From Candidatus Velamenicoccus archaeovorus (GTDB taxonomy: Bacteria > Omnitrophota > Gorgyraeia > Velamenicoccales > Velamenicoccaceae): 32,000 nt of DNA. Shown here in pieces: positions 1-32,000 of this stretch. The stretch covers positions 450,001 through 482,000 of the forward strand of contig NZ_CP019384.1 of NCBI RefSeq assembly GCF_004102945.1, written 5' to 3'. The notes under the pieces are model-generated. The model saw nothing but the letters and a program-made list of their open reading frames with translations, did not search any database and was not told the origin of the DNA. How positions within the stretch are numbered: the first letter of the stretch is position 1; every line of letters begins with the position of its first letter. Both the position numbers and the translations under genes were made by a program.

Positions 1-522
1 CTTTTTGATTTAGGATTTGCGACCTTTTTTCTTAATCGTACAAATCGCTCTGGTATTATTACCGGAGGACCCATCGGCGGAATGATGCAAGAAGGAAAAT
101 ATAAAATTGATTGTCGTTTCAATGACGAAAACCTCATTAAAAGAATCCAGTTTATAGCAATTCATAAAAAAAATATTCGATTATATATGATGGATGCTTT
201 GTGTCTTATTGAAAAGATGCAAAATGAAAGGAAAGTGAATAATTTATTTTTTTATTTTGATCCACCGTATTATTCAAAAGGACCATTATTGTATATGAGT
301 CATTATGAACACGATGATCATAAAAAATTAAGTGAAGCCATTAAAAGAATTAATAAATCAAAATGGGTTGTTTCTTATGACAATACAAGAGAAATTAGAG
401 AATTGTATGCTACTTGTGAAAAGAGAGAATATTTTTTGCTTCATACTGCATATAAAGTCAAAAAAGGTGAAGAGATTTTATTTATCTCTAAGGGTTTGCT
501 AGTGCCAGATAAGGTAAATTAA
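1..522 (+). CDS. DNA adenine methyltransferase, Dam/D12 class (partial, 5' end outside window)
   Basis: Frame 1 is open from nt 1 (LFDLGFATFFLNRTNRSGII...). It carries the FLNRTxxxG-type motif and the catalytic FYFDPPYY (DPPY) motif. Composition is very AT-rich, unlike the rest of the window. Confidence 0.8.
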   Translation, partial: LFDLGFATFFLNRTNRSGIITGGPIGGMMQEGKYKIDCRFNDENLIKRIQFIAIHKKNIRLYMMDALCLIEKMQNERKVNNLFFYFDPPYYSKGPLLYMSHYEHDDHKKLSEAIKRINKSKWVVSYDNTREIRELYATCEKREYFLLHTAYKVKKGEEILFISKGLLVPDKVN

Positions 523-704
523 AAACTTAAGGAGTTAGATTGTTCGTAAATTGGAATTTCGAAGTCGTAATGCCTAATTTTTGGATTATTCTAGCTGAAA
601 ACTAAAAAATATACTAGTATTGTCAATAAAAGGGAAGAAGTTCTGTCTTTTACCCTGTAACCCACCCTGAATTTTATCCTGGGAATTTCTAAAAGGATAC
701 ATCA

Positions 705-1799
705 ATGACAAAAACACGAGGGATGAGGATTGGGGCGGTGGTGATTTTCTTTTTGGCCTTGACGGCGGGCGTGTCTTCGGCCTGCAGTGATTTTCAGCTC
801 AAAGCCAAAGACGGCACCATTGTGATCGGCCGTTCGATGGAGTTTCCCGTTGACCTGCATTCGCGCGTGGTCATCGTCCCCCGAGGCAGGCAGTTTGTTA
901 GCGTCAACGACAAGGGGGTCAAAGGGACCAGTTGGGTCAATAAATACGGTTTCCTGGGGATCGATGCCTATGGAGCCAAGAACACCTATGTCGAGGGTTT
1001 CAACGAGAAGGGGCTGGCTTTTGACGCGCTGATGTTTACGGGCGCCGAGTATCAAGAAGCCGTTGCCGGCCGATTCGTCACGATCAGCGATTTTGGCTCC
1101 TGGGTTATGGGGAATTTTGCGACAGTCGATGAGGTGAAGGCGGCTCTGTCCGATGTCAATGTCGCCGGCACGCGTCTCAAAGAAGCCGGTGGTGAGATAT
1201 ATATGCACATCGCCCTGCATGATGCCGGCGGAAAGAACCTGGTCATCGAGTTTATCGACGGCAAGGTCCATGTTTACGATAATCCGCTGGGCGTGATGAC
1301 GAACCGTCCGGATTTTTCCTGGCAGATCAACAACCTGCGCAACTATATCAATCTCGATGCGCACGACAGAAAAGACAAGGAGCTCGGCGGCCTTAAGATC
1401 GAACCCACGGGCGTGGGCAGCGGCATGCTTGGTTTGCCCGGCGATTGGACGCCGCCGTCGCGTTTTGTCCGTCTGGCGCTTAGCGTGGAGGCGGCCCTGC
1501 CGCCGGCGGATGCCGAGGAAGCCGTGAACCTGGCCCAGCATCTTTTAAACATCGTCGACATTCCCAAGGGGGTCATCAAAGAAAACCCTGAGCCTTTTGT
1601 TACCCTGGAAGGTTATGCCCAATGGGTGGTGATCAAGGATTTGACCAATCTTGTTTTGTATTATAAGACCTATGAAGATTCCGCCTTAAAGAAAGTAGAT
1701 CTAAAGCGTTTCGGTTTGTCTCCGGACAAGAAAGAGCTGTCGATCGCCATCGATGACCGCCGTCAGATCTTTATCGACGTCAGCGGAGACCTCAAATAG
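705..1799 (+). CDS. Linear amide C-N hydrolase, choloylglycine hydrolase / penicillin V acylase family (Ntn hydrolase), secreted
   Basis: The signal peptide ends ...GVSSA|CSDF, exposing an N-terminal nucleophile Cys. The 364 aa length and the PGDWTPPSRFVR block are typical of the family. AAGGA lies 6 nt upstream of the ATG. Confidence 0.8.
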   Translation: MTKTRGMRIGAVVIFFLALTAGVSSACSDFQLKAKDGTIVIGRSMEFPVDLHSRVVIVPRGRQFVSVNDKGVKGTSWVNKYGFLGIDAYGAKNTYVEGFNEKGLAFDALMFTGAEYQEAVAGRFVTISDFGSWVMGNFATVDEVKAALSDVNVAGTRLKEAGGEIYMHIALHDAGGKNLVIEFIDGKVHVYDNPLGVMTNRPDFSWQINNLRNYINLDAHDRKDKELGGLKIEPTGVGSGMLGLPGDWTPPSRFVRLALSVEAALPPADAEEAVNLAQHLLNIVDIPKGVIKENPEPFVTLEGYAQWVVIKDLTNLVLYYKTYEDSALKKVDLKRFGLSPDKKELSIAIDDRRQIFIDVSGDLK

Positions 1800-1829
1800 C
1801 GGTATTTTTTTGCGCAAGGGAAGGGTTTG

Positions 1830-1867
1830 GCGGCCATGATCAGGATGTCGATCATGGCCGCGTTTTT
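1830..1867 (+). terminator. Intrinsic terminator after the hydrolase gene
   Basis: Perfect 12-bp stem gcggccatgatc / gatcatggccgc with an 8-nt loop, followed by gttttt. Confidence 0.75.
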
Positions 1868-1906
1868 ATGTGCAGATGCGCAGGGAGCAAAGAGAGACTT
1901 GCGCGG

Positions 1907-2722
1907 CTAAGCCCTTAAAGCGTAATAATAGCCGTCTTTGGTCTTTATTTCTACAGGGACCCCAAAAAGCTTTTTGATGTTCTTGCCGTTCAATATCCTG
2001 CCCTTGGGGCCGTCTTCGAGGAATTTTCCTTTTTTCATGAGGATGACCCTGTCTATTTCCGGAATGATATCCTGGATATTTTGCGTCACAAGGATGATGT
2101 TCACTCCTGCCTTTGCGATCTTGCGCAAGATATTGCTGAATTTGTAGAGCGCGTGCAGGTCCAGACTGTTGGTCGGCTCATCAAGGATAAGCGCCCGGGG
2201 ATCGTGCACTAAAGCCCTGCCTATCAAAAAGCGCCTGGCTTCGCCCGAAGACATCTCATTGATCCTTCTGTCCTTGAGATGGGAGAGTTCCAGGAACCCG
2301 ATGATCTCGGCGGCTTTCCTTTTCATGCTACGGGTCAGGCGTTCTTTGTATAAGCCCACGGAACCGAAGAAACCGGACAGGACCGTTTCCAGGCCGGTGA
2401 TGTCTCTTGTGAAGGTATGCTGGAGGTCGTTCGACACGATGCCGAATAGAAAACGAAGATCGAAAATATTCCATCGGTCCTGTCCCAGGACTTTGAATGA
2501 GACGTCATTGTCGCACTGCAGGGGATAGTATTCCCTGGCGATCGTCTTGATGAAAGATGATTTGCCGGCGCCGTTCGGGCCGAGGATGGCGAGATTTTCT
2601 CCTGCGTTTATCGTGATCGAGACGGAATCCAGTACCTTTTTGTTATCTCCTTTTATGACCGTGATATTCCTGAATTCCAGGAGGGGTTGATCCGCTTTTC
2701 GTGTTTTTATGTTTTTGTTCAT
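1907..2722 (-). CDS. ABC transporter ATP-binding protein (solo, no adjacent permease)
   Basis: Walker A GPNGAGKSS, signature MSSGE, Walker B LILDEPTNSLD. 271 aa. Confidence 0.85.
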   Translation of the reverse strand: MNKNIKTRKADQPLLEFRNITVIKGDNKKVLDSVSITINAGENLAILGPNGAGKSSFIKTIAREYYPLQCDNDVSFKVLGQDRWNIFDLRFLFGIVSNDLQHTFTRDITGLETVLSGFFGSVGLYKERLTRSMKRKAAEIIGFLELSHLKDRRINEMSSGEARRFLIGRALVHDPRALILDEPTNSLDLHALYKFSNILRKIAKAGVNIILVTQNIQDIIPEIDRVILMKKGKFLEDGPKGRILNGKNIKKLFGVPVEIKTKDGYYYALRA

Positions 2723-3026
2723 AATGATCGCTTGAGATGTTTTCTAAATGTACTTTAACCTAAATATTATACTCCCCGCATAAAATTTCAATCTATTTCT
2801 ATGCGGCGGAGTATAAAAATATTGTTTAGCGTCTTAAAACACAGACAGTTTTCATGGAGTTCTTGGCCTGCATCGAGCAAGGACTTCAGTTCGTTTCACA
2901 AGGCGGGATTCCGTGCCTTCCTGGGATAGGGCACGCCTCATCCGATGGCCTTGAAGGTCTTTGCGCAAAGCCAAGGATAAAACCTCAAGGTGTTCAAAGA
3001 ACCTCTCTGAAAATGGCCGGATTTTC

Positions 3027-3054
3027 TTGTTTCCCCGCGCAATTCGGCTATAAT
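3027..3054 (+). promoter_or_regulatory. Sigma70-type promoter (TTGTTT-16-TATAAT) inside conserved 55-mer copy A
   Basis: ttgttt at 3027-3032 and tataat at 3049-3054. It lies upstream of the NlpC/P60 gene, and the same block recurs at 4751-4810. Confidence 0.5.
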
Positions 3055-3189
3055 GAAAAACTGATGATTCAGAGAGATCCAAGAGGGCGTGGGCCTATGG
3101 GATTTTTCTCATCTATTTCTCCCCGATACAAGCAATCCCGCCGATTTTTTATCAAAGACAGGCGGCGGCCTGATAAAAGCTGAAGGAGT

Positions 3190-4167
3190 TTGAGCAGGAA
3201 GATGGTCAACAAGACAATAATGGTCTTATTATTTGCCTTGATATTTTTTTCGCAGGCAGGCAGTGCTGTCGCCGCTCAAAGGTTTATGGTGGTGACAGCG
3301 CCGGTCGCCGATTTAAGGAAAGAACCCCAGGAAAGAGACTCCGCCTACGATCATGACGATCTGCAGGAGACCCAGGTATTGTTCAACGAAGTTCTCTTGT
3401 ATAAGTCTTCGATGGGCGATTGGTATTACGTCGAGGCTGTTGAGCAGAAAAACTTTAGGCAAGATAACCGGTGGAGGGGATACCGGGGGTATATCCGGAA
3501 AGAAGATACGAGGTTTGTCGGTCGGCTTCCGGAGTACAATTCCGTTGTCAGCGCCAGGATCGCCGATGTGTTCGACGCCCCTTTGCCGGATGCGCGGATT
3601 TTGCTTTCTGCTTCTATCGGAACGAGATTCAGGATCGTCGGCGATCAAAAAGATTTCTACAAGGTTGAGATGGGGGAAGGCGGTTTTGGCTGGGTCTCCA
3701 AGGATGCCTTGAGAAAGACAGAAGGGGTGATCCCGCGGACGGACACAAGAGAAGAGCTTATCGAAACCTCAAAGCTCTTTCTGGGGGTCCCCTACCTGTG
3801 GGGAGGGAGGTCTCAGGCGGGCGTCGACTGTTCAGGCTTGGTCAATCTCGTTTATCGTGCCCAGGGAATGGAAGTCCCCCGGGATGCGCAAGAACAGTGG
3901 ATGACGGCAAGAAAAATAACGGCGGGACAGTTAAGGCCGGCCGATCTGATATTCATATCGCGCAAAGACGATCTTGGCTCCATAGTCCACGTGATGCTGT
4001 TTTTGGGCGGCGAGGATTTTATCGAGGCCCCGGGAACAGGGAAGTCCGTTTGGATCACTGATTTCAAGAATAAATTCGGCATGGGTCTGGAAGATCTTAA
4101 AAGGCAAGATTTTGTCGTTGATGGAAAAAAGATATTTTTTGGGAGGGTCAAAGTCTTAGGAAGATGA
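3190..4167 (+). CDS. NlpC/P60 (C40) family peptidoglycan hydrolase with N-terminal SH3-like region, secreted
   Basis: Signal peptide present. Catalytic Cys context GVDCSGLVNLVY and downstream HVMLFLG. The ATG at 3202 is an alternative in-frame start. Confidence 0.85.
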   Translation: MSRKMVNKTIMVLLFALIFFSQAGSAVAAQRFMVVTAPVADLRKEPQERDSAYDHDDLQETQVLFNEVLLYKSSMGDWYYVEAVEQKNFRQDNRWRGYRGYIRKEDTRFVGRLPEYNSVVSARIADVFDAPLPDARILLSASIGTRFRIVGDQKDFYKVEMGEGGFGWVSKDALRKTEGVIPRTDTREELIETSKLFLGVPYLWGGRSQAGVDCSGLVNLVYRAQGMEVPRDAQEQWMTARKITAGQLRPADLIFISRKDDLGSIVHVMLFLGGEDFIEAPGTGKSVWITDFKNKFGMGLEDLKRQDFVVDGKKIFFGRVKVLGR

Positions 4168-4189
4168 CATCTTTTATTTTGTAGTCTAC

Positions 4190-4335
4190 GGCCGAGCCTG
4201 TCTTCCGCGCGCGGGGGCGAAGGGGCTGAGATCCTTGGTTTTTTAGGGCCCAATGGCGCCGGCAAGACCGCATCTATTCCGTCCAGACGGAAGTCGTCAA
4301 GTGCTGTCCGAAAAAATCGAAGAAGGAAAATTTGA
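4190..4335 (+). pseudogene. Remnant of an ABC-transporter ATPase N-terminus (Walker A only)
   Basis: Nt 4228-4269 translate to EILGFLGPNGAGKT. The frame then decays into Arg/Ser-rich junk and stops. There is no start codon and no rest of the domain. Confidence 0.45.
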
Positions 4336-4360
4336 CTGCATGTTTTGTGTAGAAAAAATT

Positions 4361-4478
4361 TTGACAGGAAAGATAAACGATTATAACATTATATCTTTCT
4401 GAGTGCATATATACAGGTTCGTGCGTGTGGAGAAGTATGAGACAAAGACGTCCATATGATCTTCTGGGGACGTCTTTT
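4361..4478 (+). promoter_or_regulatory. Repeat cassette copy 1: TTGACA-17-TAACAT promoter, short leader with mini-ORF start, hairpin with degraded T-tract
   Basis: About 97 nt (4382-4478) are near-identical to 9765-9862, with 2 mismatches by eye. TTGACA at 4361-4366, TAACAT at 4384-4389, stem aagacgtcc/ggacgtctt. Only 4 T follow the stem. Confidence 0.55.
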
Positions 4479-4640
4479 CAGACCACGGGCTTTCAGCCCG
4501 CGCCCTCAAGCTTTAATCTCGGTTTGCGGCTTGAGTTCTTCGATAAAAAGAATCTGACCCTGCTGGTCGATATGGATACGGCGTTCAAGGAAGATTATTA
4601 TGAGGGAGGCGGTTCGCTGACAGCCAAGTATAGTTTTTGA
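4479..4640 (+). pseudogene. C-terminal remnant of an outer-membrane beta-barrel protein
   Basis: The frame ends ...GGGSLTAKYSF*, an alternating hydrophobic beta-signal with terminal Phe. The 5' part is replaced by cassette copy 1, so the 71-aa ORF 4425..4640 is a chimera. Confidence 0.4.
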
Positions 4641-4758
4641 AACCCTCGCCTTGAATTTGTTTCCGCGCCGCAGGAACGCAAGAAGATCACCCTGCCGACA
4701 ACAACCCGGCACAGGCGTTAATTCCCCCAAAGCATCCTTTTTGAACCGCTGAATTTTC

Positions 4759-4786
4759 TTGTTTCCCCGCGTAATTCGGCTATAAT
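4759..4786 (+). promoter_or_regulatory. Sigma70-type promoter (TTGTTT-16-TATAAT) inside conserved 55-mer copy B, upstream of carB
   Basis: ttgttt at 4759-4764 and tataat at 4781-4786. The block 4751-4810 matches 3019-3078. Confidence 0.5.
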
Positions 4787-5016
4787 GGAAACCTGTGGAT
4801 TCAGAAAAGCCCGTCAGGACAAAGAAGTCAGCGGGCCTTTGACGTGCCTCGCGTTTTGAGACGCGGGGATTGATTTCCGCAGATACGAAACATCCTCCAT
4901 CTCTATGACGGACCTGACGATCAACGGCGATCGCCTTTACCGCAGTATCTTCCTTAACACACTCTTTGTCTCTCATCCTGTCTTAAATCCTGTTTCTGCC
5001 ATTTTCCGGAGGTTTC

Positions 5017-8000
5017 ATGCCCAGACGTAACGACATCCATAAGATCCTTATTATCGGTTCAGGCCCGATCATTATCGGCCAGGCGTGCGAGTTCGATTAT
5101 TCGGGGACCCAGGCGTGCAAGGCGTTGAAAAAAGAAGGTTATGAGATCGTTCTGGTTAACTCTAATCCGGCGACGATCATGACCGACCCGGGCATGGCGG
5201 ACAGGACATATATCGAACCCCTGACCGTTGAAAGCTTAGAGAAGATCATTGCCCAGGAAAGGCCCGATGCCCTGCTTCCGAATTTAGGCGGCCAGACCGG
5301 CCTTAATCTGGCGTCCAGCCTTTACAAGGCGGGTATCCTGAAAAAATACAAAGTCGAAGTGATCGGCGTCAAGGCGGACGCGATCGAACGCGGCGAAGAC
5401 CGGGAAGTTTTTAAGCAGACCATGAAGCAGTTGGATATTCCGGTACCTCGCTCGGAGATCGCGCATACCGTCGAGCAAGCCCAAGAGATCGCGTCGCGGA
5501 TCGGTTTGCCGGTCGTGGTCCGTCCGGCCTATACGCTGGGAGGGACCGGCGGCGGCATCGCCTACAACGGCGAGGAGCTTAAGGTCATCGCGACGCGCGG
5601 CCTGACCATGAGCATCGTCCATCAGGTTTTGATCGAAGAGGCGGTCATCGGCTGGGAAGAGCTTGAGCTTGAAGTCGTGCGCGACAAAAACAACCAGAAG
5701 ATCACCGTCTGTTTCATCGAAAATATCGATGCGATGGGCGTGCATACGGGCGACAGTTTTTGCGTGGCGCCGATGCTGACCGTCCCGAAAAAACTCCAGG
5801 AAAAAATGCAGGAGCTTTCCTATAAAATCGTTGACGCCATCGGCGTGGTCGGCGGCACGAACATCCAGTTTGCGCACAATAAGGCCGATGACCGCCTTGT
5901 CGTCATCGAGATCAACCCGAGGACGTCGCGCTCTTCGGCCCTGGCCTCCAAGGCCACGGGTTTTCCTATCGCCCTTGTGTCCACGCGGCTGGCGGCGGGG
6001 CTCACCCTTGATGAGATCCCATATTGGAAAGAAGGGACGCTGGAGAAGTATAAACCGAGCGGGGATTATGTCGTCATCAAATTTGCGCGCTGGGCCTTTG
6101 AGAAATTTGCGCAGGCCAAAGACGTCCTGGGGACCCAGATGAAGGCCGTCGGCGAAGTCATGAGCATCGGCAAGAATTTTAAAGAGGCTTTTCAAAAATC
6201 CATCCGGTCGCTTGAAATAGGCCGCCACGGGCTGGGCATGGCCAAGGATATCAGCAGTCTTTCGGCTGAAGAGCTCCTGGACCGCCTTTCGATGCCGTCG
6301 AGCGAGAGGGTGTTTTTGATGTATGAGGCCCTGCGCAAAGGCGTCAGCGTCAAAGAGCTCAATAAGCTGACGCACATCGGCTCCTGGTTCATCGGGGAGA
6401 TAAAAGACCTGGTGGAGTTCGAAGAGGAGATGAAGAAACATTCCTGGGGTGATCTTCCCGATGCGGGCCTCATCAAGGCCAAGGAGTGGGGTTTTTCCGA
6501 CAAATACCTATCCAAGCTTTTTAACGTCAAGGAATCCGAGGTGCGCAAAAAACGCCTGGCCGTGGGCAAGAAGGCCCGGTATGAAGCGGTGCCTGTCAGC
6601 GGCGTTGACAATGCCGCTTATTATTATTCGACGTATAGCGAAGGGAAAGACGAAGTCCCGGTATCACCGAACAAAAAAGTCATGATCCTGGGCGGCGGCC
6701 CCAACCGTATCGGCCAGGGGATCGAGTTTGATTATACCTGCGTGCATGCGGCGCTCGCGTTGCGGGATGAAGGTTATGAATCCATCATGGTGAATTGTAA
6801 TCCTGAGACCGTCTCGACCGATTACGATACGTCCAACAAGCTTTATTTCGAGCCCGTGACGGTGGAAGACGTCCTGGCCATTTACGAGAAAGAGAAGCCC
6901 ATCGGCGTGATCGCCCAGTTCGGCGGCCAGACGCCGCTGAATATCGCGGCAGAACTCAAGCGCTGCGGGGTCAGGATACTGGGGACGACTCCGGAGAATA
7001 TCGCCATGGCCGAGGACCGGGAACTTTTCCGCCAGAGGATGCTGGACCTGGGCATCCTGCAGCCGGAAAGCCAGACAGCGCGTTCGCTCGACGAGGCCCT
7101 GAAGATCGCCCAAAAGATCGGCTACCCTTTGATGGTCAGGCCTTCGTTTGTCCTGGGCGGCCGGGGCATGGAGATCATTTATGACGAATCGGCACTGGCC
7201 AAATACGCCCTGGAGGCCATCAACGTTTCGCCTGAATATCCCATGCTGATCGACAGGTTTTTGGAGGAGGCCCTCGAGACTGAAGTGGATGCGCTTTCTG
7301 ACGGGCAAGAGACGTTCGTCGCCGCCATCATGGAACACATCGAGCAGGCGGGCATTCACTCCGGGGACTCCGCCTGCGTGATCCCGCCGAGGTCCATCAA
7401 GCCCAAACACATCGAGACCATCATGAGATATACGGACATGATCGCCAAGAGCCTGGAGGTGGTCGGGCTGATGAATATCCAATATGCCATCTGCGGCGAC
7501 GAGGTTTATGTCTTGGAGGCAAACCCGCGGGCCTCCCGCACGGTCCCCGTTGTTTCCAAGGTCACGGGGATCCTGATCGCGCGCATCGCCACGCAGCTCA
7601 TGCTCGGCAAAAAGCTTACTGATTTTCCTCAACTGAAACGCAGGTTCAAGCCGCCCATGGTGGGCGTCAAAGAGGCCATCTTTCCTTTTAATATGTTTCC
7701 CGAAGTCGACCCTGTCCTTGGCCCCGAGATGAGAGCGACGGGCGAGGTGATGGGCGCTGCCGATACGTTTGAAGCCGCCTTCTTCAAGGCCGAGGACGCC
7801 GCGGGTTCGAGGCTTCCCCTTCAGGGGACCGTTTTGATCACTGTGACCGACAGCGATAAGAGGGAGGCCATCGGGTTGGCGCGCAAACTCAAAGAGCTGG
7901 GGTTCAACATTTATGCGACAGAACACACCGGACGCCATCTGAAAGAAAGAGGCATCGAAAACAGGGTGATCATGAAATTGCATGAGGGCAGGCCCAATAT

Positions 8001-8223
8001 CGCCGATGCCATTATCAACAAAGAAATCCAGTTGATCATCAACACGCCGGTGGGCAAGTCCGGCAAGGTCGACGACAGCTACATCCGGATCATGGCCATT
8101 CAGCATAAGATCCCGTATATCACGACGATGGCCGCGGCCAAGGCCAGCGTCGATGCGATCGAGGCCATGCGCAACAAAGAGATCGTTCCGAAGGCGCTGC
8201 AGGATTACCATAAGGGCGTGTAG
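5017..8223 (+). CDS. carB: Carbamoyl-phosphate synthase large subunit
   Basis: 1068 aa with two ATP-grasp halves (IGQACEFDYSGTQA and IGQGIEFDYTCVHA) and a C-terminal MGS-like domain. GGAGG lies 5 nt upstream of the ATG. No carA is adjacent. Confidence 0.97.
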   Translation: MPRRNDIHKILIIGSGPIIIGQACEFDYSGTQACKALKKEGYEIVLVNSNPATIMTDPGMADRTYIEPLTVESLEKIIAQERPDALLPNLGGQTGLNLASSLYKAGILKKYKVEVIGVKADAIERGEDREVFKQTMKQLDIPVPRSEIAHTVEQAQEIASRIGLPVVVRPAYTLGGTGGGIAYNGEELKVIATRGLTMSIVHQVLIEEAVIGWEELELEVVRDKNNQKITVCFIENIDAMGVHTGDSFCVAPMLTVPKKLQEKMQELSYKIVDAIGVVGGTNIQFAHNKADDRLVVIEINPRTSRSSALASKATGFPIALVSTRLAAGLTLDEIPYWKEGTLEKYKPSGDYVVIKFARWAFEKFAQAKDVLGTQMKAVGEVMSIGKNFKEAFQKSIRSLEIGRHGLGMAKDISSLSAEELLDRLSMPSSERVFLMYEALRKGVSVKELNKLTHIGSWFIGEIKDLVEFEEEMKKHSWGDLPDAGLIKAKEWGFSDKYLSKLFNVKESEVRKKRLAVGKKARYEAVPVSGVDNAAYYYSTYSEGKDEVPVSPNKKVMILGGGPNRIGQGIEFDYTCVHAALALRDEGYESIMVNCNPETVSTDYDTSNKLYFEPVTVEDVLAIYEKEKPIGVIAQFGGQTPLNIAAELKRCGVRILGTTPENIAMAEDRELFRQRMLDLGILQPESQTARSLDEALKIAQKIGYPLMVRPSFVLGGRGMEIIYDESALAKYALEAINVSPEYPMLIDRFLEEALETEVDALSDGQETFVAAIMEHIEQAGIHSGDSACVIPPRSIKPKHIETIMRYTDMIAKSLEVVGLMNIQYAICGDEVYVLEANPRASRTVPVVSKVTGILIARIATQLMLGKKLTDFPQLKRRFKPPMVGVKEAIFPFNMFPEVDPVLGPEMRATGEVMGAADTFEAAFFKAEDAAGSRLPLQGTVLITVTDSDKREAIGLARKLKELGFNIYATEHTGRHLKERGIENRVIMKLHEGRPNIADAIINKEIQLIINTPVGKSGKVDDSYIRIMAIQHKIPYITTMAAAKASVDAIEAMRNKEIVPKALQDYHKGV

Positions 8224-8753
8224 GGCCGCCGCACAAGCGGAGGGTTTAACCCAGAAAGGGTAGGCCTCTGCATTCCACATAGCGGAGGGTCTAATTCCGC
8301 CGGAGGCGGAAGGATTAAAGCAATCAACATTACTCCTTGCGTCTAATCACTTGGAAATTTTCGCCAGGGTAGGCCGTCGGCCTGGCGTAGCCGGCCAGGA
8401 CGGCCATCCGGCAAAAATTTCCTGCGTAGCCGCAGGGTTAATTTTGCAAGGAATAGGAACTCTATTATAGGCAAAATTAAGGAATAAGCGTTGACCCCTC
8501 GCTTAAGCACTTGAGAATTTTAGCCACGACGGGTCGGCAAAAATTCTCTGCGTAAGCTCGGAGTTAATTTTGTAAGGAAAGAGACCTCGATATAGGCAAA
8601 ATTAAGGAATAAGCATTGACTTCTCGCCTAAACACTCGAAAATTTACTGCCAGGGTTGGCTTGGCGGCCAGCCGGCGTAAATTTTCTTCGTAGGCTCGAA
8701 GTTGATTTTGCAAGGTAGGTAACCTCGCTATAGACAAAATCAAGGAGGGCAGT
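8224..8753 (+). repeat. Composite structured repeat array: H0/H1/H2 hairpins (8224-8329) plus three tandem U modules (8330-8490, 8491-8615, 8616-8749)
   Basis: Repeated units each carry two conserved hairpins (P1, P2) with compensatory substitutions. The last unit ends in AAGGAGG, 5 nt before the ATG at 8754. Confidence 0.8.
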
Positions 8754-9719
8754 ATGAAGACGAAGGAGATCCCGGCCGACAAACTGAACTCTAGGCTTTT
8801 CATCGCAGAAAAAGTCAGGGACATCGACCGGGCCGTCAAATCCGGTTTTGCCATTAACGCCCTTTCCGGCGGCGTGGATTCATCGGCTGTCACCATGCTG
8901 GGGCACAAGGCCCTGGGCAAGAGGCTCAAGACTTATTTCATCGATAACGGCATTATGCGCCGCAATGAACCGCGGCAGATCGTCCTTTTATTCAAGCGGC
9001 TGGGCGTTACGGTGGATATCATCGACGCCAAAGAAAAATTCTTTAAGGCCCTCAAGGGGGTAACGGACCCCGAAGAAAAGAGGGAGGCCATCACCAGGAC
9101 ATTCTATAAGGATGTCTTCGGCAGTCTGGTGAGGAACAGCAAGGCCAAGTATCTTTTGCAGGGGACTATTTTGACGGACGTCGATGAGACGGTCGCCGGC
9201 ATCAAGCGCCAGCACAATGTTTTCAAGCAATTGGGGATCGACCCGCAGAAGGCCTTTGGTTATAAGATCCTGGAGCCTCTGGTCCAGCTGCGTAAAGACG
9301 GCGTGCGCAAGGTCGCCCAGGCGCTGGGATTGCCGCCTTCAGTATTCAGCCGTATGCCGTTTCCCGGGCCGGCCCTGGCCGCTCGCGTGATCGGCGAGGT
9401 GACACCCGAGAAAATCGAAATGGTGCGTCATGCCACGGCCATTACGGAAGAGGCCCTTGTCTCACAGAAGGCGTTTCAATGCATGGCCATTCTTCACAAC
9501 GACCGGGTCACGGGCATCCGGGACGGCAGGAGGGATTTCGGCATGCAGATAGAGATCCGTTGCTGGGACAGTATCGACGCCCGCAAAGCAGAGCCGACCA
9601 GGCTCCCTTATGAGATACTCAGTCTTCTGGCGAGGCGTATCGTGACGGAAGTCCCTGGCGTCGTGAGCGTGACCTATAACATCACGCCCAAGCCGCCGTC
9701 GACCATGGAAGCGATATAA
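8754..9719 (+). CDS. GMP synthase ATP-pyrophosphatase subunit (subunit-B type, no glutaminase domain)
   Basis: PP-loop ALSGGVDSSAV. guaA-like blocks FIDNGIMRRNE, LLQGTI..DV, ILEPL..LRKD.VR, PFPGPALA.RV, and a C-terminal KPPSTMEAI. The 321 aa correspond to the C-terminal half of bacterial GuaA. Confidence 0.8.
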   Translation: MKTKEIPADKLNSRLFIAEKVRDIDRAVKSGFAINALSGGVDSSAVTMLGHKALGKRLKTYFIDNGIMRRNEPRQIVLLFKRLGVTVDIIDAKEKFFKALKGVTDPEEKREAITRTFYKDVFGSLVRNSKAKYLLQGTILTDVDETVAGIKRQHNVFKQLGIDPQKAFGYKILEPLVQLRKDGVRKVAQALGLPPSVFSRMPFPGPALAARVIGEVTPEKIEMVRHATAITEEALVSQKAFQCMAILHNDRVTGIRDGRRDFGMQIEIRCWDSIDARKAEPTRLPYEILSLLARRIVTEVPGVVSVTYNITPKPPSTMEAI

Positions 9720-9743
9720 GACTGTTGAGCCGATAAAAAAATA

Positions 9744-9873
9744 TTGACAGGTCGGCAAAACGGTTATAACATTATATCTTTCTGAGTGCATATATACAGG
9801 TTCATGCGTGTGGAGTAGTATGAGACAAAGACGTCCATATGATCTTCTGGGGACGTCTTTTTTTTGCACCTAG
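9744..9873 (+). promoter_or_regulatory. Repeat cassette copy 2: promoter, 17-codon Arg-rich mini-ORF and intrinsic terminator upstream of the nfnA-like gene
   Basis: TTGACA at 9744-9749 and TAACAT at 9767-9772. GGAG then ATG at 9820 (MRQRRPYDLLGTSFFCT*, stop 9871-9873). Stem 9828-9836/9851-9859 followed by T8 (9858-9865). Confidence 0.6.
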
Positions 9874-9918
9874 TCCCCGAAAGACACGCATGAGCGGCAA
9901 TAGAGACAGATAAAATCA

Positions 9919-10761
9919 ATGAAGATTTTAGACAAAGATGTCTTGGCGGATCATCAAGGGGTCCGGATTGTCAGGCTGGCCATCCAGGCGCCGGATATCG
10001 CCGCCAAAGCCAGGGCAGGACAATTTGTCGTCCTCATGGTCAGAGAAGAGGGAGAAAGGGTCCCTCTGACGATTGTCCAGGCCGATCCCGGCAAGGGCAC
10101 GATTGTGCTGATTGCGCAGGAGGCGGGCCTGACGACCAAGCTTTTAGCCGGCGCAAAAGCCGGTGATTCCCTCCATTCCATCGTAGGCCCGCTGGGCCAT
10201 CCCACTGAGATCAAGAAATACGGAAAGGTCATCCTTGTCGGCGGCGGTGTCGGTATTGCCGAAATCTACCCCGTGGCTTCGGCATTGAAGAATGCCGGCA
10301 ACCATGTGACCTCGATCATCGGCTCCCGCACCAAGGAGCTCTTGATCCTTGAGCGCGAACTGAAAGAGGCGTCGAGCGAATGTATCATCATGTCCGACGA
10401 CGGTTCTTACGGCCGCAAGGGATTCGTGACCCAGGCCCTCAAGGAGCTCCTCGAAAAATCCACATACGATCTTGTTTATGCCGTCGGCCCCATCCCGATG
10501 ATGCGGGCCGTCTCCACTGTGACAAAGCCCTTCGGCGTCCCGACCCTTGTCTCGCTTAACGCCATCATGGTCGACGGCACGGGCATGTGCGGTTGCTGCC
10601 GCGTGACGGTCGCGGGCAAGGTCAAATTCAGCTGTGTCGACGGCCCGGAGTTCGACGCCGGCCAGGTGGATTGGCAGGAACTGATGAATCGCAACAGCAT
10701 CTATACTGAAAAAGAAAAACATATCTGCCGCCTGACGGGTCAGGCACAAAGCCATCCATGA
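9919..10761 (+). CDS. FAD/NAD(P)-binding oxidoreductase with C-terminal 2Fe-2S, NfnA/SudB-type (ferredoxin-NADP+ reductase alpha-like subunit)
   Basis: 280 aa with PyrK-like fold blocks and a C-terminal Cys cluster GMCGCCRV...C. Its stop overlaps the start of the GltD-like partner (ATGA). Confidence 0.8.
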   Translation: MKILDKDVLADHQGVRIVRLAIQAPDIAAKARAGQFVVLMVREEGERVPLTIVQADPGKGTIVLIAQEAGLTTKLLAGAKAGDSLHSIVGPLGHPTEIKKYGKVILVGGGVGIAEIYPVASALKNAGNHVTSIIGSRTKELLILERELKEASSECIIMSDDGSYGRKGFVTQALKELLEKSTYDLVYAVGPIPMMRAVSTVTKPFGVPTLVSLNAIMVDGTGMCGCCRVTVAGKVKFSCVDGPEFDAGQVDWQELMNRNSIYTEKEKHICRLTGQAQSHP

Positions 10762-12185
10762 AAAAAGAACCGGTCAAGATCAAAGAGAGGGACAAGCTTT
10801 CCAGGGCCAGGGATTTTGAAGAGGTCGTCCTCGGGTTTTCCGAAGGAGAGGCCCTGGAGGAGGCGTCGCGCTGTCTCCAATGCAAAGACCCCAAATGTAT
10901 TGCCGGCTGTCCTGTCGGGATAGACATCAAGGCTTTTATCGGCCAATTGACGAAAAAAGATTATGACGGGGCTTATGCGACGATCCGTCAGAAGAGCAAT
11001 TTTCCCTCCATATGCGGCAGGGTGTGTCCTGCCGAATACCAGTGCCGCAAGGCATGTGTCTTTACCAAAAAAGGCGAGCCCTTTGCGTCCCAGCAGGCTA
11101 TCAATATCCATTTTTTAGAAAGGTTTATCGGCGACCACGGCGCCAAAAAAGGCCTTCACCTCAAGGCATCCGGTGGCTCCAAATATAAAGGGGTGAAAGT
11201 GGCAGTGGTCGGTTCGGGCCCGGCCGGGCTTTGCTGCGCGGGCGAACTGGCGCGCCAGGGCATCAAGGTCGTTATTTTTGAGGGGCTGCACAAGACGGGC
11301 GGCGTCCTGCGTTACGGCATTCCGCCTTTCCGTCTTCCCAGGAAGATCCTCGACTCGGAGATCAATTCTTTAAAAGAACTCGGCGTTGAGATCCACTTGA
11401 ATACTATCATCGGCAAGGCCAAGACGATCGACGAGCTTTTCGGCGAGGGTTTTTCCGCCATATTCCTCGGCCTGGGAGCCGGGATCCCGTCGTTCTTGGG
11501 TGTCCCCGGGGAAAACCTCTGCAATGTCTATTCCGCCAATGAATTTTTGACCAGGGTCAATTTGATGAATGCGCATTTGTTCCCTGTCAGCCACACCCCG
11601 ATCAATATCGGCAGACATATCGTTGTGATCGGCGGCGGCAATACGGCGATGGACGCGGCGCGCGTCGCGATCAGACTGCAGCATTTGGCGGGGGTCCCGC
11701 CCGACACGACTATTTGCTACCGGCGCACGGAAGTCGAGATGCCGGCGCGCAGGCTTGAAATTGAACATGCCAAAGAAGAAGGCGTCAAATTCGATTTCCT
11801 GGTCAAGCCGGAAGAATTTTCAGGTGATGAAAAGGGGTTCGTCGGAAAGATGTGCTCCAGCCGCTGCGAGCTCGGAGAGCCGGATAGCTCCGGAAGGCGC
11901 AGGCCTGTGGTTATTCCTGACAGCCATTTCGAGGTGGATTGCGATCTGGCCGTCATTGCAGTCGGGTTGGGCGCCAACAAGATCCTGACCAGCGTGACGC
12001 CTCAGTTGAAAACCGATAAATACGGCGACGTCACCGTGGATCCCCAGACCATGGAGACGTCCATCAAGGGTGTTTTTGCCGGCGGAGATATCGTAGGAGG
12101 AGAGGGGACTGTGATCGAGGCCATGGGCATGGCCAAGAAGGCGGCCAGCGCTATCCTTGATTACCTGGACAGGAAATCCAAAGAT

Positions 12186-12188
<3 letters not shown>
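10758..12188 (+). CDS. GltD-family NADPH-dependent oxidoreductase, NfnB/SudA-type (glutamate synthase small-chain-like)
   Basis: N-terminal Fe-S motifs CLQCKDPKCIAGCPVGIDI and CGRVCP. Two Rossmann motifs, VAVVGSGPAGL and VVIGGGNTAMD. 476 aa. Confidence 0.85.
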
Positions 12189-13865
<1,677 letters not shown>

Positions 13866-13889
13866 GCCGGCATTGACATAAGGATCGGC

Positions 13890-13919
13890 AAATGGCCGCC
13901 CAAGATGGGCGGCCATTTT
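13890..13919 (+). terminator. Intrinsic terminator after gdhA
   Basis: Stem aaatggccgccc / gggcggccattt with a short loop, running into tttt. Confidence 0.7.
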
Positions 13920-13929
13920 GCTTTCATAT

Positions 13930-14008
13930 ATCTACGGAACATTACTCTTGACGTTTCTATATCTACGTTTTATACTACTTATCGTAGATAAAAAATTCTT
14001 AATCTACG
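13930..14008 (+). promoter_or_regulatory. Fic gene promoter (TTGACG-17-TATACT) interleaved with four ATCTACG motifs
   Basis: -35 at 13948-13953 and -10 at 13971-13976. ATCTACG at 13930-13936, 13961-13967 and 14002-14008 (direct), and 13983-13989 (inverted, cgtagat). Confidence 0.55.
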
Positions 14009-14017
14009 GGAGCGTCA

Positions 14018-15145
14018 ATGAACAGGTCGGGCAGGTATATAGCTCAATTGCAGGGCGATGCGGAATACAAAGCCTTCGTGCCGAATCCTTTGCCTTTTGA
14101 GATTAGGCTGGATGGGGTTCTGCAGACTTTGTTGTCAAAGGCTGATCTCGCATTAGGGAGGCTTGATGGCATCAGCGAGGTGTTGCCCGATGTCGATTTT
14201 TTTATCTTTATGTATACAAGGAAAGAGGCCACGCTGTCCAGTCAGGTTGAGGGGACCCAGGCGACATTTTCCGACGTTTTAAAAGCAGAGGCAAGGATTG
14301 AGGATGCAGAAATTCACAAAGATGTCGATGAGATACTTAATTATATCAAGGCATTAAATTATGGTTTGAAGAAAATGGAGGAGATCCCTCTTTCCTTGCG
14401 ATTGATCAGAGAAATACATGCCACCCTTTTGAAGGGGGTCCGCGGCGAAAGCCGTTGCCCCGGAGAATTCAGGAGATCTCAAAATTGGCTGGGGGGTGTG
14501 ACAATCCGGACAGCTAGGTTCGTTCCGGCGCCGGCACACGAAGTCATGGCCTTATTGGGCAATCTTGAGAAGTTTTTTCATGACGTAACGGCCCTGCCCA
14601 TTCTGATCAAGATCGGCATGATCCACGCGCAGTTCGAAAACATCCATCCTTTTCTTGACGGAAATGGCAGGGTAGGCCGTTTGTTGATTACATTTTATCT
14701 GTGTCAGCAGGGGGTCTTGAAAAAACCCCTTCTGTATCTTTCGGAATTTTTCAAGTCTCATCGGCAGGAATATTACGACCGTCTCGACGCCGTCCATGAA
14801 AAAGATGATATAGAAAGTTGGTTGAATTTTTTTGTTGAGGGCGTCGCCATCACGGCCGATAAAGCCGTCGAAACAACGAGGAAGATATTGCAGTTGAGAG
14901 AAAGAGACCTTCATCGCGTGATGGGTCTCGGCAAATCTTCCGCAAAAGGCAAGATTCTTCTGGATTTCCTCTACAAGGCGCCGTTGATTCAAATTAAGAC
15001 GGTTGAAAGGGTCGCGGGGCTAAAAAATCCAAATGCCTTGGCCTTAGTGGCTAAATTGGCAAGGCTCGGCATTCTTAAAGAGATAACCGGCCAGAAACGC
15101 AACAGGGTGTTTTCTTATAAAGACTACATTGACCTTTTTAAATGA
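14018..15145 (+). CDS. Fic family protein (AMPylator-type) with N-terminal inhibitory helix motif and C-terminal winged-helix-like region
   Basis: Fic motif HPFLDGNGRVGR. SxxxEG inhibitory motif (SSQVEG) in the N-terminal part. 375 aa. Confidence 0.9.
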   Translation: MNRSGRYIAQLQGDAEYKAFVPNPLPFEIRLDGVLQTLLSKADLALGRLDGISEVLPDVDFFIFMYTRKEATLSSQVEGTQATFSDVLKAEARIEDAEIHKDVDEILNYIKALNYGLKKMEEIPLSLRLIREIHATLLKGVRGESRCPGEFRRSQNWLGGVTIRTARFVPAPAHEVMALLGNLEKFFHDVTALPILIKIGMIHAQFENIHPFLDGNGRVGRLLITFYLCQQGVLKKPLLYLSEFFKSHRQEYYDRLDAVHEKDDIESWLNFFVEGVAITADKAVETTRKILQLRERDLHRVMGLGKSSAKGKILLDFLYKAPLIQIKTVERVAGLKNPNALALVAKLARLGILKEITGQKRNRVFSYKDYIDLFK

Positions 15146-15225
15146 AGGTATGACTCTGCGCGGCCTAAAGCTCCGCCCTTTAGGGCGCAAGAGTGTTGTG
15201 GCCGCTTAGAGTAACCCGAAACAAG

Positions 15226-15267
15226 CCCCGGCCCTGGCCTTGCCCGAATGGCAGGCCGAGGCCGGGG
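15226..15267. repeat. GC-rich REP-like palindrome (CTGGCCTTGCCC family)
   Basis: ccccggcc...ggccgggg outer stem enclosing ctggccttgcccgaatggcaggcc. It shares the 16-mer ggccctggccttgccc with 28870-28885. Confidence 0.6.
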
Positions 15268-15334
15268 AATATGGGTTGACTTTCATGTCTTTTTTGATCG
15301 TATGTTTTCGTAAGTGAAAACAAAGGAGAGGGTC

Positions 15335-16183
15335 ATGAGACGCGGGATGATGCTGGTGGTTGGGCTGGTCATGCTTATGACGGTCAATGCTTTTTGCATG
15401 AATATAGATGTGATGATGCCGGTCCTTGAAAAAGCCAAGGGAGGCATAAAGACCATGTTCTCCTCTATCAATAAGGACCTTTCGGACGCCGCCAGGAAGC
15501 TGTCGAGGGTCGATTTCGAAGGAGAGGAGGCGCGCAGGATATTAAACGGTCTGTCTGGCGGACGCGATTATGTCGTTGATTGCGCTATTATCGATACGGC
15601 CGGCAAGATGGTTGTCGTCGAGCCGCAGGAGTATAGAAAATACGAGGGCGAGGACGTCAGCCGGCAGGTGCATATCGCCGAACTCCTGAAAACCAAAAGG
15701 CCTATCTTGAGCGGGGTTTTTCTTTCCGTCGAAGGGATCGAAGTCGTCGACTTTATTTATCCTGTGTTTTCCGATAAGGGGGAGTTCCTTGGCGGCGTCA
15801 GCATGCTGGTCAGGCAGCAGGCGCTCACCGGCGACATTATCGCGCCGCTTGTCCGGGATGTCCCATGCAAAGCATGGGTGATGCAGAAGGACGGTTTGAT
15901 CATCTATGATCCGGATCCGAACCAGATAGGCAGGGATATTTTTACTGACGACTTCTTCCGTCCCTTTGAAGACCTTATTTCATTTTCTGAGACAGTGTCC
16001 AGGGCAACAGACGGCGCCGGTTCCTATGATTTTTATGCCAAGGGCCTGGAAGACAAGACCGTCGTCAAAAAATACGCGGCCTGGGACACGGTTTCTCTCT
16101 ACGGCACCCAATGGCGCATTGTCGTCATGGAAGTCGACCGCCCGGCGATCGTCATCAAAGACCCCGATAGATCAAAAAAGTGA
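15335..16183 (+). CDS. Secreted Cache/PDC-like sensor-domain protein without output domain
   Basis: AAGGAG lies 6 nt before the ATG at 15335 (the ORF track starts at GTG 15314). Signal peptide MRRGMMLVVGLVMLMTVNAF. The alternating beta-rich blocks typical of Cache ligand-binding domains are assigned by eye. Confidence 0.6.
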   Translation: MRRGMMLVVGLVMLMTVNAFCMNIDVMMPVLEKAKGGIKTMFSSINKDLSDAARKLSRVDFEGEEARRILNGLSGGRDYVVDCAIIDTAGKMVVVEPQEYRKYEGEDVSRQVHIAELLKTKRPILSGVFLSVEGIEVVDFIYPVFSDKGEFLGGVSMLVRQQALTGDIIAPLVRDVPCKAWVMQKDGLIIYDPDPNQIGRDIFTDDFFRPFEDLISFSETVSRATDGAGSYDFYAKGLEDKTVVKKYAAWDTVSLYGTQWRIVVMEVDRPAIVIKDPDRSKK

Positions 16184-16261
16184 CGCTCCGCCGGCACGTC
16201 TGCCTGCTTGTCAAAGAGATCGCCGGCGAGATCCAGAAGTATTTGCAACAATAGGCATCTT

Positions 16262-16612
16262 ATGTTGAAAGATAATGCTTTTGGGGGATATGAGTGGAGG
16301 ACAAAGGCTGAGATTTGCGGCCTGCCCCTCGTGCATATTGCCGTCGGGAGAGATCAAAAGACAGGCCGGCTTTTGATTGCCAAGGGGGTCATCGCCATCG
16401 GACAATTTGCCGTCGGTATAGTGGCCGTAGGCCAGTTTGCTTTTGGTGTTTTTGCCGTCGCTCAGCTTGCCGTGGGCATTGCCTGTGGCTTGGGGCAATT
16501 GGCTGTGGGCATGATGGCCATGGGCCAGGTGGCTGTCGGCAGGGATATCATCTGCCAGATTGGACTTGGTAAGAATATGATACCGGCCTTTAACCCTTTT
16601 TTCTTAAGGTGA
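16262..16612 (+). CDS. Small membrane protein with tandem GQxAxG decapeptide repeats
   Basis: AIGQFAVGIV AVGQFAFGVF AVAQLAVGIA ... GQLAVGMM AMGQVAVG. First ATG at 16262 within ORF 16208..16612. The stop overlaps the next gene's start. Confidence 0.5.
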   Translation: MLKDNAFGGYEWRTKAEICGLPLVHIAVGRDQKTGRLLIAKGVIAIGQFAVGIVAVGQFAFGVFAVAQLAVGIACGLGQLAVGMMAMGQVAVGRDIICQIGLGKNMIPAFNPFFLR

Positions 16613-17148
16613 TGATGAAAAAACATCTTTTGATCGTTTGCGCTGCCATATGTTGCTCTGCTGTTTCTTGTTTTGCGGCCAAGCCTGGCGTTGATGCCCC
16701 GGCCCCGGCTTTCAAGGTTGTGTCCGGCGACAAGCAAACCTTGACCTTGGATGAACTCAAGGGCAAGGTGGTTGTGTTGTTTTATGAAGCCAAGAGGGCT
16801 GTCGAGCAGAACCGCAACCTCAAAAACGTGTTGAACCGGTTTTATGAGCGCCAGCCGCAGGACATCAAGAATGATATTGCGCGGGTCGGGGTCATCGACT
16901 GCCAGGGAGTTTTGTTCAGGGGCGCATGGGAATCGGGCCTGCGGGGCCATTCGGTCAAAGAGGGGATCACGGTCTACGGCGATTGGGACGGAAAGATGGG
17001 AGAGGATTACGATTTTAATACAGACGAAAGTAATGTGATTGTGATCGATCGCAAGGGCATGATCCGTTATCGCGCCTCCGGTCCGCTCAAGGACGAGGAT
17101 ATCGGCTCGATCGAGAAATTGTTAGAGAGCCTTGTGAAGGAATCCTGA
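16609..17148 (+). CDS. Secreted thioredoxin-fold (redoxin/YtfJ-like) protein lacking the CxxC / peroxidatic Cys
   Basis: Signal peptide, then PAPAFKV..GDKQTLTLDELKGKVVVLFYEA, which is the AhpC/TSA-like entry strand. No Cys sits at the active-site position. Confidence 0.55.
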   Translation: MMMKKHLLIVCAAICCSAVSCFAAKPGVDAPAPAFKVVSGDKQTLTLDELKGKVVVLFYEAKRAVEQNRNLKNVLNRFYERQPQDIKNDIARVGVIDCQGVLFRGAWESGLRGHSVKEGITVYGDWDGKMGEDYDFNTDESNVIVIDRKGMIRYRASGPLKDEDIGSIEKLLESLVKES

Positions 17149-17180
17149 TTTTGGCAGGGTGAGGGTGTTATGTGAAGCAA

Positions 17181-17219
17181 GACCTTCGCTTGTTGGGGAC
17201 GGGCGAAGGTTTTTGTTTG
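17181..17219 (+). terminator. Intrinsic terminator
   Basis: Stem accttcgc / gcgaaggt followed by ttttgtttg. Confidence 0.65.
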
Positions 17220-17334
17220 CTACGTGTTTTGTCTGTTGGTCCTTTGAGTATGCGGACATGCCGGTTCTTGCATGACAGCTATTCAGCGGTCAAATCTTCT
17301 TGTGAGGTCTTCTAATTCAGCTATAATAAAATCT

Positions 17335-17934
17335 ATGACCCAGAATAAATTGATCCTCTTACCGCGGCCTGCAGCCAGGGGAAGGTTTTCGCTGGAAGAG
17401 ACGATCGCCAAAAGACGTTCCGTAAGGACATTTTCCAGGGGGCAATTGTCGCCCGTGGAAGTCGGCCAATTGCTTTGGGCTGCACAGGGTGTCACGGCCA
17501 AGCCCGGGAATTTTTATTTCCGTAGCGCTCCTTCGGCCGGCGCTTTGTATCCTATGGAGATATATACAGTTACCGAAAGCGGCTTGCATCGTTATCTTCC
17601 CGAAAAGCACGCGCTTGAACTCATGATGGAGCGCGACCTGCGTAACGATTTGAGTATCGCCAGTCTTGGCCAAGAGCCGGTGAGGGAGGCCGGCCTCGAT
17701 ATCGTCATCTGCGCTGCCTACGAGAGGCCGTATTCCAGGTATGGAGAACGCGGCAAAAGTTATGTCGATATGGAAGCGGGGCATATCGCCCAGAATGTCC
17801 ATTTGCAGGCTGTGGCTTTAGGGCTGGGTTCTGTGCCCATCGGCGCTTTCGACGATGTGCAGGTGGGGAAAATACTTGGTCTCCCCGATGGGCAATATCC
17901 TTTGTATATCGTTCCTGTCGGCCATGTCGGATAG
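17335..17934 (+). CDS. SagB-type / nitroreductase-family FMN oxidoreductase
   Basis: RRSVRTFS, LLWAAQGVT and GALYPMEIY blocks. The ATG at 17335 lies 7 nt after TATAAT (17322-17327). The ORF track's longer form starts at 17272. Confidence 0.75.
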   Translation: MTQNKLILLPRPAARGRFSLEETIAKRRSVRTFSRGQLSPVEVGQLLWAAQGVTAKPGNFYFRSAPSAGALYPMEIYTVTESGLHRYLPEKHALELMMERDLRNDLSIASLGQEPVREAGLDIVICAAYERPYSRYGERGKSYVDMEAGHIAQNVHLQAVALGLGSVPIGAFDDVQVGKILGLPDGQYPLYIVPVGHVG

Positions 17935-18006
17935 GAGGCATGCTGTGAGATCGGCGTAACAAAGCACCGAATATGAGACAGGCGCTTGCCGGGCGGCTGA
18001 TACCAG

Positions 18007-18042
18007 AGACCGCGATCACATTGATGATCGTGGTCTTTTTTT
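18007..18042 (+). terminator. Intrinsic terminator
   Basis: Stem agaccgcgatc / gatcgtggtct (one G-U pair) followed by T7. Confidence 0.7.
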
Positions 18043-18043
18043 C

Positions 18044-18097
18044 TTGCAAAATTTAAAAATGAATGATATATTTAAAAAATGAATATATATTCATTTT
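18044..18097 (+). promoter_or_regulatory. Efflux-operon promoter (TTGCAA-17-TATATT) with a 22-bp perfect palindromic operator at +1
   Basis: -35 at 18044-18049 and -10 at 18067-18072. Palindrome aaaatgaatat|atattcatttt at 18076-18097. An extra direct half-site aaaatgaat lies at 18056-18064. Confidence 0.6.
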
Positions 18098-18750
18098 CAG
18101 CGAGAGAGGCTGGAATACCTGTGTTTGCCATTAACCGTAAGGAGCGCGACCGGAAGTTGCGCCGGATGGACATCCTGTCTGCCGCCGAGCATGTTTTTGG
18201 CCGCAAGGGATACTATAAAGCCACCATGCAGGATATCGCCCGGCAAGCGCAATACGCCACGGGCACGGTCTATCTGTATTTCAAGGACAAGGAGACGTTG
18301 TATTTTTCCCTGGTGGAAGAGAAAATGAGGGACCTTTTGGCCCTTATCAAGGAAAGGACCGCCGCCGTCAGGGACGCCCAAGAGAAGCTGAAGATCTATC
18401 TTGAGGAGAAACTGGACTTTTTTGAAAAAAACCAGGATTTCTTCCGGATCTTTATCCTGGAAAATGGGGCGGCTCAGGCGTCCATCGATTCCCGTATCGC
18501 GACATCGGCGCTGGCCAAGGAATACCTGGCCTGCATCAGCGAGATCATGAGACTTGCGCAAAAACAAAAATTGGTCCGCGCCGATATGGATCCTTCGCAG
18601 GGTGCCGGCATTTTCCGTTCCATCTCTAATGCGGTGATCATGGATTGGCTCAAAAAGAATATGCAGCAGACCCTGAGTTTACGACAGATGTCGAGATTCA
18701 TCCTCGATATTTTTTTAGGCGGGGCGAGGCCTTCCGATGAAACAAAATAG
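18079..18750 (+). CDS. TetR/AcrR family transcriptional regulator
   Basis: HTH block ILSAAEHVFGRKGYYKATMQDIARQAQYATGTVYLYF. The ATG at 18079 sits 6 nt after the -10 (leaderless geometry). The GTG at 18121 is an alternative start. Confidence 0.85.
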   Translation: MNIYSFSAREAGIPVFAINRKERDRKLRRMDILSAAEHVFGRKGYYKATMQDIARQAQYATGTVYLYFKDKETLYFSLVEEKMRDLLALIKERTAAVRDAQEKLKIYLEEKLDFFEKNQDFFRIFILENGAAQASIDSRIATSALAKEYLACISEIMRLAQKQKLVRADMDPSQGAGIFRSISNAVIMDWLKKNMQQTLSLRQMSRFILDIFLGGARPSDETK

Positions 18751-20119
18751 GCGAAATGCGATCTTGGCGGCATTGGTCTTTGCGGGGGCTTTTTTTGCCG
18801 CCGACATGGCTTTGGCCGCGGATGCGGCGCCCCAGCCGCAGCCGCCCCAGAAGGAAGTCCAAGTCCTTACGATCTCCCAGGGGATCGCCATGGTGCTTCA
18901 CGATAGCCGCCTGATCCGGGTGGCCCTTCCCGGCAAGGACATGGCGTTCCAGGATTCCATGATGGCGCGTTCGGCGCTGTTGCCTCATTTCCAGGCGGCC
19001 GCCTCGCAGACATTCAACAGATATGCCTCGGCCGTCAAATTCGGTTCTACGACTGCCGGCACCGCCGACAAGAACTATTACTCCTATGGCTTCGACGTCT
19101 ATCAAACCCTGTTTGATTTCGGCAAGAGCCTTTCTCAATATCAGGCTTCCAAAGAACTCGTCAAGGCGAGCGATGCGCACATCGACAGCATCAAAAGGCT
19201 CGCTATCCTCGAGTTCATCGTTGCTTATTTCGATCTCCTCGAGGCGGAGAAAATGATCGTCGTCGCCGAAAAGGAAGTTGAAAGCCTCGCATCATATCTG
19301 AATGATGTCGAGCATCTCTATGAACACGGCTCGGCGGTCAAGAACGATCTTTTGCCTGCCCAGGTGCGCCTGGCGGACGCCAAGCAGAAGCTCATTGCGG
19401 CGCGCAGCGCCAGGGAGATTGCCGCGGCGCGCCTCAACGATATCCTCGCTTTGCCTTTGAGGCAGAAGGTTGTTGTCCGCGATATGGAAATGAAGCCGCC
19501 GGAAATTCCCGAGATGGAAGAGGCATGGAGTATCGCGGTCAAGGAAAGGCCGGAGGTCGTTTTCTATGAAGACCAGATCCGGGCCTCGGCGTTAAGCGTC
19601 AGGTCCAAGGCCGCCGAGAACCTTCCGACGATCTATGCGGATGGCGGTTATGCCTATACGAAAAACCAGTACGAGGTGCATCAGGATAATGCCTATATCG
19701 CCCTGGGGGCCAAGGTGAACCTTTATGACGGCGGGAATGCCCAGGCCGATATGTTCAAGGAGCGCGCCCGCCAGAGGCAGCTGAGGGAAGAAAAGAACAA
19801 GGTGACGGAAGATATCAAGTTCGAGATAGAAGACAGCTACTTGACCTTGAAAGATGCGCGCGAGAAGGTCGTTGTGGCCAGAGACGTCCTCTCGCAGGCG
19901 GCGGAAAATGTCCGTTTCTATCGCGCCAAATACGCGGCCGGGGCCGCCAACACCACAGAGGTCCTGGAAGCGATCACGCTGGAGACGAAAGCCCAGACAA
20001 ATTATTTTGAGAGCGATTATGAGGTCAAGCGCAGTTACGCCAAGCTCATGTATTCCATGGGGATCGACCTGACCTTGCTTTACGAAACAATGGAGAAGAC
20101 GCATGAACATGTTAAATGA
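18737..20119 (+). CDS. TolC-family outer-membrane efflux protein
   Basis: Signal peptide. Two-repeat coiled-coil/beta architecture typical of OMF proteins, 460 aa. The start overlaps the tetR stop. Confidence 0.85.
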   Translation: MKQNRRNAILAALVFAGAFFAADMALAADAAPQPQPPQKEVQVLTISQGIAMVLHDSRLIRVALPGKDMAFQDSMMARSALLPHFQAAASQTFNRYASAVKFGSTTAGTADKNYYSYGFDVYQTLFDFGKSLSQYQASKELVKASDAHIDSIKRLAILEFIVAYFDLLEAEKMIVVAEKEVESLASYLNDVEHLYEHGSAVKNDLLPAQVRLADAKQKLIAARSAREIAAARLNDILALPLRQKVVVRDMEMKPPEIPEMEEAWSIAVKERPEVVFYEDQIRASALSVRSKAAENLPTIYADGGYAYTKNQYEVHQDNAYIALGAKVNLYDGGNAQADMFKERARQRQLREEKNKVTEDIKFEIEDSYLTLKDAREKVVVARDVLSQAAENVRFYRAKYAAGAANTTEVLEAITLETKAQTNYFESDYEVKRSYAKLMYSMGIDLTLLYETMEKTHEHVK

Positions 20120-20975
20120 CAGGCATAAGAAATGGATTTACCTTGCCGGCGGTGTCGCAGCCGTCGGGCTGATCGTCCTGGCGTATTTGATCGGGGTGGG
20201 CATGAGTCATGTGACGACGGACGATGCCTATGTCACGGGGCGCATCCATAGCATCGCATCCAAGGTCCCGGGGACCGTCTGGAAGCTTAATGTCAACGAT
20301 AACCAGAATGTCGATAAGGGGGACCTTTTGGTCGAGATCGACCCTGTCGACTACGCCCTGAAGGTCAATGAGGCCAAGGCGGCGCTAGAGGTCAGCCGGG
20401 CGGCTTTGGCGCAGGCCGCGCGCGACAAGGCGCGCGCCGAAGCGCTTTACCAGGACAAAGTACTTCCCAAGGACAAGTACGAACATATCCTTACGGATTA
20501 TCAGCTAGCTGGAGCCAAAAACGAGGAGGACGCTCAAAAACTTAAAATTGCCCGGCAGAACCTGAAATACACGAAGATTTATTCTCCGGCGCGGGGGTAT
20601 GTTACGCAACGATCGGTGGAGGTGGGCAACCAGATCCAGGCGGGCCAGCCGCTCATGGCGGTCGTGCCCCTCGATGATATCTGGGTGGTTGCCAATTATA
20701 AAGAGACCCAGCTCAAAAACGTCAGGTCCGGCCAGCGTGTCATGGTCAGAGTAGACACGTATCCCGGCAAAGTGTTCAGGGGCCGCGTAGACAGCATCAT
20801 GGCGGGGACCGGAGCCGTTTTTTCGCTTTTCCCGCCGGAAAATGCCCTGGGCAATTACGTGAAAGTCGTTCAGAGGATACCTGTGAAGATCGTTTTCGAC
20901 AAGACGACGGATGAAGGTCATGTCTTGCGCGTGGGGATGTCGTGCGTGCCGACCATCATCACCAAAGATGAATAA
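20103..20975 (+). CDS. HlyD/EmrA-type membrane fusion protein
   Basis: N-terminal TM helix. VTTDDAYVTGRI, GDLLVEIDP and IYSPARGYV lipoyl/beta-barrel blocks. Overlaps both neighbouring genes. Confidence 0.85.
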   Translation: MNMLNDRHKKWIYLAGGVAAVGLIVLAYLIGVGMSHVTTDDAYVTGRIHSIASKVPGTVWKLNVNDNQNVDKGDLLVEIDPVDYALKVNEAKAALEVSRAALAQAARDKARAEALYQDKVLPKDKYEHILTDYQLAGAKNEEDAQKLKIARQNLKYTKIYSPARGYVTQRSVEVGNQIQAGQPLMAVVPLDDIWVVANYKETQLKNVRSGQRVMVRVDTYPGKVFRGRVDSIMAGTGAVFSLFPPENALGNYVKVVQRIPVKIVFDKTTDEGHVLRVGMSCVPTIITKDE

Positions 20976-22503
20976 AGTCAGCAAGTGGATCATTGCCATA
21001 TCGGTCGTCCTGCCGACGCTTCTGGAGGTCATCGATACGTCGGTCGTGAACGTGTCGCTCGACCATATCCGCGGCAGCCTGTCGGCGGGTATCGATGAGG
21101 CCACCTGGACGATTACGGCGTATCTTGTCTCCAACGCCATCGTCATTCCTTTGACCGGGTGGTTCAGCCGCTTTTTCGGACGCAAGCGTTATCTGATCTT
21201 TTCGGTCATCCTGTTTACCGTGAGTTCTTTTATGTGCGGCAGTTCCCGGACGCTCTCGAGCCTTGTCTTCTTCCGGATCCTCCAGGGAGTGGGGGGCGGG
21301 GCTTTGCAGCCGCTGTCGCAGGCGATCCTCCTGGAGGCGTTCCCGCCCGCCCAATACGGCATGGCCATGGCCATGTTCGGCATCGGCGTCATGGTCGGGC
21401 CGATCGTCGGGCCGGTCCTGGGCGGATGGATCACGGACAACTGGTCGTGGCCGTGGATCTTCTACATCAATATCCCGCTGGGGATACTGTCGGTCATCAT
21501 GATCATGCTCTTTATCCGTGATCCTTCCTATATTAGGAGGACCCAGCAGAAGATCGACTTCCTCGGCATGGGGTTGGTGGCCGTCGGTATCGGGTGCCTG
21601 CAGTTCGTCCTGGACAAGGGCCAGCGCGAGGATTGGTTTTCGTCTGCGCTGATCACACGTTTCTCGATCATCTCCGTCGTCTGTCTCATCTTGTTCGTCA
21701 TCGTCGAGCTCAGGCAGCGCGATCCGATCCTGCACCTGAAGGTCTTCAAGGACATTTCGTTTTCAACGGCCAACAGCATCATGTTTATCGCGTTTTTCGT
21801 GCTTTTCGGCACGATCGTTCTTCTGCCGATTTTTAGTCAGCAGTTGTTGGGATATAATTCTTTCCTTTCGGGACTCGTCCTTGCCCCCGGCGGCGTCGCG
21901 ACCCTGATCACCATGCCTATCGCCGGCAAGCTGGTCTCCAAAGTCAACCCTAAGGCCGTGCTGTTTACCGGCTTGTCGATCTTGGGGTATTCGACGTTCG
22001 TCATGACGCGTTTCAACCTTTATGTCGATTTTTGGACGATCGCCTGGTCGCGGGCGGTCATGGGGTTCGGCATGGGGCTGGTTTTTATCCCATTGACGAC
22101 GATGGCCTTCGCGACGATCAAAAAGGAGGAGTTAGGGAATGCGACGAGTATTTTCAACCTGACCCGCAATCTCGCCGGCAGCTTCGGCGTCGCCTTTGTG
22201 ACAACGCTCTTGGCGCGGCGGGCGCAGTTCCACCGGGCCCGTTTTATCGAGAATCTTAGTCCTTTCGGCTACACGTATCAGGCGGGATTGCACAAGGCGA
22301 TGGGGGTCCTGAATTTAAAGGCCGGCGCGGCATCGGCGTATGCCGGTCAGGGTTTGGTGTACCGGGAGCTGTTGAAGCAATCAAATCTTTTCTCTTTTAC
22401 GGATGCTTTCCATTTTTCGACCGTCTTATTGATCTGTATCCTGCCTTTGGTTTTTCTGCTCAAGCAGCCTAATCATAACGAGACGGTGCCCGCCGGCCAC
22501 TGA
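20968..22503 (+). CDS. MFS transporter, DHA2 (EmrB/QacA) 14-TM drug efflux family
   Basis: VNVSL..I, GWFSRFFGRKR (motif A-like), LQGVGGGAL. The ATG at 20968 overlaps the upstream stop. The ORF-track start at 20911 lies inside the hlyD-like gene. Confidence 0.85.
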   Translation: MNKVSKWIIAISVVLPTLLEVIDTSVVNVSLDHIRGSLSAGIDEATWTITAYLVSNAIVIPLTGWFSRFFGRKRYLIFSVILFTVSSFMCGSSRTLSSLVFFRILQGVGGGALQPLSQAILLEAFPPAQYGMAMAMFGIGVMVGPIVGPVLGGWITDNWSWPWIFYINIPLGILSVIMIMLFIRDPSYIRRTQQKIDFLGMGLVAVGIGCLQFVLDKGQREDWFSSALITRFSIISVVCLILFVIVELRQRDPILHLKVFKDISFSTANSIMFIAFFVLFGTIVLLPIFSQQLLGYNSFLSGLVLAPGGVATLITMPIAGKLVSKVNPKAVLFTGLSILGYSTFVMTRFNLYVDFWTIAWSRAVMGFGMGLVFIPLTTMAFATIKKEELGNATSIFNLTRNLAGSFGVAFVTTLLARRAQFHRARFIENLSPFGYTYQAGLHKAMGVLNLKAGAASAYAGQGLVYRELLKQSNLFSFTDAFHFSTVLLICILPLVFLLKQPNHNETVPAGH

Positions 22504-22535
22504 GGACTTGCGTTGCTGCGGGTGTTTCATTTCTC

Positions 22536-22565
22536 TTGTTAATTACCGTATTTCCCCTATATAAT
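22536..22565 (+). promoter_or_regulatory. Putative promoter TTGTTA-18-TATAAT for the membrane-protein/copA pair
   Basis: ttgtta at 22536-22541 and tataat at 22560-22565. Confidence 0.4.
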
Positions 22566-22590
22566 AAGAAATCAGCTAAGGAGGTTTTTG

Positions 22591-22962
22591 GTGCGTCAGG
22601 GACAGAAGATATCTTTGTGGCTTGGGATTGTTTTGATCCTGTCTGTCGGTTTGATCCATGCGTGCGATGCGCCGGACAGCTTCAGGGATGCGGTGTATAA
22701 AGGCTGGCTTTTTTATCTTAATGGCGCCGGGGCGATCGTTGCGGCCGTCGGTATCTTGCGCCGCAAGCCTTGGGGTTGGAACCTTGGTTTTGTGATCGCG
22801 GCATGTTCTTTTGTGGGCTATGTGGCCAGCCGTACGGTGGGGTTGCCTTTTATTGCAGCCGAACCCGACGCCTGGCTGGAACCGCTGGGCGTCGCCTCCC
22901 TGGTTACGGAGGGTTTATTTGTGGTGTTATTCGTCGGGACGAGGTGCCTGTTTAAAAAATAA
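22591..22962 (+). CDS. Small 4-TM membrane protein of unknown function
   Basis: AAGGAGG at 22578-22584 lies 6 nt before the GTG at 22591. Four hydrophobic segments. Immediately upstream of copA. Confidence 0.55.
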
Positions 22963-22966
22963 CCTT

Positions 22967-25237
22967 ATGGCAAGAGACCCCATTTGCGGAATGGACGTCA
23001 AGGAAGATAAGGCCATCTCATTGAGACGAGATGGCCTTGTTTATTATTTTTGCAGCGAGTATTGCAAGGAAAAGTTTCTGGCTTCTTCGGGAGGACAAAA
23101 ATCCGCACCATCTTTCGGGGCCGGCGGATACACCTGCCCGATGCATCCGGATGTGAGGCGTGACAGGCCTGGGGATTGTCCGAAGTGCGGCATGCGTCTG
23201 GAGCCTGTGATGCCTGCAGGGTCTGGCCATGAAGAAGACGGCGATCTTCGGTCGTTGTCCGTGAAGTTCTGGACAGGATTGGTGTGTGCCCTTCCTGTTC
23301 TTGTTTTGACTCTTGGAAACATGATCCCGGCTGTCGCCGCGCGGTCTCCTGCGCCTTACATCGTTTCTTCATGGATCCAGCTTTCTTTTTCGACGCTGGT
23401 CGTTGTTTGGGCCGGCGGATTTCTCTTTGCCAGGGCCTGGCAGTCCCTTGTTCACAAAAGCCCGAATATGTTCACGCTGGTCGCACTAGGCGTCGGGGCA
23501 GCTTACGGCTACAGCGCCGCGGCTGTTCTGCGGCCTCAGGTTTTTCCGCAAATATTGAAGAAGGCGGGCCAGATCGATCTTTATTTTGAAGCTGCCGTCG
23601 TCATTACTCTCTTGGTTATCCTGGGGCAGCTTTTGGAGGCTAGGGCGCGCAGCCGGACAGGAGCGGCGATCAGGGCGCTCTTGGATCTTGCGGCAAAGAG
23701 CGCCCATCGTGTGCACGACGGTGTCGAAGAAGATGTTCCGGCGGAGGCGGTCGGCAAGGGGGATATTTTAAGGGTGCGGCCGGGCGAAAAGGTCCCGTTC
23801 GACGGCGTCGTGATTGAAGGCCGTAGCGCTGTGGATGAATCCATGATCACCGGCGAACCCATGGCTGTCCAGAAAAAACCAGGGGACAGGGTCGTAGGGG
23901 CAACGGTCAATCAGACAGGGACGTTTTTGATGCGGGCTGAGAAGATCGGCTCCGAAACCGTCCTGGCACAGATCGTCCGCATGGTCTCTGACGCCCAGAG
24001 GAGCCGGGCGCCTATCCAGGGGGTCGCCGACAGGATATCCGCATATTTTGTTCCTTCTGTGGCTGGGGTTTCCCTGTTGACGTTCATCGTATGGTTTTTC
24101 GTCGGGCCGGAACCGAGATTGGCCCACGCCCTTGTGAATGCCATCGCCGTCCTGATTGTCGCCTGCCCGTGCGCCCTCGGTTTGGCGACGCCGATGTCCA
24201 TCATGGTGGGTGTCGGCCGCGGCGCCCAGGCAGGCATCCTGATCAAAAACGCGGAGGCCATCGAGAAGGCCGAAAAGATCACGCATCTTTTGACGGATAA
24301 GACCGGGACCCTGACAGAGGGCAGGCCTCGCGTGGTGACGGCAATCGCAGCCCCGGGGGTGGATCAGAATTATTTCTTAACTTTTGTTGTTTCTCTTGAG
24401 AAAAACAGCGAGCACCCCCTGGCCCGCTCTATCGTTGATTTTGCCGACGAGCAGGGTGTCAGGCCGCAAGGCGTTGAACATTTTGAGTCAGTGACGGGCG
24501 GCGGAATCCGGGGGCGCGTCGGCGGCGTAACCGTTCTTGTCGGCAAACAAAAATTCATCGAAGCATCCGGTGTCCGTATTCTGCCGGCCGTCGCACAGCA
24601 AGCCCTCGAAGCGGAAGGGCGGGCCCAGACCGTCGTTTGGGCGGCGGTCGATGGACAACTTGCCGGGATCCTCGGGATCGCAGATCCGGTCAAAGCGACA
24701 ACGCCCGGGGCCGTGCGGCAATTGCACCGGATGGGGCTTAAAGTCATCATGCTGACCGGCGACAATCGAAAAACTGCCGAGGAGATCGCCAACCAGCTGG
24801 GTCTTGATGGTTTCCGGGCGGAGCTTGAACCGAAGACCAAACAGGGGGCCGTCAAGGAATGGAAGGCCAAGGGTGCAGTCGTGATGGTTGCCGGCGATGG
24901 GATCAATGATGCCCCTGCCCTGGCCGAGGCGGATGTCGGCATGGCGATGGGTACGGGAACAGACGTGGCTATCGAAAGCGCGGCTATCACTCTTGTTAAA
25001 GGAGATCTCAACGGCATAGTCAAGACCTTGCATCTGAGTAAAGGGGTGATGAGGAATGTCCGGCAGAATCTTTTTTTCGCTTTTGTGTATAATATCCTTG
25101 GTGTGCCCATTGCCGCCGGCGCTCTTTATCCGTTCTTCGGCCTTTTGTTGAGCCCTGTGATCGCGGGGGCGGCCATGAGTTTCAGTTCGGTTTCTGTGAT
25201 CGGGAATGCCTTAAGACTACGCCGTTTAAAAATCTGA
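22967..25237 (+). CDS. copA: Copper-translocating P1B-type ATPase
   Basis: TM CPC motif ([12 protein letters not shown]), [22 protein letters not shown]. The N-terminus has ICGMDV...YYFCSEYC (TRASH/YHS-like) and CPMHPDV...CPKCGM motifs instead of MxCxxC. ATG 22967 was chosen because residues upstream in the ORF overlap the previous gene. Confidence 0.92.
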
Positions 25238-25269
25238 CCGAAGGAGAATGCGTTTATGAAAATTTTCAA

Positions 25270-25398
25270 GTGCGGAGATATGGAACATATCTCCCTTTTT
25301 TTATTTTGTCTATTGTTGCCGGATGCGTCACGCCGAAAGTCTATGTGAATCCGCAGAAGACGGTCGAGGAGATCGGCGAGGACGAGGCAGGGAGATAA
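25270..25398 (+). CDS. Mini-lipoprotein (42 aa), start uncertain
   Basis: The GTG frame gives MRRYGTYLPFFILSIVAG|CVTPKVYVNPQKTVEEIGEDEAGR*, with a lipobox. The ATG at 25256, with AAGGAG 9 nt upstream, is out of frame by one T at the T7 tract 25296-25302. Confidence 0.4.
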   Translation: MRRYGTYLPFFILSIVAGCVTPKVYVNPQKTVEEIGEDEAGR

Positions 25399-25652
25399 CC
25401 CAGAAAGGGTAGGCCTTCCTCATACCATTAAAGGAAGGGCCTAACCCAGAAAGGGTAGGCCTTCGCAATACCAAATAAGCGAAGGGCCTAATTTTACCGG
25501 AGGCGGAAGGATTAAGGAAATAAACGTTACTCCTTGTCTAAGCACTTGAAAATTTATGCCAAGACACGTCGGCATAAATTTTCTTCGCAGGCTCGGAGTT
25601 CATTTTGTAACGAAAGGCTACCCTGTTATAGGCAAAATGAAGGAGGCGTAAG
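25399..25652 (+). repeat. Structured repeat array: H1 (25399-25444), H1 (25445-25491), H2 (25492-25510), U module (25527-25647)
   Basis: Same module family as 8224-8753. It begins directly after the TAA at 25396-25398 and ends in AAGGAGG, 6 nt before the ATG at 25653. Confidence 0.8.
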
Positions 25653-26339
25653 ATGAAGCGGGTGTTGTTGTGGTCTGTATGCGGCATTGTTTTTTTGGGG
25701 GCGCTGGGGCATATCCTGTTTTACGAACATGCCAAAGATGCAAAACGGCGGGAATTGCGTCGGGAATTGATGGCGATTGCCGCGAAGTCTGCGTCATCCA
25801 TTGACGCCGCCACTCTTGCCCGGATCCCCTTGACGATGGACGGCGATAAGTCGCCGGAATACAAGGCCATATTCGATACGTTGTTGCAGATAAAAGAGGC
25901 CTATCCTATCGTTAAATATGTGTATATCTTGACCAACACCAACGAGCCGGGGATCCTCCAGTTTGTCGTGGACGCCGATCCGCTGCCGGCCATCATTACT
26001 GCCAAGAGTCAGAGGTCTTTTCCGGGCGACAAGTACGATGCGCGCAGCTATCCTGGAATGTTGAACGGTTTCCGAGGACCGTCCGCCGACAGGAAGATCA
26101 GCATGGATGATTGGGGCGTGACGCTTTCGGGCTATGCGCCGATCAAGGATGCCGGCGGAAAGGCCGTCGCGATCCTCTGTATTGATATGGATGCCGGCCG
26201 GCTGTACGCCTATCTCCAGAGTGTCAGGCCTATTATTTTTCTCTTGTGGGCCTTGGTTGCGGCCGCCGTCATCGCGTTCATGGTAGATCTCGCCTTGAGA
26301 AAAAAAATTGTTCCGGGAGGCTCGTCGCAGAAGCCGTGA
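25653..26339 (+). CDS. Membrane-anchored Cache/PDC-like extracytoplasmic domain protein (2 TM, no output domain)
   Basis: N-terminal and C-terminal TM helices flank a domain with YVYIL...QFVVDAD...DDWGVTLSGYAPIKDAGGK.VAIL.IDM, as seen at the N-termini of sensor kinases and cyclases. Confidence 0.6.
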   Translation: MKRVLLWSVCGIVFLGALGHILFYEHAKDAKRRELRRELMAIAAKSASSIDAATLARIPLTMDGDKSPEYKAIFDTLLQIKEAYPIVKYVYILTNTNEPGILQFVVDADPLPAIITAKSQRSFPGDKYDARSYPGMLNGFRGPSADRKISMDDWGVTLSGYAPIKDAGGKAVAILCIDMDAGRLYAYLQSVRPIIFLLWALVAAAVIAFMVDLALRKKIVPGGSSQKP

Positions 26340-26362
26340 ATCCTTCGGCAGAAATTTCAGGT

Positions 26363-26433
26363 TTCGGCCTTGTCTGGTGTCGACCTGTCCCGCCTCGGCC
26401 TCTAGGGGGTAAGGCCGAAGCCGCCTCTGAGGC
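26363..26433. repeat. GC-rich REP-like palindromic element
   Basis: ttcggcctt (26363-26371) pairs with aaggccgaa (26411-26419). The internal cctgtcccgcctcgg block is shared with 30098-30113. Confidence 0.5.
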
Positions 26434-26478
26434 ATAAGACCTGTCAAAACAGGGGATTGCGAATATTGGAAATATATA

Positions 26479-26506
26479 TTGACACGACGGGGAATCCTGC
26501 TAAAAT
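26479..26506 (+). promoter_or_regulatory. Distal csp promoter TTGACA-16-TAAAAT with AT-rich UP-like tract
   Basis: ttgaca at 26479-26484 and taaaat at 26501-26506, preceded by ggaaatatata. Confidence 0.55.
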
Positions 26507-26541
26507 AAAGCCCGTAGTGAACAAAGATTAGAAATCTCAGG

Positions 26542-26580
26542 ACCGCAGGGGGTGGGATAACTAACCTTGCGGTTTTTTTT
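26542..26580 (+). terminator. Intrinsic terminator inside the csp leader (attenuator or end of a short sRNA)
   Basis: Stem accgcaggg / ccttgcggt (one G-U pair) followed by T8. Confidence 0.6.
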
Positions 26581-26656
26581 GTAGTGTCATTGTTAGGCCC
26601 GTTAGGAGCAGAAGTATCTAGCAGCTAACAAGCGATGCGGATCTCTAATGGGTTGT

Positions 26657-26665
26657 TGCTATAAT
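26657..26665 (+). promoter_or_regulatory. Proximal csp promoter, extended -10 (TGcTATAAT)
   Basis: tgctataat at 26657-26665, 26 nt upstream of the ATG. AAGGAGG at 26677-26683. Confidence 0.45.
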
Positions 26666-26691
26666 CAAACAAGAAAAGGAGGTAGCAAACA

Positions 26692-26892
26692 ATGGCAAAA
26701 GGAGTTGTGAAGTGGTTCAGTAACCAGAAGGGTTACGGATTCATCACCCCTGAAAACGGCAAGGATGTCTTCGTGCATCACACCGCGATCAAGGGCGAAG
26801 GTTACAAGTCTTTGGATGAAGGTCAGCAGGTCGAGTTCGACATCGAACAGGGCCCCAAGGGCGAGCAGGCGGTTAACGTCGTCAAGCTATAA
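26692..26892 (+). CDS. Cold-shock protein, CspA family
   Basis: 66 aa with RNP1 KGYGFI and RNP2 VFVHH motifs. Confidence 0.95.
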
Positions 26893-26907
26893 CCTCAGAT
26901 AATCCAG

Positions 26908-26946
26908 CAGGGTCCGGCATCTTTTGATTGCCGGGCCCTGTTTTTT
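26908..26946 (+). terminator. Intrinsic terminator after the first csp gene
   Basis: Stem cagggtccggc / gccgggccctg (one G-U pair) followed by T6. Confidence 0.75.
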
Positions 26947-27006
26947 GTCTACAGCGTTTCCCCGCAAAAGAGTTTTGCTGGCGGCGGGGTACAAGGAGGC
27001 CACAAG

Positions 27007-27216
27007 ATGCATACCGGAAAGGTAAAGAAATTGGTCCGAGATAGAGGTTTTGGTTTTATCAGCGATACCGACGGCAGTGAGGTCTTTTTTCATCAGAGCA
27101 GTCTTGTCGACGCCAACTTTGACGGCTTGAGCGAGGGGGCGGCGGTAGAATTCGACGTGGAAAAAACGCCCAAAGGACCGCGGGCGATCAATGTGCGTAC
27201 AGGGCAAAAGGCATAA
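27007..27216 (+). CDS. Cold-shock-domain protein (divergent second copy)
   Basis: 69 aa with RGFGFI and VFFHQ motifs. AAGGAGG lies 8 nt upstream. Confidence 0.85.
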   Translation: MHTGKVKKLVRDRGFGFISDTDGSEVFFHQSSLVDANFDGLSEGAAVEFDVEKTPKGPRAINVRTGQKA

Positions 27217-27219
27217 GAC

Positions 27220-27357
27220 ATGAAAAAGATCAAGGTCGCACGCAGGGGCCGCAAGTGCAAGCATCCGAGCTGCAGGATCACGCTTAGTGTTTATAATCAC
27301 GGTTGTTTTTGCTGCATGCACCAGAATAAAGCGAACATCGAGGCGGACACAAAGTAG
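27220..27357 (+). CDS. Cys-rich micro-protein (45 aa), putative zinc-binding
   Basis: MKKIKVARRGRKCKHPSCRITLSVYNHGCFCCMHQNKANIEADTK*. It starts 3 nt after the csp2 stop and falls below the ORF-track cutoff. Basic N-terminus with a C-x4-C ... C-x-CC-x-H pattern. Confidence 0.35.
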   Translation: MKKIKVARRGRKCKHPSCRITLSVYNHGCFCCMHQNKANIEADTK

Positions 27358-27394
27358 CGCTGCGTCGAATAAAGGCGGTCTGTCTCTTGCGATA

Positions 27395-27578
27395 TTGACA
27401 AATACGGTATCAGGGGGTATGTTGAAAATAGATAGGTGTGGGAGTGGTGCAGTTTGAAGGGGTAAATCCGCCACTTTAAAAACACACGGCGCTTATATGG
27501 TATTGCGCCGGTGTTCGGCTTTCTGCCGAAATAAAAACCTTCATCGGGTCTATGTGCCCGGTGAAGGTTTTTTGTTTT
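27395..27578 (+). ncRNA. Candidate sRNA or structured leader: TTGACA-17-TATGTT promoter, about 150 nt multi-hairpin RNA, intrinsic terminator
   Basis: -35 at 27395-27400 and -10 at 27418-27423. Hairpins gtgtg..cacac, ggcgc..gcgcc and ttcggc..gccgaa. Terminator ccttcatcggg / cccggtgaagg plus ttttttgtttt (27538-27578). Confidence 0.4.
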
Positions 27579-27703
27579 AATCCCACGGCCAGAAATTCCC
27601 GGCTCTGGCCCTGCCCCCAGAGTATCGGAAAAATATTGAAGAGATTTTTCCGATATCTTACGATGCGGGGTTATCTCGAAGGCATGCACGTGCGGGGTAT
27701 CGG

Positions 27704-28843
27704 ATGACGCTCCTCATCAGAAAAACGCTGGATACGACGGAAAGACTCGAGATCCTTTCACAGGATTCCAGGTATGATTTGGCCTGTGCCTGCGCAACGC
27801 GCGACGATGAACACCGCCGCAGGTCCGGGGACGATAAATGGATCTATCCTGTTGTCCTTCCCAACGGCGGCTCGACCTATCTGTTTAAGACGCTTCTTTC
27901 CAATGTCTGCATCAACAACTGCAAATATTGCCCTTTGAGAGCCGGCGCAGATGCCCGGCGCTGCAGCCTTTCGCCCGAGGAATTGGCGCGGATGTTTTTG
28001 GAATATTACAGGGTCCGCCGGGTCTCTGGGCTTTTTTTGAGCAGCGCTGTGAGCGACGATCCGGATGCGACCATGGAACGCATCAACCGTACGGCCTTGA
28101 TCTTGCGCCGGCTGCATTTCCGCGGCTACATTCATTTAAAGGTCATCCCCGGCGCCTCTGACGCGGCGATCCGTCAGAGTGTCGCCTTGGCGAGCGCCGT
28201 CTCCTTGAATATCGAGGCCCCTGGCGAGGAATATTTTAAACAGCTCAGCACAACCAAGAATTATGTCCGCGACATCATCCGGCCCTTGGGGCTTATCAGC
28301 CGTCTGACAGCCAAGGGTTCTGTTTTCAATAGGGTCAAACAGACGACGCAGTTTGTCGTTGGTGCCTCTCTTGAGACGGATAGAGACATTATCCAGAGTT
28401 TATGGAAATTGTACAGGGAGGCGGGTCTCGACCGCATTTACTTCAGCGCCTACCAGCGCGGCGCCGGCGCGGCCGACTTGCCTGGAGAACGTTCGCGGGC
28501 GACCAATGGCGATCTGTTGATGCGCGAACATCGCCTTTATCAGGCCGATTGGCTTATTCGGAAATATGGGTTTCGGGCCGACGAGATCCCCCTGGAAGCC
28601 GGCGGCAACCTGTCCTTGACATTCGATCCCAAAGAGATGTGGGCCAGGATGCATCCGGAATTCTTTCCCGTCAACGTCAACAGAGACGACAGAGACCGCC
28701 TTTTGCGCGTGCCCGGCCTCGGCCAAGTGATAATCGAGCGTATCCTCGCCGCCAGAAACAGCGGTTTCCACATCCGTTCTCTTGCAGACCTTGGCAAAGA
28801 AACCAAGGTCCTCGCCAAAGCCAAAGACTACGTGATATTTTAA
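27704..28843 (+). CDS. Radical SAM protein with C-terminal helix-hairpin-helix, putative DNA modification/repair family
   Basis: CINNCKYC (CxxxCxxC) cluster motif. C-terminal LLRVPGLGQVIIERILAAR HhH. The 379 aa architecture matches the family described as a putative DNA modification/repair radical SAM protein. Confidence 0.8.
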   Translation: MTLLIRKTLDTTERLEILSQDSRYDLACACATRDDEHRRRSGDDKWIYPVVLPNGGSTYLFKTLLSNVCINNCKYCPLRAGADARRCSLSPEELARMFLEYYRVRRVSGLFLSSAVSDDPDATMERINRTALILRRLHFRGYIHLKVIPGASDAAIRQSVALASAVSLNIEAPGEEYFKQLSTTKNYVRDIIRPLGLISRLTAKGSVFNRVKQTTQFVVGASLETDRDIIQSLWKLYREAGLDRIYFSAYQRGAGAADLPGERSRATNGDLLMREHRLYQADWLIRKYGFRADEIPLEAGGNLSLTFDPKEMWARMHPEFFPVNVNRDDRDRLLRVPGLGQVIIERILAARNSGFHIRSLADLGKETKVLAKAKDYVIF

Positions 28844-28846
28844 TGA

Positions 28847-28967
28847 GGCCATAACTTACGCCTGCCTTTGGCCCTGGCCTTGCCCTCGGCCTGCCCTTCG
28901 GGCAAGGCCAGGGCCAAAGGCAGGCAGGGAACCGTCGCGTTGCTCATGGTGCGTAAGTTATATGGCC
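28847..28967. repeat. Large GC-rich nested palindrome (REP-like, CTGGCCTTGCCC family)
   Basis: Perfect 24-bp stem 28861-28884 / 28901-28924. Outer stem ggccataacttacgc / gcgtaagttat(at)ggcc. Confidence 0.75.
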
Positions 28968-28972
28968 GAATT

Positions 28973-29047
28973 ATTTCGCCGCATTCTGCGGCGAAATCAG
29001 ACCCTTCCTTTATATGGAATGAGGAAGGTCTACCCCTTGTGGGTTAA
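28973..29047 (-). repeat. H1 + H2 hairpin modules in inverted orientation
   Basis: The minus strand reads ttaacccacaaggggtagaccttcc..ggaagggtctgatttcgccgcagaatgcggcgaaat. This matches ttaacccagaaagggtaggcc...gggtctaattccgccggaggcggaa at 8246-8311. Confidence 0.7.
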
Positions 29048-29082
29048 CCGGGAAAAACCGCGGTTTCCCCCGGGTAGATTCT

Positions 29083-29110
29083 TTGCTTTCTACGTTCCTC
29101 AGGGTATAAT
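29083..29110 (+). promoter_or_regulatory. Promoter TTGCTT-16-TATAAT driving a probable leaderless mRNA
   Basis: ttgctt at 29083-29088 and tataat at 29105-29110. The ATG at 29117 is only 6 nt after the -10, and no SD is present. Confidence 0.5.
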
Positions 29111-29116
29111 AAAGGC

Positions 29117-29665
29117 ATGAAGATTTTTATTATTCCCATCGAGATGGTCCGTGGCGGTATCTTTGACGATCTCAGGCGGGGCCTGACGCAGGTTTTCTCT
29201 GCGGATGTCGAGATAACGGCCAGGAGACCGATCACGGAGGAGGCCTATGATTTTCAAAGGCGCCAGTATTATGCCAATGCCATCTTAGACGACCTCGCCG
29301 ACGAATTTATCATCGATAAGAAAAAGGAAAGGGTGCTGGGTATTCTAGATGCCGATATGCATACAGACCCTATGAATTTCATTTTTGGACTCGCCAACCA
29401 CAAGACCGCCTGCAGTCTGGTTTCGCTGGCGCGTCTGAGACCTGAGTTTTACGGCCGCAAAGAGGACAAGAGATTGTTTCATTCCAGGATCGTCAAAGAA
29501 GCGATACACGAACTCGGCCACACCTTCCGGCTTGGGCATTGCACCGATTGGCGCTGCGCCATGCATTTTTCCGATTCCGTCGAGGATACCGACGCCAAGA
29601 AAGCGGGTCTATGTCTCGCCTGCCGCAGGAAACTTTCGTCCCGCTTGCTCAAGGAGGTTCGTTAA
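29117..29665 (+). CDS. Archaemetzincin-type zinc metallopeptidase (M54 family)
   Basis: HELGHTFRLGHCTDWRCAMHF...CLAC matches the HExxHxxGxxHC..C.M...CxxC archaemetzincin signature. 182 aa. Confidence 0.85.
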   Translation: MKIFIIPIEMVRGGIFDDLRRGLTQVFSADVEITARRPITEEAYDFQRRQYYANAILDDLADEFIIDKKKERVLGILDADMHTDPMNFIFGLANHKTACSLVSLARLRPEFYGRKEDKRLFHSRIVKEAIHELGHTFRLGHCTDWRCAMHFSDSVEDTDAKKAGLCLACRRKLSSRLLKEVR

Positions 29666-29979
29666 TGGCGAAGATCAGGCTGGATCTGCACGATATTTTC
29701 AACAAAGGGCAGGCGATCGATGCCGAGCTTTGCCGTGTCATGAACGAGGCCGTAAGCAAGCGGATCCCGTTGGTTGAGATCATCACCGGCAAAGGGAGCG
29801 GAGAGCTCAAAAAACGTGTTTTGCGTTTTCTGGATCAGCCGGCAATAAAACAGCTCTACCACCGGGTCGAGAAAGACGATAAAAATTTCGGTCGTGTTTT
29901 CGTGCATTTCAAGCCCATGTCCGATCGCAAGAAAATAGGGCTATATGGATATTCTTCTGAGAACAAAAGAAGCTTTTGA
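29665..29979 (+). CDS. Smr-domain protein (small MutS-related nuclease domain)
   Basis: IRLDLHD...LVEIITGKGSGELKKRVLRFL matches the Smr LDLHG / hIHGKG pattern. AAGGAGG lies 7 nt upstream. The ATG overlaps the upstream TAA (TAATG). Confidence 0.75.
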   Translation: MAKIRLDLHDIFNKGQAIDAELCRVMNEAVSKRIPLVEIITGKGSGELKKRVLRFLDQPAIKQLYHRVEKDDKNFGRVFVHFKPMSDRKKIGLYGYSSENKRSF

Positions 29980-30014
29980 AAGGGTGGATTTGTTGTTATG
30001 GGAGGAATAATCGT

Positions 30015-30238
30015 TTGACATCGTTGTCAAAGGGCGATATAAAAAGCGTAAGTAAATGCGAAGCTCCGCTGGAACATCTGTTCGCTTGTCTCGGCCTGTC
30101 CCGCCTTCGGCAGGGCAAGGCCAGACAAGCAGGCAGACGGTTCGGCGGCTTCCTTGGGTTGTAACGGTACTTGAGGGCATGGATGCCGTATCCCGCAAGA
30201 AGAAGCCAAGAGCGTTGTAAGCGCGTTCTTGGTTTTTT
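30015..30238 (+). ncRNA. Candidate sRNA or leader: TTGACA-17-TATAAA promoter, about 190 nt RNA containing a REP-like element, intrinsic terminator
   Basis: -35 at 30015-30020 (inside the palindrome tttgacatcgttgtcaaa) and -10 at 30038-30043. Terminator ccaagagcg / cgttcttgg plus T6 (30206-30238). Confidence 0.4.
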
Positions 30239-30273
30239 CATGGGTGGCTTGTCGTCAACATGGAGGAGAGTCC

Positions 30274-30978
30274 ATGGATAAGATGGGAGAGGCGCAGTTG
30301 AGGAGCGCTCTTCGACAGAAGACGAAACAGGAACTCTTGGATATTTGGGTCGGGAACAAGCGGCATGAGTGGCCGGACGGCGCTTTCGATGTTATCAAGG
30401 AAGAGTTGGCCGCCAAAGGGATCAAACCGCCGGCGCAGAAGAATCTTGAAGAGTCGATGCTCAAAGGCCGCGATTATCGCAAGGATGTGGGGCAGCCGTT
30501 TTTTGCGGTCTCCCAGAAAAAACTGGCCCTCATGGCCTTCTTTACGTGGGGTTTTTACGAGATCTATTGGTTTTACAGGAACTGGAAATTTTTGAAAGAA
30601 AAACACGATTTCAAGGTGAGCCCTCTGGCCAGAGGTATCTTCGGGCCGTTGTTTTGTTACAGCCTTTTTAAAATTGTCAGGGATTATAGCGATCAACACC
30701 AGGCTGGGGCCGATATGAAAGCCGGCGCCCTGGCGGCGTGCTACATTCTTATGATCGTTACATATAAGCTGCCGAGTCCGTTTGATCTGATTTCGTCGTT
30801 TTCTTTCATTCCGCTTTTGACCGTCCAGAGGGTCATCAATAATCTTGGTCAGCGGTTGTCGCCGCAGGCCCAGGTGGACGGTCGGTTCAACGGCTGGAAT
30901 ATTTTCGGTATTGTCATCGGTTCGTTTTTGTGGGTTCTTGTTATTTTAGGTATCATATTCCCGGAAACCGGGAAATAA
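30274..30978 (+). CDS. Membrane protein, DUF4234-like C-terminal TM region with soluble N-terminal domain
   Basis: GGAGGAG lies 5 nt before the ATG at 30274. FFTWGFYEIYWFYRNW block and about 4 TM segments. Confidence 0.55.
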   Translation: MDKMGEAQLRSALRQKTKQELLDIWVGNKRHEWPDGAFDVIKEELAAKGIKPPAQKNLEESMLKGRDYRKDVGQPFFAVSQKKLALMAFFTWGFYEIYWFYRNWKFLKEKHDFKVSPLARGIFGPLFCYSLFKIVRDYSDQHQAGADMKAGALAACYILMIVTYKLPSPFDLISSFSFIPLLTVQRVINNLGQRLSPQAQVDGRFNGWNIFGIVIGSFLWVLVILGIIFPETGK

Positions 30979-30997
30979 GTCATTCGTCAGGAGGGAC

Positions 30998-31399
30998 ATG
31001 GAGGAAAGAAGGGGTTATGTCAGGGTGGGCTTAGACGTCATGGTCAGGTGGAGGACGCAGGCGGAGTCTTCGGCCGGCCGGCCGCAGAAAAAAGCCCAGT
31101 CGAGAAATATCTCCGTCGTCGGGATTTGCCTGATTTTGCGGGAACCCGTGGGTATCGATGAAACATTAGAACTTGAATTTACGCTGCCCGGCGGCAGCCT
31201 CATTCAGGGCCGGGGCAGGGTGATATGGTTGGGTAAAATTGATGCCGGCAAAGATAAGCATGCCGCGGGGACCGGAGCTTTTAACGCGGCCGGCATCAAG
31301 TTTTTGGACATCAGCGAAGCAGACAAGAAGGAAATCGCCGATTTCATCATTCATCGCCTGAGCCGGGGTCAGCAGCCCTTGCATGAAAATGAGGAATAA
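30998..31399 (+). CDS. PilZ-domain protein (c-di-GMP receptor type)
   Basis: RRGYVR (RRxxxR) and NISVVG (D/NxSxxG) motifs at the canonical spacing. 133 aa. Confidence 0.8.
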   Translation: MEERRGYVRVGLDVMVRWRTQAESSAGRPQKKAQSRNISVVGICLILREPVGIDETLELEFTLPGGSLIQGRGRVIWLGKIDAGKDKHAAGTGAFNAAGIKFLDISEADKKEIADFIIHRLSRGQQPLHENEE

Positions 31400-31985
31400 G
31401 ACGGCTCTTTTTTTCAGGTACCGGCACGGTCTCTTATTGTTTGCGGCAGGATGCTTGGTTTTTGTCTTTGCCTTGACAGATGCCGCGCAGGCTCAATCAG
31501 CGGCGGAATATTCGGCCTTGACAGAAGCTGTGGCTGCGGCCGCAGCAGCCAAAAAAGAAAAACCAGAGGGCACCGGCGCTGAAAAAAGGGCTGGGCGGGA
31601 GAGCCCTACGGCTGCAGATGCGGCGGGTGAGGCCGTTACAAAGGCCTATGGGGAGGACGGCGAGGCGTTTTCAGCCAAAGGCGACACCCTTCTGAAGCAA
31701 CTCGGCGGCACACCGCAGGCCGATGCATCCGCGGAGAGCAGCCCCAGGACGGCAGAACCCAGGATGATCGAGTTTGAAGATCGGGACGGACCCGCGGCGG
31801 GGGGAGGCGGAAAGAACGGCGAGGCCGAAATTCCTGCCGGCCAGGGGATCAGGGTTTATCTTAAAGACGGTCATGTCGTTGAGGGAAAATTGTTGGAAGA
31901 GGCGGACGGCCGCTGCCAGGTTCAGACCGGCGGCGTGTCCCTGACGTATTTCAAAGACGAGATCCAAAAAACAGAGAAATTCTAG
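31383..31985 (+). CDS. Secreted Ala/Glu-rich protein of unknown function
   Basis: Signal peptide, a low-complexity AAEA-rich middle and a small beta-rich C-terminal domain. Overlaps the PilZ gene end by 17 nt. Confidence 0.5.
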   Translation: MKMRNKTALFFRYRHGLLLFAAGCLVFVFALTDAAQAQSAAEYSALTEAVAAAAAAKKEKPEGTGAEKRAGRESPTAADAAGEAVTKAYGEDGEAFSAKGDTLLKQLGGTPQADASAESSPRTAEPRMIEFEDRDGPAAGGGGKNGEAEIPAGQGIRVYLKDGHVVEGKLLEEADGRCQVQTGGVSLTYFKDEIQKTEKF

Positions 31986-32000
31986 AGGGGGACCATGGAG

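Follow-up and report, generated by a model that had tools for sequence, protein, structure and literature searches.

Extragenic DNA in bacteria and their phages holds several kinds of repeated or structured element with which the present locus can be compared. REP and BIME elements of enterobacteria are palindromes of 20-40 nt in alternating orientation, usually located 3' of genes and linked to RAYT transposases, and they affect mRNA stability or attenuation. The intercistronic RNase III signals of phage T7 are irregular looped hairpins, the cleavage of which yields defined ends and translation-competent leaders, and among riboswitches tandem aptamers are known. The pneumococcal BOX element (boxA-boxB(n)-boxC) is an interspersed repeat with a tandem internal module that varies between strains; it is co-transcribed, forms stem-loops and is thought to affect adjacent genes (PMC3049150, where BIME attenuation is also mentioned). 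The CREE of Neisseria are transcribed intergenic repeats able to influence neighbouring genes, with hairpins that are RNase III substrates; as members of the MITE class they have 26-bp terminal inverted repeats, TA duplications and promoter-forming ends, contain an IHF site and are found in either orientation (PMC2649163). MIRU, as summarised in PMC12548453, are tandem repeats of variable copy number that lie within operons at the start of the downstream gene and preserve its translation.

The repeat described here joins traits that are otherwise separate, namely the copy-variable tandem repetition of BOX and MIRU and the covariation and fixed position of cis-regulatory RNA. We analysed a stretch of 32,000 nt from Candidatus Velamenicoccus archaeovorus (the window), in which a repeat mosaic starts immediately 3' of the carB stop codon and ends at a guaA-like gene whose product shares 96% amino acid identity with its UBA6210 orthologue. 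In our best reading, to which we give a probability of about 0.5, the repeat is a modular, sense-strand, cis-acting mRNA leader cassette of an Omnitrophota clade, composed of a hairpin that presents a Shine-Dalgarno (SD) sequence and a long irregular hairpin, and placed in intercistronic or 5' leader positions. An earlier sequence-only reading had recognised three head-to-tail units at 8330-8490, 8491-8615 and 8616-8749, and these limits are correct. The repeat is recovered by Tandem Repeats Finder (8409-8645, period 125, 82% matches, score 332), by a repeat search of the window (units at 8330-8749, 12189-12524 and 25511-25644) and by a covariance model (CM). The extent given there, 8330-8749, is right for the units, but the mosaic fills the whole spacer, 8224-8753.

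Table 1. Positions of the repeat units, their helices and the neighbouring features in the window.
Feature	Position	Strand	Basis or remarks
carB (carbamoyl-phosphate synthase large subunit)	5017..8223	+	ORF; Pfam CPSase_L_D1/D2/D3 and MGS, E down to 2e-99
Proximal spacer, other small palindromic modules	8224..8329	+	Repeat families D9 and D11, common to 25396-25536
TAACCCAGAAAGGGTAGGCC module	8247-8278		In proximal spacer
Degenerate GC-type helix-C-like hairpin and AAGGATTAAAG	~8292-8320		Before unit 1
Unit 1, 161 nt, long helix-B tip	8330..8490	+	CM 96.5 bits; nhmmer column map; MAFFT alignment A1
Unit 1, helix A	8333-8350 with 8426-8437
Unit 1, helix B	8353-8365 with 8410-8422		P1 of the earlier reading
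Unit 1, helix C	8438-8447 with 8471-8480		P2 of the earlier reading
Unit 1, AAGGA	8479-8483		Then ATAAGCG
Unit 2, 125 nt, compact	8491..8615	+	CM 122.7 bits; column map
Unit 2, helix A	8495-8510 with 8552-8563
Unit 2, helix B	8513-8525 with 8536-8548
Unit 2, helix C	8564-8573 with 8596-8605
Unit 2, AAGGA	8604-8608		Then ATAAGCA
Unit 3, terminal, 138 nt	8616..8753	+	CM 101.3 bits; column map
Unit 3, helix A	8620-8635 with 8690-8701
Unit 3, helix B	8638-8650 with 8674-8686
Unit 3, helix C	8702-8711 with 8734-8743
Unit 3, Shine-Dalgarno AAGGAGG	8742-8748		5-nt spacer, then ATG 8754
guaA-like gene (GMP-synthase-C / PP-loop ATP-pyrophosphatase, 321 aa)	8754..9719	+	ORF; Pfam GMP_synt_C 6e-20, NAD_synthase 1e-7
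Second array	12189..12527	+	Between gltD-like stop (TGA 12186-12188) and gdhA ATG (12528); flanking genes by Pfam
Partial unit, helix C only	12189-12229	+
Full unit of second array	12237-12397	+
Terminal unit of second array	12398-12527	+	GC-type helix C TTAATCTCGCC/GGCGAGATTAA; AAGGAGG 12517-12523
Single unit	25527..25652	+	Before unannotated 228-aa ORF (ATG 25653); CM 120 bits; fold z = -4.3; helix C TTCATTTTG/CAAAATGAA; AAGGAGG 25640-25646

Across the whole window the CM recovers exactly seven copies, of which six are full (69-123 bits) and one is partial (27 bits), all on the + strand, and on the antisense strand scores do not exceed 18 bits. The 3' motif TATAGGCAAAATTAAGGA occurs six times in the window, again always on the + strand, where 0.02 occurrences are expected by chance.

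Each unit folds into two consecutive hairpins without a junction. Helix A is a long-range pairing of the 5' box, ACUCCUYGCNU, with a downstream RNGCNCGGAGU, and surrounds helix B, a stem that is rich in AAAUUU and whose tip varies freely; together the two comprise 23 conserved pairs and the variable tip, broken by a 2x2 loop and a 4-nt bulge. Directly after them comes helix C, a short hairpin (UURAUUUUG ... CAAAAUYAA) that is weak, with nearly all of its pairs A-U, and whose 3' arm runs into AAGGA. Minimum-free-energy folds of single units give the same helices A, B and C, as seen for unit 2 alone and for unit 3 (z = -3.6).

Mutual information, calculated with no structure model, ranks highest a nested antiparallel set of column pairs (13-86, 97-134, 31-71, 6-93, 24-78, 19-84 and 12-87), and matches columns 5-14 and 19-20, the 5' box, with columns 83-94. 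The pairs exchange one canonical combination for another: UA 29, CG 27 and GC 14 at 13-86; UA 44, CG 23 and UG 5 at 6-93; AU 39, GC 33 and GU 7 at 19-84; CG 47, UA 20 and UG 8 at 12-87. When 56 copies are aligned by MAFFT in a structure-blind manner (alignment A1), 91.5% of cells are paired compared with 80.9% in shuffles, a level that none of 500 shuffles reached; both sides have changed in 29 of 33 pairs, and covariation is scored at 0.354, where slid partners give no more than 0.123. An alignment built with the CM (A2) gives 92.2% paired cells, and 30 of its 33 pairs have changes on either side. The covariation that the sequence-only reading had proposed to look for in a larger alignment is therefore strong, and its suggestion that selection acts on secondary structure over sequence is borne out by the A1 values. 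From these alignments we consider it very probable that selection keeps the fold.

The two hairpins of that reading, P1 and P2, are real, as are the compensatory changes quoted for them; they correspond to helices B and C, with column pair 31-71 (UA 29, CG 18, AU 13) in the first and 97-134 (AU 51, GC 24, CG 7) in the second. The five-part architecture in which they were set was incomplete, as helix A had been missed, and the GCGTAG taken for a separate linker is the 3' strand of this helix and pairs with the 5' box. It had also been suggested that the AAGGA of an internal unit pairs with the TCCTT of the next one, which does not agree with the data: column 6 tracks column 93 of the same unit, and 26 of 81 copies have C at column 6, matched by G at column 93, although AAGGA is nearly invariant (A139 97%). 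Because the 5' box covaries with columns 83-94, it belongs to an intra-unit helix that encloses P1 and is not the partner of AAGGA.

Both strands of the repeat fold about equally well. Wobble cells are more often GU than AC overall (123 versus 71) and in helix C (53 versus 20); in helix B the two are close (GU 30, AC 24), and one pair contributes 46 GU cells. These counts settle only weakly whether the element acts as RNA or as DNA, and it is the orientation of the units and their SD context that favour a sense-strand RNA. Conservation extends to unpaired nucleotides, namely C18 (100%), the helix-C loop UAAGGAA (G108 98%, A110 99%) and AUAGG at 123-127, and TT[G/T]AC and AAATTT are conserved in sequence and not in pairing alone. 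The helix-C internal loop (UAAGGAA / UAUAGG) was compared by eye with K-turn, loop-E and tetraloop-receptor motifs; it loosely resembles the 11-nt receptor, and we make no claim for any of them.

The copy collection that the sequence-only reading had suggested was obtained with nhmmer, which found 111 copies in the window and 53 further loci; the CM gives 93 matches. About 110 copies of the family are present in Omnitrophota-type MAGs and metagenomes. Part of the conservation seen in helix C merely reflects the pattern by which the copies were gathered; a pattern that ignores helix C found 11 further metagenome loci at 50 bits or more. Units are 117-200 nt long and arranged head-to-tail in arrays of one to four equivalent units, sometimes with a partial unit consisting of helix C only in front. 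Helices of quite different sequence occur within the family: helix B in the MAG NC_groundwater_1888 is of unrelated sequence (CCCCACCGUUUUGUUUC...GAAACAGUGGGG) with pairing kept, and in an AT-rich contig (L174) helix C reads AAAUUUAUUU/AAAUAAAUUU. At gathering thresholds Rfam 15 has no family that matches anywhere in the window, and with permissive filters the best scores for 8200-8800 are 13.8-20.2 bits (E 0.28-6.9), where the gathering scores are 41-99 bits. In the literature on Omnitrophota or Omnitrophica repeats and RNA motifs, and on Velamenicoccus, we found no account of the element. The sequence-only reading, which had recognised no described RNA family, is upheld in this respect, and the repeat apparently represents a real family of Omnitrophota bacteria that has so far not been described.

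In the listed tail sequences, what comes after each of the 111 copies is either a start codon on the same strand or a further unit, and a same-strand ORF of at least 60 codons was called beside most copies that lack a following unit. Of 71 terminal units, 58 have AAGGA followed by G, and the start codon, ATG or GTG, mostly comes 6-10 nt further along; all 21 internal units have AAGGA followed by A. The AAGGAGG of unit 3 had already been read as the SD of the guaA-like gene, and we concur: this SD is supplied by the repeat, and from the sequences there is little doubt that the element provides the SD of the downstream gene in general. Upstream, a co-directional ORF is present for 55 of 70 arrays, of which 30 begin within 30 nt of the end of that ORF, and first units often abut the upstream stop codon; at one locus (L066) a canonical promoter (TTGTCA, 16 nt with TG, TATAAT; 11/12 matches) precedes an array of three units by about 100 nt. 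Since arrays mostly come right after a stop codon and one lies below a canonical promoter, they are probably transcribed leaders or spacers, and it is likely that the element acts as a sense RNA co-transcribed with its neighbours. The served genes include rpsF, rpsP, rpmI, secD, pheT, nrdR, amt, gdhA, guaA, PFOR subunits, rubredoxin and ferredoxin; they share no obvious theme and thus point to no specific regulatory logic.

We infer transcription through the arrays, cleavage and effects on translation, and propose the following working for a cis-acting leader cassette. Ordinary upstream promoters would transcribe the units together with the flanking genes, and the last unit would give the downstream gene its SD. 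Helix C would keep GGAGG single-stranded and in a fixed place at the foot of a hairpin, and in so presenting the SD may insulate translation initiation from upstream sequence. Hairpin A/B would be the recognition or processing part, as a substrate for an RNase III-type endonuclease, a stability determinant or a factor-binding site, and may uncouple the downstream cistron from the upstream one. That A/B is a processing or stability signal is a tentative suggestion from its shape: helices A and B form the irregular double-stranded RNA of about 20 bp or more, in intercistronic position, that characterises RNase III-type signals. The T7 signals serve here as the working analogue, being likewise irregular hairpins with internal loops between cistrons; however, they are single hairpins, not in tandem and with no SD hairpin, they have no sequence relationship to the repeat, and cleavage in the present case is putative. 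Arrays of one to four units would arise and change through duplication and unequal recombination between units, and since every unit has its own SD, gaining or losing units would leave the gene unsilenced.

MIRU too are tandem repeats, of about 50-100 nt or more, that sit in operons exactly at a gene start, preserve translation of that gene and vary in copy number, but they keep expression through a short translationally coupled ORF that crosses the unit and overlaps the stop and start of the genes on either side, whereas the present units do so by an SD and a conserved RNA fold. A MIRU-like ORF or leader peptide was considered for the units and rejected, as there is an in-frame UAA after AAGGAA, the lengths of 161, 125 and 138 are not multiples of 3, TTG (columns 1-3, 7 nt after AAGGA) occurs in 49% of copies, and neither frames nor stops are conserved.

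The leader cassette can be extended to a genome-wide punctuation of operons, which we consider rather doubtful. The intercistronic units would all act as one standard signal for processing, by which polycistronic transcripts are split into monocistronic mRNAs; a host endonuclease specific for double strands would cut hairpin A/B, or the hairpin might even cleave itself. Each mRNA would then start with the same stabilising, SD-presenting hairpin C, and the number of units would tune the expression ratio of neighbouring genes. If true, this would be a bacterial counterpart of mitochondrial tRNA punctuation that arose from a self-propagating RNA cassette.

The Omnitrophota are uncultured, mostly ultra-small and probably host-dependent bacteria, and to our knowledge nothing is known about the control of gene expression in them. 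An element that stands before dozens of core genes, gives them a ribosome-binding site (RBS) and carries compensatory mutations across genera is therefore likely to play a major part in the way their mRNAs are built and translated. It constitutes a ready-made new RNA family, with a CM already built and about 100 seed sequences. If hairpin A/B is a processing or regulator-binding signal, then the family would amount to a modular "insulator plus RBS" cassette of natural origin, which should interest synthetic biologists, and would open a way into the post-transcriptional control of a candidate phylum.

The strongest alternative, which we regard as a lesser but real possibility, is that the repeat is selfish, a non-autonomous interspersed element akin to MITE, REP/BIME, BOX or MIRU. 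The hairpins would then serve mobilisation, for example as single-stranded DNA seen by a transposase, and the built-in SD would merely render intergenic insertions harmless, with no gain for the host; there is a precedent in MIRU, which enter at start codons with expression preserved (PMC12548453). The dozens of dispersed copies with recognisable subtypes, the small GC-rich hairpins nested within unit loops, the mosaics with other palindromic modules, the near equality of GU and AC in helix B and the equal folding of both strands all agree with such an origin. So does the carB-guaA spacer of UBA6210, which differs from that of the window in the number and subtype of its units, with a leading partial unit and nested small hairpin inserts, despite flanking genes that are about 90% identical in DNA; the content of the array turns over quickly, and this is a pattern expected of a selfish repeat as well.

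What argues against mobility is the way in which the units are bounded and placed. They begin with TT(G)ACTCC... and end with ...CAAAATTAAGGA, so that terminal inverted repeats are lacking; the inverted segments, which form helix A, are found inside the unit and leave helix C beyond them. No AAGGA or other unit-end sequence is found upstream of first units, which adjoin stop codons, and hence there is no sign of a target-site duplication. Among the 111 listed copies none is in opposite orientation to the downstream gene (7 of 7 in the window are +), and the invariable start codon or unit on the same strand sets the family apart from MITE, REP and BOX. Moreover, the SD is tuned by position, with AAGGAG in terminal and AAGGAA in internal units, and no transposase was found among the ORFs scanned, which covered part of the window. 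The element is also present at orthologous genes, where the helix sequences differ and pairing is kept: it precedes secD in both L097 and L045 (82% amino acid identity of the proteins) and rpsP in both L062 and L045 (65%), and orthologues of amt, rpsF, pheT and ybaB in different genomes carry it likewise.

The same features separate the repeat from the individual families. BOX shares its modular intergenic nature and variable number of tandem modules, but has distinct terminal modules with IS-like inverted repeats, occurs in both orientations and has no SD; here every module is a full unit in itself that always shares the orientation of the downstream gene, ends in an SD and covaries across genera, and the arrays contain no dedicated end modules of the boxA/boxC kind. 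CREE are structured repeats of similar size (100-160 nt), and their RNase III role is the one suggested above for A/B, but the terminal inverted repeats, duplications and either orientation that mark them were looked for here and not found, and promoter-like units are a minority. REP/BIME likewise build mosaics of small palindromic modules in extragenic, often intercistronic and transcribed DNA, whereas the present units are 125-160 nt long, always run head-to-tail and are defined by the way they join the following start codon.

It is unlikely that the units are regulatory leaders bound by a global trans-acting factor, such as a GGA binder of the CsrA type, or by a small ligand, although several details invite the comparison. 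Regulation would consist of a switch between helix A and pairing of the 5' box (CUCCU) with the SD, with tandem copies making the response sharper. The 5' box is complementary both to GGAG (columns 91-94) and to the SD, and in the unit at 12395-12527 the minimum-free-energy fold does pair CUCCUU with AAGGAG. The highly conserved unpaired nucleotides listed above would suit a binding site, and there are two UAAGGA motifs, of which one belongs to a hairpin loop and the other, about 30 nt away, to the SD; spaced GGA motifs of this sort recall CsrA sites. Tandem riboswitches and CsrA leaders with multiple GGA motifs thus share with the repeat structured modules repeated beside an SD and a segment resembling an anti-SD. 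However, the downstream genes are functionally unrelated and belong to no common pathway, and the multi-helix junctions or pseudoknots that aptamers typically have are absent from the fold. Leaders consisting of helix C only, and GC-type helices C that lack the loop motif, serve genes too, and internal units have no ORF under their control. Neither csrA nor a ligand can be linked to the element from the collected loci; tblastn searches for csrA and rnc gave no matches in these, which at about 1 Mb are too small a sample to be informative.

A cassette acting at the DNA level is improbable. In this view every unit would hold a sigma-70 promoter, with TTGAC at the 5' end of the unit and, separated from it by 17 nt, TAAATT/AAAATT within the 5' strand of helix B. 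It might also hold an intrinsic terminator or attenuator, a hairpin followed by UUAAUUUUG, and arrays would then be serial promoter/terminator modules; under attenuation, transcript 3' ends would fall at UUAAUUUU. A promoter scan does match TTGACC-16-GAGAAT at 8491 and TTGACT-16-GAAAAT at 8616 (9/12 each), and the conservation of TT[G/T]AC and AAATTT in sequence as well as pairing is in line with it. Yet matches of 5/6 and 4/6 to the two hexamers occur in just 5 of 70 copies, the NC_groundwater_1888 lineage lacks any -10-like sequence, and the true promoters of the clade look canonical (TTGACA-17-TATAAC, TTGTCA-16-TATAAT), one of them lying upstream of a whole array; on these grounds we reject the promoter as a feature of the family. 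The -35-like bases covary with columns 93-94, which places them inside the folded molecule. As for termination, terminator-like calls (a hairpin plus TTAATTTTG) are made in every unit, but the mid-unit hairpin behind them, CCUGCG-UAGC-CGCAGG with its U-tract, is canonical in only 39-69% of copies at its three central positions and has its 3' strand in helix A, and we consider it poorly supported. Helix A ends at GGAG, after which comes UUAAUUUUG, and this U-tract doubles as the covarying 5' arm of helix C; efficient terminators before rpsF, rpsP, secD and pheT would, moreover, presumably be lethal. The attC recombination sites of integrons are hairpins of single-stranded DNA that have paired boxes, an unpaired spacer, extrahelical bases and a variable tip and are located between co-directional genes. 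An analogy to them, superficially suggested by the two paired boxes of helix A, the 2x2 internal loop, the 4-nt bulge, the variable-tip stem and the single orientation between co-directional genes, has a negligible chance of being right and was rejected, as the unit ends lack RYYYAAC / GTTRRRY core sites, the flanks are syntenic core housekeeping genes (carB, guaA, rpsP, secD) and not cassettes, units stand in tandem with no gene between them, and helix C and the SD have no counterpart there.

The small modules that lie between carB and unit 1 recur elsewhere. Modules of the type seen at 8224-8329 also precede the arrays of loci L066 and L081, and in the window two TAACCCAGAAAGGGTAGGCC modules and a degenerate helix-C-like hairpin precede the single unit at 25527-25652.

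The 530-nt spacer between carB and a guaA-like gene in the window holds three head-to-tail units, whose limits (8330-8490, 8491-8615 and 8616-8749) the sequence-only reading had placed correctly. Tandem Repeats Finder detects a period of 125 nt at 8409-8645 (82% matches, score 332), a repeat search of the window returns related copies at 8330-8749, 12189-12524 and 25511-25644, and the 18-mer TATAGGCAAAATTAAGGA, with up to three mismatches, occurs six times in the window, on the + strand only, against a chance expectation of 0.02.

To recover the fold, copies were aligned with a profile HMM, which is blind to pairing, and mutual information (MI) was then calculated over every column pair. Most of the top MI pairs are nested and antiparallel, and therefore each unit contains three helices, A, B and C; the remaining high-MI pairs are non-canonical, stem from subfamilies and sit in the variable helix-B tip. 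Helices B and C had been proposed as hairpins from the sequence alone, but the role given there to the 5' box and linker was wrong: the MI column pairs reveal them as the two strands of helix A. This helix is interrupted by a 2x2 internal loop and by a 4-nt bulge that holds an invariant C18. Extra nucleotides at the tip of helix B number from 0 to more than 100. Helix C follows helix A directly, at the very next nucleotide; the two A's that open AAGGAGG fall within the 3' arm of helix C, and GGAGG is left unpaired.

Helices and covarying column pairs of the unit, sites of the units in the window, and neighbouring small elements
Feature	Position	Description	Basis
Helix A	columns 5-8/91-94, 11-14/85-88, 19-20/83-84		MI
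Helix B	columns 23-35/67-79	hairpin P1 of the sequence-only reading	MI
Helix C	columns 95-104/127-136	hairpin P2 of the sequence-only reading	MI
Column pair	13-86	UA 29, CG 27, GC 14	MI
Column pair	97-134	AU 51, GC 24, CG 7	MI
Column pair	31-71	UA 29, CG 18, AU 13	MI
Column pair	6-93	UA 44, CG 23, UG 5	MI
Column pair	24-78	among top-ranked MI pairs	MI
Column pair	19-84	AU 39, GC 33, GU 7	MI
Column pair	12-87	CG 47, UA 20, UG 8	MI
carB	5017-8223	gene upstream of array spacer	ORF + Pfam
guaA-like PP-loop gene	8754-9719	gene downstream of array spacer	ORF + Pfam
Second array	TGA 12186-12188 to ATG 12528	from stop of gltD-like gene to start of gdhA	
Third site	upstream of 25653	one unit before unannotated ORF	
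Candidate small RNA gene	4353-4478; 9736-9861	two copies, 93% identical	
58-nt repeat	3016-3073; 4748-4805	two copies, 88% identical	
TAACCCAGAAAGGGTAGGCC-(hairpin)-GGGCC module	8247-8278; 25396-25491; L066 ~3270-3230; L081 ~4830-4760	46-nt tandem of 2 copies at 25396-25491	
GC-rich double hairpin GCCGCAGAAAGCGGC-ACACC-GGCCCAUCCGAUGGGGCC	L081 5245-5200, 4880-4838; L055 ~3650, ~4840; L057 ~940; L026 1-208		
GC-rich palindromic stretch	15153-15282; L038 5421-5557	non-coding, past Fic gene in window; L038 in another MAG	

We assessed the pairing in two alignments, one made with MAFFT from 56 compact copies and one with a covariance model from 93 hits. In the first, 91.5% of cells are paired against a shuffled mean of 80.9% (the observed value was reached in 0 of 500 shuffles), and in the second 92.2% against 80.4%. 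Both sides have changed in 29 of the 33 pairs (shuffled mean 14.9) and in 30 of 33, respectively, and the covariation scores of 0.354 and 0.268 exceed the best values obtained with slid partners (0.123 and 0.070). Helix B of NC_groundwater_1888 has a different sequence with the pairing kept, and minimum-free-energy folds of single units yield helices A, B and C (z -1.9 to -5.4); the altered helix C of the AT-rich contig L174 (below) adds to this support. The earlier interpretation is right in its main thrust: the module is structured, and selection acts on its pairing.

The position and polarity of the element are fixed. Judged by the tail sequences, what follows each of the 111 copies is either a further unit or a start codon on the same strand, and most copies without a following unit adjoin an ORF of 60 codons or more on that strand (ORF finder). 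Of 71 terminal units, 58 end in AAGGA+G, and the ATG or GTG mostly follows after 6-10 nt; at 8742-8748, AAGGAGG is separated by 5 nt from the ATG at 8754. The module thus does end in the ribosome-binding site, as had been read from the sequence. Internal units carry AAGGA+A in 21 of 21 cases, typically AAGGAAUAAGCG and then the next unit. Many genes have helix C and the Shine-Dalgarno sequence (SD) only (HMM columns ~71-142), and helix C itself takes two forms, an A-U stem whose 22-nt loop contains a conserved UAAGGAA...AUAGG, and a short GC-clamped hairpin, UUAAUYCCGCC-AGA-GGCGGRAUUAA. According to N-terminal translations and Pfam, the genes served include rpsF, rpsP, rpmI, secD, ybaB, pheT, nrdR, amt, gdhA and guaA, as well as PFOR subunits, rubredoxin and ferredoxin, and the element recurs at orthologous genes of different genomes (secD, 82% amino acid identity; rpsP, 65%).

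Some copies depart from this arrangement. At three loci collected from other genomes or metagenome contigs (L021 1706-1823, L082 1707-1824 (pheT) and L017 2574-2699 (nrdR)), AAUGA replaces AAGGA and its AUG is the start codon, and thus the ORF starts at the foot of helix C and lacks a normally spaced SD; the sole SD-like motif is the UAAGGAA of the helix-C loop, ~30 nt upstream. Upstream of miaA (L040 2040-2095 = L136 10800-10750), a terminator-like hairpin, GGGAUUAUCAG...CUGGUAAUCCC + UUUUUCUU, lies between the AAGGGA of the unit and the ATG with the SD inside it, and may add to the common leader an attenuator or translational lock specific to this gene.

Could the units act as promoters? Their own TTGAC-17-(T/A)AAATT reaches 9 of 12 matches in two window units, but because resemblance at that level occurs in just 5 of 70 copies, is absent in one lineage, and involves -35-like bases that covary as part of helix A, we regard promoter activity as incidental at most. 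Canonical promoters of the clade read TTGACA-17-TATAAC (4360 and 9743), and CTTGTTT-16-TATAAT promoters are found at 3023 and 4755. In a divergent intergenic region of UBA6210 (L066), a three-unit array is preceded, at a distance of ~100 nt, by an extended -10 promoter that matches at 11 of 12 positions, and therefore the whole array would be a ~600-nt 5' UTR. G-U cells outnumber A-C cells (123 vs 71; helix A 40 vs 27, helix B 30 vs 24, helix C 53 vs 20), with pair 104-127 alone supplying 46 of the G-U cells, and sense and antisense strands fold equally well; the excess is modest evidence on the strand, and the co-orientation of unit and downstream gene, together with the SD junction, argues more strongly for a sense RNA than wobble counts do.

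Rfam 15 has no match to the element and the searchable Omnitrophota literature does not mention it, which bears out the earlier impression that it is undescribed. The nearest known kinds are the interspersed structured repeats BOX, MIRU, Correia/CREE and REP/BIME; BOX is modular and co-transcribed, with boxB in variable tandem number (PMC3049150), and MIRU is tandem and inserts at start codons with expression preserved (PMC12548453). Since the units have no TIRs, no target duplications, no insertion in either orientation and no MIRU through-ORF, and the arrays no BOX end modules, the defining features of these families are absent and we place the element in none of them. We class it as a structured intergenic repeat or cis-acting leader that belongs to no named family, and it matters because it is abundant, lies upstream of core genes in a poorly understood phylum and covaries unusually cleanly.

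The 111 copies come from the window and from 53 of at least 97 stretches among the matches listed in a helix-C pattern scan of species-representative genomes (iterated nhmmer, E < 1e-4). Among the matches listed, all positive loci belong to MAGs, some labelled Omnitrophica/Omnitrophota (UBA6210, NC_groundwater_1888, DeMMO3_19, STD1_200), the remainder being labelled 'Planctomycetia' (three MAGs) or 'Deltaproteobacteria' (MAG242). Because amt of the 'Planctomycetia' MAG co20_28 is 95% identical in amino acids to that of UBA6210, we infer that these labels denote one related group. The 44 other pattern loci, in other phyla, gave no nhmmer match and are chance pattern matches. A second, independent scan of metagenome contigs, with a pattern drawn from helices A and B only, added 11 loci with covariance-model matches of at least 50 bits. 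A divergent AT-rich copy in metagenome Ga0210019 (L174 210-363; 31% GC) conserves helices A and B, forms helix C from an entirely different sequence, AAAUUUAUUU/AAAUAAAUUU, and has no AAGGAGG before the AUG, a sign that the element may be more widespread and more diverse than was apparent from the GTDB scan.

Arrays comprise one (n=44), two (n=20), three (n=5) or four units (n=1). Of 70 arrays, 55 lie behind an ORF of 100 aa or more that runs in the same direction, 30 of these 55 starting no more than 30 nt past its end, and several seemingly 'divergent' arrays are ORF-calling artefacts (e.g. yajC-secD in L097). First units often abut the upstream stop codon, and no duplicated sequence was found upstream of them. 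The window and UBA6210 contig DISM01000004 share ~90% DNA identity across carB and guaA; the window spacer has three intact units with other palindromic modules upstream, and the orthologous spacer of UBA6210 opens with a helix-C-only partial unit a few nucleotides past the stop codon of carB and also has three units that belong to other subtypes and, nested in two copies, a small GC-rich double hairpin (GCCGCAGAAAGCGGC...CCGGCCCAUCCGAUGGGGCCGG). Thus arrays are remodelled within ~10% DNA divergence, yet individual genes keep the element from one genus to another. This combination is compatible with a functional leader whose arrays grow and shrink by recombination, and equally with a selfish repeat that is well tolerated. 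The element unites the dynamics of a repeat with placement as precise as that of a regulatory RNA.

Conserved in fold, fixed in polarity and position, and supplying the SD, the unit has a function that we infer as follows. Helix C would be an insulating hairpin that presents the SD and possibly stabilises the 5' end. Hairpin A/B may be a processing or stability determinant or a factor-binding site, because it has 23 conserved pairs with a variable tip, an internal loop and a bulge, and is intercistronic; in such a role it would be comparable to T7 RNase III signals and to Correia elements, which are RNase III-cleaved (PMC2649163). The anti-SD-like CUCCU of the 5' box normally sequesters an SD-like GGAG (columns 91-94) and could alternatively pair with the true SD, a pairing present in the minimum-free-energy structure of unit 12395-12527; hence a switch is conceivable. 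The two UAAGGA motifs ~30 nt apart recall CsrA sites.

Other small elements surround the units. The candidate small RNA gene, upstream of carB in one copy and just past the guaA-like gene in the other, has no Rfam match; its predicted parts are a canonical promoter (TTGACA-17-TATAAC), ~90 transcribed nucleotides and a strong intrinsic terminator (GACGUCC...GGGACGUC + U-run). The 58-nt repeat, with its canonical promoter-like CTTGTTT-16-TATAAT, may be a shared promoter module that precedes both 3190-4167 and carB. The TAACCCAGAAAGGGTAGGCC module, often upstream of leader units and sometimes inside them, is part of the clade's BIME-like mosaic of small palindromic elements. The GC-rich double hairpin, inserted at several different positions in leader-unit loops and junctions, behaves as a very small mobile palindrome nested within the larger repeat. 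The palindromic stretch past the Fic gene gave no meaningful Rfam match; its two copies are 90% identical, and it is probably a further interspersed repeat family.

Follow-up and report, generated by a model that had tools for sequence, protein, structure and literature searches.

REPtrons of the RAYT/TnpA-REP type are known from Escherichia coli, Pseudomonas and Stenotrophomonas (SMAG). REPs are palindromes of 20–50 nt that are preceded by the sequence GTAG, which acts like the guide sequence of IS200/IS605 elements and can redirect cleavage, and the TnpA-REP of group 2 requires bulged stems (PMC8266576). Families of GTAG REPs, which also occur in the Planctomycetes-Verrucomicrobia-Chlamydiae (PVC) group, contain complementary stem variants and G-T pairs; their members can sit inside other palindromes, and head-to-tail dimers are rare (PMC3733652). 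An element of the IS605 type with TTTAA as its insertion site has also been described (PMC11043419).

GTAG-tagged REPs and IS200/IS605-type single-strand elements are the closest known kind to the repeat considered here, called H1, which is present in five copies, four canonical and one divergent, in the window, that is, the whole 32-kb stretch of DNA analysed. The H1 family is a REP-like, small, mobile repeat of two hairpins that has spread between genes of Omnitrophota-type bacteria. Full-text literature searches gave no paper that connects Omnitrophota with repeats of the REP or MITE type, and no description of H1 was found in Rfam or in the literature. To our knowledge, hardly anything has been described of the non-coding DNA of Omnitrophota, which have not been cultured. 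A search of the whole window against Rfam gave no match at the gathering score and nothing meaningful over H1 at E ≤10. Known small ribozymes are covered by this search and H1 lacks a hammerhead core, and they were set aside as candidates.

The initial annotation had placed four H1 copies in the window. All four are confirmed by a covariance model, R1, built from 60 distinct copies (49–74 bits, E 1e-13 to 1e-21), and their coordinates were right to within 2–4 nt, the inverted unit lying at 28997–29043 instead of 28999–29047. The divergent fifth copy, found with the covariance model, and the 5′ mini hairpin P0 had been missed, as had the covariation of the outer stem. All five copies are intergenic. 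The H1 features of the window are as follows.

8224..8249, plus strand: GGCCGCCGCACAAGCGGAGGGTTTAA, possibly the remnant of an older H1 copy's 3′ half, resembling the H1 3′ half CCACATAGCGGAGGGTCTAA
8247..8249, plus strand: TAA junction triplet directly 5′ of H1 copy 1, read from the sequence and recurring as the final triplet of the unit
8249-8261, plus strand: P0 of copy 1 (ACCC-AGAAA-GGGT)
8250..8294, plus strand: H1 copy 1, 45 nt, ending in CTAA (covariance model, 65.4 bits, E 6e-19)
8262-8292, plus strand: main hairpin of copy 1, AGGCCTCTGC / GCGGAG-G-GTCT, with the bulged G at 8287
8272-8281, plus strand: loop of copy 1, ATTCCACATA
25399..25444, plus strand: H1 copy 2, TTCC/GGAA subfamily, loop TCATACCATTAAA (covariance model, 74.1 bits)
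25445..25491, plus strand: H1 copy 3, TTCGC/GCGAA subfamily (covariance model, 48.6 bits)
27480..27531, minus strand: divergent fifth copy (covariance model, 19.5 bits, E 1.6e-4, filters off)
28997..29043, minus strand: H1 copy 4, CCCACAAGGGGTAGACC...GGGTCTGA (covariance model, 64.3 bits; fold)

The H1 consensus reads [TAA]CCCAGAAAGGGTAG(A/G)CC-stem-loop-stem-GGG(T/C)CTAA, and the unit measures 46–50 nt (45 nt in window copy 1). Its 5′ flank, ACCC-AGAAA-GGGT, forms P0, a mini hairpin of 4 bp with the A-rich loop AGAAA. P0 is followed by the main hairpin of 10–11 bp with a loop of 10–13 nt, AAT-W-CC-N3-4-TAA, and in nearly all copies one bulged G separates the outer stem from the inner stem. 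The 17-mer CCCAGAAAGGGTAGGCC occurs exactly three times in the window, starting at 8250, 25399 and 25445, and with three mismatches on the minus strand at 29043–29027, while shuffles give 0.11 expected occurrences and none of 100 shuffles reaches four. The stem pattern of flank, gap and flank has four matches in the window against 0.01 expected. Copy 2 directly follows TAA 25396–25398, the in-frame end of a small lipoprotein-like ORF; copies 2 and 3 stand head-to-tail with TAA 25442–25444 in common; copy 4 is antisense to both flanking genes, which are on the plus strand. The genes neighbouring the copies are carB (5017–8223), a guaA-like gene, nfnAB-like genes, gdh and those for a copper ATPase, a radical SAM protein and an archaemetzincin.

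How far does the family reach beyond the window? A loose first pattern with 14 fixed bases, run over species-representative genomes, returned mostly chance matches. Full two-hairpin copies were obtained from five MAGs named Omnitrophota or Omnitrophica and two named Planctomycetia, and a 20-mer scan of metagenomes gave 97 stretches in which about 130 copies can be read by eye. A covariance-model search, as the initial annotation had proposed, yielded 146 matches over 669 kb of related loci (individual loci are given below as L numbers), 102 of them distinct, and their stems still pair. The intergenic repeat modules of the window are 73–80% identical to those of Omnitrophota MAG loci. Viral contigs searched for H1 gave no match, and a phage origin was rejected on that ground.

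The larger sample allows the structure to be judged by covariation. In the alignment of the 102 distinct copies, fitted to R1, 96.8% of cells form standard pairs, compared with 83.4% in column shuffles, 12 of the 14 pairs have changed on both sides, and none of 500 shuffles reaches any observed covariation measure. When the 3′ partner is slid by 1–3 columns, pairing drops to 29–53%. Copies chosen by the 5′ flank and a minimal inner stem give a similar pairing picture, and RNAalifold alone predicts the same H1 fold. The inner stem, claimed from the window copies to be variable but always complementary (TCTGC/GCGGA with one G-U pair, TTCC/GGAA and TTCGC/GCGAA), is borne out in the window, and its covariation holds in the larger sample. 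The extension of that stem by TAGGCC and GGCCTA with a bulged G is likewise confirmed in the window, and the outer stem, AG(G/A)CC / GGG(C/T)CT, itself co-varies from G-C to A-T: it is AGGCC/GGGCCT in copies 2 and 3 and AGACC/GGGTCT in copy 4, with A-T where the former have G-C, and copy 1 has the G-T intermediate. P0 co-varies as well (ACCC/GGGT, ATCC/GGAT, GCCC/GGGC, CCGC/GCGG and CGGC/GCCG). As shuffles give only 0.11 and 0.01 expected matches for the 17-mer and the stem pattern, and distinct copies number over 100 across many genomes and metagenomes, chance, or local duplication without wider meaning, is refuted as an explanation and can be regarded as practically impossible.

The loops are less uniform than the window alone suggested. 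ATWCCA, put forward as the conserved loop motif, is present in all four canonical window copies, but among 64 distinct short loops taken from other genomes, 37 have strict ATWCC. Related loops such as ATACATTTAA and ATCCTTTAA are found in other subfamilies. Therefore, the motif is a subfamily signature within a looser consensus. Pairing of the loop with a ribosome-binding-site-like GGAAU was considered and rejected, as the loop tolerates T or A there. The divergent fifth copy goes further: its mini hairpin reads CGGC-AGAAA-GCCG and its main hairpin ACACCGGCGC-AATACCATATAA-GCGCCG-U-GUGU, both stems are fully rewritten while the loops AGAAA and AATACCATATAA are kept, and the copy has neither GTAG nor TAA ends. 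Sister copies of it are found in L125, L127, L068 and L172. In the main clade GTAG is present, GTAG having been part of the search pattern, and its TAG can pair with the 3′ CTA. L119 has GCAG in place of GTAG, and the divergent clade has ACAC or ATAC with compensating changes on the 3′ side (ACACC/GGTGT). Since it can pair with the 3′ CTA and co-varies away, this TAG is probably not the unpaired tag of classical REPs.

These features place H1 close to several known kinds of element. Like REPs, it is short, extragenic, of high copy number and subject to rapid turnover between relatives; in the main clade GTAG lies at the 5′ foot of a bulged imperfect palindrome, compensatory changes in the stem and G-T pairs distinguish the subfamilies, and copies lie in repeat mosaics and can sit inside other palindromes. 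Unlike REPs, it has a conserved 5′ extension (the second, mini hairpin) and a long loop of conserved sequence, the TAG of its GTAG can base-pair and is replaced in the divergent clade, its junctions are exact TAA triplets, and no RAYT gene is seen near any H1 copy. Unlike REPINs and BIMEs, which are inverted REP pairs and cluster mosaics, H1 copies are single or head-to-tail. With IS200/IS605 elements and their miniature derivatives (PATE-like) H1 shares asymmetric ends without inverted repeats, a strand bias and, presumably, hairpin recognition, and insertion next to a short AT-rich motif recalls the IS605-type element with TTTAA (PMC11043419); in contrast to IS200/IS605, it comprises 46 nt with one main hairpin and an unrelated mini hairpin of 4 bp, no pair of left and right ends, and a flanking triplet identical on both sides. 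The MITEs Correia, ERIC and RUP resemble H1 in being small, non-coding, intergenic and foldable with short TA-rich direct repeats, but they have terminal inverted repeats and 100–300 nt, and H1 has neither. Like the attC sites of integrons, H1 has extrahelical bases, a folded strand and a structure more conserved than the stem sequence, whereas its end motifs stand in reversed order (TAGGCC...GGCCTA against RYYYAAC...GTTRRRY), there are no cassettes or integrase, and the copies are dispersed; an attC identity was rejected on account of the wrong order of the end motifs. H1 is not filed as a member of a REP family: its copies do not form the inverted pairing, no link to a RAYT gene was found in the H1-bearing loci, and its GTAG can pair and be replaced. 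As selfish structured repeat DNA it is of an ordinary kind, though of unusual form.

A second small hairpin, H2, stands beside H1 at two places in the window.

8295..8311, plus strand: H2 hairpin TTCCGCC-GGA-GGCGGAA, normally found before TTAAGGAGG and a start codon
28974..28996, minus strand: long H2-type hairpin TTTCGCCGC-AGAAT-GCGGCGAAA beside copy 4 (fold)

Both had been described as an accompaniment of H1, and both are real. However, H2 is a separate module of a hairpin plus a ribosome-binding site and not a part of H1, because an H2-type hairpin stands alone, without H1, at 12498–12514, and because H2 has compensatory variants of its own (TCTC/GAGA, TCCC/GGGA and TTTT/AAAA). H1 copy 1 has been inserted at the TAA in front of H2, and the arrangement of copy 4 with an H2-type hairpin recurs in L165, L189, L015 and L142. 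Among 105 distinct contexts of copy plus flank, 34 continue with an H2-type hairpin, 9 with GGAG within 6 nt and 6 with a TTTTGYAAGG module. H1 has also landed in the ribosome-binding site TAAGGAGG, where the unit's own 3′ TAA rebuilds TAAGGAGG.

The junctions of the unit are precise. The 5′ flank in 93 unique contexts is TTAA in 46, CTAA in 31, GTAA in 6 and ATAA in 4, amounting to NTAA in 87 and (T/C)TAA in 77; the metagenome pattern demanded TAA, but the search of genome bins did not, and nearly all full copies found there had it as well. Of 34 copies not selected through the metagenome pattern, 23 have a 5′ triplet identical to the final triplet of the unit, with about 10 discordant pairs, and the matching triplets are not confined to TAA: TTA/TTA occurs in three cases, TGA/TGA in one, and TAG/TAG in L119, which has GCAG instead of GTAG. 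Such a match would result from a target duplication of 3 bp or from a single guide-like sequence that determines the two cleavage sites. Targeting of stop codons was rejected, as the TAA terminates a long upstream ORF in only 9 of 130 copies, against 4 and 7 in control frames. The ends are not terminal inverted repeats, CCC/GGG being the sole match between the 5′ CCCAGAAAGG and the 3′ reverse complement G(A/G)CCCT. For 78 of 88 copies, the top strand of the unit coincides with the G-rich strand of the locus; genes show the same preference, and therefore a replication-linked and a transcription-linked bias are inseparable in these loci. Orientation was counted from GC skew and from starts anchored by a Shine-Dalgarno sequence, crude ORF calls being unreliable because of shadow ORFs.

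Mobility is seen most directly where related loci differ by the presence of a unit. L201, L181 and L169 are orthologous to the window from 10.5 to 26.8 kb at 91–94% identity, and the window itself contains two empty sites.

12494..12514, plus strand: empty insertion site, TTAA at 12494–12497 abutting the H2-type hairpin TCTCGCCAGAGGCGAGA, with TTAAGGAGG and the start codon of gdh next
8438..8441, plus strand: empty TTAA, of the type GG(R)G-TTAA followed by TTTTGCAAGG, inside a long intergenic repeat

In the spacer between nfnB and gdh, the window (12490–12530) reads GGAGTTAA followed by TCTCGCCAGAGGCGAGATTAAGGAGG-ATG, and L201, with coding sequence 91% identical, carries an H1 unit exactly between these two segments, so that the site at 12494–12497 is empty in the one and filled in the other. 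The context of the second site is filled by H1 in L002, L109, L158 and L123. Filled L166 and empty L119 have flanks identical at 36 of 36 nt. Behind the copper ATPase gene, the spacers of the window, L169 and L181, whose coding sequences are 91–94% identical, contain different sets of H1: two copies of different subfamilies in the window, a 5′-truncated compound copy plus one H1 in L169 and, in another repeat context, a compound copy and one H1 in L181.

Units also insert next to and into one another. Twelve tandem head-to-tail junctions share one TAA, and arrays have at most three copies; by arrangement there are 101 single copies, 8 direct pairs and 1 direct triple, and the few inverted H1 pairs enclose ordinary genes. 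A CRISPR-like array was rejected, there being no spacers between the abutting copies. Ten to twelve copies are nested in the TTTAA of another copy's loop (e.g., ...GGCCTTCCTATACCTTTAA, the unit and then AGGAAGGGCCTAA in L183), further copies lie inside a longer intergenic repeat, and some H1 loops hold other hairpin inserts (L060, L116, L135 and L156). The nesting of modules that had been suggested is thus found for H1 inside H1 loops and inside the longer repeat, but the decamer AGGGTAGGCC at the tip of P1 (8366–8375), from which it had been argued, is not demonstrably H1: its region scores 7.3 bits (E 1.1) in the covariance model. This decamer has a duplicate at 12272–12281 in the same 175-nt repeat. 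H1 is very probably a mobile insertion, not a fixed cis-regulatory site. The initial annotation had read a conserved loop on a co-varying stem as the signature of a recognition hairpin, which stands as far as a structure-specific recognition site is meant but not for a fixed cis-regulatory hairpin, and the insertion behaviour points to a partner that acts on DNA rather than RNA.

We propose the following account, which as a whole has a probability of roughly 0.6: H1 is a non-autonomous mobile DNA element of 46–50 nt that has spread through Omnitrophota-type intergenic DNA. It would insert at a TAA triplet (rarely TTA, TAG or TGA), which would end up on both sides of the unit; insertion at TAA explains the copies after TAA stops, those in TAAGGAGG, the head-to-tail arrays and the copies in the TTTAA of loops. 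What the mobilizing enzyme recognizes would be the folded single strand, by which both stems and loops would persist. The enzyme would most plausibly be an HUH tyrosine (Y1) transposase acting in trans, as at the ends of REP/RAYT and IS200/IS605 elements, and the bases GTAG at the foot of the hairpin would help to choose the cleavage triplet. We infer both the single-stranded DNA substrate and the class of the enzyme, and that a Y1/HUH enzyme moves H1 is suggested only tentatively, by analogy with these systems. No Y1/HUH transposase gene was found in the window, beside any of the 97 metagenome matches or in the approximately 0.7 Mb of fragments of H1-bearing loci (HUH/Tyr motif scan; tblastn with E. 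coli RayT), nor was any full-length, tnpA-bearing parent element found in the H1-bearing loci; a single-copy Y1/HUH gene could easily lie outside these fragments. A weak tblastn match to E. coli RayT in L115 is an ordinary-looking ORF of 272 aa and not a transposase. TnpA-REP cleaves the folded strand of REPs at the dinucleotide CT, and the 3′ CTAA of H1 contains a CT.

The concordance of the flanking triplets resembles a 3-bp target duplication and in this respect counts against the chemistry of IS200/IS605 and RAYT, which makes no target duplication; the same triplets would, however, arise if one guide sequence read the two cleavage sites. A duplication would be produced if H1 were instead a MITE moved by a DDE transposase with a preference for TAA or TNA, for which enzymes of the IS5/IS1031 and IS3 types are presumably candidates. 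The equality of flanking triplets, which includes the TTA, TAG and TGA pairs, and the single triplet shared by tandem and nested copies agree with such a mechanism. However, the unit is strongly asymmetric and its ends match in no more than CCC/GGG, an orientation bias of 78 of 88 is unusual for DDE elements, and 46 nt is far below the usual size of MITEs, which together make a DDE transposase very unlikely.

A different kind of alternative would make H1 a functional RNA hairpin of operon spacers and 5′ leaders, binding a protein or serving stabilization or processing, whose stems and loops were maintained by selection on the transcript and whose copies arose by local duplication and recombination instead of transposition. 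Many copies indeed lie 3–50 nt from the next start codon, and of those within 250 nt upstream of a Shine-Dalgarno-marked start, 65 are in sense against 18 in antisense, so that about 78% are in sense; still, 18 of 83 gene-proximal copies are antisense, and window copies 4 and 5 are on the minus strand, copy 4 being antisense to both of its neighbours. G-T pairs are in modest excess over A-C mismatches (22 against 13), copy 1 folds better in its top than in its bottom strand (z-score −3.1 for the plus strand against −1.6 for the minus strand), and both loops survive in the clade with completely rewritten stems, all of which would suit a transcript, as would the known action of REPs on mRNA stability (PMC3733652). 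Against this, insertion into the loops of other copies disrupts the host hairpin, copy number and subfamily differ at one and the same spacer between loci with coding sequence 91–94% identical, the contexts are unrelated but always at TAA, and no Rfam family is matched even at E ≤10. An RNA role as the basis of the repeat is accordingly unlikely, although H1 may have a secondary RNA function, as REPs do.

A further reading would be that H1 represents a new mobile class, in which two hairpins with fixed loops, 46 nt in all, suffice for recognition, moved by an enzyme other than RAYT or IS200 TnpA and co-opted into the 5′ leaders of Omnitrophota, where the 3′ TAA rebuilds TAAGGAGG and the hairpins act on mRNA. 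We consider this quite unlikely; if it were true, the clade that keeps its loops while rewriting its stems would represent a long-lived, undescribed partnership of nucleic acid and protein.

As a non-autonomous mobile element, H1 extends the GTAG-type palindromic elements to Omnitrophota in a form with two hairpins, conserved loops, direct arrays, self-nesting and TAA junctions, and it offers a defined substrate for seeking the enzyme that moves such elements. It remodels intergenic spacers even among strains that share over 90% identity in their genes, which makes it a marker for strain typing and for breaks in assemblies. Annotators should also be aware that a hairpin of these genomes may be conserved and co-varying without being a riboswitch or regulator.

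Traces of older insertions may also be present upstream of copy 1. The segment 8224–8249 may be what is left of the 3′ half of an older H1 copy, to judge from its resemblance to that half of the unit. In L189, a full copy precedes the H1 homologous to window copy 1. The stop codon of carB, TAG at 8221–8223, is the TAG of a GTAG.

Genes in the window are directly preceded, at several places, by a modular unit, some 125 nt long and arranged in tandem, and a small hairpin, H2, lies close to start codons in the same DNA:

Leader elements in the window
8320-8750: about 125-nt modular unit, three tandem copies
12189-12527: about 125-nt modular unit, two tandem copies
25500-25652: about 125-nt modular unit, one copy
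8295-8311: H2 hairpin
12498-12514: H2 hairpin
28974-28996, minus strand: H2 hairpin

Each unit contains a promoter-like TTGACY-N16-GARAAT, the long hairpin named P1 in the initial annotation, whose tip is variable, a small hairpin followed by TTAATTTTG, which is terminator-like, and a further hairpin, TTTTGCAAGG...GGCAAAA, and in each the start codon is preceded by TTAAGGAGG. The unit is common to loci of Omnitrophota metagenome-assembled genomes, with an identity of 73-80%. It resembles a portable cassette of promoter and leader and may be of greater interest than H1, the two-hairpin repeat of 46-50 nt.

H2, which is also found at many other loci, has the form TYYCGCC-AGA-GGCGRRA and lies directly 5′ of TTAAGGAGG and the start codon. 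Its stem varies in a compensatory fashion (TTCC/GGAA, TCTC/GAGA, TCCC/GGGA and TTTT/AAAA). H2 is a conserved leader hairpin just 5′ of the ribosome-binding site, independent of H1. The tip of P1 holds an insert (8366-8408 and 12272-12314) that is rich in GC, measures about 45 nt and contains GTAG twice (GGGTAGGCCGTCGGCCTGGCGTAGCCGGCCAGGACGGCC). The covariance model of H1, at 7.3 bits, fails to recognise this insert; it may be a different, shorter palindrome of the GTAG type or a decayed H1.

Compound copies of H1 occur in related loci (L060, 3717-3808; L156, 267-358; also L116, L135, L166 and L187). Their loop carries an additional pair of hairpins, ATGCCGC-AGAAA-GCGGCAT and CTGGCTCA-TCCGAT-TGAGCCAG, which mimic the loop motifs of P0, the mini hairpin at the 5′ flank of H1, and of H1 itself; these copies look like a related element that was nested in the loop and afterwards propagated as one unit. 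In another related locus, L119 (3853-3950, minus strand), a tandem pair has GCAG in place of GTAG and is bounded on either side by TAG instead of TAA as the junction triplet. In this single case the motif at the foot of the hairpin may co-vary with the insertion triplet.

The H1 array of the window is joined onto the TAA that terminates a small lipoprotein-like ORF (about 25271-25398; RR, a hydrophobic stretch and then a lipobox, IVAGC). The ortholog in L169 (7355-7540), a locus orthologous to part of the window, is longer by about 20 codons, and the 3′ end of the ORF seems to have been replaced through an H1-associated rearrangement. A hairpin resembling an intrinsic terminator (25274-25294) overlaps the 5′ portion of the ORF.

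Other repeats are present in the window. A perfect 26-bp palindrome (GCCTGCCTTTGGCCCTGGCCTTGCCC, a 14-nt spacer and the complement; 28860-28925) follows the radical SAM gene, and an arm 97% complementary to it lies 13.6 kb distant (15230-15261); together they are another repeat family. A direct repeat of 126 nt with 93% identity (4353-4478 and 9736-9861) holds the palindrome AAAGACGTCC...GGACGTCTTT, and a 58-nt repeat with 88% identity (3016-3073 and 4748-4805) ends in a promoter-like GGCTATAATG.

Follow-up and report, generated by a model that had tools for sequence, protein, structure and literature searches.

What is the array of stem-loop modules that fills an intergenic region of Candidatus Velamenicoccus archaeovorus from the stop codon of one gene to the ribosome-binding site (RBS) of the next, and why does it lie exactly there? 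The region belongs to a stretch of 32,000 nucleotides (the window; contig NZ_CP019384.1, positions 450,001 to 482,000) and holds the third of three such arrays. The initial annotation of this DNA saw in them either a portable cassette for translation initiation or mRNA stability, or the common element of a post-transcriptional regulon. We find that the arrays belong to a real and robust repeat family, which is apparently undescribed: a literature search on intergenic or palindromic repeats of Omnitrophota returned nothing relevant, the whole window gave no Rfam match at the gathering score, and E-value searches of arrays 1 and 3 against Rfam reached only 0.3-8 at best.

Architecture of the arrays

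The third array (25396-25652, + strand) has the order H1-H1-H2-U and closes on AAGGAGG-N6-ATG, as the initial annotation described it, and the same geometry recurs in arrays 1 and 2. It opens with two head-to-tail copies of H1, a separate module of about 48 nt with two hairpins. Copy a (25396..25444) forms the small hairpins CCC-AGAAA-GGG and TAGGCCTTCC...GGAAGGGCCTA and folds with an MFE of -18.1 (z -2.3), while copy b (25442..25491) reaches -19.7 (z -3.9). Next comes H2 (25489..25514), a degenerate short hairpin of the P2 type with the sequence TAATTTTACC GGA GGCGGAAGGATTA; P2 exists in a long and a short form, and H2 is a short variant, as can be seen by comparing TTAATTCCGCCAGAGGCGGAATTAA in locus L037 with TTAATCTCGCCAGAGGCGAGATTAA. 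The unit U of this array (U3a, 25514-25644) begins with an interior junction and the unit leader (25514..25529, AAGGAAATAAACGTTA). It continues with the rod (25530..25598), a long imperfect hairpin whose outer helix P0 is CTCC...GGAG and whose helix P1 pairs GAAAATTTATGCC (25548-25560) with GGCATAAATTTTC (25571-25583), and ends with the P2 hairpin (25599..25641, TTCATTTTG...CAAAATGAA), the final two bases of which are shared with AAGGAGG. The gene start itself (25640..25655) consists of AAGGAGG (25640-25646), the 6-nt spacer CGTAAG and the ATG at 25653. All these features lie on the + strand, as does the downstream gene (25653-26339), which encodes a PDC/Cache-like membrane protein of 228 aa. 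The protein has no Pfam match, and its homologues are named PDC sensor protein or hypothetical protein of Candidatus Omnitrophica.

On the upstream side, the last large gene encodes a Cu-ATPase (Pfam; 22811-25237) and is followed by two overlapping small frames (25256-25398) with a counterpart in locus L054 (2676-2846). The frame that ends at the TAA at 25396-25398 has a GTG start and 42 codons (25270-25398), and the peptide that it specifies is lipobox-like (..LSIVAGC..) and has a conserved counterpart in L054; the JGI annotation of L054 and L055 calls no gene at this small frame. In L054 the frame runs for 15 more codons before its own stop, which indicates that the window copy was cut short by the H1 module. 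The initial annotation had the array begin just after the TAA. The TAA turns out to be the first three bases of H1 itself: all three + strand H1 copies of the window begin with TAACCC, and other loci have GGAGTTAACCC before H1. Stop codons of upstream genes are also found within 5' arms of P2, namely in locus L012 and in array 2, where the TGA of the GltD-like gene (12186-12188) is part of the partial P2 that opens the array. Each array contains at least three stop codons per frame in all three frames. Hence, that an array directly follows a stop codon is largely because the element supplies stops. For annotation, this means that arrays shift apparent gene ends.

Array 1 (8224..8753, +) spans the interval from the stop of carB (5017-8223) to the ATG at 8754 of a gene for a GMP-synthase-C / PP-loop protein. 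It consists of a hairpin (8224-8246), H1 (8247-8294), H2 (8293-8318) and the three units U1a (8310-8483), U1b (8479-8608) and U1c (8604-8746), and its end is formed by AAGGAGG (8742-8748) and 5 nt before the ATG. Array 2 (12185..12527, +) lies downstream of a DHODB-FeS/GltD-like gene pair (9919 and 10758; Pfam). Its partial P2 (12185-12229) is followed by the units U2a (12225-12389) and U2b (12385-12521), the latter with a short P2' form (12494-12518, TTAATCTCGCC-AGA-GGCGAGATTAA), and by AAGGAGG (12517-12523), 4 nt and the ATG of gdhA at 12528; carB, the GMP-synthase-C / PP-loop gene and gdhA were all named by Pfam. Most genes of the window are without a clear Shine-Dalgarno sequence, and only the three genes downstream of arrays have the full AAGGAGG. 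Antisense modules are also present, with H1 at 28999-29046 and an H2-like hairpin at 28973-28997 on the - strand (together 28973..29046). They lie 3' of a radical-SAM gene, with the next promoter-like site downstream of them. The same gene is directly followed by a long nested palindrome (28851-28961), which precedes the modules and has perfect 26-nt arms (28860-28885/28900-28925) within 11-nt arms (28851-28861/28951-28961).

Two other kinds of repeat occur in the window. A repeat of 126 nt (4353-4478 and 9736-9861, +, 93% identity) has a promoter-like start (TTGACA-N17-TATAAC), then about 85 nt, a hairpin (AGACGTCC...GGGACGTCT) and a T-run. Its copies are placed upstream of the carB region and directly upstream of the DHODB-FeS/GltD-like pair, respectively. 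The repeat has no Rfam match and is a candidate for a small RNA or a leader/attenuator common to nitrogen-metabolism genes. A repeat of 58 nt (3016-3073 and 4748-4805, +, 88% identity) contains the promoter-like stretch TTGTTT...TATAAT, and its second copy is located about 210 nt upstream of carB.

That the three arrays form one repeat family, as had been claimed from inspection, is borne out by the frequency of their core sequences. The P2 18-mer TATAGGCAAAATTAAGGA (up to three mismatches) has 6 matches on the + strand of the window where 0.02 are expected, the H1 20-mer is present 4 times (0.00 expected) and the H2 19-mer twice (0.02 expected). Furthermore, two of the arrays have 175 nt in common at 93% identity. 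When the six U units of the window are aligned, their parts are the leader (AAGGAATAAGCGTT), the rod and P2. The rod measures about 70-110 nt and comprises the outer helices P0a and P0b, a conserved asymmetric internal loop, P1 of 10-13 bp and a variable apex, which is frequently a nested palindrome. P2 has the sequence TTNATTTTG...CAAAATNAA, after which GGA follows. Whole units are 125-175 nt long, not consistently in multiples of three. Modules are joined head-to-tail at TTAA/AAGGA junctions, which read AAGGAG(G) at the terminus and AAGGAA(T/A)TAA in the interior, and in several loci H1 is nested within the 5' arm of P2 at TTAA/TTTTG. Small open reading frames that run through the units in the manner of MIRU can be ruled out, given at least three stops in every frame of all arrays.

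The helices covary. A covariance model built from eight units found 56 copies across the window and 33 related loci. In the 55 distinct copies, 91.5% of the cells are paired, a share that drops to 41-56% if partners are shifted by 1-3 columns; both-sided changes are seen in 23 of 29 pairs of the covariance-model alignment, and none of 500 shuffles matched the observed pairing values. The third pair of the P2 stem, for instance, is seen as A-T, G-C and C-G, and the unpaired loop bases YAAGGAA and TTATAGG of P2 are highly conserved. In the stems, G.U exceeds A.C (76 to 52; p = 0.04 on non-independent copies), which is a weak pointer to the sense strand as the folding strand; G.T in single-stranded DNA would look alike.

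Distribution, position and orientation

The initial annotation had implied a preference for the site immediately 5' of start codons, and this could be evaluated in genomes and metagenomes. Species-representative genomes were scanned with a pattern made of P2 only, free of any Shine-Dalgarno sequence or start codon. Multiple matches were obtained in four MAGs, labelled Planctomycetia (two), Omnitrophica UBA6210 and Deltaproteobacteria. Flanking genes are 83-93% identical at the DNA level among three of these MAGs, which therefore represent related species, and the protein names point to Omnitrophota. A metagenome scan with the same kind of pattern yielded 38 loci, and the family is present in about 28 of them. 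The exact gdhA sequence is found on only one contig of the collection, L001 (GCA_041890195.1, JBEEQD010071226.1; 2.9 kb), where gdhA starts at base 269, such that the contig begins 268 nt upstream, inside the repeat array. Apparently, these repeats break short-read assemblies.

The preference for start codons held throughout. A co-oriented start codon follows 48 of 48 arrays (the window plus 31 genome loci), at a distance of up to 15 nt from the last unit in 40 of them; the other eight mostly have more modules before the start, or starts that were miscalled in our analysis. Likewise, a same-strand start follows all 31 distinct terminal P2 modules of the metagenome loci, 29 of them at -4 to +13 nt, and the other seven metagenome P2 modules are mostly interior ones with the next unit behind them (ATAAACGTT...). 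The terminal P2 arm abuts AAGGA(G) shortly before the start well beyond the window. In at least five loci, representing two gene junctions, TTAATGA takes the place of TTAAGGA, and its ATG is the start codon, e.g., of pheT. In the loci L037, L018 and L039, the arrays lie in long gaps with promoter-like sites and abut the downstream start, not the upstream gene, which identifies the start side as the anchor.

Orientation is equally strict for part of the modules. P2 was found 59 times in sense and never in antisense orientation, and opposite-strand matches to the rod are only palindromic echoes of sense matches. H1 and H2 are antisense in 5 of 30 cases; besides the case in the window, such copies occur immediately 3' of a gene in L004 and L030. 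These two thus behave more like free small palindromic inserts, whereas P2 and the rod keep the strict rule. On every contig, all copies are on a single strand, an observation that fits an orientation linked to replication as well as one linked to transcription; as for counts of opposite-strand genes, our crude ORF calling yields too many spurious antisense frames.

Proposed mode of insertion, turnover and constraint

How would arrays come to lie flush with start codons, and what keeps them there? The explanation that we favor, and in which we have moderate confidence as a whole, is that the arrays belong to a lineage-specific mosaic family of stem-loop repeats from Candidatus Omnitrophota, whose members are anchored on Shine-Dalgarno sequences, co-transcribed with their neighbors, kept for their helices and probably used as punctuation. 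Insertion, or copying driven by microhomology, would be anchored on the Shine-Dalgarno-like sequence (T)TAAGGA(G) and build up the arrays, so that they would end flush with the RBS and in the orientation of the gene; an asymmetric target within the Shine-Dalgarno sequence would by itself explain both properties. Since spacers are short, the array would usually reach back to the upstream stop codon, or supply one. We infer that the arrays are transcribed within 5' UTRs or intercistronic RNA, because operon genes flank them and promoter-like sites precede them. After insertion, they would be retained under structural constraint and probably serve as intercistronic punctuation in which stops in three frames end upstream translation. 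In this model, the long rod would be a plausible processing or stabilizing hairpin, and P2 might clamp the upstream RNA beside a strong Shine-Dalgarno sequence. Partition-function folding gave a Shine-Dalgarno accessibility no different from that of other window genes. An effect of the arrays on mRNA stability or translation is plausible. A further-reaching version would have the Shine-Dalgarno sequence as integration anchor for a strictly sense colonization before starts, the arrays later being co-opted as a genome-wide operon punctuation of Omnitrophota (processing, stability, insulation of the RBS); this we consider unlikely.

Comparison of orthologous junctions reveals turnover. At the junction of the third array, L054, with a protein 93% identical to that of the window, carries an H1 remnant, H1 and P2. 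In L056 (70% identical), the order is a rod remnant, H1, H2, a divergent rod with a compensated P1, and a short P2, and L058 (54% identical, different synteny) has no array and an AAGGAG of its own. The rpsR junction contains one, two or three units in three MAGs. It is these differences in modules, along with the 175-nt segment shared by two arrays, that show turnover. Two pairs of empty and filled sites are available. The left ends of the arrays are variable and AAGGA direct repeats flank the units, with no clean target-site duplication definable.

At the same time, there is evidence for constraint. The pheS-pheT array of two species is 93.2% identical over 162 nt without gaps, and the third codon positions of pheS and pheT beside it are 73-77% identical. 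Among its 11 substitutions, the P0, P1 and main P2 helices are hit only by two changes from U.G to C-G, and three more substitutions fall in a small apical stem without covariation support. With raw MFE structures, the distribution of substitutions over paired and unpaired positions was not significant, such that the clean status is limited to the covariation-supported helices, a distinction that we made post hoc. In other orthologous arrays, identity over the alignable sequence is 80-88%, compared to 55-77% at third positions. Conservation between orthologs could partly reflect gene conversion from conserved paralogs, which counts against our explanation. The covariation together with the one slow-evolving orthologous array in part demonstrates and in part suggests that individual copies are kept under selection for their helices.

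This bears on an alternative that we regard as possible but doubtful, namely that the arrays are nothing but selfish DNA of a MITE-like kind. The hairpins, folded as single-stranded DNA, would be read by a transposase or recombinase that inserts them at an asymmetric target like TTAAGGA, and the RNA would have no function. Orientation and proximity to the start would need no cause beyond the target, or would reflect insertion specific to one replication strand, as is the case for IS200/IS605 and REP. The existence of empty and filled sites, the gain and loss of modules between close relatives and the 175-nt segment at 93% identity in two arrays would be expected of such DNA, and so would H1 copies nested in the 5' arm of P2, antisense copies of H1 and H2, head-to-tail arrangement and a single strand for all copies of a contig. 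However, the pheS-pheT copy, which has evolved much more slowly than synonymous sites and with covariation-supported helices untouched, does not resemble a decaying insert, and arrays persist at the same junctions in species whose flanking genes differ by 10-17%. Nor was a transposase seen (without a genome-wide search) or a clean target-site duplication found.

A second alternative is the one raised by the initial annotation, a portable cassette that donates the RBS and perhaps the context of the start, as has been described for Neisseria REP2 and Borrelia IR. Such RBS-carrying repeats provide a precedent (PMC3184786), the terminal modules end with UUAAGGAG(G), a strong match to the anti-Shine-Dalgarno, where most other window genes have no strong Shine-Dalgarno sequence, and in the TTAATGA variants the element even contains the ATG. 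We nevertheless deem donation improbable, because array-free relatives own a Shine-Dalgarno-like sequence at two junctions. The empty locus L052 (...GCGTTCGTTGAAGGAGGTTCCATG, no array) and the filled loci L072 and L070, with an array of 200-245 nt, have the identical ending AAGGAGGTTCCATG. At the rpsF junction, the empty L029 reads TAGggggtattaaggcATG, with no array and the Shine-Dalgarno-like GGGGTATTAAGGCATG; in the filled L030 and L041, the stop codon is followed by the array, which ends in ...AAAATTAAGGA, and then by GGTTATT...ATG, so that the homologous spacer is kept after AAGGA. It does speak for a cassette that the filled rpsF site has AAGGAGG and the empty one GGGG only, but L058, an array-free distant relative, again has its own AAGGAG. 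Furthermore, a promoter-like match is present in some units only and its -35 hexamer is not conserved. The notion that ATGAAG is part of the element had to be abandoned: fed genes elsewhere, i.e., those directly downstream of arrays, start with ATGAGA, ATGACA, ATGGTT, ATGGCC, ATGAAA, GTG and others. In the window, ATGAAG opens 6 of the 27 listed ORFs, among them all three fed genes and 3 of the other 24. The Shine-Dalgarno sequence would seem to be at least partly native, with the array landing beside an existing site.

The idea of a post-transcriptional regulon, in which the loops of P2 and rod (AAGGAA, UAUAGG, repeated GGA) would bind one RNA-binding protein or small RNA, found no support, and we judge it very improbable. 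The strong conservation of YAAGGAA and TTATAGG in the P2 loop and the several GGA motifs that lie no more than about 40 nt from the Shine-Dalgarno sequence are in its favor. Yet, short P2' and H2 occupy the same position without those loop motifs, the number of units at one junction varies freely across species, and the fed genes have heterogeneous housekeeping functions (ribosomal proteins, pheT, oxidoreductase subunits, gdhA and membrane proteins). That the units punctuate transcription, the rod with UUAAUUUUG being a partial intrinsic terminator and a TTGAC-N16-GAnAAT promoter in some units restarting synthesis, is hardly credible: there are 6 terminator-like matches where 0.9 are expected and, within array 1, 2 promoter-like matches where 0.5 are expected (a promoter-like score of 9/12 is reached by two of six window units), but P0, which has covariation support, competes with the local hairpin that resembles a terminator, short P2' forms are without a U-run, TTGAC occurs in only about one third of the units, and arrays lie inside essential operons, e.g., pheST. 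P2 was also considered as a promoter and rejected, since TTGYAA and TATAGG are spaced by 13-16 nt, the final T is missing, and the promoter scanner gives no flag.

Relation to known repeat families

The closest analogs of the family are REP2, MIRU, Correia and BIME. The REP2 repeats of Neisseria and the IR repeats of Borrelia lie immediately upstream of ORFs and comprise two stem-loops, a promoter, an RBS and an ATG (PMC3184786). Like REP2 and the Borrelia plasmid IR, the Omnitrophota repeats are dispersed directly upstream of unrelated ORFs (here after 48/48 arrays and 31/31 terminal P2 modules), have two internal stem-loops and end in AAGGA or, in the TTAATGA variants, contain the ATG, although array-free sites already carry AAGGAGG or a G-rich Shine-Dalgarno-like sequence. 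In contrast to REP2, which is present in one copy per site and brings a promoter, the units form tandem mosaic arrays, often within operons; they have no conserved promoter-like match, the Shine-Dalgarno sequence appears at least partly native, and the phylum is a different one, the comparison being one of descriptions only.

MIRU are co-transcribed intercistronic units that overlap the neighboring genes (PMC3184786). The likeness to them is considerable, as both are found in tandem in intercistronic spacers and in one orientation, have empty and filled sites and overlap the ends of flanking genes, with co-transcription being presumed in our case. MIRU, however, are 40-100 bp long and contain small ORFs coupled to their neighbors, whereas the units described here measure 125-175 nt and have stops in all frames and long covarying hairpins.

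RNase III binding and control over adjacent genes have been reported for Correia elements (PMC2649163), and both Correia (CREE/NEMIS) and ERIC sequences are reportedly bound or cut by RNase III or RNase E, altering the expression of their neighbors (PMC2649163, PMC3184786). These are likewise palindromic repeats that fold as long hairpins in mRNA, which our arrays would do if transcribed as we suppose. Correia and ERIC sequences occur in either orientation and have no tie to the start codon, whereas P2-bearing arrays are 100% sense and flush with the start. With enterobacterial REP/BIME, the family has in common that mosaics of small palindromic units lie in intergenic spacers with a copy number that varies between relatives; BIME are made of alternating inverted REP and lie mostly 3' of genes, whereas the much longer units here are direct repeats and have the downstream start as their anchor. 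With respect to the REP/RAYT or IS200/IS605 model, the use of one strand per contig fits it and a transcription-linked model alike.

The family does not fall under the full definition of REP2, MIRU or Correia/ERIC. Known bacterial interspersed repeats are mostly orientation-free and located 3' of genes, whereas this family, in its P2-bearing arrays, is 100% sense, flush with the start, covarying and retained at the same operon junctions across species. It points to an insertion anchored on Shine-Dalgarno sequences and offers concrete RNA helices for experiments. With these properties, it is an unusually clean case for the question of whether interspersed repeats act as parasites, as regulators or as both.
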